Assembly: GCA_026390735.1 (NCBI GenBank)
Contig: JAPLFJ010000038.1
Location: forward strand, 5,062-69,061
Length of the DNA stretch: 64,000 nt
From: Ignavibacteriota bacterium
GTDB lineage: Bacteria > Bacteroidota > Ignavibacteria > Tepidaquicellales > Tepidaquicellaceae
Reading direction: 5' to 3'
This document shows positions 1 through 64,000 of the stretch, one piece after another. Both the position numbers and the translations under genes were made by a program. The notes under the pieces were generated by a model. It had not been told where the DNA came from. It saw only the letters and a list, made by a program, of their open reading frames with translations, and made no database searches. Position 1 is the stretch's first letter. Each line of letters opens with the position of its first letter.

Positions 1-929
1 TATTTGGAAAGATATCTTTCACCTGTATCACAGACTATAAACACTACTACAGAATCTTCAGAAAGGTTCTTTGCGACTTCAAGAGCAAGGAATGCATTCA
101 TACCTGAAGATGCTCCGCAGAAAATCCCCTCTTCTCTTGCAAGACGTCTGCACATATTGATTGAATCCTTATCCGATACAGACACAATTTCATCGACGTA
201 TGTGAAATCAGTAATCGGCGGAATCTCATCCGTTCCAAGTCCTTCAACAAGGTATGGAGAAGTTTCGGCAGTCTTACCCGTATCTTTGTAGAGTTTGAAA
301 TTCGAGCCGACCGGGTCAGCTCCAATAATCTTTATATCAGGGTTCTGATCTTTCAGGTATTTTGAAACACCTGTCATAGTTCCTGCAGTACCTACACCAC
401 AGACAAAATGCGTAATCCATCCTTTTGTGTCTTTCCAGATTTCAGGCCCTGTTGTTTTATAATGTGCTAGCGGGTTTGCTTTATTAGCGTACTGATTAAG
501 ATTTACTGCACCGGGTATTTCAAGCGAAATTGCTTTTGCTTTATTCCTGTAATAATCGGGAGAGTCGGGTGTTGCTTCTTTAGGAACGACAATAACTTCT
601 GCTCCGAGTGCTTTTAGATAATTCTGCTTTTCGACGCTTGCTTTATCAGTCATTACGAGAATAACGTTATAACCTTTAAGTTTTCCTGCAAGAGTAAGAC
701 CGATACCCGTGTTGCCGCTCGTTGCTTCAACAATTGTTCCGCCTTTTTTAAGCAACCCTTTGTTTTCTGCATCTTCAATCATTGCAAGCCCGATTCTATC
801 CTTAACACTTCCGCCCGGATTAAGTGATTCTATTTTTGCCAATACTATAGGCTTAATGCTTTCAGTAAGTCTGTTTAATTTAACTAACGGGGTATGCCCT
901 ATTAATTCAAGTATACTGTGATAATACAT
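1..929 (-). CDS. Cysteine synthase / cystathionine beta-synthase family PLP enzyme (3' end cut by window edge)
   Basis: Not in ORF track because it runs off the edge. My minus-strand translation from ATG at 929 reads [21 protein letters not shown]...[20 protein letters not shown]...[13 protein letters not shown]...[10 protein letters not shown]. The SVKDR PLP-lysine motif and GNTG loop are typical of CysK/CysM/CBS. Confidence 0.85.
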
Positions 930-1054
930 TCTTAGATTCTATTTATTCTGAATTTCAATCAAATTATTTTAATCGGAAATAATAAACAATTGAAAAGGCA
1001 GTGTATTTTCTTTTAAATTGAAGTAAGATTCCAATTTAGATATATTTAAGGCTT

Positions 1055-2218
1055 ATGAAGAAATATCTGTTAATATTCCTTTTCGTCGCTTTTTATTCAA
1101 ACGGCCAGAGTTTCGACTTCACAAAAGTTGATAACTTAATCCTTAATGGAATATCGAATAAATACTTTCCCGGAGCGGCATTAATAATTGGCAATAAGAC
1201 AGATATAATGTATGAAAAGTATTTTGGCGGGTTCACTTACGATGATAATGACCAGGGTGTAACTGAAAACTCAATCTATGATTTAGCTTCAGTCACAAAA
1301 GTGATTGCTACAACTTCCGCAGTAATGAAGTTATATGAAAGCGGATTGCTTGACCTGGACACAAAAGTATCTTATTATTTCCCAGAATTTGCTGTCAACG
1401 GGAAAGAGAATATTACAGTAAGGAATTTACTTCTTCATAACTCAGGACTGAAAGCCTGGGTTCCGTTTTATCAGACGTGCAAAAACAAAGCAGATGTTGT
1501 AAATACAATTTTCACAATCGGACTTGAATACGAAACAGGAAGTAAGTTCTTATACAGTGATTTGAATTTTATTACACTCGGATTAATCGTGGAAAAGATA
1601 TCCGGACTTTCTCTCGCTGAATACTGCAGGAAAGAAGTTTTTTATCCGCTGAAGATGGATAATACATTCTTTACACCTGACCAGAAAGTTTTAAATAATG
1701 TTGTACCGACTGAATTCGACGCGAACTGGCGAAAGAGACAATTAAAGGGCGAAGTCCACGACGAATCGGCTGCTTTATTGGATGGTATTTCAGGTAACGC
1801 GGGGCTATTTTCCAATGCAAGAGACCTTTACACTTTGATGCGTGTTTTGCAAAATAATGGTAAATATAACAATCCATACTCAAGAGGAATAAAACAGGAA
1901 TCGCTGTTTAAAGAAGAAACGGTTAATCTGTTTTTATCGAAGTACATAACAGGAGGTTATGCGAGTACACGGGCAATGGGATGGGATACTAAACAGGAAC
2001 CTGTAGGAAAATACCGTTCACAGTGCGGCGAACTGATTTCAGCAAACTGTTTCGGTCATACTGGTTACACAGGAACGAGTGTATGGTGCGACAGGGACAG
2101 GGACATTGTAGTTATATTTTTAACGAACAGGGTTTATCCCTCAAGAGGCAACGACGGAATAAAAGAAATAAGACCTGAACTACATAATTTAATAATCAAA
2201 ACTTTAACAAATAAATAA
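1055..2218 (+). CDS. Secreted serine hydrolase, class C beta-lactamase / DD-peptidase-like
   Basis: 387 aa with a signal-like N-terminus (MKKYLLIFLFVAFYSNG). SxxK motif (ASVTKV), YSD box and HTG box (GHTGYTG). Confidence 0.8.
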   Translation: MKKYLLIFLFVAFYSNGQSFDFTKVDNLILNGISNKYFPGAALIIGNKTDIMYEKYFGGFTYDDNDQGVTENSIYDLASVTKVIATTSAVMKLYESGLLDLDTKVSYYFPEFAVNGKENITVRNLLLHNSGLKAWVPFYQTCKNKADVVNTIFTIGLEYETGSKFLYSDLNFITLGLIVEKISGLSLAEYCRKEVFYPLKMDNTFFTPDQKVLNNVVPTEFDANWRKRQLKGEVHDESAALLDGISGNAGLFSNARDLYTLMRVLQNNGKYNNPYSRGIKQESLFKEETVNLFLSKYITGGYASTRAMGWDTKQEPVGKYRSQCGELISANCFGHTGYTGTSVWCDRDRDIVVIFLTNRVYPSRGNDGIKEIRPELHNLIIKTLTNK

Positions 2219-2231
2219 CTAAACAAGTATT

Positions 2232-3788
2232 ATGGGAACTTCAAAATTTAAGAATGAGCCGTTTACTGATTTCACGGATAAGAAAAACAGAAAAGCATTT
2301 GAAAATGCTCTGGAAGAAGTAAGACAGAGATTCAACAAGGAATATCCTCTCGTAATAGGCGGAGAGAAATTATTCACAGACGATAAATTACGTTCATACA
2401 ATCCTTCAAAACCTGATGAAGTACTCGGTACTTTCCAGAAAGCAACAGTTGAGCAGGCACTTCACGCTGTAGAAACAGCAAACGCTAAGTTTTGTGAATG
2501 GAAACTTGTTTCACCGAATAAACGTGCCGAATATCTTTTCAAAGCAGCAAAGATAATGAGAAAGAGAAAACATTTGTTCTCTGCGATGATGGTTTACGAA
2601 GTCGGCAAGAACTGGGCAGAAGCAGACGGCGATACGGCAGAAGCGATTGACTTCATGGAATTCTATGCAAGAGAAATGATAAGATACAGTGAAGACCAGC
2701 CGTTAACAAAACTTCCCGGTGAAAAGAATAAACTTGTTTATTTACCGCTTGGTGTCGGGCTTGTTATTCCGCCATGGAACTTCCCACTCGCTATTTTAGC
2801 AGGTATGGCAACAGCCTCGATAGTAACGGGTAACACAGTAGTACTTAAACCATCGAGTGACTCCCCTGCAATTGCACAGATGTTCGTAGAACTTATGGAA
2901 GAAGTAAAACTTCCTAAGGGTGTGCTTAATTTCGTAACAGGCGGCGGTGGTACGATTGGTGATGTGCTTGTACAACATCATTTAATAAGGTACATATCTT
3001 TCACAGGTTCGATGGAAGTCGGATTAAGGATAAACGAACTTGCAGCAAAGAAACAGCAGCATCAGATATGGATTAAGAGGGTTGTTGCCGAAATGGGCGG
3101 CAAGGATACAATGGTTATCGATAAGGATTTACACAGTTTTGATGATGCAGTGCTCGGAACGATTCAGGCAGCATTCGGATTCCAGGGACAGAAATGTTCT
3201 GCGTGTTCGAGAGTTGTTGTTGACGAGAGTATTTACGATAAATTCTGCGAAGCGCTTGTAACAAGAGCAGGAACACTCAGAGTCGGAGAAACAAAAGACA
3301 ATCCGAATATGGGTCCTGTCATCAATGCAGCCTCAAAGAATAAAATAATGGATTACATACATACAGCAGTAAAAGAAGGCGGAAAGATAATTCACGGCGG
3401 TAATGAAATCGAAGGCGGATATTTTATAGAACCTACTATCATCAGGGATGTAAAGCCATTCGATACCATTTCACAGGAAGAAATATTCGGACCTGTACTT
3501 GCAGTGATTAAATCACCAAACTTTGACGAATCGCTGAAGATTGCGAACAACACAGTGTTCGGATTAACTGGTGCTGCATATTCCAGCAGCAAAAAGAAGT
3601 TGCAAAAAGCGGATGAGGAATTTTTCGTAGGAAATTTGTATCTTAACAGGAAATGCACAGGAGCTTTGGTCGGAGTTCATCCGTTTGGCGGTTTTAACAT
3701 GAGCGGAACAGACTCAAAAGCTGGTGGCAGGGATTATTTATTACTGTTCATGCAGGCAAAACTTTCAAGCAAAAAAATCATTAAATAA
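2232..3788 (+). CDS. rocA: 1-pyrroline-5-carboxylate (L-glutamate gamma-semialdehyde) dehydrogenase
   Basis: 518 aa aldehyde dehydrogenase. NEPFTDFT N-terminus, AEMGGKD general base, GQKCSA catalytic Cys and FGGFNMSGTDSKAGG C-terminus, collinear with Bacillus RocA as I recall it. Confidence 0.85.
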   Translation: MGTSKFKNEPFTDFTDKKNRKAFENALEEVRQRFNKEYPLVIGGEKLFTDDKLRSYNPSKPDEVLGTFQKATVEQALHAVETANAKFCEWKLVSPNKRAEYLFKAAKIMRKRKHLFSAMMVYEVGKNWAEADGDTAEAIDFMEFYAREMIRYSEDQPLTKLPGEKNKLVYLPLGVGLVIPPWNFPLAILAGMATASIVTGNTVVLKPSSDSPAIAQMFVELMEEVKLPKGVLNFVTGGGGTIGDVLVQHHLIRYISFTGSMEVGLRINELAAKKQQHQIWIKRVVAEMGGKDTMVIDKDLHSFDDAVLGTIQAAFGFQGQKCSACSRVVVDESIYDKFCEALVTRAGTLRVGETKDNPNMGPVINAASKNKIMDYIHTAVKEGGKIIHGGNEIEGGYFIEPTIIRDVKPFDTISQEEIFGPVLAVIKSPNFDESLKIANNTVFGLTGAAYSSSKKKLQKADEEFFVGNLYLNRKCTGALVGVHPFGGFNMSGTDSKAGGRDYLLLFMQAKLSSKKIIK

Positions 3789-3796
3789 TTACGATT

Positions 3797-4036
3797 ATGA
3801 ATTATTTTAAATTTGGTGTTGCATTGTTCGTACTTATCGGAATACTGAGCTGCGGCAGAGTGAAAGAAAAAGTAGAGCAAAAGGTTAATGAAAAGATAGA
3901 CCAGACTATTGACAAGAGTCTTGAGAAAATAGATTCAGCTTTTACCAAATCGAATCTTGATTCGCTGAAGAAAGCAGTCGAGAAAATGGATTCTTTATCG
4001 AAGAAAATTGACAAAAAACTTAAGGATAATAATTAA
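3797..4036 (+). CDS. Small lipoprotein, K/E-rich helical, unknown function
   Basis: 79 aa with signal peptide plus lipobox (LIGILSCG). Sits between two co-oriented genes. The antisense ORF 3802-4014 is likely a shadow. Confidence 0.5.
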   Translation: MNYFKFGVALFVLIGILSCGRVKEKVEQKVNEKIDQTIDKSLEKIDSAFTKSNLDSLKKAVEKMDSLSKKIDKKLKDNN

Positions 4037-4047
4037 AACATAATTAA

Positions 4048-5271
4048 ATGAAAATACACGAATATCAGGCAAAAGCACTTCTGAAAAAGTACGGAGTTGC
4101 GATTCAGGACGGTGTAGCGATCAAATCAATCGATGAGTTTGATAATGCCGTTAACACTCTTCGCGAACGCGGAGTAAATCAGTTTGTTGTTAAATCTCAG
4201 ATTCATGCAGGAGGCAGAGGTAAAGGTACAGTTTATAACAAGAACAACCGTGAAGAAGTAGTTGTTCAGGGCGGTGTTAAGTTCTTTGGCAGCAATGTTG
4301 AAGGTGCGAGAGAATACGCAGCCAAGATAATTGGTAACATTCTTGTTACACATCAGTCAGGTGCAGAGGGAAAAGAAATACAGACATTATTCATAGCAGA
4401 AGGTCTTGATTACAAGAAAGAGCTTTATCTGAGCATACTTCTTGACAGGTCAAATTCAAAAGACGTGATAATGGCATCTACAGAAGGCGGAGTTGAGATT
4501 GAAAAAGTAGCTGAAGAAACACCTGAGAAGATTATTAAAGTCTGGGTAGAACCGGGTTTAGGTCTTCAGAGTTATCAGGCAAGAGAACTTGCGTTCGGAT
4601 TACAACTTGAAGGTTCTGCTTTTAAAGATTTCACAAAGTTCATCATGGCGCTTTACAGAGCATACCTGGAAACAGATGCAACTATGCTTGAAGTTAATCC
4701 TTTAATTATCACAAACGACGATAAGATACTTGCACTCGATGCAAAGATTGGGCTTGATGACAATGCCTTATTCAGACATAAAGATTATGAAGCATTACGC
4801 GATTTAAACGAAGAAGACCCGCTTGAGATAGAAGCATCTAAATCGAATTTAAATTATATTAAACTCGACGGTAACGTAGGATGTATGGTTAATGGAGCAG
4901 GACTTGCGATGGGTACGATGGATTTGATTAAACTCGCTGGTGGTGAACCGGCTAACTTCCTCGATGTTGGCGGTACGGCATCGGCAGAGACTGTTGAGAA
5001 CGGGTTTAAGATTATATTAACAGACCCTAACGTTAAAGCAATACTTATTAATATTTTCGGCGGTATCGTAAGATGCGACAGAGTAGCAAACGGAGTTATT
5101 CAGGCATCGAGAAACTTAAACCTTAATATTCCTGTAGTTGTAAGACTTCAGGGAACGAATGCAGAAGAAGCAAGACAGCTTTTAACTGATTCAGGTTTAA
5201 ACCTTATCGCAGCAGATACCTTACAGGATGCGGCCGATAAAGTAACACAGGCATTAGCACAGGCAGTTTAA
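4048..5271 (+). CDS. sucC: Succinyl-CoA ligase (ADP-forming) beta subunit
   Basis: 407 aa. [10 protein letters not shown]-terminus, [15 protein letters not shown] and [10 protein letters not shown] motifs. Confidence 0.95.
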
Positions 5272-5295
5272 TACTAATAAATTAACTTAATTTTT

Positions 5296-5333
5296 GGGAA
5301 AGTTCAGAGTTCAACTCTGTCCTTTCCCCTTTT
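5296..5333 (+). terminator. Rho-independent terminator after sucC
   Basis: gggaaag..cagagttcaactctg..cctttccc nested hairpin followed by cttttaa. Confidence 0.7.
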
Positions 5334-5345
5334 AATGTATACAAT

Positions 5346-6389
5346 ATGTCATATAAAAATATTCTTTCAGACGATTCATTAACGTACGATGATGTTTCGT
5401 TACTGCCGAATCAGATTTCGGAACTGGAACACAGGTCAGACTGCGACACTTCAGTTGACTTCTGCGGAATAAAATTATCAGTCCCCATCATTGCTTCCCC
5501 AATGAACACAGTTTGCGGCGGCAGGATGGCAAAGGCATTATCAGAACTCGGCACACTCGGAATACTTCACAGGTTCAATTCTGCAGAAGAGCAGGTAGCA
5601 GAATTCAAGGATAACGGGTTTGAATCATCTGAATACTTTTCAGCAGCAATCGGTATAAGCGAGCATACAGAAATCAGCAGACTGAAAGTCCTTGCAGACT
5701 ATGGTGTAAAGATTTACTGTATAGATATAGCAAACGGCGGTTCAAAAATGATTGAAAGGTTTTTAAAGAGTATCCGCCCGACAGTTGATGAATATAAACT
5801 GAAGATAATTGCGGGAAACGTTGCAAGTTCTGAGACGACAAAGTTTTTAATAAACCTTGGAGTTGATGCTATAAGAGTCGGAATCGGTAACGGTGCTATG
5901 TGCTCTACTTCAATTAAATCAGGAATAGGTATCGGACAGGTAGATGCAATAGTCCGTGCATTGAGTGCAAGAGATGATTTAAGAAGCAGCGTTAAGATTA
6001 TTGCTGACGGAGGCATAAGTACTCCGGGAGCAATGTGTAAGGCAATTGCTCTGGGATGCGACGCAGTAATGTTCGGAAGAGTTCTTGCAGGAACTGATGA
6101 AGCTCCGGGTGAAGTTTTGAAATATAATAACCAGAGATGGAAGAAGTATTGCGGAAGTGCTTCATTTGCAGTAAAACAGGAAAACAAGAATTATATAGAG
6201 GGTGAAGAATCTCTCGTACCTTATAAAGGAGCTGTTAAAAAGCTAATTAAAGAATACAAAGAAGGTTTACAGTCATCTATGAGTTATCTGAATTCAAAAG
6301 ACATCAGCGAATACCAGAAGAGAGCTACATTCGTGAGATTAACTTCCCATTCATTCCTTGAAAGGAAGCCTCAAGTAGATAATGGTTAA
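5346..6389 (+). CDS. IMPDH/GMP reductase family protein (GMP reductase-like, no CBS insert)
   Basis: 347 aa TIM-barrel signature: SPMNTV, CIDIANG, catalytic-loop GAMCST, ADGGI, VMFG. Length fits GMP reductase. Confidence 0.7.
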   Translation: MSYKNILSDDSLTYDDVSLLPNQISELEHRSDCDTSVDFCGIKLSVPIIASPMNTVCGGRMAKALSELGTLGILHRFNSAEEQVAEFKDNGFESSEYFSAAIGISEHTEISRLKVLADYGVKIYCIDIANGGSKMIERFLKSIRPTVDEYKLKIIAGNVASSETTKFLINLGVDAIRVGIGNGAMCSTSIKSGIGIGQVDAIVRALSARDDLRSSVKIIADGGISTPGAMCKAIALGCDAVMFGRVLAGTDEAPGEVLKYNNQRWKKYCGSASFAVKQENKNYIEGEESLVPYKGAVKKLIKEYKEGLQSSMSYLNSKDISEYQKRATFVRLTSHSFLERKPQVDNG

Positions 6390-7794
6390 AATATTCTGGT
6401 TCAGAAAAGACTTAAGAATTTTTGATAACAGGGCATTAGAGCATTTTATTGAAGATACAAAGCCCGGTGAAAAGTTTTTGTTACTATACATAAAGAACCG
6501 GAACAGTTTTAAATATTTTGGAGAGATGAGGGTTTCTTTCCTTTATGAGTCCCTGAAAGAAATGGTAATTTTACTTAAAGAAAAAGGTTATAACTTCAAT
6601 ATTATTAAGGGAGATAGCCCTATAGTTTTTAAGGAGTTACAATCTAAGTATGGAAATATTTCCGTTTATGCTAACAGGCAGACAGAACCCTATTCGATTG
6701 AGAGGGATAAGGCGATTATGGATTTCCTTAGTACAAAGGGCAGTTCTCTTAAATTATATTCTGATACTACATTATTTGAGCCCGATGAGATAACGAAGGA
6801 TGATGGAAATCCGTATTCTGTATTTACACCTTTCAGCAGGAAGTGTTTAAATCTGATAAGCGAAAATCACTATAAATCCAGCAATTGTAAGATTGAGAAA
6901 CTAAGTCCGGAAGATAATATATCATCAGAGATATTTAAGTATGAAGATTTAAAGAAGTCTCCCCTATTCTGCGGAGGCAGGACTGAAGGATTAAGATTAC
7001 TCAAAGAATTTTACAAGAACGGACTTGATAAATATAAATCACAAAGAGACTTCCCTTCTGTTAAGGGTACAAGTTTTCTTTCTGCACATCTGCACTTTGG
7101 TACTGTAAGCATCAGAGAATGTTACAGAGCAGCATTAAAGAAGCAAAAAGAAATAAAGAATGATGAAGAAGTAAAAGTATGGATGAATGAACTGCTGTGG
7201 AGGGAGTTTTATTACCATATTACGCATCATTTTCCTTATGTGATTAATTCTTCATTTAAGAAGCAATACGATAAACTTGAATGGAACTACGATGAGAAAT
7301 CATTTAAGAAATGGTGCGAAGGAAAGACAGGATATCCTATAGTTGATGCAGGAATGCGACAGTTAAACGAAGAAGGATGGATGCATAACAGAGTAAGAAT
7401 GATAACAGCAATGTTCCTTACAAAAGATTTGTTCATTGACTGGAGATGGGGTGAGAAGTATTTTGCGGAGAAACTAATAGATTTAGATTTTGCTTCAAAT
7501 AACGGCGGATGGCAATGGAGTGCTTCCACTGGATGCGATGCACAACCATATTTCAGGATATTTAACCCTTATCTGCAAAGTCAGAGGTTCGACGCAAAGG
7601 GAACATACATCAGAAAGTACGTAAAAGAGTTAAAGAATGTCCCTGATAAGTGCATTCATAAACCCGATGATATGAATAAGGAGCAGCAAGTTAATTGCGG
7701 AGTGGTAATCGGGAAAGATTATCCTTTTCCAATAGTCGAGCATAAGAGTGTGAAAGAAAATGTATTAAATAAGTTTAAGAGTATTACCAAATAA
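6382..7794 (+). CDS. phr: Deoxyribodipyrimidine photolyase / cryptochrome family
   Basis: 470 aa. TGYPIVDAGMRQL, GWMHNRVRM and DLDFASNNGGWQW FAD-binding signatures. Start overlaps the upstream stop by 8 nt. Confidence 0.9.
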   Translation: MVKIFWFRKDLRIFDNRALEHFIEDTKPGEKFLLLYIKNRNSFKYFGEMRVSFLYESLKEMVILLKEKGYNFNIIKGDSPIVFKELQSKYGNISVYANRQTEPYSIERDKAIMDFLSTKGSSLKLYSDTTLFEPDEITKDDGNPYSVFTPFSRKCLNLISENHYKSSNCKIEKLSPEDNISSEIFKYEDLKKSPLFCGGRTEGLRLLKEFYKNGLDKYKSQRDFPSVKGTSFLSAHLHFGTVSIRECYRAALKKQKEIKNDEEVKVWMNELLWREFYYHITHHFPYVINSSFKKQYDKLEWNYDEKSFKKWCEGKTGYPIVDAGMRQLNEEGWMHNRVRMITAMFLTKDLFIDWRWGEKYFAEKLIDLDFASNNGGWQWSASTGCDAQPYFRIFNPYLQSQRFDAKGTYIRKYVKELKNVPDKCIHKPDDMNKEQQVNCGVVIGKDYPFPIVEHKSVKENVLNKFKSITK

Positions 7795-7819
7795 TTTTAA
7801 TAAAACAATTATAAGTATT

Positions 7820-8581
7820 ATGAGAAAGAAACTAATAGCAGGAAACTGGAAGATGAACAAGAGTTTATCTGAAGCAAAAGTACTGATGAACGAGATTAAA
7901 TCAGCAGTATCGAAAGAAGTTGCTAGTAAAGTAGATGTTGTGGTCTGTCCCCCGTTCATTTCTTTATCTGCCGCAGCAGAAATATTTGTCGGTTCAGGAA
8001 TAGAATTCGGTGCACAGAACATTCATTACAAAGATGACGGGGCTTTTACGGGAGAAATATCGGCATCGATGTTAAGGGATTTAGGATGTGAATACGTAAT
8101 TCTTGGACACAGCGAAAGAAGACAGTATTTCCACGAAACTAATCACTTAATCAATTTTAAAGTTATTAAAGCACTTGAAAAAGGACTAACCCCGATTCTC
8201 TGCGTAGGCGAAACACTCGAACAAAGAGAACAAGGAATCGAAGTGAAAATAGTTGACGAGCAGGTAACGATGTGTCTGAAAGATGTCTGTGCTATGGATA
8301 TGCAAAGAGTTGTAATTGCCTACGAACCGGTCTGGGCAATTGGAACAGGAAAGACGGCATCACCGGAACAGGCAGACGGAATGCACATGGAAATCAGAAA
8401 ATCACTCGAGAATCTTTACAATGCAACAGTCGCTGGAAGTACAAGAATCCTATACGGCGGAAGTATGAATGACAAGAATGCAAAAGAATTACTCGGAAAG
8501 CAAAACATAGACGGTGGATTAATCGGCGGCGCAGCATTAAAAGCAGACAGTTTATTAAAGATAATCGAAGCAGGATTATAG
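7820..8581 (+). CDS. tpiA: Triosephosphate isomerase
   Basis: 253 aa. NWKMN, GHSERR and AYEPVWAIGTG motifs. Confidence 0.95.
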   Translation: MRKKLIAGNWKMNKSLSEAKVLMNEIKSAVSKEVASKVDVVVCPPFISLSAAAEIFVGSGIEFGAQNIHYKDDGAFTGEISASMLRDLGCEYVILGHSERRQYFHETNHLINFKVIKALEKGLTPILCVGETLEQREQGIEVKIVDEQVTMCLKDVCAMDMQRVVIAYEPVWAIGTGKTASPEQADGMHMEIRKSLENLYNATVAGSTRILYGGSMNDKNAKELLGKQNIDGGLIGGAALKADSLLKIIEAGL

Positions 8582-8928
8582 TATAATCAGTTTTTATTGA
8601 TATATTTATAACCAATAAATTTAGAAGGGCTCGAATAATAGTTTCATAATTTGAGTCCTTCTGCAATTTCAAGTATTATTTTACAAACCCGCCAATAATC
8701 TTTCATTCTACAATTCTTTATGATACATTTAATTCGTTTTAGTGAAATATTAATAAAAAATAATTACTGCATTTTGTTATATATCTTGAATATAAAAACA
8801 TTAAGATGTAATTTATAATTAATTAAATCTTATACAAATATCTAAGAATATTTTAATGAGAAAGTTTAAATTACAAAGTTATTCAACACAGCACACACTC
8901 CTTTATTATAAAAAAATATATTATCTAT

Positions 8929-10255
8929 ATGAAAACTCAAAAAATCTTTTCACGCATACTTGATGTACTGATACTTCTTGTCTTCATGCTGTTTTTTGCT
9001 TCGGCAGGTTTTCAGGATAAGAGCACTTCGGGTTGGTATCAACAGTTCTTTCCGAATTTGAATGGAAATACTATTCAGGATAATACTTTCCTTGATAGCC
9101 TGACCGGTTTTGCTGTAACTACGACAACATCGTCATTATCATACATTTTAAAAACAACAAATGGTGGTGATAATTGGATTATTAATTATACTTCAAATAC
9201 AACATGGGGATTTAGAAGAATTATTTCTATTGATTCGAACACAATTTTTGCAGTTAGGAGTTATACAGAAATATTGAAAACAACTAATAAAGGTTCTACT
9301 TGGGAAATAATACCGTTAAACATATTTTGTGATGATATCTCAATCCTTAACAAAGATACAATGCTTGTAGTTAGCAGTAGTGGCTTTGACGGCGGCGTTT
9401 ACCGCACCACAAACGGAGGATATAACTGGCAAGCAATGGGACAAACAGGAGGAAGCGGACAGCCATCAACTATCTACATGTACAACATAGACATGGGGTT
9501 TTGTCTTGGCGGTCAAATGCGTAAAACCACAAACGGAGGTGTTAACTGGTTTGCAATAATTGGCGAAACATACACAAGTATTATGTTCGTTGATAGCTTA
9601 ACGGGTTGGAAAGTGACTGATAGTATTAAGAAAACAACCAATGGCGGAATAAATTGGGTAACACAAAAGACACCAATATTTAGTTCATACTTTAGTAATA
9701 ACACTTCTTTTTCTATTTTAAATAAAGACACTGTATGGATGGTAGGTGCAGAAAAATATGGTCGCCCCCCCGTTATATAAAACGACTAATGGAGGAATAA
9801 ATTGGGGTTATCAATTTCCTGATACAACATTACAGCGTTACTCTTTTAGTTTTATTTCTTTTGCAGATAAATTAAATGGATGGATTTATCCTTCTAGTAT
9901 TACTGTTCCATCTGAATCGCATACTGTTACAGGAGGCAACGACACAACATATATTACTGGTATAAATAATAATATTACATCTGTTCCAAAGGATTATATC
10001 TTGTCTCAGAACTATCCAAACCCGTTTAACAATTCAACAATTATCAATTATAAATTATCAATTAAAGGAGAGATAAAATTAATTGTATATAATATTATGG
10101 GTAAAGAAGTTAATACATTAATAAACAAAAAACAGACTGCAGGGACTTATGATGTTTCATTCAATGCAGGAAATCTTTCAAGCGGAGTTTATTTCTACAC
10201 TCTGTTTGCAGACGGAATAATCATTGATACAAAAAGAGCATTATTAATTAAATAG
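8929..10255 (+). pseudogene. BNR/Ycf48-like beta-propeller surface protein with T9SS-type C-terminal domain, split by a frameshift at a C7 tract
   Basis: ORFs 8929-9780 and 9746-10255 lie in adjacent frames. Five (K/R)TTNGGxNW blades occur before the break and a sixth (YKTTNGGINW) right after it. The second ORF ends in QNYPNPFNNST...SGVYFYTL sorting domain. Deleting one C restores a single reading frame. Confidence 0.65.
9765..9771 (+). repeat. Poly-C (7) homopolymer at the frameshift point
   Basis: ggtcg-ccccccc-gtt read directly from the sequence. Confidence 0.95.
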
Positions 10256-10300
10256 AAAACAAAAGATATAAACCATTTTATTAATTTAAACATAAAGTAT

Positions 10301-13300
10301 ATGAAGCATTTAATTTTCAAATTAGCAATATTCTCCGGTATTGTTGCGTTATTACTGATTTCATATTTCACACAACCTTCAGCAGAAATTAATAAATCAG
10401 GAAACAATGTTACTACCGCAGTACGAGACACACAATACCATATCGGCGCATTCGATAACGGCTGGTATTCGCAGTATAACTATTTAAAAGATTCATTGAA
10501 ATTCAATGTATGGCATAATTATTCAGCACTTGAAAATGGATGGGAAATGAATACAAGTGACAATTATTTACAGCCTATACCGCAATTTGTCAAGGACATC
10601 GTTCGAAACAATAAAGATAGCAGTATGAGAACATATATGGACCGTCCTATAATTCAATACATCGTTGCGGGTCAACGGGTTGACTACGAGTGCGAGCAGA
10701 TTCCCTCAAGCGACCCTTATTGGTTTTATTCTTTTACGGGTTCGATAAACGGTACAATTCACGTTAATGATACTACTGATAACGACCCAAAATATGGAAG
10801 CGGTGAAAGGGTTAAACGGTGTAAAATAATAGAGCAAAACCCAATTACAAGCAATATTTTAATAGATTCAGGAGTAATATCCGACAGGGAATTATCTTTT
10901 AATGCTACCCAATCCTGGATGAATGATAAACGCTGGGACTGGTACGTTATGCCAAGGATAAGAATAGATTCCACTTATGCCACAGGTGGTCAACATGATA
11001 CTGAGACAGTTTGCAGAATTCAAATAACAGGATGGAATGGACAAGTAGTTAAAGATGTTCCAATCCGAGTTATGAATTTTAAACCAGACTCTTTGAACCC
11101 CATATATCATGGAAATTATTTAGAGGAGTTTTATTTTAGGCAGGGTCAAGGAAACTTAAAAATTGACACATCATTATGGAGTAACTTTTCGGATACGACC
11201 GACCATAACTTCTTTGCCTTCGACTGGAATAATCAAAAATACAGCGGAAACGACTTTAAAATTTATTGGACAGGTAAATGCGATATGTGGATTGACAGAG
11301 TGAGGCTGGAAAATACACCTGCTCATCAATATTTAACATTAAATGACAATATGCATAATTACTTAGTAGGAAGACTCAACACTGAAATCGACCTTGCACA
11401 AGATAATAAAAGGGACGGAGTACCAAATTACTTTTATTTTGAAGAATGTGAATTCAGTCACTTCCCTGCAATAAAACAATTGGACAGTCAGATAATTGGC
11501 CGATATGGCAACACCAACTCACTCGTCATCTGGCTAAACTATGATCTGTTCAGGGCTCATATACCGGGATTTCCTAATGATAACAAAAGTCTTTTGAATG
11601 CATCACAGTTGAAAAAATACTTACACGACGATTTTGGTCTGAACACAATCGTTATGGGTTCATATTCTCTTGAAGGTTATTCAAATTATGATGTGGCGCA
11701 TAACTCTTACTGGTCAAAATCATACCATCCCAATACATTATTTGATCCGGATCAGGATTATGATTCGTCAATAACGAAGGGTGTTTTATCATACACAGCA
11801 ACACCGGATTTTTATGATAATTGGCTTCAAACACACATTGATACAGGACGGGGTGGGTCAAAACTAATTTATATTGATAAACTGATGGACGGACTTTCAA
11901 AGAATAGCGATATGAAAATTATAAATTGTCCGCAAGCACATCTCTGGTATAGCCCGTCACATAAATTAAAAGAACCCTCAAATGAAGAACTTGAACTGCA
12001 AACCTGTCTTGGCATTACTTATAACGCAAAAGGTACTATGTATTTTTCTTATACATCATTTGATAATACTATAAATTCAACTTACGCCCGTGGGATTATT
12101 AATGGCACAACTTCTGATAGTTGTAGTCCGCGTCACGTATCTGCTTACAATCAGGATAAATTTAAAAAGATTGGAGAGATAAACAGTAAACTGCAAAAAT
12201 GGGGACCGTACATTATGAACTTCGACGCTAATTCAACCAAATCCTGTTCTTACAAAAGTGATGATGAAAGACCAAACTTTTTAAACTCCACATATTTCTC
12301 TGATATTATAACTTTTAAACCGGGCTCGGGTTCGCCTGCCTGTGTTGCATATACTCCACAGTTTACTTTGCCCACGGGTTTAACTTACGAATGCAATTAT
12401 GACAGATACATTCAGGCAGCTACATTCAAATCGAGCACAAGTGAACTGGATAAATACTTTATGATTGTTAACAGAAGGTGCTCGCCTTATATAAACGAAA
12501 CCTCCATTGATAACAGAGGCGGCAAAAGAAATATCCGTGTAAGGTTTGATATAAATTCATCTGAATTTGCAAACTATGATAACTGGGAAATATTTTGCAT
12601 AGATTCGAATAAAACTGTTGCAACATTCGGCAAAAGTGCAGGCACACTCATTGACCTTGGCTGGTATATGCCCGGGCAGGGAGAACTTTACAAAATATCC
12701 CCTGTTATATTAGGCGGCGGTACACTCGTTGTCGATGAAGTTATAAGCGGTAACGTAAACTGCAACGGAATGATTTACAATGGCGGACACAACATAACCA
12801 TTTCTCCCAATGCTGTTGTAACATTTTCAGACAGTGCAGGTATAGAAATGAACGGAGGATGTTTCGTCAGTAATGTTAATGCAGATAATGCTGATGCTGT
12901 AACGCTTACAGGCAAAACAGAAACAACTTTCTGGAAAGGTATCACACTCATTGGCTGTGATTCCATCGGTGTTTACAACACAAACATTTCAAACATAAAA
13001 GCAAACGATACGGCAAAAGCGTTTTCAATCATAAATTCATACAAGGTTAATTTCAGAAGGAATACTATTAATGCAAACAGTAATTCAGGAGGAATTCAGG
13101 CTGTATATAATAGTTTTTCGGATAACCTGATAGTATTCAACGTTCGCGAATGCAACTTTAATATGAATCAGAGCGGTTACTCAGCTATCAGTGTACTTTC
13201 AAACGCATCTGTAACTCTGCCGATTGTAACCGAATGGTGTTTGTTCAATTCTCAGAACGATACATCAAACGCAATTTTATTTACCGAAGTTACAGGCGGT

Positions 13301-14974
13301 GCAATTAAGAATAATGTATTTACTAACTTCGGAAAATCAGTTGTTCTTATGTATTCCACAACAGACCTCTACGGAAACACAATCCTTGGTAAAAATAACT
13401 CACAGGGAATTTTGTGTCTTTCGGGAAGTTATGCGTCACTAAGCCCAACATCAGGTCAGTATCTTGGCGGATATAATTACATCAAGAACAATGGCACTTC
13501 GGCAAGCAATGTATATTCAAACAATTCATACTTTAATATTCAAAACGGACAGAATGATTTCGATTTAAGCGATATTGATAACTCAAAACACCTTACAGGT
13601 GATTTAATCGGAATGCCCTATTTATACGTAAACGCAATGAAGAATTGTTTCCACAAAGACAGCGTAACAAACATAGATGCGACACTTTCAGTTGTTTGGA
13701 ATGGTTCTACTGATCCTGTTAATTTTATTTTCGCAGATTACAGTTGTAAACTTTCTCCTCCCGGCGATTACTTTGTGTATCAATACGGCGGATATAGCGA
13801 TACTTTTTACTACCGTTCGGGCGGTGAAGGAAGCGGATTTAATCCGAATAAACCAATGAACATCGAAGAAAATGTTTATAAGAGTTTGAAAGATTCCATA
13901 AACATAAACCTTAGAAAGAGAAATTATCTTACCGTTGAAGACAAAGCAAAACAACTTTTAACGCAATATCCTGACAGCCTTGAAAGTGCCACAATGGTAC
14001 AGAAACTTTACATGGCATCGCTAAGTCTTGATAGTACTAAAATAGGAATAACAAAAACATTCCTTGAAAACTTAATAGCAACAAACACACAAAACCCAAC
14101 ACTAATAAAACGAGCATTTTACTTCATTCAGAAATGCAAAGTTAAACTCGGACAGTATCAATCAGCACTCAACGGCTTTCAATACATAATGACACAGAAT
14201 CCATACACATATGAAGGACTCGTTGCAAGCTGGGACTATGCGGCAACATATTTACTAATGGGAACAGGCGGCAGTTATAAAGGAGATTTAGAGCAAACAA
14301 CCGAAGAACTAAACACACCTGCCGACACATTGTTAAACCGTATGACGAAGAGTGATATAAACACAAATAAAAGCAAAAACACAAATTCAAACAGAAACTC
14401 AACCGAGCAAATAACAAAGACATTCTACGAGAAAATAAAGAACGTAACGAAGGATGATAAGACCGCACAGGAAGAGAAAGTGAAGACACTCGAAAAGAAG
14501 ATAGAAACAACAAAAAGCAAAAACGAAAAGAGCGATGCAATAACAGAACTCGCAACGATGAAACAAATTAAAGAAGTGGTGAAACTAAAGAAACCAAACA
14601 CCATCGTAACTCACACTGCAATCATTAACAATGACATCAAGAAAGTATTCGGAATCGGAAAAGGAAACAAAGATGAATCAACAAACAGTCTAATTCCGCA
14701 AACTTACACACTATACCAAAACTATCCGAACCCGTTTAATCCAACGACTAAGATAGCGTATGATATACCACGAGATGCAAAAGTGAAACTCGTAATCTAC
14801 GACATTCTCGGAAGAGAAATGAAAACACTCGTTAACAATGAATTTCGTTCGGCAGGTAAACACATAACCGAGTTCAACGGTTCGAACTTGGCAAGCGGAA
14901 TATACTTTGCACGGATACTCGTAAACGAAGGAAAGGATTTTATTTCGGTTAAAAAAATGGTTCTAATCAAATAA
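10301..14974 (+). CDS. Giant secreted protein (1557 aa): unknown N-terminal region, parallel beta-helix repeats, TPR-like helical region, K/E/N/T-rich linker, T9SS-type C-terminal domain
   Basis: Hydrophobic N-terminal signal/anchor. Repetitive N/G/S-rich approx 22-25 aa segments (e.g. ITISPNAVVTFSDSAGIEMNGG, GITLIGCDSIGVYNTNISN) typical of pectate-lyase-type beta-helices. C-terminus has QNYPNPFNPTTKIAYD...SGIYFARI. Confidence 0.75.
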   Translation: MKHLIFKLAIFSGIVALLLISYFTQPSAEINKSGNNVTTAVRDTQYHIGAFDNGWYSQYNYLKDSLKFNVWHNYSALENGWEMNTSDNYLQPIPQFVKDIVRNNKDSSMRTYMDRPIIQYIVAGQRVDYECEQIPSSDPYWFYSFTGSINGTIHVNDTTDNDPKYGSGERVKRCKIIEQNPITSNILIDSGVISDRELSFNATQSWMNDKRWDWYVMPRIRIDSTYATGGQHDTETVCRIQITGWNGQVVKDVPIRVMNFKPDSLNPIYHGNYLEEFYFRQGQGNLKIDTSLWSNFSDTTDHNFFAFDWNNQKYSGNDFKIYWTGKCDMWIDRVRLENTPAHQYLTLNDNMHNYLVGRLNTEIDLAQDNKRDGVPNYFYFEECEFSHFPAIKQLDSQIIGRYGNTNSLVIWLNYDLFRAHIPGFPNDNKSLLNASQLKKYLHDDFGLNTIVMGSYSLEGYSNYDVAHNSYWSKSYHPNTLFDPDQDYDSSITKGVLSYTATPDFYDNWLQTHIDTGRGGSKLIYIDKLMDGLSKNSDMKIINCPQAHLWYSPSHKLKEPSNEELELQTCLGITYNAKGTMYFSYTSFDNTINSTYARGIINGTTSDSCSPRHVSAYNQDKFKKIGEINSKLQKWGPYIMNFDANSTKSCSYKSDDERPNFLNSTYFSDIITFKPGSGSPACVAYTPQFTLPTGLTYECNYDRYIQAATFKSSTSELDKYFMIVNRRCSPYINETSIDNRGGKRNIRVRFDINSSEFANYDNWEIFCIDSNKTVATFGKSAGTLIDLGWYMPGQGELYKISPVILGGGTLVVDEVISGNVNCNGMIYNGGHNITISPNAVVTFSDSAGIEMNGGCFVSNVNADNADAVTLTGKTETTFWKGITLIGCDSIGVYNTNISNIKANDTAKAFSIINSYKVNFRRNTINANSNSGGIQAVYNSFSDNLIVFNVRECNFNMNQSGYSAISVLSNASVTLPIVTEWCLFNSQNDTSNAILFTEVTGGAIKNNVFTNFGKSVVLMYSTTDLYGNTILGKNNSQGILCLSGSYASLSPTSGQYLGGYNYIKNNGTSASNVYSNNSYFNIQNGQNDFDLSDIDNSKHLTGDLIGMPYLYVNAMKNCFHKDSVTNIDATLSVVWNGSTDPVNFIFADYSCKLSPPGDYFVYQYGGYSDTFYYRSGGEGSGFNPNKPMNIEENVYKSLKDSININLRKRNYLTVEDKAKQLLTQYPDSLESATMVQKLYMASLSLDSTKIGITKTFLENLIATNTQNPTLIKRAFYFIQKCKVKLGQYQSALNGFQYIMTQNPYTYEGLVASWDYAATYLLMGTGGSYKGDLEQTTEELNTPADTLLNRMTKSDINTNKSKNTNSNRNSTEQITKTFYEKIKNVTKDDKTAQEEKVKTLEKKIETTKSKNEKSDAITELATMKQIKEVVKLKKPNTIVTHTAIINNDIKKVFGIGKGNKDESTNSLIPQTYTLYQNYPNPFNPTTKIAYDIPRDAKVKLVIYDILGREMKTLVNNEFRSAGKHITEFNGSNLASGIYFARILVNEGKDFISVKKMVLIK

Positions 14975-14993
14975 TAACTGAAAAACTTTAGAT

Positions 14994-15024
14994 AAATCCC
15001 CGTCTAAACGACGGGGATTTATTC
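14994..15024 (+). terminator. Rho-independent terminator
   Basis: aaatccccgtc-taaac-gacggggattt followed by a T-rich tail. Confidence 0.8.
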
Positions 15025-15186
15025 TTATAAAATAATTTCAATTATTTATCATTTCTCGGGAACTTTTCTCACCATACCGTTGTTTAAACATTACAATGTA
15101 TAATCAAATGTGTATTGTTGATTATTTACTAATCATCTGCTTTAAAAGACTGAAAATGTAAAAACCGCATTTTTGAATACCTAATA

Positions 15187-15222
15187 CACATCAAATACAC
15201 GTCTAACCCACATCAAATACAC
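15187..15222. repeat. Perfect 14-nt direct repeat cacatcaaatacac x2 at 22-nt spacing in a 0.7-kb non-coding region
   Basis: Copies at 15187-15200 and 15209-15222, read directly. Confidence 0.9.
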
Positions 15223-15699
15223 ATGAAATCCACCTAATTCAGCAATCAATAAGCAAATAACCTGCAAGAGTTTAGCAAAGAACAGGCAGAGGTAATAATC
15301 CACAATCTTTTTAGCTGAACTATAGTTATTAAACGGAAATTTGCGATTTTGGTTTACCAAAACTATAATTTAGCGATTTAATACCTAATGACTACTAGAA
15401 TTCTTTTATCTTATAATCCATACTCTGGTAAACCAGAATTATCTTTTCTTATCTTTAACCCTAAAAAACAATCAGTGAAAATCAGCTCTAATCGTCTTTT
15501 ATGCTGTGCCATTTCTTCTTTTATCTTTTCTTGCCATCTTGTGCACGTTTTCACTCGTAACTGTATAACTTAAATATTCAGATGTTTTGAACATAAAGAG
15601 AATTATTTCATTATTATTTTCTGTTCTTTTGGAATTTATTTTGTGGTATATAATTGTTATTTGTAAATCTATTAAATTTAAAATTAATCAATTATCAAT

Positions 15700-16875
15700 A
15701 TGAAAGAAGTAGTTATAGTTTCAGCCGTCAGAACTCCAATAGGTTCTTTTCAGGGAGCACTTGCAGGGTTTACTGCACCACAGCTTGGTGCTCTTGTTAT
15801 TAAAGAAGCAGTTAAACGTGCAGGTATAAAACCGGAGGATGTTTCTGAAGTGATTATGGGAAATGTTCTTCCTGCGGGCGAAGGTCAGGCTCCTGCAAGA
15901 CAGGCAGCGATTTATGCAGGTCTACCGAAATCAACTCCTTGCATGACAATAAATAAAGTCTGCGGTTCGGGTCTTAAGGCTGTTATGCTTGCCGCACAGG
16001 CAATCATAGCAGGCGATGCAGAAGTAGTTGTTGCAGGCGGTATGGAATCGATGAGCAATGTCCCCTATTATCTTCCTAAAGCACGTACAGGTTACAGAAT
16101 GGGTAACGGAACAATAATTGACGGAATGGTTCACGACGGTCTCTGGGACTGCTACAATAATTATCATATGGGAAGTGCGGGCGAACTTTGTGCGAAGGAA
16201 ATGAATATTCCTAGAAAAGAACAGGATGATTTCTCCGTAGAAAGTTACACACGTGCACTTAACGCGATTGAAAAAGGATTGTTCAACAAAGAAATAGTTG
16301 CAGTAGAGATAAAAGATAAAAAGGGTTCGAAGATTGTTGCAGAAGATGAAGAGCCAAAGAAAACAAACTTCGAAAAAGGTCTTGCGTTAAGACCTGCATT
16401 CGATAAAGAAGGTTCAATCACAGCTTTCAATGCATCAAAGATTAATGACGGTGCATCGGCACTCGTGATTATGTCCAGAGAAAAAGCAGATGCAATGGGG
16501 ATAAAACCACTTGCAAAGATTATCGCACAAACATCTTTCGCACAGGAACCTGAATGGTTCACAACAGCTCCTGCTTATGCGATAGAAAATGTAATAAAGA
16601 AAGCAAACATGAAACTTGAAGATATTGATATCTTCGAAATCAACGAAGCATTTGCAGTACAGGCACTTGCAGTAATAAAAGTTGCGAAATTAGATATTGC
16701 GAAAGTAAATCTAAACGGCGGTGCCGTTGCTCTCGGACATCCGATTGGAGCAAGCGGTGCAAGAATATTAACAACATTATTAAGCGTACTTGAGCAGCAG
16801 AACAAGAAAATCGGTCTTGCAACATTATGTATCGGCGGCGGAGAAGCCAGTGCTTTAATAATTGAAAGATTATAA
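15700..16875 (+). CDS. Acetyl-CoA C-acetyltransferase (thiolase II)
   Basis: 391 aa. Active-site NKVCGSGLKA, NLNGGAVALGHPIGASGARI and CIGGGEASA signatures. Confidence 0.95.
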   Translation: MKEVVIVSAVRTPIGSFQGALAGFTAPQLGALVIKEAVKRAGIKPEDVSEVIMGNVLPAGEGQAPARQAAIYAGLPKSTPCMTINKVCGSGLKAVMLAAQAIIAGDAEVVVAGGMESMSNVPYYLPKARTGYRMGNGTIIDGMVHDGLWDCYNNYHMGSAGELCAKEMNIPRKEQDDFSVESYTRALNAIEKGLFNKEIVAVEIKDKKGSKIVAEDEEPKKTNFEKGLALRPAFDKEGSITAFNASKINDGASALVIMSREKADAMGIKPLAKIIAQTSFAQEPEWFTTAPAYAIENVIKKANMKLEDIDIFEINEAFAVQALAVIKVAKLDIAKVNLNGGAVALGHPIGASGARILTTLLSVLEQQNKKIGLATLCIGGGEASALIIERL

Positions 16876-16923
16876 CTGAATCGTTATTTTTGATAACTCA
16901 TTAAATTTCAAACAGAACAATAA

Positions 16924-17778
16924 ATGGAAATAAAACAAATATCTGTTATAGGTGCAGGAACTATGGGAAACGGTATCGCACACGTATTCGCACAGTTTGG
17001 TTTTAAAGTAAATCTTATTGATTTATCGGAAGAATTTCTTGATAAAGCAATAAAGACTATTACAGGAAACCTTGACAGACAGGTGAAGAAAGGTACTATT
17101 ACAGAGGAAGTTAAGAATGCAACTCTTGCAAACATTACAAGAACTACAAAACTGCAGGATGCAAAGACTTCTGATTTGATTGTTGAAGCTGCTACAGAAA
17201 ATCCTGAGATTAAAAAGCAGATATTCAAAACAATCGACGGATTATGCAAGGAAGATGCAATTCTTGCTACTAACACTTCTTCAATTTCCATAACTGAAAT
17301 AGGTGCAGTAACAAAACGTGCCGATAAAGTAATAGGAATGCACTTTATGAATCCTGTTCCGATGATGAAACTTGTTGAGATAATACGAGGTCTTGCAACG
17401 TCGCAGGAAACTTATGATATAGTGAAAGTACTTACCGAAAAGATTGAGAAAGTACCTGTTGAAGTTCAGGACTATCCCGGATTTATTTCAAACAGAATTC
17501 TTATGCCGATGATTAATGAAGCGATTTACTGCGTTATGGAAGGTGTTGCAGAACCGGAAGCAATCGATTCGATTATGAAACTTGGTATGAATCATCCGAT
17601 GGGACCGCTTACGCTTGCAGATTTTATTGGACTTGATGTTTGTCTGTTTATAATGGAAGTTCTTCACAATGGTCTTGGCGATACAAAATACCGCCCATGT
17701 CCCCTTCTGAAGAAAATGGTTGCCGCAGGATACCTTGGCAGAAAAAGCGGAAAAGGTTTTTACGAATACAATAAATAG
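16924..17778 (+). CDS. hbd: 3-hydroxybutyryl-CoA / 3-hydroxyacyl-CoA dehydrogenase
   Basis: 284 aa. Rossmann [20 protein letters not shown] and PGFISNRIL motifs. Confidence 0.9.
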
Positions 17779-17808
17779 TATACAAATTAAACTTTAAAAA
17801 TACTTAAA

Positions 17809-18951
17809 ATGGATTTCAATTTTACGGAAGAACAGATTCAAATCAGAGATGCCGCAAGAGACTTTGCTGAAAATGAAATTGCACCATCTGCTGTTGAAAG
17901 AGATATTAATGCAACATTCCCTGCTGAAATAGTAAAACAGTTAGGTGAAATGGGTTTTATGGGAATGATGGTTTCGCCTGAATGGGGAGGTGCAGGGCTC
18001 GATACTGTAAGTTACGTACTTGCGATGGAGGAAATATCAAAAGTTGACGCATCAGTCGGTGTTATTATGTCAGTAAACAATTCACTCGTTTGTTTTGGTC
18101 TGGAAAAATGGGGTACAAACGAACAGAAAGAAAAGTATTTACGTCCGCTTGCCACAGGACAAAAACTCGGAGCATTCTGCCTCTCAGAACCTGAAGCAGG
18201 AAGCGATGCAACGAATCAAAAGACTTTAGCCGATAAAGACGGCGACTTTTACGTTTTAAACGGAATGAAGAACTGGATTACAAACGGTACTTCAGCTGAC
18301 TATTATTTAGTTCAGGCACAGACAGATAAATCTAAAGGATATAAAGGAATTACAACATTTATAGTAGAGAAAACTTTCCCCGGTGTTGAACTTGGAAAGA
18401 AAGAAGATAAACTCGGTATCAGGAGTTCAGATACATGTACGGTTGGTTTAAATAACGTAAGGGTACCTAAAGAAAACATTCTTGGAGAAGAAGGTCTTGG
18501 CTTTAAGATTGCAATGGAAACTCTCAATGGCGGCAGAATTGGAATTGCATCACAGGCATTAGGAATTGCATCAGCTTCACTCGATGCATCAATAAAATAC
18601 TCAAAAGAAAGAAAAGCATTCGACGAACCTATCTGCAACTTACAGGCAATTCAATTCAAACTTGCAGATATGGCAGTTAACGTTGAGACTGCAAGACTGC
18701 TTATTGTTCAGTCTGCTTTAAAGAAAGACGCACACGAAAAGTACGCAAAGGAAGCTGCACAGGGAAAACTTTATGCAAGCCGTGTTGCAGTTCACAACGC
18801 ACTCGAGGCAATTCAGATTCACGGCGGATATGGATACGTGAGAGAATACCTTGTAGAAAGATATTTACGCGATGCAAAGATTACTGAAATTTATGAAGGA
18901 ACGAGTGAAATACAAAAGATAGTTATTGCTCGAGAGTTATTAAGAGATTAA
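17809..18951 (+). CDS. Acyl-CoA dehydrogenase (short/butyryl-chain type)
   Basis: 380 aa. CLSEPEAGSD, GGYGYVREY and IYEGTSEIQ signatures. Confidence 0.9.
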   Translation: MDFNFTEEQIQIRDAARDFAENEIAPSAVERDINATFPAEIVKQLGEMGFMGMMVSPEWGGAGLDTVSYVLAMEEISKVDASVGVIMSVNNSLVCFGLEKWGTNEQKEKYLRPLATGQKLGAFCLSEPEAGSDATNQKTLADKDGDFYVLNGMKNWITNGTSADYYLVQAQTDKSKGYKGITTFIVEKTFPGVELGKKEDKLGIRSSDTCTVGLNNVRVPKENILGEEGLGFKIAMETLNGGRIGIASQALGIASASLDASIKYSKERKAFDEPICNLQAIQFKLADMAVNVETARLLIVQSALKKDAHEKYAKEAAQGKLYASRVAVHNALEAIQIHGGYGYVREYLVERYLRDAKITEIYEGTSEIQKIVIARELLRD

Positions 18952-18960
18952 TTCTAAAAG

Positions 18961-18986
18961 AAAACCCCGTTTTAAACGGGGTTTTT
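18961..18986. terminator. Bidirectional rho-independent terminator between convergent genes
   Basis: aaaaccccgt-tttaa-acggggttttt, with A-run and T-run flanks. Confidence 0.8.
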
Positions 18987-18988
18987 AG

Positions 18989-19450
18989 TTATAAGTCTGC
19001 CGGAACATTCCATATTAAATTTCCCTCGTGAGTTTTTAGCTCTATCTTAGAAGGTATGTAATTCTTTTTAGCATCTTTTATCCCGAACCTCTGATAATTA
19101 TCAATATCACTGTTGAATATGAATATGAAAGTATCACCTGATTTCAATAAAGACCTCGTTAAAACTATCGGTTCATCGTAAGTCTTATCTTTTAATCCCT
19201 CGAAAGTGTGTTCGTACTTATCGTCGAACTTAAAAGTACAGTGTATGAAATCACTGTCGGACTGATTCGTTATTCGTAATGCAAATGCGCCAAAGTCTTC
19301 CGACTTTGACTTCACTTTACTTACTTCCAGATTAATCCTTAATCCCTTTTCGTTTGTGACGGGCTTAAGCTCTTTCCAGCTCATTCCGCATGAAGAAAGC
19401 ATTGCGGAAAGGAAAATTATTAGTGCTGTGTTTAGTGTAATTTTATTCAT
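18989..19450 (-). CDS. Lipoprotein, unknown function
   Basis: Signal peptide plus lipobox (FLSAMLSSCG). I prefer the start at the second Met of the track ORF. Confidence 0.55.
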   Translation of the reverse strand: MNKITLNTALIIFLSAMLSSCGMSWKELKPVTNEKGLRINLEVSKVKSKSEDFGAFALRITNQSDSDFIHCTFKFDDKYEHTFEGLKDKTYDEPIVLTRSLLKSGDTFIFIFNSDIDNYQRFGIKDAKKNYIPSKIELKTHEGNLIWNVPADL

Positions 19451-19475
19451 ATGCAAAGATACAATTCCTTTATAT

Positions 19476-20660
19476 TTATAACAGTTGAATAATTTCTCTC
19501 AATTCATAAATAGCTTCCTTCAGCTGATTGTCTGTAAGGTACGGCGCAGGTCCCAACCTGAGAAACTCCCCTCTTGAATCAGCAAATACATTCCTGATTT
19601 TTAACTCTTCAGTAAATTTTCCTGCAAAAGGAGTAATGAATGTCAGGAATCCCGCAGTGTTTTTCTGAGATGTTAATTTGATTACCTTTTCGTCAAGATT
19701 CATTTCCGTGAATGTATCAGCAAGTACTTTCTTCTGATGAATGTTTATTTCACGAAGAAGTTTTGGAGTTAACTTTTGTTCATCGAAAAACTTAAAAACT
19801 TCCAGAGCTCTGTAATGTGACGCAGGGTCATACGTAGAACCTTCGAAAGCCCAGTGCTTTTCTCCGTACTGAACCTCTCCTGGAATCTTCTTTGCCGAAA
19901 GTGTTGCAAATTCTGCGAACCATCCTGTTATTACAGGCTTAAATATTTCGTTCGGAGGTATACGCATAAAACAATTTCCTTCGCCGAGCTCTAAATATTT
20001 ATAACCTCCGCCGACTAAGAATGAACCCTTAAGACCTTCTTCTTTAATTGAAAAAGGAATAGCATTCAAAACGTGATATATATCTACTAAAAGTTTTGCT
20101 CCGTGCATCGTACAGGCATTTTCCACTTCAGAAAGTCCGCTAACGATTGCAGAATCCTGAAACATAACTTTCGAAACCATCACTGCACAAACTTTATTAT
20201 CAATCTGCTGAATAATTCTCTCGGAAAGAGTTTCCACCGGGTTACGCTGTACCTTCACAACTTCAAGAATTCCCTGACTAAGTCTGTCCATCTGCCGCCT
20301 GATAGTATGAAACTCACCGTCAGTAGTGATAATCTTATTTCTTTTCTTTAAATCCAGCGCAGAAAGAAAACGAAGAATTAAATCGTGAGTATTTTGTCCG
20401 AGGACAATGTTATTTTTATCATCATCCATCAGCCCCGAAAGATAAGTTCTTACTGAATCCGCAGCCTCAAACACTTTTCCCCACTTATCATCGGCAAGAG
20501 AAGAAGCATCTTTCCAGCATTTAAGTACTCCTTCCTTTGCACAATCGGGCTGAGCTTGATGAGAATGTCCTGTAAGCAGAATTCTTTCTGTAACTTTGAA
20601 GTCTTTGTAGTATTCAGACAAAGGATTTATGTCTTTGCCAAGGTCTTCCACACTAATCAT
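19476..20660 (-). CDS. kynU: Kynureninase-like PLP enzyme (aminotransferase class V fold)
   Basis: 394 aa. TGHSHQ, GGGYKYL (PLP-lysine region) and ITGWF motifs resemble kynureninase. 8-nt overlap with the upstream tryptophan 2,3-dioxygenase gene. Confidence 0.7.
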   Translation of the reverse strand: MISVEDLGKDINPLSEYYKDFKVTERILLTGHSHQAQPDCAKEGVLKCWKDASSLADDKWGKVFEAADSVRTYLSGLMDDDKNNIVLGQNTHDLILRFLSALDLKKRNKIITTDGEFHTIRRQMDRLSQGILEVVKVQRNPVETLSERIIQQIDNKVCAVMVSKVMFQDSAIVSGLSEVENACTMHGAKLLVDIYHVLNAIPFSIKEEGLKGSFLVGGGYKYLELGEGNCFMRIPPNEIFKPVITGWFAEFATLSAKKIPGEVQYGEKHWAFEGSTYDPASHYRALEVFKFFDEQKLTPKLLREINIHQKKVLADTFTEMNLDEKVIKLTSQKNTAGFLTFITPFAGKFTEELKIRNVFADSRGEFLRLGPAPYLTDNQLKEAIYELREIIQLL

Positions 20661-21444
20661 TAGTAAACTCCGATCTGATTGTCCACAAATCTTCGAACAA
20701 AGGTTTGAACAATGTTGCCTGTAAATATTTTATACCGTCGGAACCGCCCGTTCCCATCTTAGCACCGATAGTTCTTTCCACCATTTTAACGTGCCTGTAC
20801 CGCCATTCCTGCATACCTTCGTCGAAGTCAACCATCAATTCACAAAGTGTGGCAATAACGGGAGAGTTTTTATAGATACCGAGTAACATCTTCTGAATTT
20901 CCTTGTTAGGTTCAATCGGTTTTGTAATATCCCTGTTTAATACTTCTTCAGGAATCGTATAATCATTAATAGTAAGGAAGCTCAGGAAATAATCCCAGAA
21001 AGTTTTCTCTTCAAATCTCTGAGCTAATTTCGCGTAAGCCTTACTTCCCTTTTCAAACCTGTCCAGTACATTTAGATTTTTCTTTCCGAGCATGAATTCC
21101 AGTTCTCTGAACTGATAAGACTGAAAGCCGCTTGCCGACTGAAGATAATCGCGGAACGAAAGAAACTCCAGCGGAGTCATAGTTTCCAGAATATCCACCT
21201 GATGAACAATTACTTTCAGTATAGTGTTGATTCTTTTCTGTGTCTTTATTGCAGTCATCACATCATTCTCGCCAAGTTTCTTAATCAGATGGTCAAGTTC
21301 GTGAATAATCTGTTTAAACCATAGTTCATACGCCTGATGAATTATGATAAACAGCATTTCATCGTGCTCATTCGGTTTTGAACAAAGCTCCTGCAGGTCA
21401 GTAAGCTCGTCAATTTTTAAGTAAGTTGAGTATGTTAACTCCAT
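20653..21444 (-). CDS. kynA: Tryptophan 2,3-dioxygenase
   Basis: 263 aa. YLKIDELTDLQ...EHDEMLFIIIHQAYELWFKQIIHELD and SGFQSYQFRELE match the bacterial TDO pattern. Confidence 0.85.
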   Translation of the reverse strand: MELTYSTYLKIDELTDLQELCSKPNEHDEMLFIIIHQAYELWFKQIIHELDHLIKKLGENDVMTAIKTQKRINTILKVIVHQVDILETMTPLEFLSFRDYLQSASGFQSYQFRELEFMLGKKNLNVLDRFEKGSKAYAKLAQRFEEKTFWDYFLSFLTINDYTIPEEVLNRDITKPIEPNKEIQKMLLGIYKNSPVIATLCELMVDFDEGMQEWRYRHVKMVERTIGAKMGTGGSDGIKYLQATLFKPLFEDLWTIRSEFTND

Positions 21445-21541
21445 AAATTTGTTTCTCCTTTTGTTTTTCAGTTTAAATTGGAAAATTCAGCGTTAAAAAT
21501 CAATTTAATAGCAAAGTGGAATAATATTTTCAGGAATATTA

Positions 21542-21648
21542 ACCGCAAAGTACGCTAAGAGCGCAAAGAATAAAAGAGAAATATAAAATACATTTTGATA
21601 AAAAGATTCTTTTATAATAAACTTTGCGACCTTGGCGACCTTTGCGGT
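21542..21648. repeat. Imperfect 27-nt inverted repeat (GC-rich arms, AT-rich 53-nt spacer) in the kynA/truA divergent intergenic region
   Basis: Arm 21542-21568 accgcaaagtacgctaagagcgcaaag versus the reverse complement of 21622-21648 accgcaaaggtcgccaaggtcgcaaag: 22/27 identical. Confidence 0.85.
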
Positions 21649-21732
21649 GGAAGGATATACTATTTGTTTTGATTATTTATATCGGATTATTATTTCTGTG
21701 TATTTTTGAAAAGAATAACGATAAATTGCACT

Positions 21733-22476
21733 ATGAAGTATAAAATATATTTAGAGTACAACGGCACTAACTATGCCGGCTGGCAGCAGCAGAAAAATGC
21801 AAAGACAGTTCAGGGAACATTGATTGATACAATCAAAACGATCTTTAAGAATTCCAAAGGTGAAAGCCATTTCATTGATTTGCAGGGTTCGGGAAGGACT
21901 GACAGAGGTGTTCACGCTATTGAACAGGTTGCACATCTTGAATGCGAAACTATGCTTGCTCCCGAAATACTTAAGCAAAAGATGAATGATATTCTTTCTT
22001 CCGATATAAACATTCTGGAAATTGAAAAGACTTACGATAGGTTTCACGCACGTCATTCGGCAATATCAAGACAGTACGTTTATAAAATTTCCAAGCGCCG
22101 AACTGCTTTCGAGAAAAGATATGTCTGGTGGGTGAAAGATGAACTTGATGTAGAAAGAATGCAGAAGGCGGGAGAAATGTTTGTTGGTATGAATAACTTT
22201 AAATCGTTTTCCGAGAAATCGGATGAAGATAAATCAACTTTAGTCAAGGTTGAGTCGGTTGAGATTACTGAAGATGCAGACAAGATTTATATTCGCATCA
22301 AATCTTCTCACTTCCTCTGGAAGATGGTTCGCAGGCTGGTTGGGGTGCTTGTGGAAGTCGGCAGAGGAAATTTCAATCGCAGCGAGATAGAACTTCTTTT
22401 AAAAGAATATTCCGAAGAGCCTGCAAAATACACGGCTCCTCCATCAGGGTTGTTTTTAGAAAAAATATATTATTAA
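21733..22476 (+). CDS. truA: tRNA pseudouridine(38-40) synthase
   Basis: MKYKIYLEYNGTNYAGWQ and catalytic GSGRTDRGVHA. The track ORF starts at an upstream TTG (21706); ATG 21733 fits the family N-terminus better. Confidence 0.9.
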   Translation: MKYKIYLEYNGTNYAGWQQQKNAKTVQGTLIDTIKTIFKNSKGESHFIDLQGSGRTDRGVHAIEQVAHLECETMLAPEILKQKMNDILSSDINILEIEKTYDRFHARHSAISRQYVYKISKRRTAFEKRYVWWVKDELDVERMQKAGEMFVGMNNFKSFSEKSDEDKSTLVKVESVEITEDADKIYIRIKSSHFLWKMVRRLVGVLVEVGRGNFNRSEIELLLKEYSEEPAKYTAPPSGLFLEKIYY

Positions 22477-22494
22477 TTAAATAATTTCAGGGGT

Positions 22495-23511
22495 ATGAAA
22501 AAACTTTCTACAATTTTATTAATTGTTATCTTTCTTGGTACAAACATTCAAATAGCAAATTCAACTTTTTCCATCTGTGCAGTTGACCCTGTAACGGGAC
22601 AGGTTGGAAGTGCAGGTGCTTCGTGCATCGCTAACTGTTTAATCTTAAGTTACATTCAGCCAAACTGGGGCGTTGCTCATATACAGGCATCGTGGACTCA
22701 GGCAAATTATAACAATGCAATGAGAATGATGCTCTTAAAGTATTCACCTACAATGATTCGTGACTCTGTTGTGCTTCAGGATGCAACTCCTACGGTCAGA
22801 CAGTATGGTATTGTTGATTTAGTCGGCGGCGGAAGGGTTGCTGCTTACACAGGAACAGGCTGTACGAATTACAAAGGGCATAAAATGGGTCCGAATTATT
22901 CCATTCAGGGAAATATATTACTTGGTTCACAGATTCTTGATTCTATAGAAGCAAGATTTTTAAGACAAACAGGAACACTTGCCGATAAACTTATGGCAGC
23001 ATTGCAGGGTGCAAAAGTTGTTGGTGCCGATACAAGATGCGCAGGTTCAGGAAGGTCTACAATTTCTTCTTTTCTTCGAGTCAGAAAGCCCGGGGATACT
23101 ATAGGTACAAAGTACATTGAATTGATTGTCCCAAGCACACAGGCAAATCACGACCCTATAGATTCATTACAGGTATTGTACAATCAGTGGTTACTGACTA
23201 ATGTAAATTCTGTTCAGGAAGAAATTCCAACGAGTCCCGAACTCTTTCAGAATTTCCCGAATCCTTTTAATCCCGTAACAAAGATAAAATTCAGCGTACC
23301 GACTGCAAGCTTTGTATCGCTGAAAGTTTATGATGCACTCGGCAGAAACATTTCAAATCTTTTAAATGAAAACATGAATCCCGGTGTTTACTTCTCCCCT
23401 TTCAACGGCTCAGACCTAAACAGCGGAGTATATTTCTACACACTCGAAACAAAAGATTTAAACTCAGGAAAGATTTACAAAGAAGCAAAGAAAATGCTTA
23501 TAGTGAAGTAG
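22495..23511 (+). CDS. Secreted DUF1028-like (Ntn-hydrolase fold) protein with T9SS-type C-terminal domain
   Basis: Signal peptide, then TFSICAVDPVTGQVGSAGASC, typical of the DUF1028 N-terminal nucleophile. C-terminus has QNFPNPFNPVTKIKF...SGVYFYTL. Confidence 0.6.
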   Translation: MKKLSTILLIVIFLGTNIQIANSTFSICAVDPVTGQVGSAGASCIANCLILSYIQPNWGVAHIQASWTQANYNNAMRMMLLKYSPTMIRDSVVLQDATPTVRQYGIVDLVGGGRVAAYTGTGCTNYKGHKMGPNYSIQGNILLGSQILDSIEARFLRQTGTLADKLMAALQGAKVVGADTRCAGSGRSTISSFLRVRKPGDTIGTKYIELIVPSTQANHDPIDSLQVLYNQWLLTNVNSVQEEIPTSPELFQNFPNPFNPVTKIKFSVPTASFVSLKVYDALGRNISNLLNENMNPGVYFSPFNGSDLNSGVYFYTLETKDLNSGKIYKEAKKMLIVK

Positions 23512-23534
23512 GAAAAGTAGTTTATGTATAAAAC

Positions 23535-23567
23535 AAAAGCCCGTTATTATAAATAACGGGCTTTTTT
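23535..23567 (+). terminator. Rho-independent terminator
   Basis: aaaagcccgttat-tataa-ataacgggctttttt. Confidence 0.85.
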
Positions 23568-23589
23568 AATTTTTGTCTTTTTCTAATCT

Positions 23590-23616
23590 GTCTTTCCAGC
23601 GAAAGCTGGAATCCAG
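23590..23616. repeat. 27-nt hairpin repeat, copy A (left border of AT-rich block)
   Basis: gtctttccagcgaaagctggaatccag. 24/27 identical to the reverse complement of 29510-29536. Two of the three differences are compensatory within the stem. Confidence 0.85.
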
Positions 23617-23627
23617 ATTGTATATTT

Positions 23628-25658
23628 TTACCTAGCTATTGTATAAGACATTAATTCTTTTTCAGTTTCAAAATTAGATTGAGTAATAGCCGACCTAACT
23701 AAAACCAAACCAATATCGGGAGCATAATATTCTTTATAATAATCTTTACCAATGACCAAACAATTATAAAAAGTCCCCGCACTAGTAATTACTCTTTCTT
23801 CATATCCTAAAAATCTTAATTGAAAGCCATAGACTATCCATTTAGTAAGACCGTCCAAAGGAAAGGCAATTTTAGTATAAGAATATTCACCTATCATTTT
23901 ATTGTAACCTTTATAAATTAATTTGTTGTTATCTAATAAATAAGTCCCACTTTCTTTTAAATATACTTGATTTACTTGATAAGCGGAATAATTAATATAA
24001 TAATTTATTAAGACTTTTGCATAATTATTTCCATCATCCTCCCCAAAGACGTCTTCTAAATACGAAGCAGAATTATTTACTTGCCAATATAATAATTTAC
24101 TCCCTATCTTATGAGAAGGAAAATATTTATTGATAATCCGCAAATCATCATCTGACAACTTATATGAAAGTGTTTTAAGTCTTTCTAAGTTAGTTTTGTA
24201 TAATTCTTTTGGTTCAATTTCATATGCTTTTTCATAATATTCATTAGCCTTTTCATAATTCTTTTGTTTATCATAAATAACCCCGATATTATTGTAGGCA
24301 ATACTTGAACTTGGATTTATTCTTATACATTCAAGATAATAATGCAAAGCTTCTTCAACATTCCCGATTTTATCATAGCAATATGCAGTCCGAAATGTAA
24401 TTTTTAAATCTATTACATTATAATCTTTTTCTAATTTTAAATATTCTAAAAGTGCTTTATCGAATGATTTCGATTCATAATACTCGTCTGCATTATCAGA
24501 AATTTTCTCAATTTCTTTCTTTATCTTTAAATCTTCTTGATCTTTAACATAATTTTTTTCCCTATCACTATTAATAATATTATTATCATAAATATTAAAA
24601 CTATATAAATTGTCCGTTAATATATAACAATTGCCATTTGATTGAACTTCTACCGAACGTATATAATCTCCTATAATCAAATCAATCGATTCATATGATT
24701 TACCTCCATCTAATGTTCTGAATAAAAGATTCTCATTTAACCAAATTAACCCAACATCTTTATTAATAAATTTAAATTTTACATTAAAATTATTGTTAAG
24801 CTCTTTAATAGGAATCCAACCAGACCCGCCGTTAGTTGTTTTTAACAAATAACCTTTAAATTCTTCTCCATTAATTATTTTTGTGCAATAAACATATCCA
24901 TTACTCTGATCCAAAAATTGAGGTTCATAAATATCTTGATATTCTTTTAAACCGTTTGCTCTTTCCCAGCTTTCTCCACCATCTTTTGTTTTAAACCAAA
25001 AGACATTACTATAGTTACTGGATTTAAATCTACCTCTGGCTTCTTCAACATTTAATCTTCCATAGCAAAATCCATTATAACTATCTAAGAAATATATTCT
25101 ACAATCGTTTGAAGCAAATTCATCCTTTTTCTTAATCTTTAAAATATTATTAAAATTGAAGAAAAATTGAGAATCCCAATTTCTTCCATAGTCCTTTGAT
25201 TTGTAGATAATATAGTCATCATAATTATTATCCTCAAAATCTATTTTCTTTATTTCGTTACTAAATTTTTCTGGAAACATATATTCGGCCAACCCTTCAG
25301 CCATTTTCCATGATATTCCTCCATCAAAGGACCATAAATAAACATCTCCAACACCATATTCATGGATTAATGCTATGATATTGTCTTTTATGAATAATCG
25401 ATGAAAAATATTCTCTTTGCCATATAATATCTTTATCTCTGAGTAAGTTACGAAATTATCAGAAGATTTAAATAGTCTTGATTTATTAAGACTATCATCT
25501 TCGATTAATAAAAAGCACAGACTATTATTTGATACTTTAATATCTAAGAAACTATCGCTATAAACTGGAATCGGGAGATTAATTGTTCTAATGTTTTGTC
25601 CAAAAGATACTTGACTAATAAACAGCATAACTAATACATAAATCGTTTCTTTCTTCAT
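23628..25658 (-). CDS. Secreted BNR-like beta-propeller + TPR + C-terminal beta-rich domain protein
   Basis: Signal peptide MKKETIYVLVMLFISQVSFGQ (internal Met preferred over track start 25691). Blades SFDGGISW, SKDYGRNW, TKDGGESW, TTNGGSGW and TLDGGKSY. TPR-like segment ALHYYLECIRINPSSSIAYNNIGVIYDKQKNYEKANEYYEKAYEIEP. Confidence 0.7.
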   Translation of the reverse strand: MKKETIYVLVMLFISQVSFGQNIRTINLPIPVYSDSFLDIKVSNNSLCFLLIEDDSLNKSRLFKSSDNFVTYSEIKILYGKENIFHRLFIKDNIIALIHEYGVGDVYLWSFDGGISWKMAEGLAEYMFPEKFSNEIKKIDFEDNNYDDYIIYKSKDYGRNWDSQFFFNFNNILKIKKKDEFASNDCRIYFLDSYNGFCYGRLNVEEARGRFKSSNYSNVFWFKTKDGGESWERANGLKEYQDIYEPQFLDQSNGYVYCTKIINGEEFKGYLLKTTNGGSGWIPIKELNNNFNVKFKFINKDVGLIWLNENLLFRTLDGGKSYESIDLIIGDYIRSVEVQSNGNCYILTDNLYSFNIYDNNIINSDREKNYVKDQEDLKIKKEIEKISDNADEYYESKSFDKALLEYLKLEKDYNVIDLKITFRTAYCYDKIGNVEEALHYYLECIRINPSSSIAYNNIGVIYDKQKNYEKANEYYEKAYEIEPKELYKTNLERLKTLSYKLSDDDLRIINKYFPSHKIGSKLLYWQVNNSASYLEDVFGEDDGNNYAKVLINYYINYSAYQVNQVYLKESGTYLLDNNKLIYKGYNKMIGEYSYTKIAFPLDGLTKWIVYGFQLRFLGYEERVITSAGTFYNCLVIGKDYYKEYYAPDIGLVLVRSAITQSNFETEKELMSYTIAR

Positions 25659-25712
25659 AAGATTATAATATAAATGAGTAAAATTATTCAATAATTCATA
25701 TTTTATTATTAA

Positions 25713-26108
25713 TTAATTGTCATTCAAATTGGATTCTTTAAAACTATTATTTAATTCCCATTCACAGTTTTTATCAACTGGATCATATTTATCTAGCCCT
25801 CTATTATATATTTCGTCAAATACCTCTTCTAAATTAATATGTCGTTCAAAACTAACCCGATAAAGTGTTGCAGGGTTAATTTTGAAATTATAATTTATTG
25901 TTGGTACATATTCCCAAACATCCCCTTTTTGTTCTTTTTCGATATAAACACTTATAGGATTATTATCAAACTGACCCTTAAGAAATATAGAGAAATAATC
26001 GGCATCATTTATTCTTATGTCAAAACGTATTTTACCTATTTTGTCGGAATATTTCTTGGCAAGATAATCTAAATCTAGTCTTTCAATTGAATTCATTTCT
26101 TTGTTCAA
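25713..26108 (-). CDS. Hypothetical protein (131 aa), no motif recognised
   Basis: Long ORF co-oriented with and closely spaced to its neighbours. Very AT-rich. Confidence 0.5.
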   Translation of the reverse strand: MNKEMNSIERLDLDYLAKKYSDKIGKIRFDIRINDADYFSIFLKGQFDNNPISVYIEKEQKGDVWEYVPTINYNFKINPATLYRVSFERHINLEEVFDEIYNRGLDKYDPVDKNCEWELNNSFKESNLNDN

Positions 26109-26161
26109 ATAGTTTGTATTAATTATTCTATTAGTTATTTAACTAAAATCCACAGAAAACA

Positions 26162-27619
26162 TTAATGCTTATACTGTTCTGCTCTAAGCAGTGAAGCAAC
26201 TGTTATTGGTACGATTTCTATTTCGCCGTCTTTATCAAGTCTGCGGATTTCCGTCATTGCATCTTTTGTGAAGTCGAACGAAACGAAGTATCCTTTTATT
26301 CTTCCGTCTCTGCGAATTGCTGTTTGAAATGAATCTATGTCTGGTCTCCCGACTTTATCCATTTGCTTCACCTGAACAGGATAGTATTTGTCTGTATCGC
26401 CGAATAAATCCTTTTCTTCTTTCTTCTTCTTTTCAAGTTCTACGGGATAAAGCTTTCCGTCTATACCAAAGTCACCGGATTTAATTTTATTCGGAATGCC
26501 GGACATATTTGTAAGTTGTCCAAGAGCGATGACGGCCCAGTTCTGAAATTCAAAATGCGGAAGGATTCGAAGGTCTTCTTCAGTTTTCGGAAGATCATCC
26601 ACCCAAAAATCTGTTCCCTCACGAAGTTTATACAATTCATAAAGTCTTTGTCCCATCACACGGCAGGCAGTTGGGGAAATATCCACTCCAATCCATTTAC
26701 GATTTAGTCTTTGAGCGGCAACGAGAGTTGTTCCGCATCCGCAAAAAGCATCAAGAACGACATCACCTTTGTTAGAACTTGCATTTATAATTCTTTCCAT
26801 TAATGCAATTGGTTTTTGTGTAGGATAGCCAAGTCGTTCTTTGGCGGACGGACTAAGAGATTCAATGTCATCCCATAATGTTTGTATTGAAACTCCTTTC
26901 CCATCTTCAAGATATAGTTTTCTTTGCGGAACCGTTCCCGGCTTCGTTTGAACTACTAAACCGTCCTCAATTAATTTATTCATTTTCTCTTTTGAATATC
27001 TCCAATATTTCGATACACCTAATACTTCATAAAAAGGATTGCCTTTCGAACTTCCACCAGGACCAATCATGCTTATAAGTCTATATCTGCGACCATCACT
27101 TTCTTTATATTTATAAAAATTATCGAGATATTCAGAAGTGTACTCTTTAAACATTGGGTTAAATGTATAATCTGTCGTTTTTGTATAAAAGAATATATTA
27201 TCAATATTTGGGCTCCATAATTTACTGCCTTGTCCAAAATTACCTTTTACGGTATTTGCTCTCTTCCAAATTATTTCATTCCTAAAATAATTAAACCCAA
27301 ATATCTCATCAAGCATAATCTTAACGTAATGCGAGGCGTGCCAGTCGCAATGATAATAAAAACTTCCAGTCTTTTTAAGCACACGATAAATCTCACTTAC
27401 TCTCGGTCGCATATAATTAATGTATTCCTGAGCATCGCCAAACCTGTCATTGAAAGCTCTTTTCTCCTGCACGTCTCCCCAGAACACTTCATAATTCCTG
27501 TTGGAATTAAAAGGAGGGTCAATATAGCAAAGGTCAATACTCTCATCGGGCAAATCTTTTAACATCTTGATGTTATCCCCGCAATAAATCGTCTGTGTCT
27601 TTAATTGGTATGAGGTCAT
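26162..27619 (-). CDS. Beta-class N6A/N4C DNA methyltransferase fused to a C-terminal Mrr-type PD-(D/E)xK restriction-endonuclease-like domain
   Basis: Motif IV IDPPFNSN lies near the N-terminus and motif I VLDAFCGCGTTLVAAQRLNRKWIGVDISP comes later (order IV->I, beta class, PF01555-like). The C-terminal approx 150 aa read FEFQNWAVIALG...GDFGIDGKL...YPVQVKQ...KGYFVSFDFTKDA, matching the Mrr_cat pattern (D...QxK). Confidence 0.85.
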   Translation of the reverse strand: MTSYQLKTQTIYCGDNIKMLKDLPDESIDLCYIDPPFNSNRNYEVFWGDVQEKRAFNDRFGDAQEYINYMRPRVSEIYRVLKKTGSFYYHCDWHASHYVKIMLDEIFGFNYFRNEIIWKRANTVKGNFGQGSKLWSPNIDNIFFYTKTTDYTFNPMFKEYTSEYLDNFYKYKESDGRRYRLISMIGPGGSSKGNPFYEVLGVSKYWRYSKEKMNKLIEDGLVVQTKPGTVPQRKLYLEDGKGVSIQTLWDDIESLSPSAKERLGYPTQKPIALMERIINASSNKGDVVLDAFCGCGTTLVAAQRLNRKWIGVDISPTACRVMGQRLYELYKLREGTDFWVDDLPKTEEDLRILPHFEFQNWAVIALGQLTNMSGIPNKIKSGDFGIDGKLYPVELEKKKKEEKDLFGDTDKYYPVQVKQMDKVGRPDIDSFQTAIRRDGRIKGYFVSFDFTKDAMTEIRRLDKDGEIEIVPITVASLLRAEQYKH

Positions 27620-28431
27620 GATACGAAATCGCTTAATTTTAATATTTCTAATTCTTTATAAAAATTATGTTTGTTCTTAATTTGTAAAATTTGATTAGTC
27701 ATATCTTTTTCCAAGAAAACTGAATCAACATAGGGAAAAGCACTTGAAATATAAACATCATTAACATCCGAAGGCTTAGGCTTTCTATGTTTCAAATAGA
27801 ATTTGTAAAATCTAATCAATGTCATAGATTTTAAAGATAAAAACTTATCATAATTTAATGGTTCTCTTAATTTAATCTTATTATCAACAAATTCTTTATA
27901 AATGCCAAATAATATATTATGCATTTCGGAAGTTAGCCAATTATTAATATATCGTTTTTCCAAGAATATATTTTCACTTGGGTAACTATTTGATTTCTTT
28001 ACCATAGCATTGAGCACAAATGGTTTAAGATCTCTATTCCTTTTGAAATTTTCTGAAATAATATTTTGAGTGAATATATCTTTAAATTCCTTATAATAAT
28101 CAGCACCTTTAAGCATATTTACGAAAATTAGTATTGGATCAATTTTATAATTATCGTTTTCATAATTATTAATTTCTTCATCTAATAACATTTCATCGGT
28201 TTTTAATAATATTGTAGGCATAATACTGGTATAACTTATGAATTCTTCGAATATATCTTTACAAATTTCCATTTCCTCAATATTCTTAATCGAATAACAG
28301 AATAATCTCTGCTCTTGTAGGAACTTTGGAACAATAAACGAACCTAATTCCTCTTTGAACTTCAAAAGTTCGCTAATAATACAAGTGTCAACTAAACATA
28401 ACTTATAATATAATCCGCCTAATTCAATCAA
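27616..28431 (-). CDS. Hypothetical protein, tentative PIN-like nuclease with large insert
   Basis: 271 aa. N-terminal CLVDTCIISELL and C-terminal DVNDVYISSAFPYVDSVFLEKD resemble the first and last acidic strands of PIN domains. Stop overlaps the MTase start (ATGA at 27616-27619). Confidence 0.4.
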   Translation of the reverse strand: MIELGGLYYKLCLVDTCIISELLKFKEELGSFIVPKFLQEQRLFCYSIKNIEEMEICKDIFEEFISYTSIMPTILLKTDEMLLDEEINNYENDNYKIDPILIFVNMLKGADYYKEFKDIFTQNIISENFKRNRDLKPFVLNAMVKKSNSYPSENIFLEKRYINNWLTSEMHNILFGIYKEFVDNKIKLREPLNYDKFLSLKSMTLIRFYKFYLKHRKPKPSDVNDVYISSAFPYVDSVFLEKDMTNQILQIKNKHNFYKELEILKLSDFVS

Positions 28432-28449
28432 TTTTTATAATAGCCATAT

Positions 28450-29043
28450 TTAATTAAAATCATCATTTTGCTCTGCGTAATCATTGTCTTCTTTATATTC
28501 CTCAACTAACTGAATTGTAAATTCAACAAGGACTTGTCTTTCATAATCAGTCAAGTATTGTATAAGTTTTTCAAGTTTCTCAATACTTGTATTTCCAATA
28601 AGATTTTCGTCATTGTCTTCCAAGTTTTCACTATTATATGGCGCCGAAGGAATATATTCTATTAGTTGAAATAAATCTTCAATAGTATCAGCACCAATAA
28701 AATCTCTTATCATTTCTTGAATAATTGGTAATTGATCAATTCTATCATCCGTATCTTTTCTTTTAAACTTTCTTCTTGCATGCTTTGGGATTGTTCCTTC
28801 CAAAGTATTTACTTCTGGCTCTATTAATTTATATTCTTCTTCTTTAGGTGATACTTCATCTATAGGCAATTTATCTGCACTCGGTAATTCCTCTTTAGGA
28901 ATCTCAACTTCCTTCCTTAATACCTCTATTGGTAATTCTTCTTCCAATATAAGATTTGAATATTCTAGTTTCTTTCGCTTTATGTATTTAGCAAAACCAA
29001 TAAAGCCCATTGATAGTACTAATATTGCAAATAACTTTTTCAT
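28450..29043 (-). CDS. Membrane-anchored, strongly acidic protein (single N-terminal TM)
   Basis: 197 aa. MKKLFAILVLSMGFIGFA followed by KYIKRKK, then E/D/P-rich sequence with EELP-type repeats. Confidence 0.55.
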   Translation of the reverse strand: MKKLFAILVLSMGFIGFAKYIKRKKLEYSNLILEEELPIEVLRKEVEIPKEELPSADKLPIDEVSPKEEEYKLIEPEVNTLEGTIPKHARRKFKRKDTDDRIDQLPIIQEMIRDFIGADTIEDLFQLIEYIPSAPYNSENLEDNDENLIGNTSIEKLEKLIQYLTDYERQVLVEFTIQLVEEYKEDNDYAEQNDDFN

Positions 29044-29429
29044 AATTGTTTTGTTAAATGTAATAATATTTGTTCAAATAGTGAGTCAAGTGATGGTTTA
29101 AACGTACTTGATTTAGAAAACTCAGGATTTGTTTCGATCAAATTATTTGCGAATCTAATACGCATAATATCGCCTATTGATTTTGAAATTGATTCTATTT
29201 TATTTACAGGGAAATAGAAAGTCTCAAAGTGTTCGTTTTCAAAAACAAAGTAGATTAATAAATTATTTTCGAAGTACAATAATTTATTACTTTTTACTTC
29301 CTTATATGCATGTTCAAAATAATAATCTTTATTTCCTTTTAAATGATTCGTTAGTTCAGTATGAACATCAACATTTAGTAAATGTTTAGATGTTCTACTT
29401 AATAAATCCCATATTTTATCTGCTTTCAT
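29040..29429 (-). CDS. Hypothetical protein (129 aa), first gene of the cassette
   Basis: Stop overlaps the next start (ATGA at 29040-29043). No motif recognised. Confidence 0.5.
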   Translation of the reverse strand: MKADKIWDLLSRTSKHLLNVDVHTELTNHLKGNKDYYFEHAYKEVKSNKLLYFENNLLIYFVFENEHFETFYFPVNKIESISKSIGDIMRIRFANNLIETNPEFSKSSTFKPSLDSLFEQILLHLTKQL

Positions 29430-29509
29430 TTTTGTATTCTTTAATTTATTACAAACTTATGAAATCAATTTCAGTTTTCATTATCATTTCGTGATAATTT
29501 TTAAAGACT

Positions 29510-29536
29510 CTGGATTCCCGCTTTCGCGGGAATGAC
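29510..29536. repeat. 27-nt hairpin repeat, copy B (right border of AT-rich block)
   Basis: ctggattcccgctttcgcgggaatgac, in inverted orientation relative to copy A. Fits ATTCCC-N8-GGGAAT. Confidence 0.85.
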
Positions 29537-29693
29537 AAAGGGTGATTTGAACTTAAATAAAAAAATGTAAAATGGAGCAGTTTTTCTTTAATAATATTAT
29601 TCTCCCTTACTTCTAAATTACTAAAATTAATTTTTTATTACAACGGATTATAATATTATATATATTTAGTTGTCTTTAATTGAGGTTTTGACA

Positions 29694-29790
29694 AGTTACT
29701 CTTCTTTCTCAAGCAGGATGATTGAGTTACACTTCTTTCCTCAAGCAGGATGTTCACCACGGCGAATCTATGACTTGAGTTACTCTGCTT
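29694..29790. repeat. Tandem approx 31-nt repeat, 2 full + 1 partial copies
   Basis: agttactcttctttctcaagcaggatg (29694-29720), agttacacttctttcctcaagcaggatg (29725-29752), partial gagttactctgctt (29777-29790). Confidence 0.8.
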
Positions 29791-29822
29791 TTAAATAAAA
29801 GCGCCCCGGGATCCGGGGCGCT
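29789..29822 (-). terminator. GC-rich rho-independent terminator of the FN3-domain gene
   Basis: gcgccccgg-atcc-ggggcgc stem. On the minus strand it is followed by ttttatttaaaag. Confidence 0.8.
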
Positions 29823-29878
29823 TAACTGAATTTGGTGGGTAAAAGTGTTTCTTGTTTTGTCAACCCACCCTATTTTGT

Positions 29879-30496
29879 TTATTGTACTCTGCTTGCGGCT
29901 TCACTCCAGGGTCCGTATCCGTTTCGGTTTGCCGCTCGAACGCGGAAGAAATACCGGACTCCTTTGATGATGTTATCATCTATGAAACTGATTTTTGATG
30001 TTGTTTTGAAATAGAATAATTGTGGAATGTTTGTCAGGTCTGTTGATACTAAACTTTGACCTTTCTGCCACTCGTATGAGTCTGCATTTTTATCCCTTGC
30101 TTTAATTCCGATTAAGAAACCTTCTGCATCGGAATCATCTTCGAGGACGACTGCAAGTACTTCGGTTGGCGGAGGAATTTTGCTTGGGTCTTTGCGGGGT
30201 TTCATTCCATATTCCGCAAGTTTATCAGGTTGGTTTGCATAGATTGCATATGCGAATGTTTCGCATTGGCTTAGCAAACTTTTTGATTCTGAATTCTGGA
30301 GAGATCCTGAATGGCGCGCAATTACAGAGGCAGACTCTGCGGCGTCGATTGCTTCGCCTTTTGTTGTTAAATCTGTGATAGAACTCTGAACATCGGTTGA
30401 TTTTACAGGTTCGCCTGTCCAGTCAGTTGGGTTTTTCTTCATTCCCTGCAGGAATGCGTTTAACCTGTTCAAGGTTTCGAGAATGTACTTTTTCAT
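29879..30496 (-). CDS. Cytoplasmic-looking protein with C-terminal fibronectin type III domain
   Basis: 205 aa. C-terminal ...GVRYFFRVRAANRNGYGPWSEAA is a classic FN3 F/G-strand pattern. No signal peptide. Strong SD (ggaagg) upstream. Markedly higher G+C than its surroundings. Confidence 0.7.
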   Translation of the reverse strand: MKKYILETLNRLNAFLQGMKKNPTDWTGEPVKSTDVQSSITDLTTKGEAIDAAESASVIARHSGSLQNSESKSLLSQCETFAYAIYANQPDKLAEYGMKPRKDPSKIPPPTEVLAVVLEDDSDAEGFLIGIKARDKNADSYEWQKGQSLVSTDLTNIPQLFYFKTTSKISFIDDNIIKGVRYFFRVRAANRNGYGPWSEAASRVQ

Positions 30497-30828
30497 TTTG
30501 TACCTTCCTTCTAAATTAGTTTTTAAAAAAGTTCTTTTAAAATTTACAGTTAAAATTATTCCGTTTAGAATATTTTAAGAGTAAAACTTATTTAGAAACA
30601 CTTGAAACCTTTGAATTCAGTTATAGTTTTTTGTAGTAATAACAAAATATTGTATTAATAATTAATTGTCAATATAAAAAGTTAACTGTTGTTATAATAA
30701 TTATTTATGAATATTCTAATGACAAATCTCAATAATAATAACATTATATTTTCCTAAAAAGACCAACAACATTTTTGTATTTTCCGTTAAAACCGCAAAT
30801 ACAGCGAGGAATCCACTTTATTTCCCAA

Positions 30829-31090
30829 AAATGTGCACATTTTTGGGAACATTTTGCACATTTTTGGGAACATTTTGTATATTGTTCGGAACATTTTGCA
30901 TATTGTTCGGAACATTTTACATATTCTAATTTACAATCGGCAAATTCTAATTTACATTTTGCACTTTCTAAATTACATTTTGCATAATTTTCGGAACATT
31001 TAGCACATTCTAATTTACATTTTGCATATTCTAAATTACATTTTGCACAATCCAAATTACATTTTGCATAATGTTATTTACAATTTAAGT
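30829..31090. repeat. Array of about 12 degenerate 21-bp tandem repeats (core cattttgcaYaWt...)
   Basis: Exact 21-nt register from 30850 to 31080 (30850, 30871, 30892, ... 31060), with partial units at both ends. ORFs are open on both strands, as expected for a simple repeat. Confidence 0.9.
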
Positions 31091-31119
31091 GTTTTAAGGC
31101 AAGGTTTTAAATTTCAGGG

Positions 31120-31153
31120 AATAAAAAAGCCGGTTTTACCAAATTACCGGCTT
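31120..31153 (-). terminator. Rho-independent terminator (minus strand)
   Basis: aagccggt-tttaccaaatt-accggctt. The minus strand reads stem then ttttttatt. Confidence 0.65.
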
Positions 31154-31439
31154 TCGCAATTTTTGCATATCAAATATTTGATTGGCATCTCAATTTGATG
31201 GATTAAAGTATTATATAATTATATAAGTATCAAGCAATAAATTTAGTAAGATATCGAAATCGGTATTTCGTATCATCGTTTATCCTGTGGAAACCATTGC
31301 GTGAGAATTTTATGTTTCGGTTTATCTTTATTGATTCTTCAACGTAAGAAAGAAACTTTGAGTATTTCATCGTCAATGGATTGAACTTCCCTATTAGTTG
31401 ATTACTTTTCTTTTAAAAAATATAAAACGGGAAGATTCT

Positions 31440-31958
31440 TTATTTCCTCAGATGAAGATATCCGCCGCGATGAGGAATTGATGGCTGGTATGTAACGAAT
31501 GCTTTAGGGTCTATCTTTTCTATAATTTCCATAACTTCTTTCTGGCGCTTGCGTGGAATTAATGCAAGGATGATTGCAACACCTCCGCTGGCACCTTCAC
31601 CGGGAAGGATTGTTACTCCGAAATTATTTTCGCGCAGAGCGTTTGCGATATCGTCCGGATAGTTCATTGAAAAGACGTTTAGCCAGACGTGACCTGTTCC
31701 TATTTTCTGTTCGATTGTAATTCCGATAATTGTACCGAGTGCAAAGCCTCCTGAATAAGCAAATACGTTCACCCAGTTATCGAGGTGCGACATGACACTG
31801 CTGATTGCAACAACCCAGATTGTAACTTCCACGAAACCGATTGCCCCAGCAATGTATTTTTTGCCCTGCACGGTGATTATCATTCGTATTGTTCCGAGCG
31901 AAACATCAACGATGCGTAATGACATAATCATAAGGGCGTACAGCACGACTTCAATCAT
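31440..31958 (-). CDS. UPF0316 / DUF2179-domain membrane protein
   Basis: 172 aa. RIVDVSLGTIRMI, three TM segments, and a C-terminal DUF2179-like GVTILPGEGASGG...KAFVTY. Confidence 0.7.
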   Translation of the reverse strand: MIEVVLYALMIMSLRIVDVSLGTIRMIITVQGKKYIAGAIGFVEVTIWVVAISSVMSHLDNWVNVFAYSGGFALGTIIGITIEQKIGTGHVWLNVFSMNYPDDIANALRENNFGVTILPGEGASGGVAIILALIPRKRQKEVMEIIEKIDPKAFVTYQPSIPHRGGYLHLRK

Positions 31959-32173
31959 TTTATTTGTCTCTCTTTGTATAAATCGTTTAGCTCGTCAATC
32001 ATTCTGTTTATGTCATCTTCAGAGAAATTCTTCTTTATTAGCACTTCTTCAAGCGTTCCCCATCTTGCATCACCCGAGACAAGCAATTTTACTTTATGTT
32101 TCATAAAGTAACTTGTTGAAGCAGGAAATGTGAATATCAGTTCCTTTACAGTTATCTCACGTGTTATTACCAT
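31955..32173 (-). CDS. Small DUF1858-like protein (Cys-less variant)
   Basis: 72 aa. The ITREITVKELI...FMKH...GTLEEV...IDELN pattern resembles DUF1858. 4-nt overlap with the downstream gene. Confidence 0.4.
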   Translation of the reverse strand: MVITREITVKELIFTFPASTSYFMKHKVKLLVSGDARWGTLEEVLIKKNFSEDDINRMIDELNDLYKERQIK

Positions 32174-32174
32174 T

Positions 32175-33278
32175 TCAGATGAGTTTTTTAAATTCGCGAA
32201 TGAATGCTTCGTTCTCTTTCATCAAACCCATTGTTATACGCAGACAGTTTCCGAGACCGAATGCTTTGAGCGGACGAATGATTACTCCCTGACGAAGAAG
32301 TTTCTGGTTTATGTCAGTAACTTTTTCTTCAGTTAACATATCGAGCATTAAAAAGTTTGCGTACGTAGGAATAATTTTAAATATACCTTTTTCTTCATAA
32401 GGTTTTAATTCACCGAGGAAATATTCAAGACCCTGTTTATTAAGTGCTAAAGCTTTATCTATAAAATCATCGTCTTCGACTGCACCTGTAGCTGCTGCCT
32501 GAGCAAGAGTATTCGGTTCAAATGGAAGTTTTGTCTTCATTAAAGTCTCAACTATAAAGTCGTGGGCAAATCCGTATCCGATACGAAGCCCTGCAATGCC
32601 GTAAATCTTAGAGAAAGTTCTGAGAGTAATTACATTATCATATCGGTAATCGATTGAATCCGGATATTCTGGATTTCCCATTGCGTATTCGAAATATGCT
32701 TCATCGAAAAGAATAATCACATCTTTCGGAACATTAGCATAGAATTCTTCAAATTCCGATTTCGTGATTATTGTGCCCGTAGGATTGTTAGGATTGCAGA
32801 GATAAATAATTTTAGTATTCTTATTAATCTTATTTGTAATCGCGTTCAAATCAAATTTATAAGTTTCGCGTGACATCGGAACGTAGTGAGTAGCATTATT
32901 TCTTCCCATTGCGAGAACCTGAAAACCGATAAATGTTGCTTCGGAAGTAATTATTTCATCACCGTCACAAAGAAAGCAACGGAGAATATTTGCCATTATA
33001 CTTTCGCTGCCGCTTCCGACAGCAATGTTCTTAACGGGTATATTAAACTTCTTTGAGATTTTTTCGCGCAGGTCAACTGATCCAACATCAGGATAACGGT
33101 TTATTTCACTTACGAATCTATTCTGTGCTTCAACAGCGCGGGGTGAGGGCCCAAGCGGGTTTTCATTGGATGCAATTTTGTGTATTTCTTTCAGACCAAA
33201 CTCTTTTTGGAGCTCTTCAATTGACTTACCGGGGACATACGGTTTCAGATTCTTTATAAAATCAGGTGTCTTAAACAT
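32175..33278 (-). CDS. hisC: Histidinol-phosphate aminotransferase
   Basis: 367 aa. SNENPLGPSP, NPNNPTG and TFSKIYGIAGLRIGY (PLP lysine). Confidence 0.85.
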   Translation of the reverse strand: MFKTPDFIKNLKPYVPGKSIEELQKEFGLKEIHKIASNENPLGPSPRAVEAQNRFVSEINRYPDVGSVDLREKISKKFNIPVKNIAVGSGSESIMANILRCFLCDGDEIITSEATFIGFQVLAMGRNNATHYVPMSRETYKFDLNAITNKINKNTKIIYLCNPNNPTGTIITKSEFEEFYANVPKDVIILFDEAYFEYAMGNPEYPDSIDYRYDNVITLRTFSKIYGIAGLRIGYGFAHDFIVETLMKTKLPFEPNTLAQAAATGAVEDDDFIDKALALNKQGLEYFLGELKPYEEKGIFKIIPTYANFLMLDMLTEEKVTDINQKLLRQGVIIRPLKAFGLGNCLRITMGLMKENEAFIREFKKLI

Positions 33279-33407
33279 AGAATAAATTTTAAATTAGCCT
33301 AAATTTAGTGTTTATTAAGTATTTAAAAAATGATATTTTTGAGTCATTAATAAATTGTAAAATTTGAAATAAATATTTAATTTCAAGTAATCAAAACAAA
33401 AGACTAA

Positions 33408-33833
33408 ATGGCAGACGAATACAAAGGCATTAAAACATTTGACCAGAAGGAATGGGTAAAAGAAAATTTATCCTACAAGAAAGACAGCGGCAGCTGGGCG
33501 TGGATTTTTCACAGAGTTACAGGACTTGCACTTATCGGTTATTTGTTCTTACACGTTTATTCACTTAGCACTTTGACTTCAGGGAGAACAGCCTTTGAGA
33601 CAAAGATGCAATCGTTCCTTTCTCCGCCGCTCTTAGCATTAGAGTGGTTCTTATTCATTATTGTGCTTTTCCATTCACTGAACGGAGTAAGAATAGTTTT
33701 AGTCGACTGGGCAGACGGAGCGAAATACCACAAAACATTGTACCGATTTTCGTGGATAATAGGAATAATATTATTCTTATTGATGGGATACATTATGTTC
33801 TCACACGAAATTTTAAAATTCTTTGGAAAATAA
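33408..33833 (+). CDS. sdhC: Succinate dehydrogenase/fumarate reductase cytochrome b subunit-like
   Basis: 141 aa, 3 TM. FHRVTGLAL and HSLNGVRIV histidine motifs. Confidence 0.65.
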   Translation: MADEYKGIKTFDQKEWVKENLSYKKDSGSWAWIFHRVTGLALIGYLFLHVYSLSTLTSGRTAFETKMQSFLSPPLLALEWFLFIIVLFHSLNGVRIVLVDWADGAKYHKTLYRFSWIIGIILFLLMGYIMFSHEILKFFGK

Positions 33834-33841
33834 AAACTTAA

Positions 33842-34213
33842 TTGAATATGTTTAAATTACAGTCTACAAAAAATTCAGGTGCAAATAGTTGGATAATGCA
33901 AAGAATATCGGGTATTGCACTTGTAGTTCTAATGATAGGTCATTATATTTTAATGCATTATCATCCTGATTCAGGCCATACATACGATGCCGTGCTCGGA
34001 AGAATGCAGTATTCGTGGTACAGAATAATCGATTTAACGTTCTTATCGCTTGGTATGTATCATGGATTAAACGGAATCTGGGGAATATTCAGAGATTATA
34101 ACATGAAACCGTGGTTAAAAATCAGTGTAATAAGTGCATTAGTAATATTCGGAATTGCATTTACAGTTTGGGGATACAGTATTATATTCTCAATACCTTA
34201 TTTAAAGAGTTAA
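33842..34213 (+). CDS. sdhD: Succinate dehydrogenase membrane anchor subunit-like
   Basis: 123 aa, 3 TM. QRISGIALVVLMIGH and YHGLNGIWGI motifs. Confidence 0.55.
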   Translation: MNMFKLQSTKNSGANSWIMQRISGIALVVLMIGHYILMHYHPDSGHTYDAVLGRMQYSWYRIIDLTFLSLGMYHGLNGIWGIFRDYNMKPWLKISVISALVIFGIAFTVWGYSIIFSIPYLKS

Positions 34214-34281
34214 TCGTTAAATTGAATTAATTTTAGGAATTAAATTTATTATATTAATCAAACTAAACTAAAGGAGATCTA

Positions 34282-34470
34282 ATGGAGAAATTTACCAAAT
34301 TACAAGAGACCCTAGACGGGATGAAAGTAGATTTAGAAAAATTCTACGAAAAGAATCAAAATGCAGCAGGCACAAGATTAAGAAAAGAATTAAATAACTT
34401 AAGAAAGCTCGCAGCAGACATTAGAAAAGAAATTCAGGAAACAAGGATTGCAAGAAAAACAGGTGCTTAA
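34282..34470 (+). CDS. Histone H1-like / Hc1-type small basic DNA-binding protein
   Basis: 62 aa. NAAGTRLRKELNNLRKLAADIRKE resembles Bacteroidota histone H1-like proteins (AAGTRxRK). SD aaaggag upstream. Confidence 0.55.
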   Translation: MEKFTKLQETLDGMKVDLEKFYEKNQNAAGTRLRKELNNLRKLAADIRKEIQETRIARKTGA

Positions 34471-34508
34471 TACCTTCTTAAAGATGGCAAACATCTTTTT
34501 GGTTTTAA

Positions 34509-34536
34509 AGTGGGTGTAGTCTAGCCCACTTTTTTA
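34509..34536 (+). terminator. Rho-independent terminator
   Basis: agtggg-tgtagtctag-cccact followed by ttttt. Confidence 0.7.
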
Positions 34537-34564
34537 ATATTTAAAATGGAGATACGTTTAAAAA

Positions 34565-36364
34565 GTGCAGAAATCAAATATTCGAAATTTTTGTATCATT
34601 GCTCACATAGATCACGGTAAATCAACTTTAGCCGACAGATTGCTTGAATTCACAGGAACTGTTGAAAGCAGAAATATGACTAAACAGGTTCTTGATGATA
34701 TGGATTTAGAACAGGAACGCGGAATTACGATTAAACTTCACGCTATTCAAATGGCTTATACGGGCAAAGATGGTGAAGTTTATAACCTTAACTTAATAGA
34801 TACACCGGGACACGTTGACTTTTCTTATGAAGTTTCCCGTTCACTGGCTGCCTGCGAGGGGGCATTGCTGATTGTTGATGCAACTCAGGGAATTGAGGCT
34901 CAAACAATAAGTAATTTATACCTTGCAATCGATAACGGGCTGGAAATCATTCCTGTAATAAACAAGATTGACCTTCCGAGTGCTATGATTGAGGAAACAA
35001 AAGACCAGATAATTGAACTAATAGGCGGAAAGCGTGAAGATATAGTTTGCGTTAGTGCAAAAGTAGGAACAGGAACGGAAGATGTACTGGAAAAAATCAT
35101 AGAAAAGATTCCCCCACCGACAATTATAGAGGATAAACCTTTACGCGCTTTAATCTTTGATTCAATTTTTGATATCTACAGAGGTGTAATAGTTTATTTA
35201 AGGGTTTTTGAAGGCGAACTCAAGGAAGGCGATAAAATCGAATTCTTTGTGAGCGGGAAGAAATTTGAGGCAGAAGAAGTTGGTGTGCTTAAGATGGAAA
35301 AGAAACGTACAGGATTACTTAAATCCGGTGACGTAGGATATTTAATAGCTAACATTAAGGATGTAAACGATTCAAAAGTCGGTGATACGATTGTAAATAC
35401 GAATGACAGAGCGCTGGAACCTATACCAGGTTTTAAATTAGTGAAACCAATGGTATTCAGTGGCATATACCCCATTGCGACGAATGATTTTGAGGGATTA
35501 AGGGATGCGCTGTCAAAGCTTAAATTAAACGATTCATCATTAACGTATGAACCAGAAACATCAGTTGCTTTAGGGTTCGGGTTCAGATGCGGATTTCTGG
35601 GACTGCTTCATCTTGAAATCGTTCAGGCAAGACTGGAAAGAGAATACGATCTGGATATAATAACAACAGTTCCGAACGTGGAGTACAAAGTTTACAAGAA
35701 CAATGGCGAAGTTGTATTAGTTGACAATCCGTCAACAATGCCCGATGCTGTTCATGTAGACCACATTGAAGAGCCTTATATTTCAGCGCAGATTATTGTA
35801 CCAGTAGAGTTTATAGGGAATATTATGAAACTTGCGAATGACAGGCGTGGTGTTTTTAAAGACCAGCATTACATTGATACAAAGCGTGTTGATTTGCATT
35901 TTGAGTTCCCTCTTGCGGAAATAATATTTGATTTTTATGACAGGCTTAAATCTGTTACTAAGGGATATGCTTCACTGGATTATGAACTGATTGATTACCG
36001 CAAATCAGATTTAGTAAAACTTGATATATTACTCAACGGTGAACCTGTCGATGCATTATCTTCAATAATACACAGGGAGAATTCGTATTACTGGGGAAGA
36101 AGGCTTTGTGAAAAGTTAAGGAAACTTATTCCAAGGCAGATGTTTGAGATTGCAATACAGGCGGCCATCGGTGCGAAAGTAATCGCAAGAGAGTCTATAA
36201 GTGCATTAAGGAAGAATGTTATTGCAAAATGTTACGGCGGTGATATTTCAAGAAAAAGAAAGTTACTGGAGAAACAAAAAGAAGGTAAAAAACGTATGAA
36301 ACAAGTAGGGTCAGTTGAAATACCTCAAGAAGCGTTTTTAGCTGTTCTATCGATTGATAAATAA
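34565..36364 (+). CDS. lepA: Elongation factor 4
   Basis: 599 aa with GTG start. [30 protein letters not shown] and the C-terminal LepA-specific region. Confidence 0.95.
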
Positions 36365-36380
36365 ATTAAAGAATAATTAA

Positions 36381-37298
36381 ATGGGATTAAACGAAAACGT
36401 TCCGGGGAAACTTCCGAAACAACTTGATAAGAAAAGAAAATCCAAACCAAAAGAGTATTTTGATGCATTGGTCTGGGCTGCTGTGGTTGCTTTCATAATT
36501 AAAATATTATTGTTTGAAGCGTACAGGATTCCTACCGGGTCGATGGAAAACACATTACTTGTAGGTGATTTTCTTCTTGTAACAAAATTTACTTACGGTG
36601 CAACAACACCGAGGAATGTACCTTTTACGGATATAAGAATCCCCTATTTCAGACTTCCTGGATTTAAAGACCCGAAACCCGGCGATGTGGTAGTTTTCGA
36701 TTTTCCAGGCGACAGAGATGAGAAGGAATCAAAGGAAGTTTTAAATTATATAAAACGGTGTGTAGCAGTTGCCGGTGATTCTATAAAGGTTGTTAATAAA
36801 GTTCTATACAGAAACGGCCAGATTTACCCTAATCCAACGCAATCCAAGTTTATTGCCCCGTTACAGCCTGCAAACCTTGCGAATAACAGAATATTTCCAA
36901 AGGGTTCAGGATGGAATGAAGATAATTACGGACCTATAAGAATACCAAAAAAGGGAGACATCATAAAGATTGATTCTTCTAACTTTGAGGGTTATAAAAT
37001 GTTTATGGTGAAAGAAGGATATAAGAATGTAATGTTTAACCTTGACGGTTCAGTAACATGCGATGATAAGACATTTAAAGACGGTAAGTATGAAGTCAAA
37101 AAGGATTATCTCTGGATGATGGGTGACAACAGGAACAATTCATTGGACAGCAGATTCTGGGGCTTTATGCCAATGGAGAATGTAGTCGGAGAAGCTTTCC
37201 TGATTTACTGGTCGTGGGATGCAAACATTTCTTTTGCAGACTTCTTTAAACTGCTCGGAACAATCAGATGGAACCGTGTAGGTTCGCTGATTAAATAA
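36381..37298 (+). CDS. lepB: Signal peptidase I
   Basis: 305 aa. TGSMENTL (Ser), KRCVAVAGD (Lys box) and GDNRNNSLDSRFWGF. Confidence 0.9.
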   Translation: MGLNENVPGKLPKQLDKKRKSKPKEYFDALVWAAVVAFIIKILLFEAYRIPTGSMENTLLVGDFLLVTKFTYGATTPRNVPFTDIRIPYFRLPGFKDPKPGDVVVFDFPGDRDEKESKEVLNYIKRCVAVAGDSIKVVNKVLYRNGQIYPNPTQSKFIAPLQPANLANNRIFPKGSGWNEDNYGPIRIPKKGDIIKIDSSNFEGYKMFMVKEGYKNVMFNLDGSVTCDDKTFKDGKYEVKKDYLWMMGDNRNNSLDSRFWGFMPMENVVGEAFLIYWSWDANISFADFFKLLGTIRWNRVGSLIK

Positions 37299-37325
37299 GT
37301 TGAGCAATAAGTATTATAACAAAAA

Positions 37326-37349
37326 AGGCGGGTAAATCCCGCCTTTTTT
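37326..37349 (+). terminator. Rho-independent terminator
   Basis: aggcggg-taaat-cccgcct followed by tttttatt. Confidence 0.85.
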
Positions 37350-37749
37350 ATTATTGCCAAACAGATTAAACTCGTTTTAATAACAAAGGCAGACATTACT
37401 GTCCGCCTCTGAGCCTGTTATAACATAAGAGGATTATTTTATAACAGTTATATTTATTGTCTTTATATCTAAAAGAGAGAACCTTAATTCTCAATAAGAT
37501 ATTAGATACAATAATTGTACCATAAAAAAGCTCGAAAACAATTGAATTTCGTCCTATTAGTTTATTTAAGTATAGTATCGTTTTAAAAAAAGAAGTGGCT
37601 TGACTATTTATGTATTGATTAGCAGCAAATTATTAATTCTATAATTATGGTTTGACTTTAAAAAGTCAATTAAATTGGGTATTTTATTTAACTTCATTTA
37701 ATAATACATCTATTTTAAAGCAAATAACCATTTTACTACAATATTTTTT

Positions 37750-38673
37750 ATGAAAAGTCCAAAAAGGAAGATGCTCGTAAATATACGGGATTATGCAGGA
37801 ATTTTATTCGGGAGTATAATATTCGGCATTTCCTATTCATGGTTTTTAATACCATTTAAGGTTGCTCCGGGAGGAGTTGGCGGTATAGCGCAGGTTATAT
37901 ACTATTTTCTGGGTATTCCGGCCGGTATTTCTATGTTGATAATAAATGTACCTCTCTTCGTTGTTGCATGGTTTTTTCTTGGGAAACAGTTTGGGGTAAA
38001 ATCTTTCTTTGGAATGTTTATGGGTTCCATATTAATAGATTTAATGAGTCCTGAGTTATTGTACAAGAATTTTCCAATATTAAGGGATTTTATTAATACA
38101 CAGTACTGGGCTTTTACAGACAGCGTCCTACTGGCTTCAATAGCTGGTTCCGTATTACTTGGCTTCAGCCTTGGAATAATATTCAAATTCAGAGGTTCAA
38201 CAGGTGGCACAGATATCCCTGTAGCAATGCTGAAGCAATATTCAGGAGTATCTATTGGAACAGGATACTGGATAATAGAGACATTGATAATATTTGCAAT
38301 AGGTGTGGCTTTCAAGGACCTGAATCTCATAATCTGGGGGTATTTAAACCTCTTTATCACAACCCAGATAGTAGATTTGACTGCAGAGGGCGTTCCCTAC
38401 ACAAAAGGGGCATATATTATGTCAAAATCTGAGGATATGATAAAAGAAAGAATAATAACCGAACTTGACAGAGGGATTACATTGTTTCACAGTGAAGGCG
38501 GATACAGCGGAGAAAAACAGAATGTTTTGTTTGTTGTAGTGAACAGAAGGCAGATTACAAGTCTAAGAAGGCTCGTAAAAGAGGAGGACCCGAAGGCATT
38601 TATGGTACTTGTGGATGTAAACGATGTTATGGGAGACGGATTCAAAACAAGGTCGCTTGATTTTAATCAGTAG
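37750..38673 (+). CDS. YitT-family membrane protein with C-terminal DUF2179 domain
   Basis: 307 aa. FKVAPGGVGGIAQ, GSTGGTDI and the C-terminal GITLFHSEGGYSG...KAFMVL. Confidence 0.75.
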   Translation: MKSPKRKMLVNIRDYAGILFGSIIFGISYSWFLIPFKVAPGGVGGIAQVIYYFLGIPAGISMLIINVPLFVVAWFFLGKQFGVKSFFGMFMGSILIDLMSPELLYKNFPILRDFINTQYWAFTDSVLLASIAGSVLLGFSLGIIFKFRGSTGGTDIPVAMLKQYSGVSIGTGYWIIETLIIFAIGVAFKDLNLIIWGYLNLFITTQIVDLTAEGVPYTKGAYIMSKSEDMIKERIITELDRGITLFHSEGGYSGEKQNVLFVVVNRRQITSLRRLVKEEDPKAFMVLVDVNDVMGDGFKTRSLDFNQ

Positions 38674-38742
38674 TAATATTCATTATATCATTGAATAAAT
38701 TGCAGATTTTAGTTAAATTAAGCGTTTGTATAAAATATTTTA

Positions 38743-40098
38743 ATGTTTGAAGATTTAACAAATAAGTTTGACTCGGTCCTTAAGAAGATCAGAGGTCAGG
38801 GTAAAATTACGGAAAAAAACGTTGATGAATCATTGCGTGAAGTCCGTCGAGTCTTATTTGATGCAGACGTTAACTATAAAGTTGTTACAAATTTTATAGC
38901 AAATGTTAAAGAAAAATCTTTAGGTCAGAATGTTATAAACAGCATTACACCGGGACAATTAATCGTTAAGATTATAAATGACGAATTGATTGAACTGATG
39001 GGTTCTGAGAAAAGTGACCTTAAATTTTCAAACAATATTCCGTCTTCGATTATGCTTGCGGGATTGCAGGGTTCTGGTAAAACGACACTTGCAGCAAAGC
39101 TTGCAAAATATTTAAAATCGAAAGGCAGGAATCCCCTGCTTGTAGCATGTGATATTTACAGACCTGCAGCAGTTGAGCAGTTAAAAGTTTTAGGAAAAGA
39201 AATAGATATTCCCGTATTTTCTGTTGACGGAGAAAAAGATGTTATTAAGATAACAGAACAGGCAGAAGATTTTGCGAGAAAGAACGCAAGAGACGTAATG
39301 ATTATTGATACTGCAGGAAGACTTGCAATTGACGACCAGATGATGAATGAGGTTGCCAACATTAAGAAGCGTTTTTCTCCAGAGGAAATACTTTTTGTGG
39401 TTGATTCGATGACAGGACAGGATGCGGTTAACACTGCAAAAGCGTTCCACGACAAGCTTGATTACACCGGAATAGTTCTTACAAAGCTTGACGGTGATAC
39501 AAAGGGTGGTGCGGCATTATCTATCCGTGCAGTTGTTTCTAAGCCGATAAAGTTTGTGAGTGTTGGCGAGAAGTTAGATGCGATTGAGCAGTTTCACCCT
39601 GACAGAATGGCTTCAAGAATTCTTGGGATGGGTGATATTATTTCTTTTGTTGAAAAGGCGCAGCAGGAAATAGATTTAACTGAATCAGCGAAGCTTGAAG
39701 AGAAATTAAGAAAGAACAAATTTGATTTTAATGATTTCCTGTCGCAGATAAAACAGGTTAAGAAGATGGGTTCAATTGGCGGTTTAATTTCAATGATTCC
39801 AGGAGCAAGCAAGGCTTTAAAGGATAAAGAGATAGATGAAAAGGTTTTTAACAAGATAGAATCAGTAATACTTTCAATGACGTATGAGGAAAGAGAAAAC
39901 CCAAACGTATTGAACGGTACGAGAAGAAGAAGGATTGCAGATGGAAGTGGTTCGAGTATACAGGAAGTAAACAGATTAATAAAGCAGTTTGATGATATGC
40001 GTAAGATGATGAAAGGATTCTCAAGCGGTAAGATGAAGAACATGTTAAAAGGCATGAAACTTCCGCCTGACGTAATGAAAAGCATGAATTTAAAATAG
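38743..40098 (+). CDS. ffh: Signal recognition particle protein
   Basis: 451 aa. GLQGSGKTT, DTAGR, TKLDGD and a Met-rich M domain. Confidence 0.95.
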   Translation: MFEDLTNKFDSVLKKIRGQGKITEKNVDESLREVRRVLFDADVNYKVVTNFIANVKEKSLGQNVINSITPGQLIVKIINDELIELMGSEKSDLKFSNNIPSSIMLAGLQGSGKTTLAAKLAKYLKSKGRNPLLVACDIYRPAAVEQLKVLGKEIDIPVFSVDGEKDVIKITEQAEDFARKNARDVMIIDTAGRLAIDDQMMNEVANIKKRFSPEEILFVVDSMTGQDAVNTAKAFHDKLDYTGIVLTKLDGDTKGGAALSIRAVVSKPIKFVSVGEKLDAIEQFHPDRMASRILGMGDIISFVEKAQQEIDLTESAKLEEKLRKNKFDFNDFLSQIKQVKKMGSIGGLISMIPGASKALKDKEIDEKVFNKIESVILSMTYEERENPNVLNGTRRRRIADGSGSSIQEVNRLIKQFDDMRKMMKGFSSGKMKNMLKGMKLPPDVMKSMNLK

Positions 40099-40169
40099 TT
40101 TACATAGATTTTAACAACAAATAATAATATAATTAAATCGAAAAAAGATTCGAAAGGAGACACGTTTAA

Positions 40170-40577
40170 TTGGTCAAATTGAGACTTAAGAGAATGGGTA
40201 AGAAACATATCCCTCTTTACAAAATAGTAGCTGCAGATTCACGTTCACCGAGAGACGGTAGATTTATTGAATCCGTTGGACATTACAATCCGCATACAGA
40301 TCCAATGCTTATAACTTTTAAAGAGGATAGAGTTCTTTACTGGTTAAACAATGGTGCACAACCAACTGAAACAGTAAAAAGTTTACTGAGAAAAGAAGGC
40401 GTTATGATGAAATACCGTCTTTCCAAATCAAAAGTAAGCGCAGAGAAAATTGAAGAGAAAATGAACCAATTTATCGCTGACAAACCTGCAAAAGTTGCAA
40501 GAGCAAAAGCCAGGAAAGTAAGACAAAAAGAAACTAAAGCGAAGAAAGCCGAAGCTAAGACAGAAGAGACTAAGTAA
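40170..40577 (+). CDS. rpsP: 30S ribosomal protein S16 with K/A/E-rich C-terminal extension
   Basis: TTG start. [34 protein letters not shown]. Confidence 0.9.
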
Positions 40578-40720
40578 GTCTGATTCCTTTTTCTTTCTGT
40601 CAGTACCGGTTTAGATTTATTTATTAAATCTTCCTTTACTGTACAAGAAAAATACGTTTTGATTTTTGTTTACAACTAACGGAGTATTTTTTATGCTCTG
40701 TATATTAAACATTAGAAACA

Positions 40721-41281
40721 GTGAGTGATTTAGATCAATTTATATTCATCGGTAAAATTACGAAAACTATAGGGATAAAGGGTGCTGTGAAAGTAATACT
40801 CTTAACAGACTTTCCCGAACGGTTTTTGAAATTAAAGGAACTTCAGTTATTCGATGAAAAGAAGAATAAACTGGTCATGAATGAAATCACAAAGGAAAAC
40901 AGTTTTGGTATTTTTGATGTTCAGTTATTTAACAGTTTTGTCAGGTTAAGCATAAGAGGATACGAAAGTATCGAGAAAGTAACTCCCCTGCTTAATCTTC
41001 TTATATGCATAGACGAAAAGAAGAGAATGAAACTCCCGAAAGGACTACATTACTATTATGAAATGTTAGGATGTGATGTTTACGATTCAGATAATTTACT
41101 GGGAACGGTAACTAAGATAGACAACTTCGGATGTTCCGATATTTTGTTTATCAAAAGTGTTAAGGGAAAAGAGATAATGATTCCTTTGCTGAAAGAATTC
41201 GTAACTAAGATAGATGTAAAGACCAGGAAGATTGACGTTAAGTTAATAGAAGGATTAATCGAAACTGATGATGAGGTTTGA
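40721..41281 (+). CDS. rimM: 16S rRNA processing protein RimM
   Basis: 186 aa with GTG start. IGKITKTIGIKGAVKV N-terminal barrel and a PRC-barrel C-terminus. Conserved rpsP-rimM-trmD-rplS order. Confidence 0.8.
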   Translation: MSDLDQFIFIGKITKTIGIKGAVKVILLTDFPERFLKLKELQLFDEKKNKLVMNEITKENSFGIFDVQLFNSFVRLSIRGYESIEKVTPLLNLLICIDEKKRMKLPKGLHYYYEMLGCDVYDSDNLLGTVTKIDNFGCSDILFIKSVKGKEIMIPLLKEFVTKIDVKTRKIDVKLIEGLIETDDEV

Positions 41282-41948
41282 TATAGTTTCGGCTAATCCG
41301 AAGATTTTAGACAGTTCTTTGACAAATGGTTTGATTTCAAGAGTAAGTTCGAAAGGACTTATTGAAATACACATGCATAATCTGAGGGAGTATGCTGAAG
41401 GAAATTACAAGCAGATTGATGATACTCCTTATGGAGGGGGCGCAGGAATGATTTTAAAACCTGAACCGATTTTCAAATGTGTGGAAGGTTTAATGAGCGA
41501 AAGAGAATATGATGAAGTAATATACTTTTCTGCTCAGGGGATTAAATTGAAACAGAAGATTGTTAACGATTTTTCTTTGAAATCAAACTTTATACTTATT
41601 TGCGGGCATTACAAGGGTATAGATGAAAGAGTTATAAAAAAATTAGTGACTCAGGAAGTATCGATAGGAGATTATGTATTATCGTGCGGAGATGTAGCAG
41701 CACTGGTTTTTATTGATTCGGTGGCAAGGCTGTTACCCGGTGCTTTAGGAGACGGGGAATCAGCATTAACTGATTCATTCCAGGTAGAAGCAGGGTTTGA
41801 CTGTCCGCAATACACGAGACCTGAAAAATACAAAGGTATGAAAGTTCCTGATGTTTTGTTATCGGGGAATCATAACAACATAAATATCTGGCGCAATAAA
41901 AAAGCGACAGCAAAGTTTAAAAAAATAAGAAAATTAAATAAATCATAA
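41268..41948 (+). CDS. trmD: tRNA (guanine37-N1)-methyltransferase
   Basis: 226 aa. [28 protein letters not shown] and GDYVLSGG-like motifs. Confidence 0.9.
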
Positions 41949-41970
41949 CAGTTACAGGAGTAATCAAGAA

Positions 41971-42417
41971 ATGGACAAAATTAAATTAGTCGAAGCGGCA
42001 CAATTAAGAAAAGATTTGCCGGACTTTCACGTAGGTGATACCGTTACAGTGTTTGTAAAGGTTATCGAAGGTGATAAAGAAAGAATACAGCAGTTCAAAG
42101 GAATTGTTATGGGAATTAAAGGCAGCGGTTTAAGCAAAACATTCAGAGTCAGAAAGATTTCGAATGGCGTAGGCGTTGAGAGAATATTCCCTTATAACTC
42201 ACCCAAGATTGCAAAAATAGAGATAATAAAGCACGGCGGAATCCGCAGAGCTAAATTATACTATTTAAGAGGTTTAACGGGTAAAGCTGCAACAAAGATT
42301 AAAGAAAAGAAAAGAAAAGTTCTTGAATCTGTTATAGAAGAAATAGTTGTAGAAACTCCTGCAGTTGATATTCAGGAAGCACCTGTAGCAGAACAAACAA
42401 CCGAAACAAAAGAATAA
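41971..42417 (+). CDS. rplS: 50S ribosomal protein L19 with C-terminal extension
   Basis: 148 aa. [19 protein letters not shown] and [17 protein letters not shown]. Confidence 0.9.
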
Positions 42418-42426
42418 TGATAATAT

Positions 42427-42457
42427 AAGGTCAGGCCAATAACCTGACCTTTTTTTA
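42427..42457 (+). terminator. Rho-independent terminator
   Basis: aaggtcagg-ccaataa-cctgacctt followed by tttttt. Confidence 0.85.
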
Positions 42458-42466
42458 TTACATGCT

Positions 42467-43108
42467 TTGTCATCAAAAAAAATCTTTATATCAGTTGCCG
42501 GTAACATTGGATCAGGGAAATCATCCCTGACAGGCTTGCTTGCCAATAAATTTAACTGGCTTCCCTATTATGAATCAGTTGCAGACAATCCTTATCTTTC
42601 CGATTTCTACGGAGATATGACAAGATGGTCTTTTAATCTCCAGATATATTTTCTTGCCCACAGGTTTAAAATTCACAAAGACTTAACCGACAAACCAGGT
42701 TCCGTTATACAGGACAGGAGCATTTACGAAGACGTTGAGATATTTGCGAAGAACCTTCACAAACTTGGGAAGATGTCAGACAGGGACTATGACACGTACA
42801 CAAATCTCTTTGAAGATATGACTGCATATTTACAGCCTCCTGATTTACTGGTTTACCTGCAGGCAAGCATACCCACATTAGTCAATCAGATTAAAATAAG
42901 AGGAAGAGATTTTGAAAAGGATATTGATATTAATTATCTTGAAGAACTGAATGACAGCTATGAGAAATGGATTGCAAGTTATAACCTTGGACGAGTACTC
43001 ATCATAAACAAAGACAACCTCGACTTTGTACATTCGCACAATGATTTCAACTTCATAATAGAAAAGATAGAAAAAGATTTACTGCTTGACCTTCGTCTGT
43101 TCACTTAA
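42467..43108 (+). CDS. Deoxynucleoside kinase
   Basis: 213 aa with TTG start. P-loop GNIGSGKSS, YYE/FY region and DRSIYED (ERS-type) motif. Confidence 0.8.
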   Translation: MSSKKIFISVAGNIGSGKSSLTGLLANKFNWLPYYESVADNPYLSDFYGDMTRWSFNLQIYFLAHRFKIHKDLTDKPGSVIQDRSIYEDVEIFAKNLHKLGKMSDRDYDTYTNLFEDMTAYLQPPDLLVYLQASIPTLVNQIKIRGRDFEKDIDINYLEELNDSYEKWIASYNLGRVLIINKDNLDFVHSHNDFNFIIEKIEKDLLLDLRLFT

Positions 43109-44459
43109 TCCTGCTCGGAGTAGGGATATCATACTTACTCATCAGTTTATACAAATGACTCCTCTGTATCTTTAAAGCTTCAGCTGTCTGGCTGATATTA
43201 TACTTATAATCCTGTAATATTTTAAGAAGGAACATCTTCTCGGATTCATTCTGGAATTCATTCAAAGAAAGAAATTTATTAAGCAAGTCGTTTAATTCCT
43301 TCGTATGTTTTGTTTCGGGTAATTCTATGTCCTCCACGCTTATCTGTTCTCTGTCAACAGTAAATATGATTCTTTCGATAAAGTTCTTTAACTCCCGTAC
43401 ATTACCGGGCCAGCGGAAAGTTTTCATTCTGGAAAGAGCATTTTCATTGAACACCTTTACAGAAATATTATAAGCAACGCAGACATGGAATACAAAAAAG
43501 GTAGTCAGGTCTGATATATCCTCAACTCTTTCCCTTAAAGGAGGAATATTAATATTCATAACATTAATACGGTGATAGAGGTCTTCACGGAATTTACCTT
43601 CCGAGATTTCAGACTGCAGATCTTTATTGGTTGTGAAGAGAAATCTCACGTTTGTAATGATATCATTTGTCCCGCCTATCCTGCTGAACTTACCCTCGTC
43701 AATAACCTTAAGAAGTTTTGACTGAACATCAAGATTCATATTTGAGATTTCATCGAATAAGATAGTACCACCAAAGGCCTCTTCCAGTTTACCTTTTCTT
43801 TTAATCTCACCATCTTCGGCAAGACCGAACAATTCCTCATCAACATTAGACTCTTTAATATTGGCGCAATTAATGACAACCATAGGTTTATCCGAACGAC
43901 CAGAATTATAATGAATCTGATTTGCAACCAGGAGTTTACCTGTGCCGCTTTCCCCTGTTATCAGAAGATTAAGGTTTAAGTCTTTATATTTTTCTATAAG
44001 TTCTACAACATTTAATATTTTTGTACTGGTGCCGATGATTCTATTGGATTCGATTAAATCCTTTTTATACCGGGCAAGTTCATCCTTGCTGTTTTTATAG
44101 TCGATTGCATTCTTAAACGTAACAAGCATTTCCGAAATATCAGGTAAAGGTTTCTCGAGGAAATAATAAGCGCCCTTCTTTGTTGCTTCGACGGCTGTTT
44201 CTATATTACCGTGACCTGAAATCATGATGATTAACTGGTCATTTTTCATATCCATCATTTTTTCGAGCACTTCCATACCGTCCATCTTAGGCATTTTGAT
44301 ATCCAGCAATATGAGGTCATAGGATGAGTCACTGAATTTCTTCAAAGCTGCTATACCATCATAGCAGAAGTCAACTTCATAGCCTGCGTGCCTTAAGATT
44401 AAAGACAGACTGTCCACGATTGATTCTTCGTCATCAACGATTAAAATTCTATTAGCCAT
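43101..44459 (-). CDS. NtrC-family response regulator (REC + AAA+ + Fis-type HTH) with degenerate GAFTGA loop
   Basis: 452 aa. REC with LLDIKMP Asp53, Walker A GESGTGK, FDEI Walker B, RFLFTTN, PPLRERVEDI and a C-terminal HTH. The GAFTGA position reads ELFGLAEDGEIKRKG. Confidence 0.85.
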   Translation of the reverse strand: MANRILIVDDEESIVDSLSLILRHAGYEVDFCYDGIAALKKFSDSSYDLILLDIKMPKMDGMEVLEKMMDMKNDQLIIMISGHGNIETAVEATKKGAYYFLEKPLPDISEMLVTFKNAIDYKNSKDELARYKKDLIESNRIIGTSTKILNVVELIEKYKDLNLNLLITGESGTGKLLVANQIHYNSGRSDKPMVVINCANIKESNVDEELFGLAEDGEIKRKGKLEEAFGGTILFDEISNMNLDVQSKLLKVIDEGKFSRIGGTNDIITNVRFLFTTNKDLQSEISEGKFREDLYHRINVMNINIPPLRERVEDISDLTTFFVFHVCVAYNISVKVFNENALSRMKTFRWPGNVRELKNFIERIIFTVDREQISVEDIELPETKHTKELNDLLNKFLSLNEFQNESEKMFLLKILQDYKYNISQTAEALKIQRSHLYKLMSKYDIPTPSRIK

Positions 44460-44462
44460 AGA

Positions 44463-46784
44463 TTAAGATTTAAGTTCAACTATTGTAACTCCTGTATCAC
44501 CTTCATTCCAGTTTCCGAGTCTGAAGTTACCTACATACTTATTATGTTTGAGCATAGAATGTACAGTCTTTCTAAGAATACCTGTACCTTTACCATGCAC
44601 GATAGATAAAATCGATACATTGTTAATATGCCCGTCATAAATGAAATTTTCAAGTAATTCTTCTATCTCAGTTGCATATTTACCTCTTATATCCAGATTA
44701 GTATCGAATGCCTCGCTAAGAATAACACGATAATCATTTTCCTTATTCTTACTGTTTACTCCAACGAATACCAATTTCTTAGTTTTAGATTTAATAATCA
44801 GCCCATTCGAATTGATTACAACATTATCTTTGCTGATTTCAGTAATCTCACCTACGGTATTTGAATCAACTATTCTAACAATATCACCGACTCTTAATTT
44901 ACTCTTCCCTTCTTCTGATGCTATAATATCAGGCGTGATAGATTTCGAGCCTTCCGAGAAATCCTTCTTAATTTCAGATATTGATTTCTGCTGCTCCCTT
45001 ACATCTTTAACAGCCTTTTCTATTAATCCTCTGCCCTCATCAAGTATCGTAGTTGCTTTTTCTTTTGCCAGACGGATAATTTCTTTCTCTTTATCCTTAA
45101 TATTATTCAGTTTCGATTCCAGTTCCTCGTGAAGAAGTATAGCCTTTGAGGTTTTATCCTCATACTCATTTTTCAATTCCGTGTACTTAATCTTTGAGTC
45201 ATTAAGTTCTCTGAGCATATCTTCAATCTTGTGCTGATCTTCAATGACCATAGTTGAAGCGAACTGAATTATACCGTCAGGGAGATTGAATTTGTTAGCA
45301 AGTTCAAAAGTATAACTTTGTCCCGGAATACCAATCTGAAAGTTAAATGAGGGTGACAATCTATCGAAGTTGAATTCTAGTGAAGCATTAGCAAACTTCT
45401 CATTATTGTGCGCAAATATCTTCAGGTCACCGATATGTGTTGTGACGATTGTAAAGCAGTTCTTATCAGAGAGATACTTAAGGATAGAAGCTGAGAGTGC
45501 AGAACCGAATTTCGGGTCGGTACCGCTGCAGATTTCATCTATAAGTATTAATGAGTTTTCATCTGAATTAGTAATAACATCCTTTAGTTCCTTAAGATGA
45601 GAGCTGAAAGAACTTAAGCTGTTTTCAATGGACTGTTCATCGCCAATTACAGTAAAGAACTTTGTGAACACCTTAAATTCACTGTCAAGATAAGCAGGCA
45701 CGAGTATTCCAGACTGGAACATCATCTGCAATAATCCAACGGTTTTAAGAGAAACCGTTTTTCCTCCTGCATTAGGGCCTGTGATGACAATTGTGTTAAT
45801 ACCATCATCCACTGACAAATTCAGAGGGACGACATTTGGTTTCTCAAGTTTCTGAATAAGTATAGGATGAAATGCGTTTACAAATTTAAGTTTATCTTTA
45901 CTAATATCGGGCTGAATACATTCGAATTCAATTCCATACTTTGCTTTTGCGATAATAAAATCCAGTTCAGCAAGAATATCAGAGTTAACTTTAAGTTCGT
46001 TATAATACTTTGCAATTGTTTCTGACAGATGGCGGAGAATTTTCTCAACTTCCCTCTTTTCTTCGTAGTGAAGTTCAGTAATTTCGTTGTTTAAGTCAAT
46101 TGTTTCAGCAGGTTCAATAAAAACGGTATATCCGGTTGCAGAAGAACTATGAATTATGCCAGGAACCTTTCTTTTGTTTTCCACTTTAACTGGTATAACG
46201 GACCTGCCATCGCGAAGTGTTATAATATCATCCTGAGTGTATTCCTGTTCAGTAACTCTCTTAAGTAATTTAGAAAGAAGTTTTCTGAGTGAATCCCGTT
46301 TATCGATTAAATCTTCACGTATTTTCTTAAGGTTTCTGGAAGCATTATCGCGTACCTCACCGTTAACATCTATAGTAGATTCAATATTATGTTCAAGAAC
46401 TTTATCCACATAAAGTCCTTCTGTCATTTTCTTTAAATCTTCACTTTCATTAATAGAATTAACCTGCGATTTAACAATCCTGCCGATTCTCATGAAATCT
46501 TTAATCCAGTTATATTTTTCCGGCTGGATGTAGTTACCAGGAATTCTAATCCTGTCTATATCTTCACGTATATCTTTAAGTCCTTCTATATTTATATCAT
46601 TGCCAGCTTCAATAAATTCCTTTATAGATTTCAGTTTATTAAACTCAATTTTAAGGAGCAAAGGTGAAGTAAACAGTTCCATCTCACTGACTTTATCGAT
46701 TCCGTACTGTGAGGAGCAATAAGTTTTCAGTTTATCACAAACCTTATCGAATTCAAGTTTCTTCTGTACTTCTTTCAGTTCCAT
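44463..46784 (-). CDS. mutS2: Endonuclease MutS2 (MutS ATPase + C-terminal Smr domain)
   Basis: 773 aa. GPNAGGKT, LILIDEICSGTDP and a C-terminal Smr (LDIRGKYA...IVHGKGTGILR). Confidence 0.9.
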   Translation of the reverse strand: MELKEVQKKLEFDKVCDKLKTYCSSQYGIDKVSEMELFTSPLLLKIEFNKLKSIKEFIEAGNDINIEGLKDIREDIDRIRIPGNYIQPEKYNWIKDFMRIGRIVKSQVNSINESEDLKKMTEGLYVDKVLEHNIESTIDVNGEVRDNASRNLKKIREDLIDKRDSLRKLLSKLLKRVTEQEYTQDDIITLRDGRSVIPVKVENKRKVPGIIHSSSATGYTVFIEPAETIDLNNEITELHYEEKREVEKILRHLSETIAKYYNELKVNSDILAELDFIIAKAKYGIEFECIQPDISKDKLKFVNAFHPILIQKLEKPNVVPLNLSVDDGINTIVITGPNAGGKTVSLKTVGLLQMMFQSGILVPAYLDSEFKVFTKFFTVIGDEQSIENSLSSFSSHLKELKDVITNSDENSLILIDEICSGTDPKFGSALSASILKYLSDKNCFTIVTTHIGDLKIFAHNNEKFANASLEFNFDRLSPSFNFQIGIPGQSYTFELANKFNLPDGIIQFASTMVIEDQHKIEDMLRELNDSKIKYTELKNEYEDKTSKAILLHEELESKLNNIKDKEKEIIRLAKEKATTILDEGRGLIEKAVKDVREQQKSISEIKKDFSEGSKSITPDIIASEEGKSKLRVGDIVRIVDSNTVGEITEISKDNVVINSNGLIIKSKTKKLVFVGVNSKNKENDYRVILSEAFDTNLDIRGKYATEIEELLENFIYDGHINNVSILSIVHGKGTGILRKTVHSMLKHNKYVGNFRLGNWNEGDTGVTIVELKS

Positions 46785-47315
46785 TTATTTAGTCTTTGTT
46801 GAATCGTTAGTCACGAAGCCAAGAACATCGTTAAAGTCCTTTTTATTGAAAGGAATAATGTCCTTTACCAGATTATAAGTTGAGGGTGCCGCCTGCGACA
46901 CATAAGGGAAAAGGAAAGAGCCACTCTTCTGAGTTTTAGGAATCATAGAGAAAGAGACCAGCAGAAGCAGTGATAAGCTGACGAACAGAATACCTTTCAA
47001 TCCACCGAAAAGAAAACCTCCGATTTTATCGATTGTTTCAGAGATGAAATTAAGTTTGGATATTTTACTTGCGATAAAAATACCGAGGAGATAGATTGTA
47101 AGAATAATAAGTACGAAAGTAATAACCTGAGCAAGTTTAGGGTCTTTAATGAGAGGTTTCAATATTAAAACAAAACCGGAATTAAACTTAACTGAAAGAA
47201 TAATTCCGGTAACAATACTTATGTAAGAAAACACACTCTTTATCAGTCCCTTCTTCAACCCAAAGATTGCAGGAACGACAATCAATATCAATATTATAAT
47301 ATCGAGTGCATTCAA
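46785..47315 (-). CDS. cvpA: CvpA-family membrane protein
   Basis: 176 aa, 4 TM. LDIIILIL...GLKKGLIKS and IDKIGGFLFGGLKG match the CvpA pattern. Confidence 0.7.
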   Translation of the reverse strand: MNALDIIILILIVVPAIFGLKKGLIKSVFSYISIVTGIILSVKFNSGFVLILKPLIKDPKLAQVITFVLIILTIYLLGIFIASKISKLNFISETIDKIGGFLFGGLKGILFVSLSLLLLVSFSMIPKTQKSGSFLFPYVSQAAPSTYNLVKDIIPFNKKDFNDVLGFVTNDSTKTK

Positions 47316-47321
47316 ACTCTT

Positions 47322-47768
47322 TTAACCGAGACGGCTTTTAACAATCTCCTGAATAATTTTACCATCGAACTTACCTTTAAGTTCTTTCATCACAGGTCCC
47401 ATCACCTTACCGATATCCTTTGCTGATGTAGCTCCTGATTCTTTAATCACGTTATCAATTATTGCTTCAGCTTCTTCGCGGGAAAGCTGCTTAGGCAAAT
47501 ATTCGTTAATAATTTCAAGTTGTTTGGTTTCACGTTCTACCAGGTCAGCACGACCGGCGGTTTCAAACATCTCTATAGATTCTTTACGCATCTTTGCCTG
47601 TTTATTAAGAAGCTGCAATTCTTCTTCTTCATTCATTTCCCTGTCCATACCAGACTTATCCATCTTGAGAATTTCAGCTCTGATACTGCGAAGAGTTTCA
47701 GTTCTGAAAGCATTCTGAGCCAGCATAGACTGCTTTAAATCATCTGTTATTTTTTCCTTTAAACTCAT
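47322..47768 (-). CDS. yqeY: GatB/YqeY domain protein
   Basis: 148 aa. LKEKITDDLKQSM...LRSIRAEI...INEYLPKQLS...GKVMG pattern. Confidence 0.85.
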   Translation of the reverse strand: MSLKEKITDDLKQSMLAQNAFRTETLRSIRAEILKMDKSGMDREMNEEEELQLLNKQAKMRKESIEMFETAGRADLVERETKQLEIINEYLPKQLSREEAEAIIDNVIKESGATSAKDIGKVMGPVMKELKGKFDGKIIQEIVKSRLG

Positions 47769-47780
47769 AGTCTTAATAGA

Positions 47781-48464
47781 TTAGGATTGGTCTCCGTTAT
47801 CGTATCTTGCAAGCTGACCAAGGAATTTCGACTTCGGATAATCAGTCTTGAGAGCCTTAATAGTTTTCTTCAGGTTATCATTATCTTTTGCGTTGAAATA
47901 ACTTCTGATTGCATAGAACATATATTCATCGTTATTGGAAACATTTTTAGAAACCTTGGCGGCTTTTTCAAAATACTTTGCTGCATTAACCCAGTCGTTC
48001 TTAGTTTCGTAGACTGAAGCAATACCTGCAAAAGAAGCGGCTTTGAACATTTCATTCTTGCCTGAATAATCGTTATAATACTTATTTGCATTCTCAAAAT
48101 CTCTGAGGTTATAATAACTGTTAGCGAGCATAAGTTTTGCAGTTTGACCGCTTTCAGTAGAACCGTATTCATTGACTATATAAGCAAGACCCTTTGACAT
48201 TCCGAGTGAATCTCCGTTAATTGCCATCTGAAACATATCGGCAGCATAGATTTGTTTAACCTTTGCGAGTTCAAGAGTAGCAATTTCAGATTTCTGACTC
48301 TGGTTTCTGAAATAGATAAAGACAACCGCTATGATAAGCACTAAAACAGTAAGTATAGTGTAAACACGGTTTTTATTGTTTTCAAAATACTCAGTACCTT
48401 TATAGTACCAGAGCATCATTTTTTCTTCTGTACCGTGCTTAGACGATTTTGCAAGTTTTGACAT
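47781..48464 (-). CDS. Membrane-anchored TPR-like protein (YfgM-like)
   Basis: 227 aa. One TM (YTILTVLVLIIAVVFIYF) followed by TPR-like helices. Confidence 0.5.
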   Translation of the reverse strand: MSKLAKSSKHGTEEKMMLWYYKGTEYFENNKNRVYTILTVLVLIIAVVFIYFRNQSQKSEIATLELAKVKQIYAADMFQMAINGDSLGMSKGLAYIVNEYGSTESGQTAKLMLANSYYNLRDFENANKYYNDYSGKNEMFKAASFAGIASVYETKNDWVNAAKYFEKAAKVSKNVSNNDEYMFYAIRSYFNAKDNDNLKKTIKALKTDYPKSKFLGQLARYDNGDQS

Positions 48465-48747
48465 ATTATAATTAATTAATTAAATTTTCAATTCAACATT
48501 GAATTTAGTTAAAAAAGCAGATTTTTTAAAGGGAAAAAGAATAATTAAATAGTTATTTATTTCAAAGAGTAAGGGAATAATCCAAATTCAGTAAATATTA
48601 GCAATCCGAATACAAAGAATTAAACGTAGAGAATAAATTTTGCTTTATAATCACTGAATCTGCAAAAAACATGTAAGTTTTATTGTTTATAGCATTTAAA
48701 GTTACTTCAATTTTGAGTAAATTACGGTTTGAAAGATTAAATTGTTA

Positions 48748-49611
48748 ATGAAAGTATTTAGCGAAAACCTTAAAATTTTACGTCTAAAAGGAAAGGATGT
48801 GCAGGATTTTCTGCAGAGAGTTTCCACGAGAGATTTCGGGAAGTTTGAGAATAATTCAGTACTCAGGACAGTATTTACCAGTGATAATGGCAGGATTGTA
48901 GATTTTATCTCCGTGTTGAAGTTTGAAGATGCGTATATTCTGGCGGGTTCATCAGGTAAAGAGGAGATATTAAGGGATTTCATGAACAAGTATATTGTTT
49001 CTGAAGACATTGAAATAGAGATTGTTAATTCAATAAAATATACATTAATTCCTGAGTTTGACAATGATTATGAGTTTATGGCCGGGTGCAATTATGTAGA
49101 GGGAAACTATTTTTACATTGACGACTACAGGTTCAGAAAGATTATAATACTGGGACTGAATGACAATTCGGATTTTATAAAACTTTTGCTTGAGCAGCCG
49201 GATTGGTTAGACAATGTTTCTTTTAAGGACATAGCGATTGAGAAGGGCTATCTTTATGACTCTATGGAACTGAATGAAGAAATAAACCCGCTTGAATGCG
49301 GACTGAAGGAATTTATTTCATTCAACAAAGGATGTTACATAGGACAGGAAGTAATCGGACGTATGGATTCACAGGGTAAAGTTTCGAAGGTGATGGTGAA
49401 GATAAATTCTGATTTTGCTTTGAAGGAAGGCGACAAGATATATTTCATGGAAGCGGGAATTGAGAATGAATGCGGATTTATAACGAGTGCTGGAAAATCA
49501 GCTTTTGATTATACAGGACTCGGGTTTATAAGGAGTATCAGTATGAATGAAGAATTTAAATATTATATAAATAATAATGCCGAATGCATTATTTTTACAA
49601 AACAAATTTAA
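48748..49611 (+). CDS. ygfZ: Folate-binding YgfZ/GcvT-fold protein
   Basis: The KGCYIGQE signature is near the expected position. ATG at 48748 is preferred over the track TTG at 48742. Confidence 0.65.
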   Translation: MKVFSENLKILRLKGKDVQDFLQRVSTRDFGKFENNSVLRTVFTSDNGRIVDFISVLKFEDAYILAGSSGKEEILRDFMNKYIVSEDIEIEIVNSIKYTLIPEFDNDYEFMAGCNYVEGNYFYIDDYRFRKIIILGLNDNSDFIKLLLEQPDWLDNVSFKDIAIEKGYLYDSMELNEEINPLECGLKEFISFNKGCYIGQEVIGRMDSQGKVSKVMVKINSDFALKEGDKIYFMEAGIENECGFITSAGKSAFDYTGLGFIRSISMNEEFKYYINNNAECIIFTKQI

Positions 49612-49623
49612 ATATTAAAACAA

Positions 49624-50688
49624 ATGATTGAGAAGATTAAAGAAATTATCGGGAAAGAGAATGAGGGTTTATTAACTCATAAATGCACAACCATACCGAA
49701 AGAGAATTTACATTTACCAGGAAGTGACTTTGTGGACAGAGTATGGAAAGATTCTGACAGAACACCGAATGTACTGAGAAATATGCAGACGATTTTCAAT
49801 TCAGGAAGACTTGGCAAGACAGGTTATGTTTCAATATTACCTGTTGACCAGGGAATTGAACACTCAGCAGGAGCTTCGTTTGCACCTGAACCAATTTATT
49901 TTGACCCGGGCAACATTGTTAAACTTGCTATAGAAGGCGGATGTAATGCAGTAGCTTCAACACTTGGCGTGCTTGGAGCTGTTTCAAGACAGTATGCACA
50001 TAAGATCCCTTTCATTTTAAAGATTAACCACAATGAATTCCTTTCGTATCCTAACAAATACGACCAGATAATGTTTGCGAATATCGATCAGGCATTTGAT
50101 ATGGGAGCGATTGCAGTAGGTGCGACTATATATTTCGGTTCGGACGAATCAGCAAGACAGATACAGGAAGTAACGGATGCATTCTCGTATGCACACGAAC
50201 TCGGAATGGTAACGATTCTCTGGTGCTACTTAAGGAATCCTGCATTCAACGTAAAGGGCGACAAAGATTATCACGTATCGGCAGACTTAACAGGGCAGGC
50301 AAATCATTTAGGCGTGACGATACAGGCAGACATCATAAAGCAGAAACTTCCTGAAAACAACGGCGGATACAATGCTTTGAAATTCGGAAAGACGCATAAA
50401 GATGTTTACACAAAATTATCATCGGACAATCCGATTGACTTAACAAGATATCAGGTAGCGAATTGCTATATGGGCAGAGCAGGATTAATCAATTCAGGCG
50501 GCGCATCGACAGGCAAGGGTGAATCTGATTTACAGGAAGCAGTAAAGACTGCAATCATAAACAAACGTGCAGGCGGAATGGGACTTATCTCAGGAAGAAA
50601 AGCATTTCAGAAGCCAATGGTAGAAGGAGTAAAGTTACTTAACGCCATTCAGGATGTTTATATAGACAAAGACGTAACAATTGCATAA
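49624..50688 (+). CDS. fbaB: Class I fructose-bisphosphate aldolase (DhnA/FbaB type)
   Basis: 354 aa, nearly collinear with E. coli FbaB as I recall it: [46 protein letters not shown] and [13 protein letters not shown]. Confidence 0.9.
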
Positions 50689-50705
50689 TTAAATAAACCA
50701 AAAAA

Positions 50706-50807
50706 ATGAACAAACCAAAGAAAACAGCGATGAAGAAACACAAAAAGGCTAAGGCAAGAGTTAAGAAAGCCAAGAATGTTTTACTCGCAAACAAGAAAAC
50801 TAAATAG
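50706..50807 (+). CDS. Possible 33-aa highly basic peptide
   Basis: My reading is MNKPKKTAMKKHKKAKARVKKAKNVLLANKKTK. It lies between fbaB and a clear terminator and is below the track size cutoff. Confidence 0.3.
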   Translation: MNKPKKTAMKKHKKAKARVKKAKNVLLANKKTK

Positions 50808-50826
50808 TTTTCGGTTTAATATTTTA

Positions 50827-50857
50827 AACAAGGGGGCCTATGTCCCCTTGTTTTATT
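50827..50857 (+). terminator. Rho-independent terminator
   Basis: aacaagggg-gcctatgt-ccccttgtt followed by ttatt. Confidence 0.8.
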
Positions 50858-50873
50858 GTACAGACACCATTTA

Positions 50874-51773
50874 ATGAAAAAAGTTTTTATAATTCTATTT
50901 TTGATATTCACTGCGGCCTTTACTCCCATTGCAGCAAAGTTTACTGTATCTGAAATCTCACCACTGAGTTTAGCATTCCTTCGATTCGGGACGGCTACGA
51001 TACTTTTCAATCTACTGTTTAACTTCAAAAAGCAATCATACAAGTTTGACAGAGTTGACTTAAACAGGTTTCTGATACTTGGTGCTCTGGTAATCCCTAT
51101 AAATCAGTTTTTCTTTTTAAACGGAGTGAATCTATCCTTTGCATCACATTCGGGTGTTACGTATGCCTGCACTCCCCTTTTCGCATACTTCATTGCAATA
51201 AAGCTGAAGCACGAAAAGTTTTCGATGAAAAGATTAATACCGATACTGCTGACTATCTTCGGAATCTTCTTTGTGTTTTATGATGCAATAATAAAAAGCA
51301 AAACATCGGATTCAAACGTACTGCTCGGCGATATAATGCTTGTGTTTGCGGTACTTTCGTGGGCGGCGTATATAACTTTGAGTAAGGATTTAGTTTCGAA
51401 ATACGGTGCATTGAAAACGTCAACGATTGCTTTTTCGATGGGGATAGTGATGTACATTCCGATATTTCTGTATGATGTAAAAAATCTGACCTTTGATAAA
51501 CTGACGACATCGGGAATAATAGGATTCATACATCTGACATTTTTGGTAGCCTTTGCCGGATACTTTGTGTTTACTTATGCCTCAAAGCATATAAATGTAA
51601 CAGAATTAACCACAACAACGAATATATCGCCAATATTAACAATCGTTTTTTCTTGGGTTTTATTAAAAGAAGAAATATCTTATTTTTTCATGGTCGGTGC
51701 TTTAATAACTTTTGCAGGAGTATTCCTGTCTCAGTTTAAAGGTGAAGAGAAAACAGGAGAATTAATTAGATAA
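50874..51773 (+). CDS. EamA/DMT-family transporter
   Basis: About 10 TM with two EamA-like halves. ATG 50874 (MKKVFIILF) is preferred because the track start 50856 lies inside the terminator. Confidence 0.75.
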   Translation: MKKVFIILFLIFTAAFTPIAAKFTVSEISPLSLAFLRFGTATILFNLLFNFKKQSYKFDRVDLNRFLILGALVIPINQFFFLNGVNLSFASHSGVTYACTPLFAYFIAIKLKHEKFSMKRLIPILLTIFGIFFVFYDAIIKSKTSDSNVLLGDIMLVFAVLSWAAYITLSKDLVSKYGALKTSTIAFSMGIVMYIPIFLYDVKNLTFDKLTTSGIIGFIHLTFLVAFAGYFVFTYASKHINVTELTTTTNISPILTIVFSWVLLKEEISYFFMVGALITFAGVFLSQFKGEEKTGELIR

Positions 51774-53176
51774 TGGACAATATAATTGACAGGAATAATG
51801 CAAAGAAAATAAGAGTAGCAAATATATCTCTTATGGCTGCTTTGTTTATTGTATTGCTAAAAGCACTGGCGAGTTACATCAGCGGCAGTATTGGTGTGTT
51901 ATCTGAGTTATTTCATTCCTCTACCGACTTAATTGCAACGTTTGCAACAATTCTTTCTATAAGATATTCCACAAAACCGCCTGACAAAGACCACCACTAC
52001 GGTCACGAGAAGATGGAAAGTTTTTCTGCGTTATTTCAGGTATTTATACTTGTTCTGATGTGTGCATACCTGATTTATGAGTCAATAGACAGAATAATCA
52101 CACCAGTAGAGATAAAACTTAATTTATTCGTATTCGGAGCAATACTGATATGCGTGTTTATTGATATACACAGGTCAAGAGCATTAATGAAGGTAGCAAA
52201 AGAAACTCATTCCCAGGCACTTGAAGCAGATTCACTGCATTTTTCTTCAGATGTACTGAGTTCCATAGTAGTTTTAATCGGAATGGTTTTCAGTTATTTC
52301 AAATGGTTTCATCTTGCCGACCCCATAAGTGCACTTATAGTTTCAGTTATAATTATTTTCACTACTTTAGGTTTATCCAAAAAAGCTATAGGTTCACTGC
52401 TGGACAGAGTCCCTGACGGAATAGAAGAAGGTATAGCAGAAAAGATACTTTCGATAAAAGGAATTGAAGGAATTAAAAGTTTAAGATTAAGGGGAAGCGG
52501 CTCGAAGATATTTGTGGATGCGATAATACAGATAGGACGTACGAAGTCGTTCTCGATGACACACGATTTGATGGATATGGCAGAGAGACAGATAAAAGAA
52601 TCATTTCCGAATGTTGACGTGGTGATACACTCGGAACCGATTGAGACAGAAAGCGAAACGCTTAACGAGAAGATAAGGATGGTAGTGAATGATTCAGGGT
52701 TTAAATGTCACGATATATTTTCGCACAGGATTAAAGAAGAGATATTCAGCGAATTGCACGTGGAGATAGAGAATACAAATGATTTAATTAAGGCACACGA
52801 TGTCATTTCAGAACTTGAAGAAAAGATACTTGAGAAGATACCATTAATCAAGAAAGTAAAAATTCATCTTGATGAACCGAGCGAGATATTATTCGATACT
52901 ATAGACATTACAGAATTATCGAACGATTTAATTGATAACATAAGGAAGATACTGGATAAGGAAGAAAAGATAGAAGATTATGACGATATAAAAGTAGTTA
53001 ACAGTTCAGGAAAGATAAGAATATCACTGAATTGTTCATTCAAGCAGAATTTTACTTTTGACGAAGTTCACGATGTTGTTACCATACTCGAAAGCAAGAT
53101 ATATTTACACATAAAAGAGTTATACCCGAATTTAAGTAACGTGATTATACACGCAGAACCATCAAACAATATATAA
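51773..53176 (+). CDS. Cation diffusion facilitator transporter with three tandem cytoplasmic C-terminal domains
   Basis: 467 aa. TM2 HSSTDLIAT and TM5 HFSSDVLSS metal-site motifs. Three successive units end in VVIHSEP, VKIHLDEP and VIIHAEP. Confidence 0.85.
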   Translation: MDNIIDRNNAKKIRVANISLMAALFIVLLKALASYISGSIGVLSELFHSSTDLIATFATILSIRYSTKPPDKDHHYGHEKMESFSALFQVFILVLMCAYLIYESIDRIITPVEIKLNLFVFGAILICVFIDIHRSRALMKVAKETHSQALEADSLHFSSDVLSSIVVLIGMVFSYFKWFHLADPISALIVSVIIIFTTLGLSKKAIGSLLDRVPDGIEEGIAEKILSIKGIEGIKSLRLRGSGSKIFVDAIIQIGRTKSFSMTHDLMDMAERQIKESFPNVDVVIHSEPIETESETLNEKIRMVVNDSGFKCHDIFSHRIKEEIFSELHVEIENTNDLIKAHDVISELEEKILEKIPLIKKVKIHLDEPSEILFDTIDITELSNDLIDNIRKILDKEEKIEDYDDIKVVNSSGKIRISLNCSFKQNFTFDEVHDVVTILESKIYLHIKELYPNLSNVIIHAEPSNNI

Positions 53177-53177
53177 G

Positions 53178-54167
53178 ATGAAAATAAAAGCAGGTGTAAT
53201 AGGATGCGGGCATCTTGGAAAGTCACACATAAAGAATGTCAAGTATATTGAAGAAGAGAACAAAGATGTGAAGTTAACCGGTATTTATGATGTTAACACT
53301 GAAGAAGCAAATGGGTTAGCAGAAAAATATGGAATAAAGGCATACGGGACACTGGAAGAAATGCTGAATGAAGTGAATGCAGTTTTAATTGTGACTCCAA
53401 CAACCACACATTACGAAATAGCTAAAGAAACTTTAAAAAGAAATATACATACATTCATAGAGAAGCCTGTAACAGAAACATTGCAGGAAGCAGAAGATCT
53501 TGAAGTTTTGAAACAAGCAGGGACGATTGTACAGGTTGGACATATTGAAAGGTTTAACCCAGCTATACTAGCTGTTGAAAAGTATAACATCACTCCCCTG
53601 TTTATAGAGACTCACAGGCTGGCGCAGTTTAATCCGAGAGGCACAGATGTATCTGTAATAAAGGATTTAATGATACACGACATCGATATAATTTTAAATC
53701 TGGTGAAGTCGCGTGTGAAGTCGATAGAGGCGAACGGAGTTGGTGTTCTGACAGATACGATAGACATTGCGAATACAAGGTTGAACTTCGAGAATGGATG
53801 TGTTGCAAACATAACAGCTTCTAGGATATCACTGAATAAAATGAGGAAGATGAGAATATTTCAGAAGAATGCATATATATCTATAGACTTTTTAAACAAT
53901 ACAGCTGAGGTATTCAGGTTGTCTGAAGATTCGGATACTAACATATTTTCAATGCCGGTAAATTATAACGGTAAAGATTACAAGATTGTTTATGAAAAGC
54001 CCACTACGGATATTAAGAATGCGATGAGGTATGAAGAAGAGTTGTTCTTCAACAGCATACTGAACAATACAGAACCTGAAGTAACGCTGCGGGACGGTAA
54101 AGAAGCGATTGAAATAGCAAATAAGATTTTAGAAAAAATAGAAACTAACGGGAGTTTATTACAATAG
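53178..54167 (+). CDS. Gfo/Idh/MocA-family oxidoreductase
   Basis: 329 aa. N-terminal Rossmann KAGVIGCGHLGKSH and the FIEKP motif. Confidence 0.8.
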   Translation: MKIKAGVIGCGHLGKSHIKNVKYIEEENKDVKLTGIYDVNTEEANGLAEKYGIKAYGTLEEMLNEVNAVLIVTPTTTHYEIAKETLKRNIHTFIEKPVTETLQEAEDLEVLKQAGTIVQVGHIERFNPAILAVEKYNITPLFIETHRLAQFNPRGTDVSVIKDLMIHDIDIILNLVKSRVKSIEANGVGVLTDTIDIANTRLNFENGCVANITASRISLNKMRKMRIFQKNAYISIDFLNNTAEVFRLSEDSDTNIFSMPVNYNGKDYKIVYEKPTTDIKNAMRYEEELFFNSILNNTEPEVTLRDGKEAIEIANKILEKIETNGSLLQ

Positions 54168-55615
54168 TGGTTAAGAAATTTACAGAGGCAGAATTTAACG
54201 CAGGCATCATAAAAGAATTATCTGACTTTTCAATAAAGTCGAAAACAGATGCCTATGTAGTCGGTGGATACGTGAGAGATTTTCTTTTGGGAATAAACAA
54301 AGACGGTATAGACGTAGACATAATGGTAATAGGCGATGCAGTAAAGTTTGCAGAAAAGTTTGCAAAGAAGAAGAAAACAAAGTTAACTGCTGTTTATAAA
54401 AATTTCGGTACAGCTTTATTACAGCTTGATGACGTAAAACTTGAGTTTGCATCTTCGAGAGTAGAAAGTTATGACAGAAGTTCTAGAAAACCAACAGTGG
54501 AATTCGGTACTCTTGAAGAAGACTTATCGAGACGGGATTTTACGATAAATGCACTTGCAGTAGAATTACAGAACCCGACAACTGTAATAGATAATTACAA
54601 CGGACTTGAGGATTTAAAGCACAAGATGATACGCACTCCTCTTGAACCTGACAAGACTTTTTACGACGACCCATTGCGTATAATGAGGGCATTCAGGTTT
54701 GCATCAAAGTTACATTTCGCGATTGACCATGACACACTTAGCTCTATTTCAGTAAACTGTCAGAGACTGCACGAGGATGATGTGGTTTCACAGGAACGGA
54801 TTTCGAATGAGTTTATGCAGATATTGCAATCGACCAAACCAAGCATAGCACTGAATCTGATGTATCTGACAGGTGTTATGGATATAGTGTTCCCGGAGAT
54901 TTCAAAGATGGCAGGAATCGAACAGAGGAAAGATTATCATCACAAAGATGTTTTCTATCACACGCTTGAAGTTGTTGACAACATTACAGAGCTCACCGAA
55001 GACGTATGGTTAAGGTTTGCTGCACTGGTACATGATATTGCAAAACCAAAGACAAAGAAGTTTGTTGAAGGGATAGGATGGACTTTTCACGGTCACGAAG
55101 AACTTGGCGCAAGAATGATGAAGAAAGTTTTTGACAGGATGAGATTTCCTGCCGACAGAATGGCATACGTAGAGAAATTAATAAGGCTTCATTTGAGACC
55201 TGCTGCTCTTGCAAATCAGGAAGCAACTGATTCAGCAGTAAGAAGACTTGCGGCTGAAGCAGGAGAAGAGCTTGTTGACTTGTTTAAACTCTGCAGAGCG
55301 GATATTACATCAAAGAATCTGCAAAAGGTAAAGAGGTATGCGAATAACTTTAACATGGTTGAGAAAAGGATTATTGAAGTTCAGGAGAAGGACAACTTAA
55401 GGAATTTCCAGTCCCCCGTTAAGGGAGAAGAAATAATGCAGGTATGCAAAATAGAACCATCGAAACTTGTAGGAATGATAAAGAAGAAGATAGAAGAAGC
55501 GATATTAGACGGGATAATACCCAATGAATACGATGCGGCACACGAATACTTATACCTGATTAAAGACGAGACAATATTTAATTACACGAGGAAAATGAAA
55601 TTGCCCGCGAAATAA
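54167..55615 (+). CDS. CCA-adding enzyme / poly(A) polymerase family nucleotidyltransferase with HD domain
   Basis: 482 aa with GTG start. GGYVRD...DVDI pol-beta motif, RRDFTINA, DPLRIMRA, and HD region HHKDVFYHTLEV...HDIAKP. Confidence 0.8.
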   Translation: MVKKFTEAEFNAGIIKELSDFSIKSKTDAYVVGGYVRDFLLGINKDGIDVDIMVIGDAVKFAEKFAKKKKTKLTAVYKNFGTALLQLDDVKLEFASSRVESYDRSSRKPTVEFGTLEEDLSRRDFTINALAVELQNPTTVIDNYNGLEDLKHKMIRTPLEPDKTFYDDPLRIMRAFRFASKLHFAIDHDTLSSISVNCQRLHEDDVVSQERISNEFMQILQSTKPSIALNLMYLTGVMDIVFPEISKMAGIEQRKDYHHKDVFYHTLEVVDNITELTEDVWLRFAALVHDIAKPKTKKFVEGIGWTFHGHEELGARMMKKVFDRMRFPADRMAYVEKLIRLHLRPAALANQEATDSAVRRLAAEAGEELVDLFKLCRADITSKNLQKVKRYANNFNMVEKRIIEVQEKDNLRNFQSPVKGEEIMQVCKIEPSKLVGMIKKKIEEAILDGIIPNEYDAAHEYLYLIKDETIFNYTRKMKLPAK

Positions 55616-55629
55616 ATCACGGGCAATTT
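55598..55629. terminator. Hairpin between convergent genes (possible bidirectional terminator)
   Basis: aaattgcccg-cgaaataaatca-cgggcaattt, overlapping the stop codon of the plus-strand gene. Confidence 0.5.
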
Positions 55630-55640
55630 AGAAGTATATA

Positions 55641-56684
55641 TTATAAGAATTTTTTAAACAAAGATAGTATCCCCTGCTTCCAGGCAATCCTGTGAGTCAC
55701 ACCAGTTCCCTGCTGGATAGTGTGTTTATTTTCTAGATACCACTGATAAGAACGAATCAATGCATCTGCGTTTGAGAACTTTGGATTCCATCCGAGAACT
55801 TTCCGAGCTTTTTCGATTGATACGAAGGAATCAGTATCAGCAGTTCCGTAAATCCATTTGTACAACGGTGAAAGATTAAGGATTTCGAAGAAACGAAGCA
55901 CTGGTTTAATTAACCAGGCAGGTGTACCCATAACACGTGAACCTGTTTTAGCATAGTCACACATCGCACCCACATCTTCTTTAACAGTTTTAAACTCTTT
56001 TGCACCGACGTTGAAAGTATCGTTAATTTTTTCCTTAGGTAATGTTGCTGCGAGGTTTATAGCATCAACAAGGTCATCGACTTCAAACAACTGATAGCGG
56101 TTTTTACCGTTACCGATGATAGGTATTTTGACACCTGATTCCACCCAATCGTAAAGAATCTGGAATACACCAAGACGAGCTGTACCGATGAAACTCTTTG
56201 GCCTGAGAATACAAATTGCTAAACCTTTCTTTCTGTACTCTTCGCAGATTTCTTCAGCCATGATTTTAGATTTTCCGTATGGACCTACTCCAACACGTGC
56301 ATTAGTCTCATAGAGAGGATGTTCTTTCGGAACACCGTAAACTGATGTAGAAGAAATGAATATTAATCTGTCAGCATTATTCTTTAAAGCCGCTTCACAA
56401 ACTTTACGCATACCTTCGACGTTAGTCTCGAAGATATCTTTTTTACTCCAGAGAGGTAATGCTGCTGCGCAGTGGATGACAACTTTAGCATCTTTTGTGA
56501 TGTCGAACATCTGATTCTGGTCACGAACATCACCATAGATGAGGTTTATTTCAGGATTGTAATCTTCTTTCGGGAAATCTGCTATATCGAAGAAGACAGA
56601 TTCTTTATAATCTGTGATTTCTTTAATCTTTGTGCCGATATGATAGCCAAGAAATCCGGCACCACCTGTAACTACTACTTTCAT
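55641..56684 (-). CDS. NAD-dependent epimerase/dehydratase (extended SDR)
   Basis: 347 aa. VTGGAGFLG and YGKSK (YxxxK). Confidence 0.8.
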   Translation of the reverse strand: MKVVVTGGAGFLGYHIGTKIKEITDYKESVFFDIADFPKEDYNPEINLIYGDVRDQNQMFDITKDAKVVIHCAAALPLWSKKDIFETNVEGMRKVCEAALKNNADRLIFISSTSVYGVPKEHPLYETNARVGVGPYGKSKIMAEEICEEYRKKGLAICILRPKSFIGTARLGVFQILYDWVESGVKIPIIGNGKNRYQLFEVDDLVDAINLAATLPKEKINDTFNVGAKEFKTVKEDVGAMCDYAKTGSRVMGTPAWLIKPVLRFFEILNLSPLYKWIYGTADTDSFVSIEKARKVLGWNPKFSNADALIRSYQWYLENKHTIQQGTGVTHRIAWKQGILSLFKKFL

Positions 56685-56712
56685 AATATATGTTTAGTTT
56701 TAATTTATTGTA

Positions 56713-57429
56713 TTAATTGAATCCCATTTTAATGATTGAGGGATTTGTATCATTTAGATTGTAAATCACGTCAGCCATATCTTCCGACTTAACCCAGTTT
56801 TTAATATCTGCTTCTGTTCCCCATTCTCTGTTTGATGGAGTCTCAATAACAGTCGGAACTATTGAATAACATTTTATATTATCCTTAGAGAATTCCAGAT
56901 TTATAGTTTCCATTAGGTTTATAACCGCTGATTTAGAGACTGAGTACGGCAATATCCCTGCAGTAGGTTCAAGTCCCGGCTTTGCAGCGATAGAAACTAT
57001 TCTGCCTGATTTATTATTCAGCATTACTTTCAGAACTTCCCTTGAGAACCAGAGAGTAGTTTTAAAATTAAGGTTGAACAATTCATCGAAATCTTTTGTA
57101 GATATTTCATTTGTGTTAACGGGTGGACGATAACCGCCGACGGTGTTTATAAGAACACCAATATTACCTTTTTCGAGTGCTGCAACTTTCTGAACGAATT
57201 CAACTACTGATTCTTCATTGAGAACCTCGCAATCGAATGCGTATATTTTCCTGAGAGAGAAACTTGAATCATCATCCTGAGAATTATCAAAGACAGACAT
57301 AAACTTCTTCAGAGAAGAGACAGGGATATAAACTTTCCAGCCAGCCTTTGCATATTTATCTACGATGAATCTTCCGAGAGCACCTGTACCGCCTGTTATT
57401 ATTGCAACTTTATCATTCATACTAGACAA
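56713..57429 (-). CDS. Short-chain dehydrogenase/reductase
   Basis: 238 aa. ITGGTGALG and YSVSK (YxxxK). Confidence 0.8.
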   Translation of the reverse strand: MSSMNDKVAIITGGTGALGRFIVDKYAKAGWKVYIPVSSLKKFMSVFDNSQDDDSSFSLRKIYAFDCEVLNEESVVEFVQKVAALEKGNIGVLINTVGGYRPPVNTNEISTKDFDELFNLNFKTTLWFSREVLKVMLNNKSGRIVSIAAKPGLEPTAGILPYSVSKSAVINLMETINLEFSKDNIKCYSIVPTVIETPSNREWGTEADIKNWVKSEDMADVIYNLNDTNPSIIKMGFN

Positions 57430-58601
57430 ATCTTTCCCAGTATGGCATTTTTCTTTGCGCCTGTTACTGATTTAAGGTTAGTTGTGTTACCGTTCAGAGT
57501 TTCGTTAGCGAGAAGAGCAAATAAAACTGCTTCCTTGTTTGAAGTTGTTATGCCGCCTGAGTTAACTTGAGTAACAGTTGCGTTTGGCAGATTGTTTTTA
57601 AGGCCGTCCATAATCAGACAATTCGATGCACCGCCGCCACTTACAAGTAATTCGAACTTATTATTTTTGAGTTTAAGTAAACGCTTAATATTTCCAGAAA
57701 CTGAATAAGAAGTATATTCAGTGAATGTACGGAGAATGTTTTCCTTTGGTTCAGACTTATAGTTTTTAAGTATTGAATCGACGAATGATTTATGGTACAA
57801 TTCCCTTCCGGTAGATTTAGGATATTTCTTAAGAAGGAAAGTATCTTTCTTTTTAATTTCTGACAATAACTTTTTGCTGATTGTTCCTTTCTTAGAAATT
57901 CTGCAATCTTTATCGAATGATTTTGAGTAGAACTTCTGAGAGAGATAATCAATCATCATATTTCCCGGACCTGTATCGAAAGCTACGACATCACTGAATT
58001 TACATTTTGCAGGAAGACAAGTAAGGTTAGAGATACCACCTATATTCAGGAGTATTCTGTCAGTTTTATTGCTGCGGAACATAACAAAGTCAAGATAAGG
58101 CACGAGTGGAGCTCCGCCACCATCATGGGCTACATCGGCAGTACGGAAATCCCCTATTGTGATAATACCGGTCTGGTTTGCGATGACAGAAGGGTCGCCG
58201 ATTTGCAGTGTCGATTTATATTTAATGCCATTGAATTTTTCGGTTAACGGTAAATGATGGATAGTTTGTCCGTGCGAGCCTATAGCATCAACCTTTTTTG
58301 CACTTATATCTTTTTGTTTAAGAAATTTGTTGATACAAGCTGCGTAGAACTTACCAAGAATGAAATTCAGGCGGCAGACATCATCAACTGAGCCTGATTC
58401 TTTATGACTAACCTTGAAAACAAATTCTTTTATACCTGCAGGTATTTTATACTCTTTGTACTCAAGAACTTTAAGAGATACATTTTCACCTTTGCCTTTG
58501 AATTTTATAAGAGCAATATCGACTGCGTCAACGGATGTTCCGGAAAGGACACCTATGACGAGCCGTTCAGATTTATTCAGTATTTTGTGTAAATTAGTCA
58601 T
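57417..58601 (-). CDS. anmK: Anhydro-N-acetylmuramic acid kinase
   Basis: 394 aa. GVLSGTSVDAVDIAL, GSHGQTI, NIGGISN and DTGPGN motifs. Confidence 0.85.
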   Translation of the reverse strand: MTNLHKILNKSERLVIGVLSGTSVDAVDIALIKFKGKGENVSLKVLEYKEYKIPAGIKEFVFKVSHKESGSVDDVCRLNFILGKFYAACINKFLKQKDISAKKVDAIGSHGQTIHHLPLTEKFNGIKYKSTLQIGDPSVIANQTGIITIGDFRTADVAHDGGGAPLVPYLDFVMFRSNKTDRILLNIGGISNLTCLPAKCKFSDVVAFDTGPGNMMIDYLSQKFYSKSFDKDCRISKKGTISKKLLSEIKKKDTFLLKKYPKSTGRELYHKSFVDSILKNYKSEPKENILRTFTEYTSYSVSGNIKRLLKLKNNKFELLVSGGGASNCLIMDGLKNNLPNATVTQVNSGGITTSNKEAVLFALLANETLNGNTTNLKSVTGAKKNAILGKICLV

Positions 58602-58654
58602 CAGAGATGCAAATATACTCTTTATGTCAACAATTTTCTATGAAGGAAAAAGTC

Positions 58655-59347
58655 CTACGTTTGAATAATATCAGATGCTATTGCAAATGAATCCGAATGC
58701 AAATAAGGTTTTACATCTGTTTTTGTGATTGCTGTATATACAATTGCTTTAGTAAATTCAGCGACATATTGTTTCTGTATGGAATCGAATTCTGCGGTTA
58801 CGTTTATAAAATCTGTGATATTTTCAGGCAGATATTTACCGACAGCTGCTGCGAAAGGAAACAATTCTTCTTTCAAATTCTGCTTTTGGTCAAAAAGTGC
58901 AACAACAAAATTTGCAGTAAAGGACTGACCAACATATTCCTTAGTACGTTCATTAAGTTTGATGTCCAGACTTACAGAATTCTCAGCAAGAACCAGATTT
59001 TGAGTATTGAAACCAAACCCGCCCGGAGAAATGCGATTATTCAAGGAAGGTTCTGCATCAGCAAGCAATTTGATGTTAAAACTTAGAATCTTAGTATAAG
59101 CACTTCTTCCGTTCACTTTTGACGCCTTCCAGATATCACGAAGTTCAGGTAAGGAATTAACTGCTCTAGAGAACTTTACCACTTTATTGAAATTAGCCCT
59201 ATTTTTAGCGCAGTTAGCTGATTTACTTATAGTATTAAATCCCTTATGTGTGGAGATAAAAACCTTACCATTTTTATGATATTTGAAGACTAAATCCCCT
59301 ACTTTACCCGAAGTTGAGCCAAGGACTCTCTTTAATAGTTCAGCCAT
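58655..59347 (-). CDS. Hypothetical protein (230 aa)
   Basis: Long ORF with no signal peptide and no motif recognised. The plus-strand ORFs inside it are shadows. Confidence 0.5.
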   Translation of the reverse strand: MAELLKRVLGSTSGKVGDLVFKYHKNGKVFISTHKGFNTISKSANCAKNRANFNKVVKFSRAVNSLPELRDIWKASKVNGRSAYTKILSFNIKLLADAEPSLNNRISPGGFGFNTQNLVLAENSVSLDIKLNERTKEYVGQSFTANFVVALFDQKQNLKEELFPFAAAVGKYLPENITDFINVTAEFDSIQKQYVAEFTKAIVYTAITKTDVKPYLHSDSFAIASDIIQT

Positions 59348-59399
59348 TTGTTTTATTAGAATATATACAAGATTACATCAAGATACAATGCATAATAAT

Positions 59400-59443
59400 G
59401 GTACTATAAAGGTACTAATAACGCACTATAAACGCACTACTAA
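59400..59443. repeat. 4 x 11-nt tandem repeat in divergent promoter region
   Basis: ggtactataaa ggtactaataa cgcactataaa cgcactactaa, read directly. Confidence 0.85.
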
Positions 59444-59566
59444 AATAAAATACACCTAAAAGCCTGCATTTTCGATAATATGTAAATAGATCACAGTAAA
59501 TTTGATGAATATTGACTTGATTTTATTCAACAATTCTCAGAATTTAATATTAAACTATAAAATCGT

Positions 59567-60226
59567 ATGAAAAGAACAAATATTTTCGAATTAGCAATGC
59601 TTTTAATGTTATTTTGCTCATTTGCAGTAACTAATGCTCAAATTATGGATATTGAGTCGAAAACATATAAAACAGTAATAATCAATAACCTTGAATGGAC
59701 AGCTGAGAATCTGAATGTTGAGCATTACAGAAATGGCGATTTGATTCCACAGGTTAAGGATAAGGAAGAATGGTCGAAATTAACTACAGGAGCATGGTGC
59801 TATTATGACAATGATACAAATAATGGAATGGTTTATGGAAAGATATATAACTGGTATGCGGTAAATGACCCGAGAGGACTTTCTCCTGAAGGCTGGCATA
59901 TTGCGACGGATTCAGAATGGGACGGATTAATAAAATACCTCGGTGATTATTTAGAAGCGGGCGGCAAGATTAAAGCAAATGATTTGTGGGAAAGTCCTAA
60001 TAAAGGAGCTACAAATGAATCAGGATTTACGGCTTTACCTTCTGGTCTGCGATATGATGTCGGAGAATTTAATTTTTCAAGAGTATTTGCTTATTTCTGG
60101 ACTTCATCTGAAAGTGATAATGAAACTGCATGGGCTCATTTGATTTCGTACAAGAACACAGTTGTATTCAGGTTCAACGGATACAAAAAGGACGGGTATG
60201 CAGTTCGATGCGTCAAAGATTATTGA
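59567..60226 (+). CDS. Secreted FISUMP (Fibrobacter succinogenes major paralogous) domain protein
   Basis: 219 aa with signal peptide. WTAENLNV..YRNGD, YGKIYNWYAV, GWHIATDSEW, GFTALPSG, YFWTSSE and GYAVRCVKD. Confidence 0.8.
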   Translation: MKRTNIFELAMLLMLFCSFAVTNAQIMDIESKTYKTVIINNLEWTAENLNVEHYRNGDLIPQVKDKEEWSKLTTGAWCYYDNDTNNGMVYGKIYNWYAVNDPRGLSPEGWHIATDSEWDGLIKYLGDYLEAGGKIKANDLWESPNKGATNESGFTALPSGLRYDVGEFNFSRVFAYFWTSSESDNETAWAHLISYKNTVVFRFNGYKKDGYAVRCVKDY

Positions 60227-60314
60227 GGATTAATACGTCTGATTTCAATATTGAATTTAATGAATCATAATACTATTTTAATCAAAATAAAGTTTGTAAT
60301 ATTAATTTAACGAT

Positions 60315-61712
60315 ATGAAAAGAATTATTCTTCTTATTTTCCTCGCATTGCTTGTGAAAACAAGTTCGGCTGATATAGTAATGTCACCTTACTTACAGGC
60401 GGTTACAACAAATTCAATTTATGTGCTTGTGGAATGCACAACTAACTCCCCTGTTACAGTGAATTACGGATTAACTACTTCGTATGGCAGCGTTGCTACA
60501 TCAGAAAGCAATTTACCAACAGGTTCTGCAACTTACGTACACAGGATTAAACTGACGGGTTTGACGGCAAATACTGTGTATTATTATCAGGCAGTACACG
60601 GAGTTTCAACCAGTGCCGGTTTAAGTTTTCATACTGCAGTAAATCCGGGAACACAGTTTCGATTTACCTGGATGGCAGATACAAGAACGGGCACGGCAGT
60701 ACACGATCAGGTATCAGCTCTGTTACTTTCAAAGAATCCATTGTTTTCTTTGTACGGCGGAGATTTATGCGCTGCCGCAGATTACACAACATGGAAGTCT
60801 GAATTCTTCAGGACAAACGAATTAAATACAATTTCAAAAGTTCCTTTCTTTGATGCAACTGGAAACCATGAAGCATGGGGATCGGTAACGCAGTCATTTA
60901 TTCAGAATCCTTCATCTGCATCCGGGACTCAGGATTACTATTCATTTGATTATGGTGATATCCATGTTCTTTCTTTAAACAATTCGGTATCGTATGCAGT
61001 AGGAAGTGCACAGTATAATTTCGCACAAAGTGATTTAGCTGCTACAACCAAACCATGGAAAATAGTAATAAATCATAATCCACCATATTGCTCAGGAAGC
61101 GGTCATACTAACGATTTAACAATGCAGACTATGGCTACTAATATATTTGTACCTAATCACGTAGATGTTGTATTTAACGGACATACACATTATTATCAGC
61201 ATAATTATGTAAGCGGAATACACTATATGATACTTGGCACATCGGGTGCACCATTTTATGTTCCAACTACAGGAACATACACTATTAAATCTATTCAGGA
61301 TTATTGTTTCGGAGTTGTGGATGTATCGTCTACAAGTTTCAGGCTACGGGTTATTAATAACCTAAACAATCAGATTGATTCTTTGATACTTTCAAAGACT
61401 ACAAATATCAGTTATGAAAGTAACACTGCAACGGACTTTAATTTGAAACAAAATTTCCCGAATCCTTTTAATCCCGTAACGGTTATAAAGTTTTCAAATC
61501 CTGTAAGTGTTAAGAACGGATTTGATAATTTCACATCTTTAAAGGTATATGATTTAAACGGTAAATTGGTTTCTGTTTTAATTGAGAAGAATCTTGCACC
61601 AGGTAATTACAGCGTAACATTTGATGGGGCAAATTTACCAAGTGGTGTGTATATATATACATTATCTATAGGTGGTTTTAAAGAATCAAAACGTATGACG
61701 CTTTTAAAATAA
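60315..61712 (+). CDS. Secreted metallophosphoesterase (purple-acid-phosphatase-like) with T9SS-type C-terminal domain
   Basis: 465 aa. N-terminal FN3-like PAP domain, YGGDL, GNHE and NGHTHYY metal motifs. C-terminus has QNFPNPFNPVTVIKF...SGVYIYTL. Confidence 0.85.
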   Translation: MKRIILLIFLALLVKTSSADIVMSPYLQAVTTNSIYVLVECTTNSPVTVNYGLTTSYGSVATSESNLPTGSATYVHRIKLTGLTANTVYYYQAVHGVSTSAGLSFHTAVNPGTQFRFTWMADTRTGTAVHDQVSALLLSKNPLFSLYGGDLCAAADYTTWKSEFFRTNELNTISKVPFFDATGNHEAWGSVTQSFIQNPSSASGTQDYYSFDYGDIHVLSLNNSVSYAVGSAQYNFAQSDLAATTKPWKIVINHNPPYCSGSGHTNDLTMQTMATNIFVPNHVDVVFNGHTHYYQHNYVSGIHYMILGTSGAPFYVPTTGTYTIKSIQDYCFGVVDVSSTSFRLRVINNLNNQIDSLILSKTTNISYESNTATDFNLKQNFPNPFNPVTVIKFSNPVSVKNGFDNFTSLKVYDLNGKLVSVLIEKNLAPGNYSVTFDGANLPSGVYIYTLSIGGFKESKRMTLLK

Positions 61713-61733
61713 CAGTGTAATGAGTTTAAAGTA

Positions 61734-61767
61734 GAAACAGCCCGTATCGCGGGCTGTTTCTATTTTT
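61734..61767. terminator. Rho-independent terminator between convergent genes
   Basis: gaaacagcccg-tatc-gcgggctgtttc followed by tattttt. Confidence 0.8.
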
Positions 61768-61775
61768 AAGAAGTT

Positions 61776-62537
61776 TTAATTTATGTATGGGTCTCTTCCC
61801 TTTTCCACCCAGGATATACGCTCATCCATATCACGCTTGTAGAAGTCTTTCTTCTCAGGAACATTATCCATAAGGTAACCGTAATATTTGAGATAATATT
61901 CTTTTGCAGCACTTCTGTCGTGTCGTCCTTTGATTTTAAGGTCGAAAGCCTGTTCTTCTGCAAGATGGTTAAGAACGTAATATTCAAGGGCACGGACGCG
62001 GTCATCTGGCTGGTAAGTATTTACAGAGCCACAGCTATCACATTTTAGATTTACAGCCATAAATGAATATACCTTTATGGGAAGTTCTGCAGCACACTGA
62101 GTACAGCGATGGAGTTTTGATTCATTAATGTGCTGCTTTACGTTTTCAAGAATTTTACGGGCAGCATCTGCAAAGATTTTAACTTCATATTTTTCGAATT
62201 CGAGCGCAATCCAGTTTTGAAAGTCATTCAGTTTCTGATGCAGATTATTTATATCAGAACTTGTAGCATTGATCTTGTACAATTCAGAGCTCATTTTAGT
62301 CCAGCCTTCGTCCCCTTTCTTTGAAAGAGCATCTACAGTCTGGTTTTTAAGACCTGTATTAACGTTAATGAAGACTATAGAATCGTACTGAATGCCGTTC
62401 ATCATATCGTTTAAGGGACCTTCAGCGGAAGTCATAACTTCGCTATACCGGTCACGGAGTTTTTGAATGAAAGTATCCCATCTGGTTACAAGAGCCAGAT
62501 ATTCAGGTGATGTATTACTGCTGCTGAAAAGTCCCAT
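61776..62537 (-). CDS. Hypothetical protein with internal zinc ribbon (253 aa)
   Basis: CTQC-x17-CDSC. Third gene of a tight three-gene operon. Confidence 0.6.
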   Translation of the reverse strand: MGLFSSSNTSPEYLALVTRWDTFIQKLRDRYSEVMTSAEGPLNDMMNGIQYDSIVFINVNTGLKNQTVDALSKKGDEGWTKMSSELYKINATSSDINNLHQKLNDFQNWIALEFEKYEVKIFADAARKILENVKQHINESKLHRCTQCAAELPIKVYSFMAVNLKCDSCGSVNTYQPDDRVRALEYYVLNHLAEEQAFDLKIKGRHDRSAAKEYYLKYYGYLMDNVPEKKDFYKRDMDERISWVEKGRDPYIN

Positions 62538-62543
62538 AATGAT

Positions 62544-63056
62544 TTAATTATTAGTTTCAAAAAGTTTAGAGCCGCAGAAGAGGCAATTATCATACTGCAT
62601 TTCTTCTTCACGAGGGGCGCCACAGTTTTTGCATTTGATTGTCATCTGTTTTTCCTTTTGCAAACCCTGAGAATATTTTGTAAGTGAAGAATTAGAAGCA
62701 TTCTTAAAAATATCACCCATACCTGCAAAAGGTTTTATCTTCTGATAGTATTCAAGTACTTTACCTTCCATATTAAACTTAGATAATTCGGAGTTTAGCT
62801 GAGGATTATTCAATGAAGCGTATTTATACACAATAACTTCAAGAACTCTGCGCAGTTCGATTGGGAAAGCACCTTTGGTAATTTTCATCTGTGAATTGAG
62901 AAGCATTTCCTTTTCAGACTGAGTGAGAGAGATAACATTATATTCAACGAGAACTTTATTCCAGTTATCATCCCCGCCTTTTGCAGAAAGGAATGCAGAT
63001 GAAGTTACTTTATCGATTTCGGACTTGAAATCCTGGATAAGTTTATCTTCTGACAT
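62544..63056 (-). CDS. Hypothetical protein with C-terminal zinc ribbon (170 aa)
   Basis: CKNC-x13-CLFC at the C-terminus. 6-nt gap to the next gene. Confidence 0.6.
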   Translation of the reverse strand: MSEDKLIQDFKSEIDKVTSSAFLSAKGGDDNWNKVLVEYNVISLTQSEKEMLLNSQMKITKGAFPIELRRVLEVIVYKYASLNNPQLNSELSKFNMEGKVLEYYQKIKPFAGMGDIFKNASNSSLTKYSQGLQKEKQMTIKCKNCGAPREEEMQYDNCLFCGSKLFETNN

Positions 63057-63065
63057 ATGCGTTCT

Positions 63066-63584
63066 TTAAAATTCCAAATCGCTGTGAGCGTCACCACCTG
63101 TCATTTCAGAATACTTTTTTCTGTATTCAGCGTCGAGTTGAGTCATTTTCATAGCGATAGTATAGTCCGACATCATTTTGCCTGTCCAGTAAGAAGAAAT
63201 GTTGGAATAGTCTGCAACAGTAAGTCCAAAATCCTTAAGAACATCCTGCGCATCCCTTCCCTGTTTTCCAAGCACGTCCTGAGCAACCATACACTCTATA
63301 TACTTTTCAAAAGGAAAAGAATCTGCATTAACAGATGAACCGCTGCCAAGGTTTCCTGTAGCAGTTGTGTTAAATGCAGCAGCATATTTTGTAGAGATTG
63401 TGAATGTAGTATCGTTCTTCATTCTGGTGAGCCATTCGGCGTTAACTCTGTCCCATTTAGGTGCATCTATACCTAAATCTTTAATTACGTCGTCTGTTTT
63501 TCCACCTGATGCAAGTTTAGCGTTTGCACCACCCCATTGTTCGAGGGATATACCTTCGAACGGTTCAAGATTTGCGTTCCCCAT
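63066..63584 (-). CDS. Hypothetical protein with internal domain duplication (172 aa)
   Basis: Two approx 50-aa halves share the pattern G...DV(I/L)KD(L/F)G(I/L)...(W/Y)..(V/I)...W...M..D.T. Confidence 0.6.
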   Translation of the reverse strand: MGNANLEPFEGISLEQWGGANAKLASGGKTDDVIKDLGIDAPKWDRVNAEWLTRMKNDTTFTISTKYAAAFNTTATGNLGSGSSVNADSFPFEKYIECMVAQDVLGKQGRDAQDVLKDFGLTVADYSNISSYWTGKMMSDYTIAMKMTQLDAEYRKKYSEMTGGDAHSDLEF

Positions 63585-63797
63585 TATTAATAATGATTAA
63601 ATTTATAAATCGAAGATAAGATATTAAAACAGGATTGAAAAAACAAAGAATTTAGGGTATGAAGAATGTAAAAAGTTACAGGCATATTTTTCAATTCCTC
63701 TCTTAGACATTAGAGACAGATGAGAATTACCAGTCCCATCATAATTCTAATCAGAATGCAAGTATATATTTGGATACTGCAGAAGAAGTTACATTTA

Positions 63798-64000
63798 TTA
63801 CTGTATAAGCAAACCTTTAACAAATTCAGGCAAGTCCAGATTAACAAAAGGTTTTGACATATAATTATCGAAACCTTTTTCAAGAAATTTCTCTTTATCC
63901 CCTACCATAGCAAAAGCGGTAATAGCGACTATAGGAACATTCCTGTAACCATCAATCAATTTTATTTCACCACATGCAGTAGCTCCATTAATTCCGTCAC
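63798..64000 (-). CDS. Response-regulator receiver domain protein, C-terminal part (5' end beyond window)
   Basis: Not in track. My minus-strand translation reads ...DGINGATACGEIKLIDGYRNVPIVAITAFAMVGDKEKFLEKGFDNYMSKPF...GLLIQ*, with the typical REC beta4-alpha5 pattern. Confidence 0.6.
   Translation of the reverse strand, partial: DGINGATACGEIKLIDGYRNVPIVAITAFAMVGDKEKFLEKGFDNYMSKPFVNLDLPEFVKGLLIQ

Follow-up and report, generated by a model that had tools for sequence, protein, structure and literature searches.

A six-gene accessory block with inverted hairpin repeats at its ends in a variable chromosomal locus of an Ignavibacteriota bacterium

Introduction

In Neisseria, minimal mobile elements (MMEs) are said to facilitate the horizontal exchange of gene cassettes (PMC2649163). 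The dRS3 repeat, defined as ATTCCC-N8-GGGAAT, has been proposed as a recombinase site that promotes the exchange of adjacent genes, and it is the site at which Nf phages integrate (PMC1797815). In addition, the 27-mer hairpin repeat described below occurs, at all but one base, upstream of gonococcal pilE (PMC7593972).

Here, we analyzed a 64-kb stretch of DNA (the window) from a 4.0-Mb MAG of an Ignavibacteriota bacterium in 69 contigs. It contains a block of six genes flanked by a hairpin repeat (GTCATTCCNGCGAAAGCNGGAATCCAG) that has five copies in the genome, two of them facing inward around the block (Table 1). The locus resembles an MME or a defence hot spot in that different whole-gene cassettes, often of restriction-modification (R-M) or defence type, lie between conserved genes with no integrase, transposase or tRNA; conserved flanks, differing cassettes and a lack of mobility genes were all found. 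By contrast, inverted hairpin borders are not part of the MME definition, and the likeness is one seen in genome comparison. As for dRS3, the right hairpin copy contains ATTCCCGCGAAAGCGGGAAT, which fits the 20-bp ATTCCC-N8-GGGAAT inverted repeat; however, there are five copies here compared with hundreds in Neisseria, the phylum is different, and none of the hairpin copies was found to lie next to an Nf-type phage or a recombinase associated with one. As in NIMEs, inverted doublets and arrays whose spacers are AT-rich occur in relatives of this genome (G032 and G006 have doublets and a 13-copy array), whereas here 5.9 kb of genes, and not arrayed RS units of 50-150 bp, lie between the hairpins. 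Mobile insertion cassettes, MITEs and REPINs share with the block inverted terminal repeats, passenger genes, the absence of a transposase and short repeat-pair versions elsewhere, but the block has no target-site duplication, cognate autonomous element or second copy, and its repeat folds into a hairpin whose stem covaries. The block does not correspond to an integron cassette array: its gaps of -4 to 53 bp are too short for attC sites and no integrase domain was found.

Results

A variable locus between conserved genes

The locus is the intergenic region on which two sets of core genes, truA-DUF1028 and hisC-UPF0316, converge; these genes are syntenic in congeners and conserved as flanks in G012, G008, G011 and G014. 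In G014 and G011, the two closest relatives, DUF1028 (95% identity in G014) and UPF0316 are about 1 kb apart, with only the gene of a 181-aa membrane protein between them. Whether these neighbours adjoin elsewhere had been proposed as a check on the island, and the result favours insertion. The 181-aa gene is intact at both empty sites and only its 3' stump is left in the genome studied, at the right-hand end of the rearranged region. Because the gene has been reduced here to its last 56 codons, this genome represents the derived state. On the left, the terminator after DUF1028 is the last sequence in common with the G011 empty site; in the alignment, similarity to G011 and G014 stops at approximately 23589, and the outer end of the left hairpin is the point where G011 similarity ceases.

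Table 1. Features of the block, the adjoining insert and its limits (positions within the window)
Feature	Position	Strand	Evidence or remark
Bidirectional terminator hairpin	23535-23565	.	after core DUF1028 gene; terminator scan
Left hairpin repeat GTCTTTCCAGCGAAAGCTGGAATCCAG	23590-23616	+	points into block
Six-gene block (ORFs)	23628-29429	-	co-oriented, tightly packed
BNR/TPR protein gene	23628-25691	-	Pfam TPR_1/2/8 and weak PSII_BNR match
131-aa orphan protein gene	25713-26108	-	no family match; no six-frame homologue in 60 related genomes
Methyltransferase::Mrr fusion gene	26162-27619	-	485 aa; Pfam N6_N4_Mtase and Mrr_cat; PADLOC MTase_II
271-aa protein gene	27616-28431	-	candidate PIN-like nuclease, unannotated family; invariant acidic residues
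197-aa orphan gene	28450-29043	-	N-terminal transmembrane helix and acidic tail; no family match
129-aa orphan gene	29040-29429	-	first gene of block; no family match; no homologue in 60 relatives
Palindrome ATTATCACGAAATGATAAT	29480-29498	.	upstream of first block gene; possible operator
Right hairpin repeat GTCATTCCCGCGAAAGCGGGAATCCAG	29510-29536	-	points into block
Strong G+C-rich terminator of FN3-like gene	29799-29823	-	11-bp stem, 9 G-C pairs, T tail
FN3-like gene	29879-30496	-	205 aa; N-terminal helical hairpin and C-terminal FN3 domain; 42.7% G+C
21-bp tandem repeat array	30834-31086	.	about 12 copies; TRF
Terminator-like hairpin after 181-aa stump	31126-31154	-	G011 alignment; weak terminator-type Rfam match
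Remnant of 181-aa membrane-protein gene	31263-31430	-	last 56 codons; tblastn 70% identity to G011 residues 123-178

In the congener G012, the same locus holds a different, 17-kb insert rich in R-M genes (an MmeI-type enzyme, an Eco57I-type methylase, HNH and GHKL ATPases), and G001 and G005 have still other content. Together with this genome (G000) and the G011/G014 arrangement, the locus shows at least five states within the genus. No counterpart of the BNR/TPR, 271-aa, 129-aa, 197-aa or 131-aa genes was found in 40-60 related genomes (none of the 197-aa orphan among 60 relatives), and the methyltransferase is present in two of 40 relatives, elsewhere on their chromosomes.

Like a genomic island, the block is of deviant composition, sporadically distributed and absent from close relatives at this site. 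On the other hand, domain searches revealed no integrase or transposase domain in the six block proteins, the 64-kb window contains no tRNA, and the repeats are inverted, not direct. The original prediction had noted this lack of mobility genes and tRNA and had read the block as an inserted accessory island; the empty sites, the truncated 181-aa gene, the genes absent or sporadic in relatives and the deviant composition all support that reading.

The insert extends beyond the right hairpin

Although the six-gene block is inserted as predicted, the inserted DNA does not end at 29.5 kb but runs to about 31.26 kb. The whole insert spans approximately 23.57-31.26 kb and includes, besides the block, the FN3-like gene and the 21-bp tandem array. 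The right hairpin is hence not its outer limit, and since non-ancestral DNA continues for a further 1.7 kb beyond this hairpin, a single hairpin-to-hairpin event is insufficient for the whole insert. The FN3-like gene, which is missing at the empty sites of G011 and G014, lies in the insert and outside the hairpin-bounded block. Its product has an AlphaFold model with a pLDDT of 92 that matches FN3 folds, and family members in other contigs are followed by runs of variable genes. A 103-aa 'ORF' at 30744-31055 is the 21-bp array read as protein, with a repetitive translation.

Composition of the block

The six-gene block has 29.1% G+C compared with a genome mean of 36.4% (z = -2.6), which is in the lowest 1.9% of 7264 6-kb windows of the genome, and by tetranucleotide distance it ranks in the top 1.4%. 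The suggested analysis of GC, codon usage and tetranucleotides thus sets the block apart from the genome, in favour of insertion; at least eight other 6-kb regions are equally or more AT-rich. The earlier hand counts were all correct (13.3% at 24541, 25.0% at 28081 and 41.7% at 18001). Five of the block genes have 24.6-29.3% G+C (26.4% in the BNR/TPR gene) and a GC3 of 17-22%, the reference being the long ORFs of the genome (mean 37.4 ± 4.0% G+C, GC3 35 ± 6.7%). The methyltransferase gene, with 37.6% G+C and a GC3 of 32%, is host-like. The description of the block as AT-rich therefore stands for the block overall and for these five genes, but not for the methyltransferase gene, whose host-like composition makes the block a mosaic rather than uniformly AT-rich.

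Organization and gene content

The six ORFs are co-oriented on the minus strand and close together, as had been described, with spacings of 21, 53, -4, 18 and -4 bp between successive ORFs. Inside the block, the terminator scan gave nothing beyond weak terminator-like matches, and the strong terminators lie outside it (23535-23565 and 29799-29823), in agreement with the claim that no terminator separates these genes. The six genes are presumably transcribed as one unit. The palindrome upstream of the first gene is followed by a promoter-like element, TAAGTTTG. The palindrome has seven copies in this genome, located in AT-rich intergenic DNA, and an 18/19 match to it occupies the equivalent position in an island of G006 that carries a 78%-identical methyltransferase.

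The reported mixture of a DNA-modification/nuclease cassette and a secreted BNR-TPR protein is indeed present. The latter combines a Ycf48-like BNR propeller with TPR; its ORF is 687 aa long, and with the ATG at 25658 as the likely start the protein has 676 aa, including a signal peptide. A single full-length relative was found (53% identity), in an unrelated context.

Methyltransferase::Mrr fusion and its 271-aa neighbour

The fusion is a single-chain beta-class N6/N4 DNA methyltransferase with a C-terminal Mrr-type PD-(D/E)xK nuclease domain. It matches Pfam N6_N4_Mtase (PF01555) at 1.9e-49 with 169 bits (cut-off 26.7) and, marginally, Mrr_cat (PF04471) with 22.4 bits (cut-off 21). DPPF (motif IV, residue 34) precedes FCGCG (motif I, residue 292), the order of the beta class. 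The motifs DPPF, FCGCG, GDxG[ILV]DG and QVKQ ([IV]QVKQ) are invariant in all 77 of 77 fusion homologues, and the GxD...QxK residues are presumably the Mrr catalytic residues. The best PDB matches of the methyltransferase are CcrM, MboIIA and RsrI. At least 574 loci in many phyla have full-length relatives, with no conserved neighbour in 80 loci, and the central, target-recognition region is variable. Such a combination of a DNA methyltransferase, a PD-(D/E)xK domain and a variable central target-recognition region in one polypeptide is shared with Type IIG/IIC and Mrr-type (Type IV) enzymes. MmeI- or BcgI-type enzymes typically have a gamma-class methylase. The fusion differs from Type IIG/IIC enzymes in its beta-class methylase (N6_N4_Mtase, DPPF) and in its predicted nuclease, which is of the Mrr D...QxK type and C-terminal.

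The stop of the 271-aa gene overlaps the methyltransferase start by 4 nt, and the same two genes, with the same 4-nt overlap, were found again in an unrelated contig; relatives of the 271-aa gene lie 5' of R-M genes in two of three other contexts. An exhaustive HMMER search yielded 340 representative clusters of this family, and 60 sequences all share D15, E53, E86 and D225. One of 60 members matches Pfam PIN (E = 0.023), the VapC and Fcf1 matches of the 271-aa protein are sub-threshold (E 0.13-2.3), and its AlphaFold model (pLDDT 42) is unusable. From the invariant acidic residues and the sub-threshold matches only, the protein is regarded as a candidate PIN-like nuclease. The sole gene coupled to the fusion is that of the 271-aa protein, for which no match to an endonuclease family was found. 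Judged by sequence, we take the pair to be a putative R-M-like defence unit, in which the methyltransferase would mark host DNA and the nuclease domain would cut DNA in the wrong modification state. Alternatively, the fusion, which has no conserved partner, could act alone as a methylase whose nuclease-like domain is regulatory or inactive.

Hairpin repeats at the block ends and in other genomes

The limits originally assigned to the block, 23590 and 29536, coincide exactly with the outer ends of the two hairpin repeats. The left copy folds with -9 kcal/mol (z = -4.4); relative to the right copy, it has an A-to-T substitution and a stem pair in which the change is compensated. The G011 empty site has a degenerate hairpin copy, of a kind with a background of 7 per Mb. 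The right hairpin is where two independent Logan contigs from the same strain end, with an overlap of 31 nt.

The hairpin repeat was detected in 34 of 41 genomes of the order and not in the reversed control. Its stem covaries: at two search-free positions, 146 of 150 copies are Watson-Crick compared with 53 expected. On the AT-rich side of hairpin sites, genes include GmrSD, OLD-like nuclease, KAP NTPase and Fic/RhuM, and a perfect copy lies 55 bp past a 271-aa homologue, at a G+C boundary. In this order, the repeat tends to lie at the borders of imported defence genes, at G+C steps. The exact 27-mer is also present in Proteobacteria, Chloroflexota, candidate-phyla-radiation lineages, Nitrospirae, Planctomycetota and Ignavibacteria.

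Discussion

It seems probable that the block is a horizontally acquired mosaic cassette without mobility genes, which has hairpin ends, resides in a hypervariable hot spot and entered or was exchanged as a discrete module. The composition, empty sites, hot-spot variability, hairpin borders, domain content and motif conservation were demonstrated, and beyond these we infer a recombination mechanism and a defence function. Recombination may have occurred at the hairpins by means of a trans-acting enzyme, or DNA may have been taken up and recombined by virtue of its homology to the conserved flanks, and the FN3-like gene and the 21-bp array would already have been inserted at the locus before the block arrived. 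The core of the cargo would be the self-contained methyltransferase::Mrr-nuclease gene with its translationally coupled, candidate PIN-like partner, to which three lineage-specific small proteins and the secreted BNR/TPR protein would have been joined; the block genes are a mosaic with separate histories. The mechanism of acquisition, called unclear in the original prediction, is no longer wholly so, since inverted hairpin repeats bound the block, which lies in a hot spot that varies across the genus.

A possible, if somewhat doubtful, account is that the hairpins are incidental intergenic elements (REP/NIME-like, or stem-loops that stabilise or terminate RNA) and that the island has been exchanged purely by homologous recombination in the flanks, like an MME. 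Three observations speak against coincidence: an inward-facing pair within 6 kb among five copies has a chance P of 0.0075, the left junction falls at the hairpin end, and the G+C step between flanks is larger at hairpin sites even against an intergenic background (0.060 at 39 hairpin sites from 7 genomes vs. 0.032 at 113 other intergenic sites; P = 8e-5). Nevertheless, the conserved flanks of a locus that varies across the genus and the continuation of the insert past the right hairpin agree with such exchange, as do the pan-bacterial distribution of the hairpin, mostly in short intergenic doublets or arrays, and the G006 island, which has no hairpins.

We consider it unlikely that the block is a non-autonomous transposable cassette (a mobile insertion cassette or cargo MITE), with the hairpins as terminal inverted repeats and the 5.9 kb moved whole by a GIY-YIG, IS110/Piv-like or Y1 enzyme acting in trans. 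The repeats face inward and coincide exactly with the edges in composition, but the bases that adjoin them on the outside (…TAATC| and |AAGGG…) show no target-site duplication, and the genes inside differ in history. In other genomes, the same inverted pairs surround 60-230-bp MITE/REPIN-like units and, in G001 and L205, single GIY-YIG genes; in other phyla, however, inward-facing 27-mer pairs are also found around ordinary core genes such as smc, and for this reason a hairpin pair alone does not define a mobile unit. Moreover, although one IS110-type and several Y1 transposases are present in this genome, none of its hairpin copies has a transposase, IS110-type, Y1 or GIY-YIG gene beside it, no full-length element with these ends plus a transposase was found, and there is no second copy of the block, even in 5.8 billion proteins.

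Finally, although the genome is a 69-contig MAG and several relatives' contigs end near the locus, the block can hardly be ancestral DNA lost in G011 and G014 or a chimeric join, given the 181-aa gene intact in relatives and truncated here, the absence of five genes from all 60 relatives, the foreign composition, an independent Logan contig that links the block to the DUF1028 flank with 100% identity over 11.9 kb, and a second one that links the FN3 gene to the right hairpin.

As a probable horizontally acquired module, the block is a feature of an ordinary kind, a hot-spot accessory or defence cassette, and its borders are unusual. We also put forward, as a speculation that is quite unlikely to hold, that the hairpin is the recognition site of a widespread trans-acting recombination system inserting and swapping gene cassettes, especially defence genes, at hairpin-marked intergenic sites. 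If this were true, the six-gene block would be a large cargo-bearing example of hairpin-directed cassette exchange.

Composition and gene content of the block

The original prediction, which took the block for an inserted accessory island without mobility genes, is right: the six genes between the two hairpins form an accessory cassette that occupies a hot spot and has no mobility genes of its own. Variable AT-rich defence and surface genes are commonly kept by bacteria in hot spots between core genes, and the island as such is an ordinary, well-known kind of feature. The G+C content of positions 23590-29536 is 29.1% (z = -2.6), within the lowest 1.9% of all 6-kb windows of the genome (4.02 Mb in 69 contigs, 36.4% G+C), and the tetranucleotide distance of this segment from the genome falls in the top 1.4%. 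The AT-rich character that had been read from the sequence by eye is thereby supported, and the three hand counts of G+C on 60-nt lines were exact on recount. Five of the six genes have 24.6-29.3% G+C and a GC3 of 17-22%, compared with averages of 37.4% G+C and 35% GC3 for the long ORFs of the genome; the methyltransferase gene is the sole host-like member of the block (37.6% G+C). Equal AT-richness is seen in at least eight further regions of the genome, which makes the block one island among several of this kind.

The reported lack of mobility functions was also found here: no tRNA is present within the 64-kb window, and family searches detected no integrase or transposase domain in any of the six block proteins. 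PADLOC, PHROGs and NCBIfam gave no match for five of the six proteins. An integron cassette array is ruled out, since there is no IntI and the block leaves no space for attC sites. A signal peptide, but no type-IX secretion tail, was found in the BNR/TPR protein. Coordinates of all features are listed in the table.

Features of the block and of the surrounding insert (window positions)
Feature	Position	Strand	Remarks
Left hairpin, GTCTTTCCAGCGAAAGCTGGAATCCAG	23590-23616	plus	faces inward
Six ORFs	23628-29429	minus	spacing 21, 53, -4, 18, -4 bp
Methyltransferase::Mrr fusion	26162-27619	minus	beta-class N6/N4 methyltransferase with C-terminal Mrr_cat
271-aa gene	27616-28431	minus	stop overlaps methyltransferase start by 4 nt
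Palindrome ATTATCA-N5-TGATAAT	29480-29498		AT-rich intergenic, upstream of promoter-like TAnnTTTG elements
Right hairpin, GTCATTCCCGCGAAAGCGGGAATCCAG	29510-29536	minus	faces inward
FN3-like gene	29879-30496	minus	42.7% G+C, own strong terminator, part of larger insert
21-bp tandem array	30834-31086		about 12 copies with sub-families, between FN3-like gene and 181-aa stump
Stump of 181-aa membrane-protein gene	31263-31430		last 56 codons kept

Insertion into a variable hot spot

In the two closest relatives (G014 and G011), hisC, a 72-aa gene, UPF0316 and the gene for a 181-aa membrane protein follow one another in this order and converge on DUF1028, which in G014 is 95% identical to that of the window, and the convergent genes are separated by a spacer of only 0.16-0.39 kb. 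Only the last codons of the 181-aa gene survive in the window, and thus the studied genome represents the derived state. On the DUF1028 side, similarity to G011 stops at 23589/23590. The non-ancestral DNA spans about 23.57-31.26 kb (roughly 7.7 kb). With the DUF1028 and UPF0316 sides being neighbours in both relatives and the 181-aa gene truncated here, the proposed insertion of an accessory island is confirmed; its proposed extent does consist of inserted DNA, but the right limit of 29536 was too short.

In a further related genome, G012, both flanks are syntenic and enclose 17 kb coding for an MmeI-type enzyme, an Eco57I-type methylase, an HNH protein and GHKL ATPases, and still other genes adjoin UPF0316 in two more relatives (G001 and G005). 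Because the contents differ among G012, G001, G005 and the G011/G014 pair, the DUF1028/UPF0316 locus is a genus-wide variable hot spot. In the G012 locus (L013, G012:C2 378000-397900), the MmeI-type enzyme is of Type IIG, one protein has two GHKL ATPases, several orphans are also present, and about 8 kb has 24-31% G+C.

No six-frame homologue of the 129-, 197- and 131-aa proteins was found among 60 related genomes. Just one full-length relative of the BNR/TPR protein was found (53% identity), and its gene neighbourhood is unrelated. Two of 40 relatives have the methyltransferase, in both cases elsewhere on the chromosome. Two independent Logan contigs of the same strain break at the right hairpin and confirm the joins on both sides. 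Population polymorphism was rejected as the explanation of the breaks, since the 31-nt overlap of the two contigs equals the word size of the assembler, and a repeat that also occurs in other DNA of the sample accounts for them. That the block is an acquired hot-spot cassette is very likely in our judgement, and the fuller statement, which also includes recombination-based entry and a defence-type core, is probably correct.

The FN3-like protein encoded in the larger insert is predicted with a confident fold (pLDDT 92), comprising a helical hairpin and an FN3 domain; a structure search returned generic FN3 domains only, and none of the matches over the whole chain was informative. Elsewhere, on other contigs, genes of this family precede runs of genes that are unannotated or code for secreted proteins, and in the related genome G006 one member heads an island carrying a methyltransferase homologue. 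Members are 204-211 aa long, G+C-rich and devoid of a signal peptide (window 29879-30496; L038 12535-13161; L128 115-732; L133 253-888), and they repeatedly occur just upstream of co-oriented AT-rich runs of orphan, defence or secreted-protein genes. Most of them come from metagenome contigs of very short length, as would be expected beside hard-to-assemble variable DNA.

The palindrome occurs in seven copies in the genome (the others at C1:142360, C29:99319, C30:4816, C39:11395, C42:55893 and C55:16049) and once more at the corresponding position of the G006 island (L038 12309-12327); it is possibly the operator of a host regulator. One Logan contig terminates within the 21-bp array. A 103-aa 'gene' at 30744-31055, Cys/Lys-rich in translation, was rejected as this array misread by ORF finders.

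The methyltransferase-Mrr fusion and the 271-aa family

The 485-aa fusion contains an N6/N4 methyltransferase domain (PF01555, 169 bits) and an Mrr_cat domain (22.4 bits against a cut-off of 21). Full-length relatives were found at no fewer than 574 loci, at least, in Acidobacteriota, Planctomycetota, Verrucomicrobiota, candidate-phyla-radiation lineages and others. The motifs DPPF, FCGCG, GDxG[ILV]DG and QVKQ are invariant in all 77 of 77 fusion sequences, and the central region is variable. No conserved neighbour or partner was seen in 80 loci, and thus the fusion is a self-contained, horizontally mobile gene. A stand-alone fragment elsewhere in the studied genome (G000 C51:8927-9145), 79% identical to fusion residues 413-485 at the end of the Mrr-like domain, is the relic of another fusion copy.

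The candidate PIN-like 271-aa gene belongs to a family of 340 representative clusters, for which there is no Pfam model and in which D15, E53, E86 and D225 are invariant. Matches to PIN proteins stayed below significance, and a PDB profile search with the family gave nothing significant; its top PDB match, Rheb, looks spurious on account of a shared LVDT-type motif. The structure predicted from 5 sequences was unusable (pLDDT 42). On contig L128, the 271-aa/fusion pair recurs with the identical overlap, downstream of another 205-aa gene. Locus L129 (GCA_041859005.1, JBHELA010000134.1, 127-3200) has an 86% identical 271-aa gene and the first 46 and last 26 codons of the fusion, but in place of the middle part it carries the gene for an MvaI/BcnI-type endonuclease and another methylase. 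The retention of the 271-aa gene and the fusion ends around other restriction-modification genes shows cassette replacement inside conserved ends. At L127 (2811-3602), a family member lies downstream of a gene for a 263-aa protein that carries a Dev_Cell_Death (DCD) domain (PF10539, precomputed Pfam annotation), a domain unusual in bacteria.

Hairpin repeats at the borders of the block

Only five copies of the 27-nt hairpin (at most 4 mismatches) exist in the genome, and an adjacent inward-facing pair within 6 kb is expected by chance with P = 0.0075. The left and right copies form stable single-strand folds; Rfam gave sub-threshold, terminator-like matches only. Two of the other three copies are also at G+C steps (G000 C56:87773-92194 and C58:14762), one of them with an MmeI-like 913-aa gene on one side and, on the other, an AT-rich 509-aa orphan.

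Simple hairpin-to-hairpin transposition is counted against by four observations: there is no target-site duplication at the block ends, the larger insert continues beyond the right hairpin, no IS110-type, Y1 or GIY-YIG gene stands beside a hairpin in this genome, and the G006 island with a 78%-identical methyltransferase has no hairpins. The empty site of G011 contains a degenerate hairpin copy, GTCATTCAATTTACGGAAT; such matches occur at a background of 7 per Mb. That the hairpins took a direct part in the insertion is a tentative reading, to which we give slightly less than an even chance.

Distribution of the hairpin across the order and beyond

The hairpin motif was found in 34 of 41 genomes of the order, compared with zero in a reversed control. 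At the two positions left free in the search, Watson-Crick pairing occurs in 146 of 150 copies (53 expected) with all four pair types seen, and thus the hairpin itself is under selection. In seven contiguous genomes, the mean G+C step between 1-kb flanks was 0.060 at 39 hairpin sites and 0.032 at 113 other intergenic sites of the same loci (P = 8e-5). Genes on the AT-rich side include GmrSD with HNH, an OLD-like ATPase-TOPRIM nuclease, a KAP NTPase, a RhuM/Fic protein and orphans, and on a metagenome contig a perfect copy is located 55 bp past a 271-aa homologue, at a G+C boundary. Across the order, the hairpin shows a statistical association with the boundaries of imported defence genes.

The exact 27-mer was found in many phyla, mostly as inverted doublets spanning 62-230 bp; the related genome G032 has doublets of this inverted type. 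Inverted pairs also flank ordinary core genes, such as smc, so that a pair alone is no proof of a mobile unit. A single small GIY-YIG gene (COG2827 type) lies exactly inside an inward-facing pair at L043 (G001:C17 1334-1863) and in a gammaproteobacterial MAG (L205 829-1187). A further GIY-YIG gene of G001 is directly upstream of UPF0316 (L035 254-637). Direct hairpin arrays are present in G006 (L285, G006:C3, about 229.5-231.6 kb; 13 copies, the maximum) and in the related genome G026 (L277 and L272), with spacers that alternate between about 72 and 235 bp and have 11-37% G+C. These Ignavibacteria arrays have the same layout as the NIME arrays of Neisseria, where a role of the repeat in gene exchange is a hypothesis dating from 2000-2007. 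The hairpin fits the definition of the Neisseria repeat dRS3, ATTCCC-N8-GGGAAT (PMC1797815), and the 27-mer minus one base, with an inverted partner, lies upstream of gonococcal pilE (PMC7593972). A literature search returned no description of the repeat outside Neisseria.

Both the fusion and the 271-aa protein represent uncharacterised yet widespread families and are candidates for phage defence. The part that adds value, and is worth follow-up, is the occurrence of a structured Neisseria repeat in a distant phylum around a whole gene cassette, together with its statistical association with defence-cassette borders in this order. If the link between hairpin and imported genes is causal, the repeat would provide a sequence handle for locating cassette junctions in metagenomes, and would open the movement of islands that lack their own mobility genes to experimental testing.

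Follow-up and report, generated by a model that had tools for sequence, protein, structure and literature searches.

PrrC is an ABC-ATPase-like latent anticodon nuclease that is embedded in the EcoprrI restriction-modification (R-M) locus. The restriction enzyme BtgZI is a single chain with an N-terminal methyltransferase (MTase) and a C-terminal PD-(D/E)xK variant in which Q replaces E, while in a typical Type IIG enzyme the nuclease comes first, followed by an MTase of the gamma class (NPPY) and then by the target-recognition domain (TRD) at the C-terminus (PMC4081073). The VapC-like PIN nucleases carry an acidic quartet in which an Asp closes strand 1, a Glu belongs to the helix that follows strand 2, and strands 3 and 4 are followed by acidic residues (PMC5499597).

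The window analysed here is a stretch of 64,000 nucleotides from an Ignavibacteriota bacterium (GCA_026390735.1, JAPLFJ010000038.1:5062-69061), in which a preliminary description had singled out a block of four genes, w129, w197, w271, and w485, as a candidate defence cassette. All four open reading frames were located on the minus strand, co-oriented as claimed (Table 1), and direct reading of the sequence recovered both stop/start overlaps (ATGA, 29043-29040 and 27619-27616), a gap of 18 nt between w197 and w271 (28432-28449), and the taagtttg box at 29459-29452, 22 nt ahead of the w129 ATG, which is a consensus match only. The w271 gene starts with TTG, which aligns with the ATG of its homologues. 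The best coding score fell in the annotated frame for each of the four frames, with a value of 0.293 for w197; the score of w129 is borderline (0.112, where spurious frames reach at most 0.087 and the training set starts at 0.149), and the chance of a 129-codon open frame at about 25% GC is, by our own estimate, roughly 1e-5.

The terminator behind w205 marks the upstream limit of the transcription unit, and since the first convincing minus-strand terminator after w129 is the bidirectional one beyond w687, the unit may comprise w129-w197-w271-w485-w131-w687. The genes of the block are probably co-transcribed, as no terminator was found between them. An inverted pair of hairpin elements brackets the low-GC block. 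The 21-nt arrays in the window and in a related locus (L003) agree in period and differ in sequence, and a relation between them was rejected.

Table 1. Features of the block and its surroundings, in window coordinates.
Feature	Position	Strand	Remarks
w129	29040..29429	-	129 aa; orphan; coding probable but borderline
w197	28450..29043	-	197 aa; orphan; N-terminal hydrophobic segment and acidic tail
w271	27616..28431	-	271 aa; PIN-like (VapC-type) putative nuclease
w485	26162..27619	-	485 aa; beta-class MTase and C-terminal Mrr-type domain
w485 MTase domain (aa 28-321)	26657..27538	-	PF01555; DPPF ahead of FCGCGT, beta order
w485 target-recognition region (~aa 115-255)	26855..27277	-	exchanged independently of framework
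w485 Mrr-type nuclease domain (~aa 350-461)	26237..26572	-	Mrr_cat match, invariant residues
TAnnTTTG, candidate Bacteroidota-type -7 box (consensus match)	29452..29459	-	read from sequence
Strong intrinsic terminator 3' of w205	29799..29823	-	11-bp stem, 9 GC pairs, then T-run
Bidirectional terminator	23535..23565	.	earliest convincing one on the minus strand past w129
Hairpin element GTCATTCCCGCGAAAGCGGGAATCC	29512..29536	-	upstream copy of inverted pair
Degenerate inverted copy of GTCATTCCCGCGAAAGCGGGAATCC hairpin	23590..23614	+	directly past w687 stop codon

The fusion gene w485

The reading of w485 as an MTase fused to an Mrr-type domain was borne out by matches to two Pfam families, N6_N4_Mtase (PF01555; aa 28-321, E 1.9e-49, 169 bits, cutoff 26.7) and, marginally, Mrr_cat (PF04471; aa 379-461, 22.4 bits, cutoff 21), the latter also being precomputed for many close homologues. 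The previously listed motifs are all present, with DPPF (motif IV, aa 34-37) preceding FCGCGT (motif I, aa 292-297). Both are invariant in 37 diverse homologues, as are E357, D383, D387, and Q416-x-K418, and the GDFGIDG and VQVK motifs are invariant throughout the family. A variable block at about aa 115-255 falls between DPPF and FCGCGT, which is the TRD position of the beta class. The nearest solved structure to the MTase is CcrM (6PBD, E 2.3e-22), while the C-terminal domain alone returned no sequence relative from the PDB.

The TRD of w485 is mosaic and has been swapped independently of the framework. The identities of the N-terminus, TRD, and C-terminus to w485 are 98, 32, and 94% in locus L001 and 64, 75, and 55% in L009, and DNA homology to L001, L005, L006, and L010 is interrupted between about 26842 and 27272. 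The close homologues of w485 are 52-78% identical to it and come from no fewer than 574 species genomes, among them those of Ignavibacteria, Acidobacteriota, Planctomycetota, Verrucomicrobiota, and CPR, and this patchy distribution across phyla suggests horizontal transfer. In 80 loci carrying MTase::Mrr genes, the neighbours are unrelated (299 proteins in 277 clusters), with no recurring neighbour family such as a separate restriction endonuclease, and homologues of w271, w197, and w129 are absent from all of them. Homology to L004 spans exactly 26161-27621, that is, the w485 reading frame. Since a single chain unites the MTase and nuclease domains and its gene stands alone, as in Type IIC, w485 appears from its sequence to be a self-sufficient gene that has been transferred widely and may encode a single-chain R-M enzyme, most similar to the BtgZI-like Type IIC enzymes.

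We infer the enzymatic activities of w485 and w271, together with any defence phenotype. The w485 protein would methylate a specific site through its internal target-recognition region, the product probably being m6A, as judged from the DPPF motif, and the Mrr-type domain would borrow the recognition module of the MTase and cleave close to this site when the DNA is unmodified, as Type IIC enzymes of the BtgZI layout do. A competing explanation, which we regard as rather unlikely and yet as the strongest of the alternatives, is that w485 is an MTase only, of orphan, regulatory, or anti-restriction type, whose nuclease-fold domain binds DNA or dimerises and does not cut. Such a partner-free MTase would also account for the stand-alone distribution; PADLOC models recognise just the MTase in w485, phage MTases align to aa 11-394, and CcrM itself needs a non-catalytic C-terminal DNA-binding domain (PMC6787082). 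That domain, however, is SAND-like and not nuclease-like (PMC6787082), so CcrM offers no more than a distant parallel for an added DNA-binding domain, and the invariance of the five C-terminal residues across phyla is expected of a working site rather than a scaffold. The shuffling of the TRD and the patchy phylum distribution are likewise features that R-M enzymes typically show under diversifying selection.

The w271 family and its neighbourhoods

The PIN-like w271 family is the interesting part of the block. An exhaustive profile search placed 340 representative clusters in the family, which has no threshold match in Pfam, NCBIfam, PADLOC v2, or PHROGs, and no relatives were found in phage and plasmid collections. 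D15, E53, E86, and D225 are invariant in 92 sequences, and T16, D222, and E241 are at least 90% conserved; relative to the predicted strands, the acidic quartet is positioned according to the PIN rule, with the Glu in the helix that follows strand 2. The AlphaFold2 model, which reaches a pLDDT of 94.8 from 92 sequences (41.5 from five), shows a beta-alpha order that matches PIN and, at aa 104-212, a helical insertion roughly 110 aa long.

Similarity to known PIN proteins is recurrent at the sub-threshold level. The w271 protein itself lies below the PF01850 threshold in Pfam, whereas 4 of the 92 family members match this profile (best E 0.0012), and VapC, Fcf1, and FitB align sub-threshold to the family at the beta1-DTN...E segment. 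PIN matches of the w271 profile in the PDB have E values of 0.06-2, and a profile without the insert gave PIN matches no better than E 0.06; hhalign of the family against one VapC was uninformative (3.6% probability). Foldseek with the model returned no match at E <= 0.001, the PIN matches lying at E > 0.1, of which the best, VapC2, Utp24, and Utp23, have target-normalised TM-scores of 0.28-0.40 at probabilities of 0.6-0.69; PIN domains are nevertheless the best biologically coherent Foldseek matches. A Rheb-like small GTPase was also considered for w271, on a match to Rheb only (E 2e-5 with the insert removed) from Rheb residue 48 on, and was judged a coincidence because w271 lacks the P-loop region (G1) and other Ras-family chains were unmatched. 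The earlier guess of a PIN-like protein is thus upheld by the invariant acids, the predicted fold order, and the recurrent sub-threshold matches, and w271 belongs to a previously undescribed family of PIN-like putative nucleases of about 270 aa, absent from four profile libraries. On this basis, it would be a metal-dependent VapC-like PIN-fold nuclease with a large helical insert, which might act as a latent RNase-type effector or addiction toxin, alone or alongside a neighbouring defence gene.

The neighbourhoods of about 15 family members were read, several of them short, and a metagenome locus scan with 13 family sequences yielded four loci. Relatives of w271 adjoin MvaI/BcnI R-M genes, Type III R-M plus PDC-S02, an MmeI-type (Type IIL) enzyme, a Type IIG enzyme, Thoeris ThsA and ThsB, SIR2-TPR, and DCD with the PDC-S69 nuclease, while some have no recognisable partner. 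No conserved upstream gene, such as a VapB-type antitoxin, was found across the family loci. The family thus appears, from its gene contexts, to be associated with defence islands.

A second alternative, which seems to us unlikely, is that, in this lineage of Ignavibacteria, w271 and w485 truly work as a two-gene system, with w271 as a partner such as a PrrC-like latent RNase set off by inhibition of the R-M enzyme, or a toxin that stabilises it. The DNA homology to L001 and L003 ends exactly at the w271 and w485 pair, and the ATGA overlap between them is kept in three loci (the window, L001, and ancestrally L003), which could mean functional coupling; in addition, the relatives beside MmeI-type, Type IIG, and Type III enzymes directly adjoin them in the same orientation. 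A single partner-specific interaction of w271 is, however, hard to sustain, because a w271 relative is absent from all 80 other MTase::Mrr loci, because w271 persists in L003, and because its neighbours vary to include Thoeris, SIR2, or no recognisable partner. In L003, the MTase::Mrr gene has been cut down to codons 1-46 and 460-485 by another R-M pair, and w271 is intact with an omega of 0.11, which indicates purifying selection despite this loss.

A more far-reaching proposal, to which we assign a low probability, is that the w271 family constitutes a new type of anti-phage or defence-island effector. It would be an RNase of PIN fold whose helical insert is sensor-like, recurrently positioned right next to restriction enzymes (Type II, IIG, IIL, III, and MTase::Mrr fusions) and other immune genes, and it would serve as a latent second line in the manner of PrrC, firing or killing the cell once the adjacent defence enzyme has been lost or inhibited. 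Separately, w485 would stand for a beta-class layout of single-chain restriction enzyme that is very widespread, uncharacterised, and swappable in specificity.

Composition of the block

The two remaining genes, w129 and w197, are orphans that appear from the searches to be lineage-specific, seen only in this genome. The w197 protein, previously described as an N-terminal transmembrane segment followed by an acidic tail, does have a single hydrophobic segment at aa 5-21 and an acidic remainder (45 D+E against 19 K+R), with a pI of about 4.2-4.5. It forms a singleton cluster whose only match is itself, and tblastn gave no match in 83 loci. The w129 protein also forms a singleton cluster, without a family match in the profile libraries apart from one chance-level PADLOC match (Cas7fv, E 0.005), and no homologue was found in what was a weak search, in which the concatenated w129 and w197 query missed w129 itself. 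The DNA of w129-w197 had no match in the phage collection.

The suggestion that the four genes constitute one cassette is therefore rejected, given that w129 and w197 are singletons, w485 stands alone in 80 loci, and the DNA homology stops at the pair or at w485. Where co-occurrence had been proposed as a check, the w271 and w485 pair was recovered in L001 and, ancestrally, in L003, and the four-gene set was not found elsewhere. The defence or R-M character of the block was correctly recognised, as was its lack of a name: PADLOC-DB v2 assigns no named system to the block, gives no match for w271, w197, w131, or w687, and yields no consistent match among 92 w271-family members. On balance, we lean towards viewing the block as a mosaic patch of a defence island, made of independently distributed, co-directional parts, and not as a four-gene system. 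The tight spacing would then reflect the compaction of independently acquired genes, and independent acquisition fits the split in GC content between w485 (37.6%) and the neighbouring genes (24-29%). Tight packing and overlapping stop and start codons in a defence island are by themselves no proof of one system.

The opposing view, that all four genes, or the six-gene run, are one lineage-specific operon encoding a single novel defence system, is considered highly unlikely. Co-orientation, the two ATGA overlaps, the 18-nt gap, the strong terminator upstream with none within the run, the candidate promoter box, and the bracketing of the low-GC block by the inverted hairpin element are all in its favour. 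It nevertheless lacks any co-occurrence evidence, since no homologue of w129 or w197 was found; L001 carries w271 and w485 without them and has an unrelated 205-aa gene 237 nt upstream, the GC content of w485 differs, and every recognisable part occurs independently elsewhere. The 205-aa gene of L001 was also considered as a conserved neighbour equivalent to w205 of the window and was rejected for want of BLASTP similarity. Least probable of all is a classical VapBC-type pair with w271 as the toxin and w197 as the antitoxin, for although the acidic-residue pattern of w271 is VapC-like, w197 lies 18 nt upstream, and a 66-aa gene precedes one w271 relative, the upstream partner varies (w197 here, an unrelated protein of 205 aa in L001, a DCD-nuclease in L002, and genes of R-M or Thoeris systems in other loci) and w197 is a membrane-anchored orphan unlike VapB.

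Should the w271 family prove to act as a defence or guard nuclease, a compact single-gene module would be added to the anti-phage repertoire, and its position beside restriction enzymes would offer a testable case of layered immunity outside the classic PrrC example. If the MTase::Mrr protein cuts DNA, it would be a very common single-gene restriction enzyme with a rare MTase-first layout and a beta-class methylase, and the natural shuffling of its recognition modules would help to understand specificity and possibly to engineer it.

Comparison with known systems

The BtgZI-type Type IIC enzymes share with w485 the order of MTase then nuclease, the D...QxK pattern, the absence of a separate specificity subunit, and a gene that can stand alone; they differ in that the MTase of BtgZI is alpha-class, whereas that of w485 is beta-class with an internal TRD, joined to a candidate nuclease. 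Type IIG and IIL enzymes, such as MmeI, BpuSI, and Eco57I, similarly combine methylation, recognition, and a PD-(D/E)xK domain in one polypeptide and have swapped recognition modules, but the domain order of w485 is reversed and its MTase is beta-class, which sets it apart from a typical Type IIG enzyme. [quoted passage not shown] With E. coli Mrr (Type IV), w485 has in common the catalytic domain family PF04471 and the GDxGIDG and VQxK motifs, whereas the N-terminal methylated-DNA-reading domain of Mrr is missing from w485; modification-dependent cutting by w485 is unlikely, as it would be self-destructive with the catalytic domain attached to an MTase.

For w271, the resemblance to VapC-like PIN proteins (PF01850) extends to the N-terminal strand ending in D-T-N/C, the Glu after strand 2, the further acidic residues near the C-terminus, and the alternating beta-alpha core. 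In contrast to these proteins, w271 is about twice as long, carries a helical insert of some 110 residues after strand 4 and ahead of the final acidic motif, and is without a conserved antitoxin neighbour. As in the PrrC/EcoprrI arrangement, a putative RNase-type effector lies directly beside R-M enzymes, here in several unrelated genomes, although PrrC is not a PIN protein and the relatives of w271 also adjoin non-R-M systems.

A co-directional gene run of probably mixed origin

Four minus-strand ORFs, designated by product length as w129, w197, w271 (a candidate PIN-like protein) and w485 (a fusion of a DNA methyltransferase, MTase, with an Mrr-type nuclease domain), were proposed in the preliminary description to form a defence cassette. 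All four lie exactly where that description placed them, and the two ATGA overlaps of stop and start codons, like the gap of 18 nt, were confirmed in the window, which derives from an Ignavibacteriota MAG. The candidate TAnnTTTG promoter box is present at 29459-29452, as a consensus match only. The TTG start of w271 aligns with the position of the ATG in its homologues. With a codon model trained on the long genes of the window, the annotated frame was compared with the others and scored best for every one of the four ORFs, the coding scores being 0.293 for w197, 0.154 for w271 and a borderline 0.112 for w129 (spurious-ORF maximum 0.087).

Features of the gene run and of its flanks
Feature	Position	Strand	Remarks
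w129	29040-29429	minus	ORF
w197	28450-29043	minus	ORF
w271	27616-28431	minus	ORF, TTG start
w485	26162-27619	minus	ORF
w485 target-recognition (TRD) block	26855-27277		about aa 115-255, between MTase motifs, the TRD position in beta-class enzymes
Strong terminator	29823-29799	minus	downstream of w205
Bidirectional terminator	23535-23565	both	next convincing minus-strand terminator after that of w205
Hairpin element	29512-29536; 23590-23614	minus; plus	about 30 nt, TGTCATTCCCGCGAAAGCGGGAATCCAGAG; inverted pair

Since no convincing minus-strand terminator was found between the two listed, the run w129-w197-w271-w485-w131-w687 may be a single transcript. The inverted hairpin pair brackets this low-GC six-gene run (23628-29429), and further copies occur in loci of other genomes, at 4556-4578 of L002, 48 nt after a w271 homologue, and at 9938-9960 of L080; the hairpin may represent a REP/MITE-like element or an island boundary. 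A GC trough of 0.26-0.30, against about 0.36, extends over 24-30 kb of the window. The GC content of w485 is 37.6% and that of the remaining five genes 24-29%, a difference that fits separate origins.

The last two genes of the run, w131 and w687 (23628-26108), share its direction, low GC content and freedom from terminators; no homologue was found for the 131-aa product of w131, which is absent in this exact form from the gene calls of the collection, and w687 carries TPR and BNR/Ycf48-like repeats. The neighbouring gene w205 (29879-30496) has a fibronectin type III C-terminus that weakly matches minor-tail PHROGs of phages (E 5e-4); in the Ignavibacteria locus L004, a weak relative precedes the MTase::Mrr gene by about 3 kb. 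Upstream of w205, an intergenic tandem array (30834-31086) contains about 12 copies of a unit of approximately ACATTTTGCATATTCTAATTT with a 21-nt period; the Cys/Lys-rich ORF at 30744-31055 is a spurious product of this array (coding score -0.15). A 21-nt array of unrelated unit sequence occurs at 3420-3528 of L003, near its w271/R-M module.

The w197 product comprises a hydrophobic segment (aa 5-21) followed by an acidic tail (pI 4.2). In a set of about 15 billion proteins, w197 and w129 each form a cluster of one, with no meaningful match in Pfam, PADLOC, NCBIfam or PHROGs (two weak, chance-level ones for w129) and none in 83 loci or the phage collection. A remote search also returned no relatives of w129, in a weak test whose concatenated query missed w129 itself. 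DNA homology of the window to L001 and L003 extends no further than about 40 nt beyond w271 on its upstream side, and an unrelated 205-aa gene occupies the upstream position in L001. Nothing beyond proximity ties w129 and w197 functionally to w271 or w485. The four-gene cassette was therefore not borne out: given these singletons, and with no homologue of w271, w197 or w129 among the 80 best w485-family loci, it is a mosaic, the parts of which are distributed independently of one another.

The w271 family and its association with defence genes

The w271 protein is unrecognised by Pfam, NCBIfam, PADLOC and PHROGs. A word-indexed search returned only five close relatives, and an exhaustive profile search assembled 340 representative clusters at E <= 0.001, or 157 at E <= 1e-10, nearly all of about 270 aa and matched over their full length; none were found in the phage and plasmid collections. 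Among 92 aligned members, D15, E53, E86 and D225 are invariant and conservation reaches at least 90% at T16, P72, D222, P233, Y234 and E241, within the consensus LLDTN...SDVxDIxIS..PYVD..ITE.

The AlphaFold model built from this alignment (pLDDT 94.8, pTM 0.92) contains a strand (7-14), two helices, a strand (42-46), helices bearing E53, a strand (73-76), a helix bearing E86 and a strand (100-103), followed by an all-helical insert (104-212), a helix with D222 and D225, and two further strand-helix units. This predicted order is that of PIN domains, and a Glu placed, as here, in the helix that follows strand 2 is the hallmark stated for VapC-like members (PMC5499597). Direct similarity is consistent and below significance: PF01850 is matched by 4 of the 92 members (best E 0.0012), about ten VapC, Fcf1 and FitB chains from the PDB align at positions 12-57 (E 0.06-2.4), and the best biologically coherent Foldseek matches are the PIN domains of VapC2, Utp24, Utp23, VapC11, VapC20 and SMG6, with probabilities up to 0.69 and none at E <= 0.001. 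An hhalign comparison with one VapC was uninformative. The family is probably PIN-like. Kinship with Rheb, suggested at E 2e-5 after removal of the insert, was judged coincidental because the family lacks a P-loop region and Rheb was the sole GTPase to match.

In the window and in L001, the end of w271 and the start of the MTase::Mrr gene share an ATGA. At L003 the w271 homologue is intact (protein 86% identical), and the MTase::Mrr gene is reduced to in-frame 5' and 3' stubs, codons 1-46 and 460-485; in the stretch 939-3194, codons 47-459 are replaced by a 2054-bp insert of 32.8% GC encoding an MvaI/BcnI-family endonuclease (E 6.7e-38) and a methylase, so that the interior of one R-M unit has been displaced by another. 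Intact there at an omega of 0.11 (window versus L003) despite the gutted neighbour, w271 is kept without w485.

Elsewhere, members of the family follow other kinds of defence genes. The L002 homologue lies directly downstream of a DCD-domain protein (E 1.1e-19), the C-terminal half of which matches a PD-DExK model as well as the PADLOC candidate PDC-S69 (E 1.6e-32). The protein has 263 aa (2811-3602); its DCD domain (PF10539) belongs with the PUA/EVE-like readers of modified bases, its other half is PD-DExK-type, and the whole has the look of a modification-dependent nuclease in the style of Type IV. For more distant members, the preceding genes encode the Type III proteins Mod (E 1e-165) and Res (E 5e-184) together with PDC-S02 at L088; for others they encode an MmeI-type enzyme and a weakly PDC-S32-like protein (L091), an enzyme of Type IIG (E 5e-149; L099), a Thoeris pair of ThsA (E 1.6e-100) and ThsB (L094), and a SIR2_2-TPR protein (L087). 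L089 has an AAA ATPase and a VapC-like gene (by eye only) upstream of a frameshifted w271 gene. In L085 (7085-8263) and L086 (1366-2544), a 392-aa protein without family match is encoded downstream of the w271-family gene; an R-x4-H (HEPN-like) motif was noted in it by eye only. L084, L093 and L095-L098 are short, and contig P0005 is likewise uninformative on context.

Where the flanks could be read, a recognised defence gene thus lies no more than two genes away in about 7 of 10 independent contexts; on a rough estimate, chance would give only a few percent, which is far lower. We infer that the family provides stand-alone or accessory nuclease effectors of defence islands, and a PrrC-like guard role is an attractive, though speculative, idea. 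The PIN classification study tied PIN toxins to Type I R-M loci and found none adjoining Type II systems (PMC5499597); the link of w271 to Type II R-M is therefore absent from it.

The MTase::Mrr fusion and known restriction enzymes

In Pfam, w485 matches N6_N4_Mtase at aa 28-321 (E 1.9e-49) and Mrr_cat at aa 379-461 (22.4 bits, cutoff 21), and the preliminary domain guesses, including a PIN-like w271, were good. PADLOC, NCBIfam and PHROGs recognise solely a DNA methyltransferase. The family is very large: at least 8000 homologues were matched, the best 120 over their full length at 57-78% identity, many with precomputed PF04471 and labelled by NCBI 'DNA methyltransferase' or 'restriction endonuclease'. 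A scan with one genome per species placed relatives in at least 574 genomes of Ignavibacteria, Acidobacteriota, Planctomycetota, Verrucomicrobiota, Gemmatimonadota, Armatimonadota and CPR lineages. Methyltransferases of Streptomyces and Mycobacterium phages (e.g. MW365953.1) align to aa 11-394, well beyond the Pfam MTase domain, but the remainder of the Mrr-type domain is missing from them; their C-terminal module may be truncated or of an alternative kind.

Around the 80 best loci, the flanking genes vary in size and orientation, and no recurring partner was found (299 neighbour proteins formed 277 clusters). Partnerless there, and with DNA homology to L004 limited to the ORF itself (window 26161-27621), the w485 gene is a self-contained unit. 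In two unrelated genomes (L009 and L013), a transposase-like gene, IS1-type to judge by eye only, lies directly upstream and either abuts the MTase::Mrr start or overlaps it, which hints at one possible route of movement.

The TRD block recombines separately from the framework. Compared with w485, L001 is 98% identical in the N-terminal and 94% in the C-terminal framework and 32% in the TRD block, and the L009 homologue from Pirellulales is 64% and 55% identical in the frameworks and 75% in the block; close Ignavibacteria relatives reach 32-47% there. R-M enzymes subject to diversifying selection typically display such mosaicism and patchy cross-phylum spread.

[quoted passage not shown] When 37 diverse members were aligned, DPPF, FCGCGT, E357, D383, G385, D387, G388, Q416 and K418 proved invariant, so both active sites look maintained, and the invariant nuclease residues count against binding only.

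Given its layout and its TRD mosaicism and spread, w485 is instead probably a single-chain R-M enzyme, in which recognition would fall to the MTase-TRD and cleavage of unmodified DNA to the Mrr-type catalytic domain. Unlike Mrr, which has its own reader domain, the nuclease domain of w485 has none. The layout is the one that a review of Type II enzymes describes for BtgZI, a Type IIC enzyme whose N-terminal MTase is joined to a PD-(D/E)xK variant at the C-terminus, Q replacing E (PMC4081073), although the methylase is beta-class in w485 and alpha-class in BtgZI. What is of interest here is an undescribed, putatively PIN-like family tracking defence genes, restriction enzymes above all, and a very widespread single-gene, MTase-first fusion that has beta-class chemistry and recognition modules shuffled among relatives. 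Neither is a category of its own; the two are variations on kinds already known.

Follow-up and report, generated by a model that had tools for sequence, protein, structure and literature searches.

The window analysed here is a 64,000-nucleotide stretch of a contig from an Ignavibacteriota bacterium, and at positions 30822-31088 it contains a tandem array with a period of 21 bp whose units run head to tail (Table 1). Approximately 340 bp downstream of this array, on the same strand, lies a gene for a 205-residue protein with a C-terminal FN3 domain, and the interval between the two is taken up by a conserved block of sequence and an AT-rich leader. At its other end the array is preceded by the rho-independent terminator of the upstream DUF5698/DUF2179 gene, the minus-strand terminator that an earlier reading made from the letters of the window by themselves (hereafter the sequence-only reading) had placed next to the array. 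Terminators also precede the arrays of three related loci (L010, L011 and L014).

Table 1. Features of the array module and its surroundings in the window
Feature	Position	Strand	Basis
AT-rich accessory island downstream of the FN3 gene (TPR protein, MTase-Mrr fusion, PIN-like, others); context, outside the array module	23590..29536	-	GC 26-31%; Pfam; absent in G011 and G014 at the locus
Gene for a 205-aa protein of an uncharacterised family: residues 3-95 form a long helical hairpin, 116-204 a C-terminal FN3 domain; no signal peptide	29879..30496	-	AF2 model; fold and profile searches
AT-rich leader from the array block to the gene; strong Shine-Dalgarno-like AGAAGGAAGG before the ATG	30497..30783	-	Sequence
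Sigma-70-like promoter TTGACA-17-TATTTT, ~150-175 nt upstream of the gene start	30644..30672	-	Consensus scan, 10/12
Conserved post-array block GCACATTTTTGGGAAATAAAGTGG...CGCTGTATTTGCGGTTTT; TTTG (30826-30829), 22-nt spacer, TGTATTTG (30796-30803)	30784..30836	-	Conserved in L010, L011, L012 and L156-L160
Perfect 28-bp palindrome: last unit plus inverted partial unit, at the gene-proximal array end	30822..30849	.	Inverted-repeat search, 14+14 nt, 100% complementary
Tandem array: 11 units x 21 bp (GCAAAATGT core + 12 variable nt) plus 1 degenerate distal unit; 42-/84-bp higher-order periodicity	30837..31088	-	Tandem Repeats Finder; unit register; conservation by position over 79 units from the genus
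Rho-independent terminator belonging to the upstream DUF5698/DUF2179 gene, separated from the array by ~35 nt	31123..31151	-	GCCGGT-N11-ACCGGC + TTTTTT, minus strand

Tandem Repeats Finder reported 4.4 copies of the 21-bp period at 30834-30925, with a 91% match and 0% indels, and 9.3 copies at 30891-31086, and it also recovered the array at periods of 42 bp (5.3 copies) and 84 bp (2.2 copies, 86% match). The detection of these two longer periods indicates that the higher-order sub-families are real. Three to four recurring types can be told apart among the variable 12 nt of the units, and the sub-types occupy neighbouring runs (TCCCAAAAATGT twice, TCCGAACAATAT twice with one further copy, and AATTTAGAAT or AAATTAGAAT six times). 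The sequence-only reading had described about 12 units exactly 21 nt apart with sub-types in adjacent runs, and both descriptions stand: 11 units and one degenerate unit follow each other at exact spacing without indels, and the runs agree with the sub-type order and with the periods of 42 and 84 bp. The array it delimited is likewise real, but its start fell inside the palindrome, which reaches 7 bp further to the left. This palindrome (TTCCCAAAAATGTGCACATTTTTGGGAA) carries no T-run. Imperfect, palindrome-like versions were found in G007, L165 and L160 only, and an inverted repeat is present in 4-6 of the 32 related arrays.

A genome-wide check located the array once in its own genome with no second copy, which settles the question raised by the sequence-only reading of whether the unit occurs elsewhere there. 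To give an idea of the background, lag-21/42 autocorrelation of at least 0.49 was reached by 1 of 600 random 700-bp windows of the same genome (0.2%). One near-identical contig was found, and it ends inside the array. When tandem repeats of at least 3 copies were tallied across this genome, their periods peaked at 7 (55), 11 (58), 14 (23), 21 (15) and 22 (19), which are multiples of 7 and of one helical turn. An array of palindromic 21-bp units (ACCCGCCCAGAGAGGGTTTTT, 6.9 copies; G000 C50:62443-62589) sits between genes for 158-aa and 131-aa proteins on the same strand.

The array-FN3 module is accessory and is located in a variable hotspot beside defence genes. The DUF2179 gene was found in 15 out of 15 genomes of the genus with a different downstream content in each, and this variability after the DUF5698/DUF2179 gene marks the site as a hotspot of integration or replacement (31440-31958 in the window, together with the side downstream of it at 23.6-31.1 kb; the compared loci were L224 and L239-L245). 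The closest relatives, G011 (97% identity) and G014, lack the segment at approximately 23.6-31.1 kb, which comprises the array, the FN3 gene and the AT-rich island, and possess a gene for a 181-aa membrane protein in its place; synteny in this way bears out the earlier placement of the array at the edge of an accessory segment. The genes that follow the FN3 gene are co-oriented and of mixed kind, including those for secreted proteins and lipoproteins, toxin-antitoxin or defence-type genes, and IS elements.

The AlphaFold2 model of the FN3 protein has a pLDDT of 91.6, and fold searches with the protein match FN3 domains only. Searches of Pfam, NCBIfam, PADLOC and PHROG returned no family for it beyond a weak fn3 match, and the candidates of a known defence, phage or DNA-binding protein were set aside, with no match beyond the FN3 fold. 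The protein is cytoplasmic; its N-terminal half appears near-neutral on reading of the sequence, and no DNA-binding domain was seen in it. Searches for its family gave 46 homologue clusters and, in a large library, approximately 45 full-length clusters at 50% identity; the family was found in 11 of 401 sampled Ignavibacteria genomes. Homologues exist in G007 and G013, and arrays of the window's unit family precede both of them. At the syntenic locus of G013 (L012 2553-3169, G013:C16) the FN3 gene is split in two frames (residues 1-106 and 100-205), which makes it a frameshifted pseudogene unless the assembly is in error there; the array of 15 units before it is intact.

Arrays upstream of the FN3 gene family

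The main finding of this work is a link between the array and the downstream FN3 gene, which the sequence-only reading had missed. We scanned the 700 bp upstream of each distant homologue (31-57% identity, from metagenomes and genomes) for autocorrelation, and found that the strongest signal lay at a lag of 21 or 42 in 33 of the 35 loci having at least 250 nt of upstream sequence, 32 of them reaching 0.49 or more (several of the metagenome loci are near-duplicates, and about 28 loci are non-redundant). The remaining two loci lie on contigs that end too soon, one of them beginning exactly at the post-array block. The same array-before-gene layout is seen in the whole genomes of G007, G120 and, three times over, G388. 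Polarity is fixed: every array precedes its gene on the strand of that gene, and both the conserved block and the terminal unit, diverged or inverted, are found at the end nearer the gene. Across the family the copy number ranges from 5 to 16, the true period of many related arrays is 42 nt, and the distance from array to start codon spans 68-527 nt. A universal motif in all units was looked for and rejected: no k-mer is common to the loci beyond composition, and the units are mostly unrelated.

The layout is also shared by a second family. The bacterium's own genome encodes two distant paralogues of the FN3 protein, on C56 (208 aa) and C58 (215 aa), which are homologous to one another at E = 4.5e-14 and are linked to the window's family by a protein of G035. 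Both display the array-gene layout with 21-bp units different from that of the window, as do their relatives in G006, G267 and G388. In these modules, which lie outside the window (G000 C56:232877-234041 and C58:190494-191526), 21/42-bp arrays (GGAATCACGGCAATTCCGTCAGCGGAAAGGCAAATCCTGTC; GGAGCAATCTAACCCTAAAAT) are found some 240-390 nt upstream of the helical-plus-Ig/FN3-like paralogues, and the C56 gene is followed by three genes for secreted proteins. Given that the units are unrelated and that the layout is kept in the paralogues, the conserved entity is an upstream array of period 21 or 42 with polarity, rather than a sequence or a frame. The array is most likely a control element for the FN3 gene. 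A fixed period combined with a free sequence, kept beside one gene family in more than 30 loci and again in a paralogous family, constitutes a clear signature of functional array-gene pairing. Upstream tandem repeats in bacteria are usually taken as noise or as strain-typing markers, and our literature searches for such arrays in Ignavibacteria found no description of an array-gene pairing. The array also matters as an experimental handle on an Ignavibacteria accessory gene family that is often beside defence and secreted-protein genes.

Several promoter-like sequences were found close to the gene-proximal end of the arrays, all of these promoter calls being consensus matches only. The post-array block of approximately 55 nt (composed of CACATTTT, about 8 nt, AAAGTG, about 10 nt and GC(T/C)ATTTTTG(A/C)GGTTTT) resembles a -33/-7 promoter of the Bacteroidetes type and could have promoter activity, and the word TAnnTTTG is enriched approximately 2-fold at -75..-25 of genes in the bacterium's own genome, in the sense orientation only. 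The TTGACA-17-TATTTT sequence sits 150 nt downstream of the block, and a TTGACAAT motif is conserved at about -170 in L156-L160. In L180, a locus of group II, a stretch of 37 nt separates the end of the array from the -35 of the sole sigma-70-like promoter of the region, which lies downstream. Comparison across loci revealed no conservation upstream of the arrays, promoter-like sequence included. Promoter-like sites just downstream of the arrays fit a DNA-level upstream element.

Two broader architectures were tried and rejected, namely the GCGG/TAnnTTTG promoter block as a feature of all groups (it is confined to group I) and direct repeats with a terminal inverted repeat as the general arrangement (confined to the window's subgroup). 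A potential stem in the post-array block, CAC(A)TTT/AAAGTG, shows one clean double change only, and we make no claim of covariation for it. In L177, L180 and L183 a short hairpin is found before the Shine-Dalgarno sequence, approximately 35-50 nt upstream of the start codon, and is kept through two-sided stem changes (CGCAG/CTGCG, CGCGG/CCGCG and TGCAG/CTGCA); this group II hairpin is probably a structured 5' UTR element. The loci L157-L160, from a peat metagenome, contain a dispersed REP/MITE-like hairpin element (TTGTCATTCCAGC...GCTGGAATCCAGACGAAAAATGAGGTTTTTT) inserted both up- and downstream of the arrays, the stem sequence of which differs between copies.

Comparison of the window with G007 gives a measure of constraint on the units. 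The two loci encode proteins that share 50% identity, their four-fold sites have reached saturation (0.25 identity), and the array units match at 18 of 21 positions, as against a 99th percentile of 14 in the null. Judged by this comparison, the unit core is conserved beyond neutral expectation. A tally of 79 units (8 arrays) gives 92-100% conservation at positions 4-9 and 17-18, of which only positions 17-18 are independent evidence, since the units were chosen by their match to the core at positions 1-9. In L156-L160 the genes are 80% identical and the units are nearly unrelated (with the exception of L157 and L158, whose units are identical), which points to fast turnover. Related arrays are present within the same genus in G013 (at least 4 loci), G007 and G009, with the unit family at 2-4 or more loci in each, and arrays of the window type with no FN3 gene nearby are located upstream of secreted BNR-like proteins (L010, L011 and L014-L016, in G009 and G013). 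From this turnover, and from the occurrence of same-family arrays at other genes, it follows that the arrays are dynamic and open to exchange or relocation, with the array itself being kept before the FN3 gene.

A collection-wide scan for CAAAATGT at 21-bp spacing returned plasmid iterons, a dispersed Acidobacteriota element, cyanobacterial repeats and others, a yield close to what chance would give for any 8-mer among many 21-bp arrays and hence uninformative as to the family of the array. The Acidobacteriota element is present in dozens of dispersed copies of approximately 150 bp (L027-L135; CAWDRP01, MAG MFD04492.bin.1.1), in each of which three CCAAAATGTC(C/A) boxes, spaced 21 bp apart, precede a conserved tail (GGTCAATTTGTTCT...TTTGTTTTCAATAACTTGG), and it resembles the sub-terminal binding-site cluster of a mobile element. 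The 4-5 direct repeats of 21-22 bp (ACAAAATGTCGGCTTATAAAA and similar) on small plasmids or contigs (L037 262-350 from the Carnobacterium plasmid pTMP28-5, L084, and L023/L049) have the appearance of ordinary theta-plasmid iterons and bear no relation to the array of the window.

Coding potential of the array

A period of 21 nt is also one of seven codons, and the minus strand of the array could be read as a 103-aa Cys-rich heptad-repeat peptide, (AKCxLEY)n. The frame is open over 103 codons, and a gene caller predicted a 105-aa product from it on a Logan contig. The AKC frame, however, has no ATG, its first start being a TTG at 31055 inside the second unit. In this frame the homologous arrays of L015 and L016 replace the TGT of the window by TAA, units of 23 and 19 nt in L010 (+2/-2) shift the frame out and in again, and none of the six frames is open in the arrays of L137, L173 and L180. 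The 34 arrays compared from the wider family have no strand or frame in common that is consistently open; some open frame exists in 25 arrays on the sense and 27 on the antisense strand, with neither strand preferred. Mean information at codon positions 1, 2 and 3 amounts to 1.15, 1.20 and 1.21 bits respectively (79 units, 8 arrays), an even distribution that carries no wobble signature, and a search for a Pfam family for the heptad peptide found none. On the strength of the in-frame stops, the frame-breaking units, the closed arrays and the flat third position we rejected the heptad peptide, a coding role being extremely improbable, and these comparisons lead us to regard the array as non-coding. 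For annotators this means that calls of a 'Cys-rich heptad protein' on such arrays are spurious.

The sequence-only reading had come to the same view of the array by another route, which does not hold. It argued from both strands being open, and this is accurate for the AKC frame of the minus strand (save for the missing ATG), but the plus strand is open only piecewise, in stretches of 70, 56 and 58 aa in different frames. Moreover, the commonest unit in the genus (GCAAAATGTTTCCGAAAAAGT) has zero stops in all six frames, so that openness of either strand is uninformative; what upholds the non-coding verdict are the stops and frame breaks in relatives. The synonymous-biased variation among homologues that it had named as a sign of coding was not seen, as the even information per codon position attests.

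Other identities were also considered. Rfam gave no match at the gathering score in the window, with only sub-threshold, terminator-like matches nearby, and no tRNA was found. A CRISPR array, which would have repeats of 23-55 bp with unique spacers, was rejected, because the units abut head to tail and their variable 12 nt recur in 3-4 types.

Candidate functions of the array

The best explanation, which we hold tentatively and with slightly less than even confidence, is that the array may be a DNA-level cis-regulatory platform, providing binding sites on the same face of the helix upstream of the FN3 promoter. The module would consist of the period-21 (or 42) array, the leader with its promoter-like sequences, and the gene for the 205-aa helical-hairpin/FN3 protein. 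Units two helical turns apart would place many copies of a sequence-specific factor on one helix face, and in the window's subgroup the last unit together with its inverted copy would form a dyad operator abutting the promoter-like block. Occupancy of the array would then set the level of FN3 gene transcription, with a reservoir or cooperative filament activating the gene, or else repressing it. Factor binding, the identity of the factor and the sign of regulation are what we infer in this scheme. In its favour are the arrays at 33 of 35 homologous loci over a 0.2% background, the fixed polarity of a non-coding array, the constraint on the unit (18 of 21 positions against a null of 14) where four-fold sites are saturated, and the promoter-like sites directly past the array in both L180 and the window with no promoter-like conservation upstream. 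The sequence-only reading had offered a regulator array on one DNA face or iterons; the former is now the best-supported reading, and origin-type iterons find no support, since Rep and Par genes and a DnaA box are lacking and the context is chromosomal. Against a cis-regulatory platform stand the FN3 protein, which has neither a DNA-binding domain nor the look of a DNA binder, and the lack of a motif common to the loci, which makes a single conserved trans factor unlikely. Furthermore, the window's subgroup alone has the terminal inverted repeat, the array-to-start distance varies (68-527 nt), the units turn over fast and same-family arrays occur without the FN3 gene (L010, L011, L014-L016), and the sense strand of the arrays shares the A>T and purine skew of the gene, as would fit transcription through the array.

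This last property leads to an alternative that we consider unlikely, if still a live one, in which the array is transcribed in the direction of the gene and the RNA, perhaps cut into 21- or 42-nt units, partners the FN3 protein. Sense-strand AT skew is +0.20 in the arrays, -0.02 just upstream and +0.21 in the gene, and this resemblance between array and gene is a hint of transcription through the arrays that keeps the repeat-RNA model alive. Type III toxin-antitoxin systems are defined as a tandem array followed by a short palindrome and then a protein gene, with antitoxin repeats of 31-62 nt in 1.9-5.6 copies (PMC3401426). The layout of the locus agrees with the published definition, a 28-bp palindrome (one with no T-run) comes right after the window's array, and the 42-nt period of many arrays falls within the antitoxin range. 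As with ToxI repeats, the units differ between homologous loci; the module is accessory and neighbours defence, toxin-antitoxin and IS genes; and the group II hairpin, its stem changed on both sides, lies approximately 35 nt before the start codon. On the other hand, the FN3 protein bears no similarity to ToxN, CptN or TenpN, no nuclease-like invariant residues and no toxin match in Pfam, PADLOC or NCBIfam, and its arrays, at 5-16 copies, exceed the type III range. The sigma-70-like promoters are downstream of the array with nothing conserved upstream, and terminator-like hairpins between array and gene (7 of 32 loci) are as frequent as in the antisense control, such that a consistent terminator at this position was rejected. 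Strand-specific RNA structure was rejected as well: the two strands of the window's array fold equally (z = -4.6 and -4.7), and across arrays the sense RNA is the more stable in only 11 of 29.

Quite unlikely, in our view, is a hitchhiking minisatellite that propagates itself by slippage or unequal crossing-over, has no function for the gene and has simply inherited its 21-bp period. The 42/84-bp structure and the adjacent runs of sub-types are signatures of unequal exchange, turnover of the units in L156-L160 outpaces that of synonymous sites, the unit family is also represented by arrays at other loci of G009 and G013 that lack the FN3 gene, and periods of 7, 11, 21 and 22 are common among tandem repeats of the bacterium's own genome. 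Yet without selection it is difficult to account for the retention of arrays in 33 of 35 loci, whose proteins share only 31-57% identity with the query, and in a paralogous family. Fixed polarity, a conserved adjoining block and a unit core conserved where synonymous sites are saturated speak against a minisatellite too. Very improbable is a purely architectural role, whereby repeats of two turns would add bends in phase, and the resulting curvature would modulate the promoter or recruit nucleoid proteins. In-phase bending would explain why the period is held at 21/42 and the sequence is not, and in a wedge model (with nominal angles) an idealised consensus array is strongly curved at a period of 21 only (end-to-end/contour 0.66, versus 0.88-0.97 at periods of 19, 20, 22 and 23) and 13 of 26 arrays are more curved than their own shuffles. 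The window's real array, however, is straight in the same model (z = -0.13) and half of the arrays are not curved, uniform intrinsic curvature being unsupported; the conserved 9-nt core is left unexplained. Slimmer still is the prospect of an iteron-type replication origin or partition site of an integrated element. The classical iteron-plasmid layout (pPS10- and R6K-type) combines direct repeats of about two turns with a promoter-proximal inverted repeat and an AT-rich stretch, all of which the window possesses, and the collection scan returned plasmid iterons with the CAAAATGT word (L037, L084). By contrast, genes for a Rep, Par, integrase or relaxase protein were absent from module and island alike in Pfam and PHROG scans, no DnaA box TTATCCACA at up to 1 mismatch was found in 27890-33750, the modules are flanked by chromosomal housekeeping genes, and only 4-6 of 32 related arrays have the inverted repeat.

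Comparison with known repeat systems

With MIRU/VNTR-type minisatellites the array has in common an intergenic position, higher-order structure, fast turnover and, in some genomes of the genus, related arrays at several loci. It departs from them in being linked to a single gene family, always with the same polarity, at more than 30 loci, in being unique within its own genome, and in its shorter unit of 21 bp. Iteron plasmids of the pPS10, R6K and pSC101 type likewise have direct repeats of approximately 21-22 bp on one helical face, and the window's subgroup adds to this an inverted repeat copy by the putative promoter of the downstream gene, followed by an AT-rich stretch. Unlike these plasmids, the module is chromosomal and without a Rep initiator or DnaA boxes, its protein has no known DNA-binding fold, its copies number 10-16, and most family members lack the inverted repeat. 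In the parC sites of R1 and pSK41, arrays of direct repeats lie immediately upstream of the par operon that they regulate and are cooperatively coated by a small protein. The array resembles these centromere/operator sites in being made of upstream tandem direct repeats, and differs in that the module has no NTPase of the ParM, ParA or TubZ type and no RHH or ParR-like protein, and does not reside on a plasmid.

The type III toxin-antitoxin systems (toxIN, cptIN and tenpIN; PMC3401426) differ from the module in several respects. The FN3 protein is not a ToxN-like endoribonuclease; the unit measures 21 nt (42 in many relatives) rather than 31-62, in 5-16 rather than roughly 2-5.6 copies; and the gap between array and gene is often long, with no consistent terminator and with promoter-like sites inside it. 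The two are alike in that a short, non-coding repeat array stands upstream of, and co-oriented with, a gene for a protein of about 150-200 aa, and alike too in their locus-specific repeats and in their accessory loci beside defence genes; in the window a palindrome, though one with no T-run, comes after the array. Although distinctly improbable, it is conceivable by analogy that array and FN3 gene together make up a new class of two-part repeat-RNA/protein module in the defence hotspots of Ignavibacteria, in which cleavage of the array transcript would yield 21/42-nt units, and the cognate FN3 protein would bind these through its variable helical hairpin. Such a module would be an analogue of type III and abortive-infection systems with a non-nuclease effector of a different fold.
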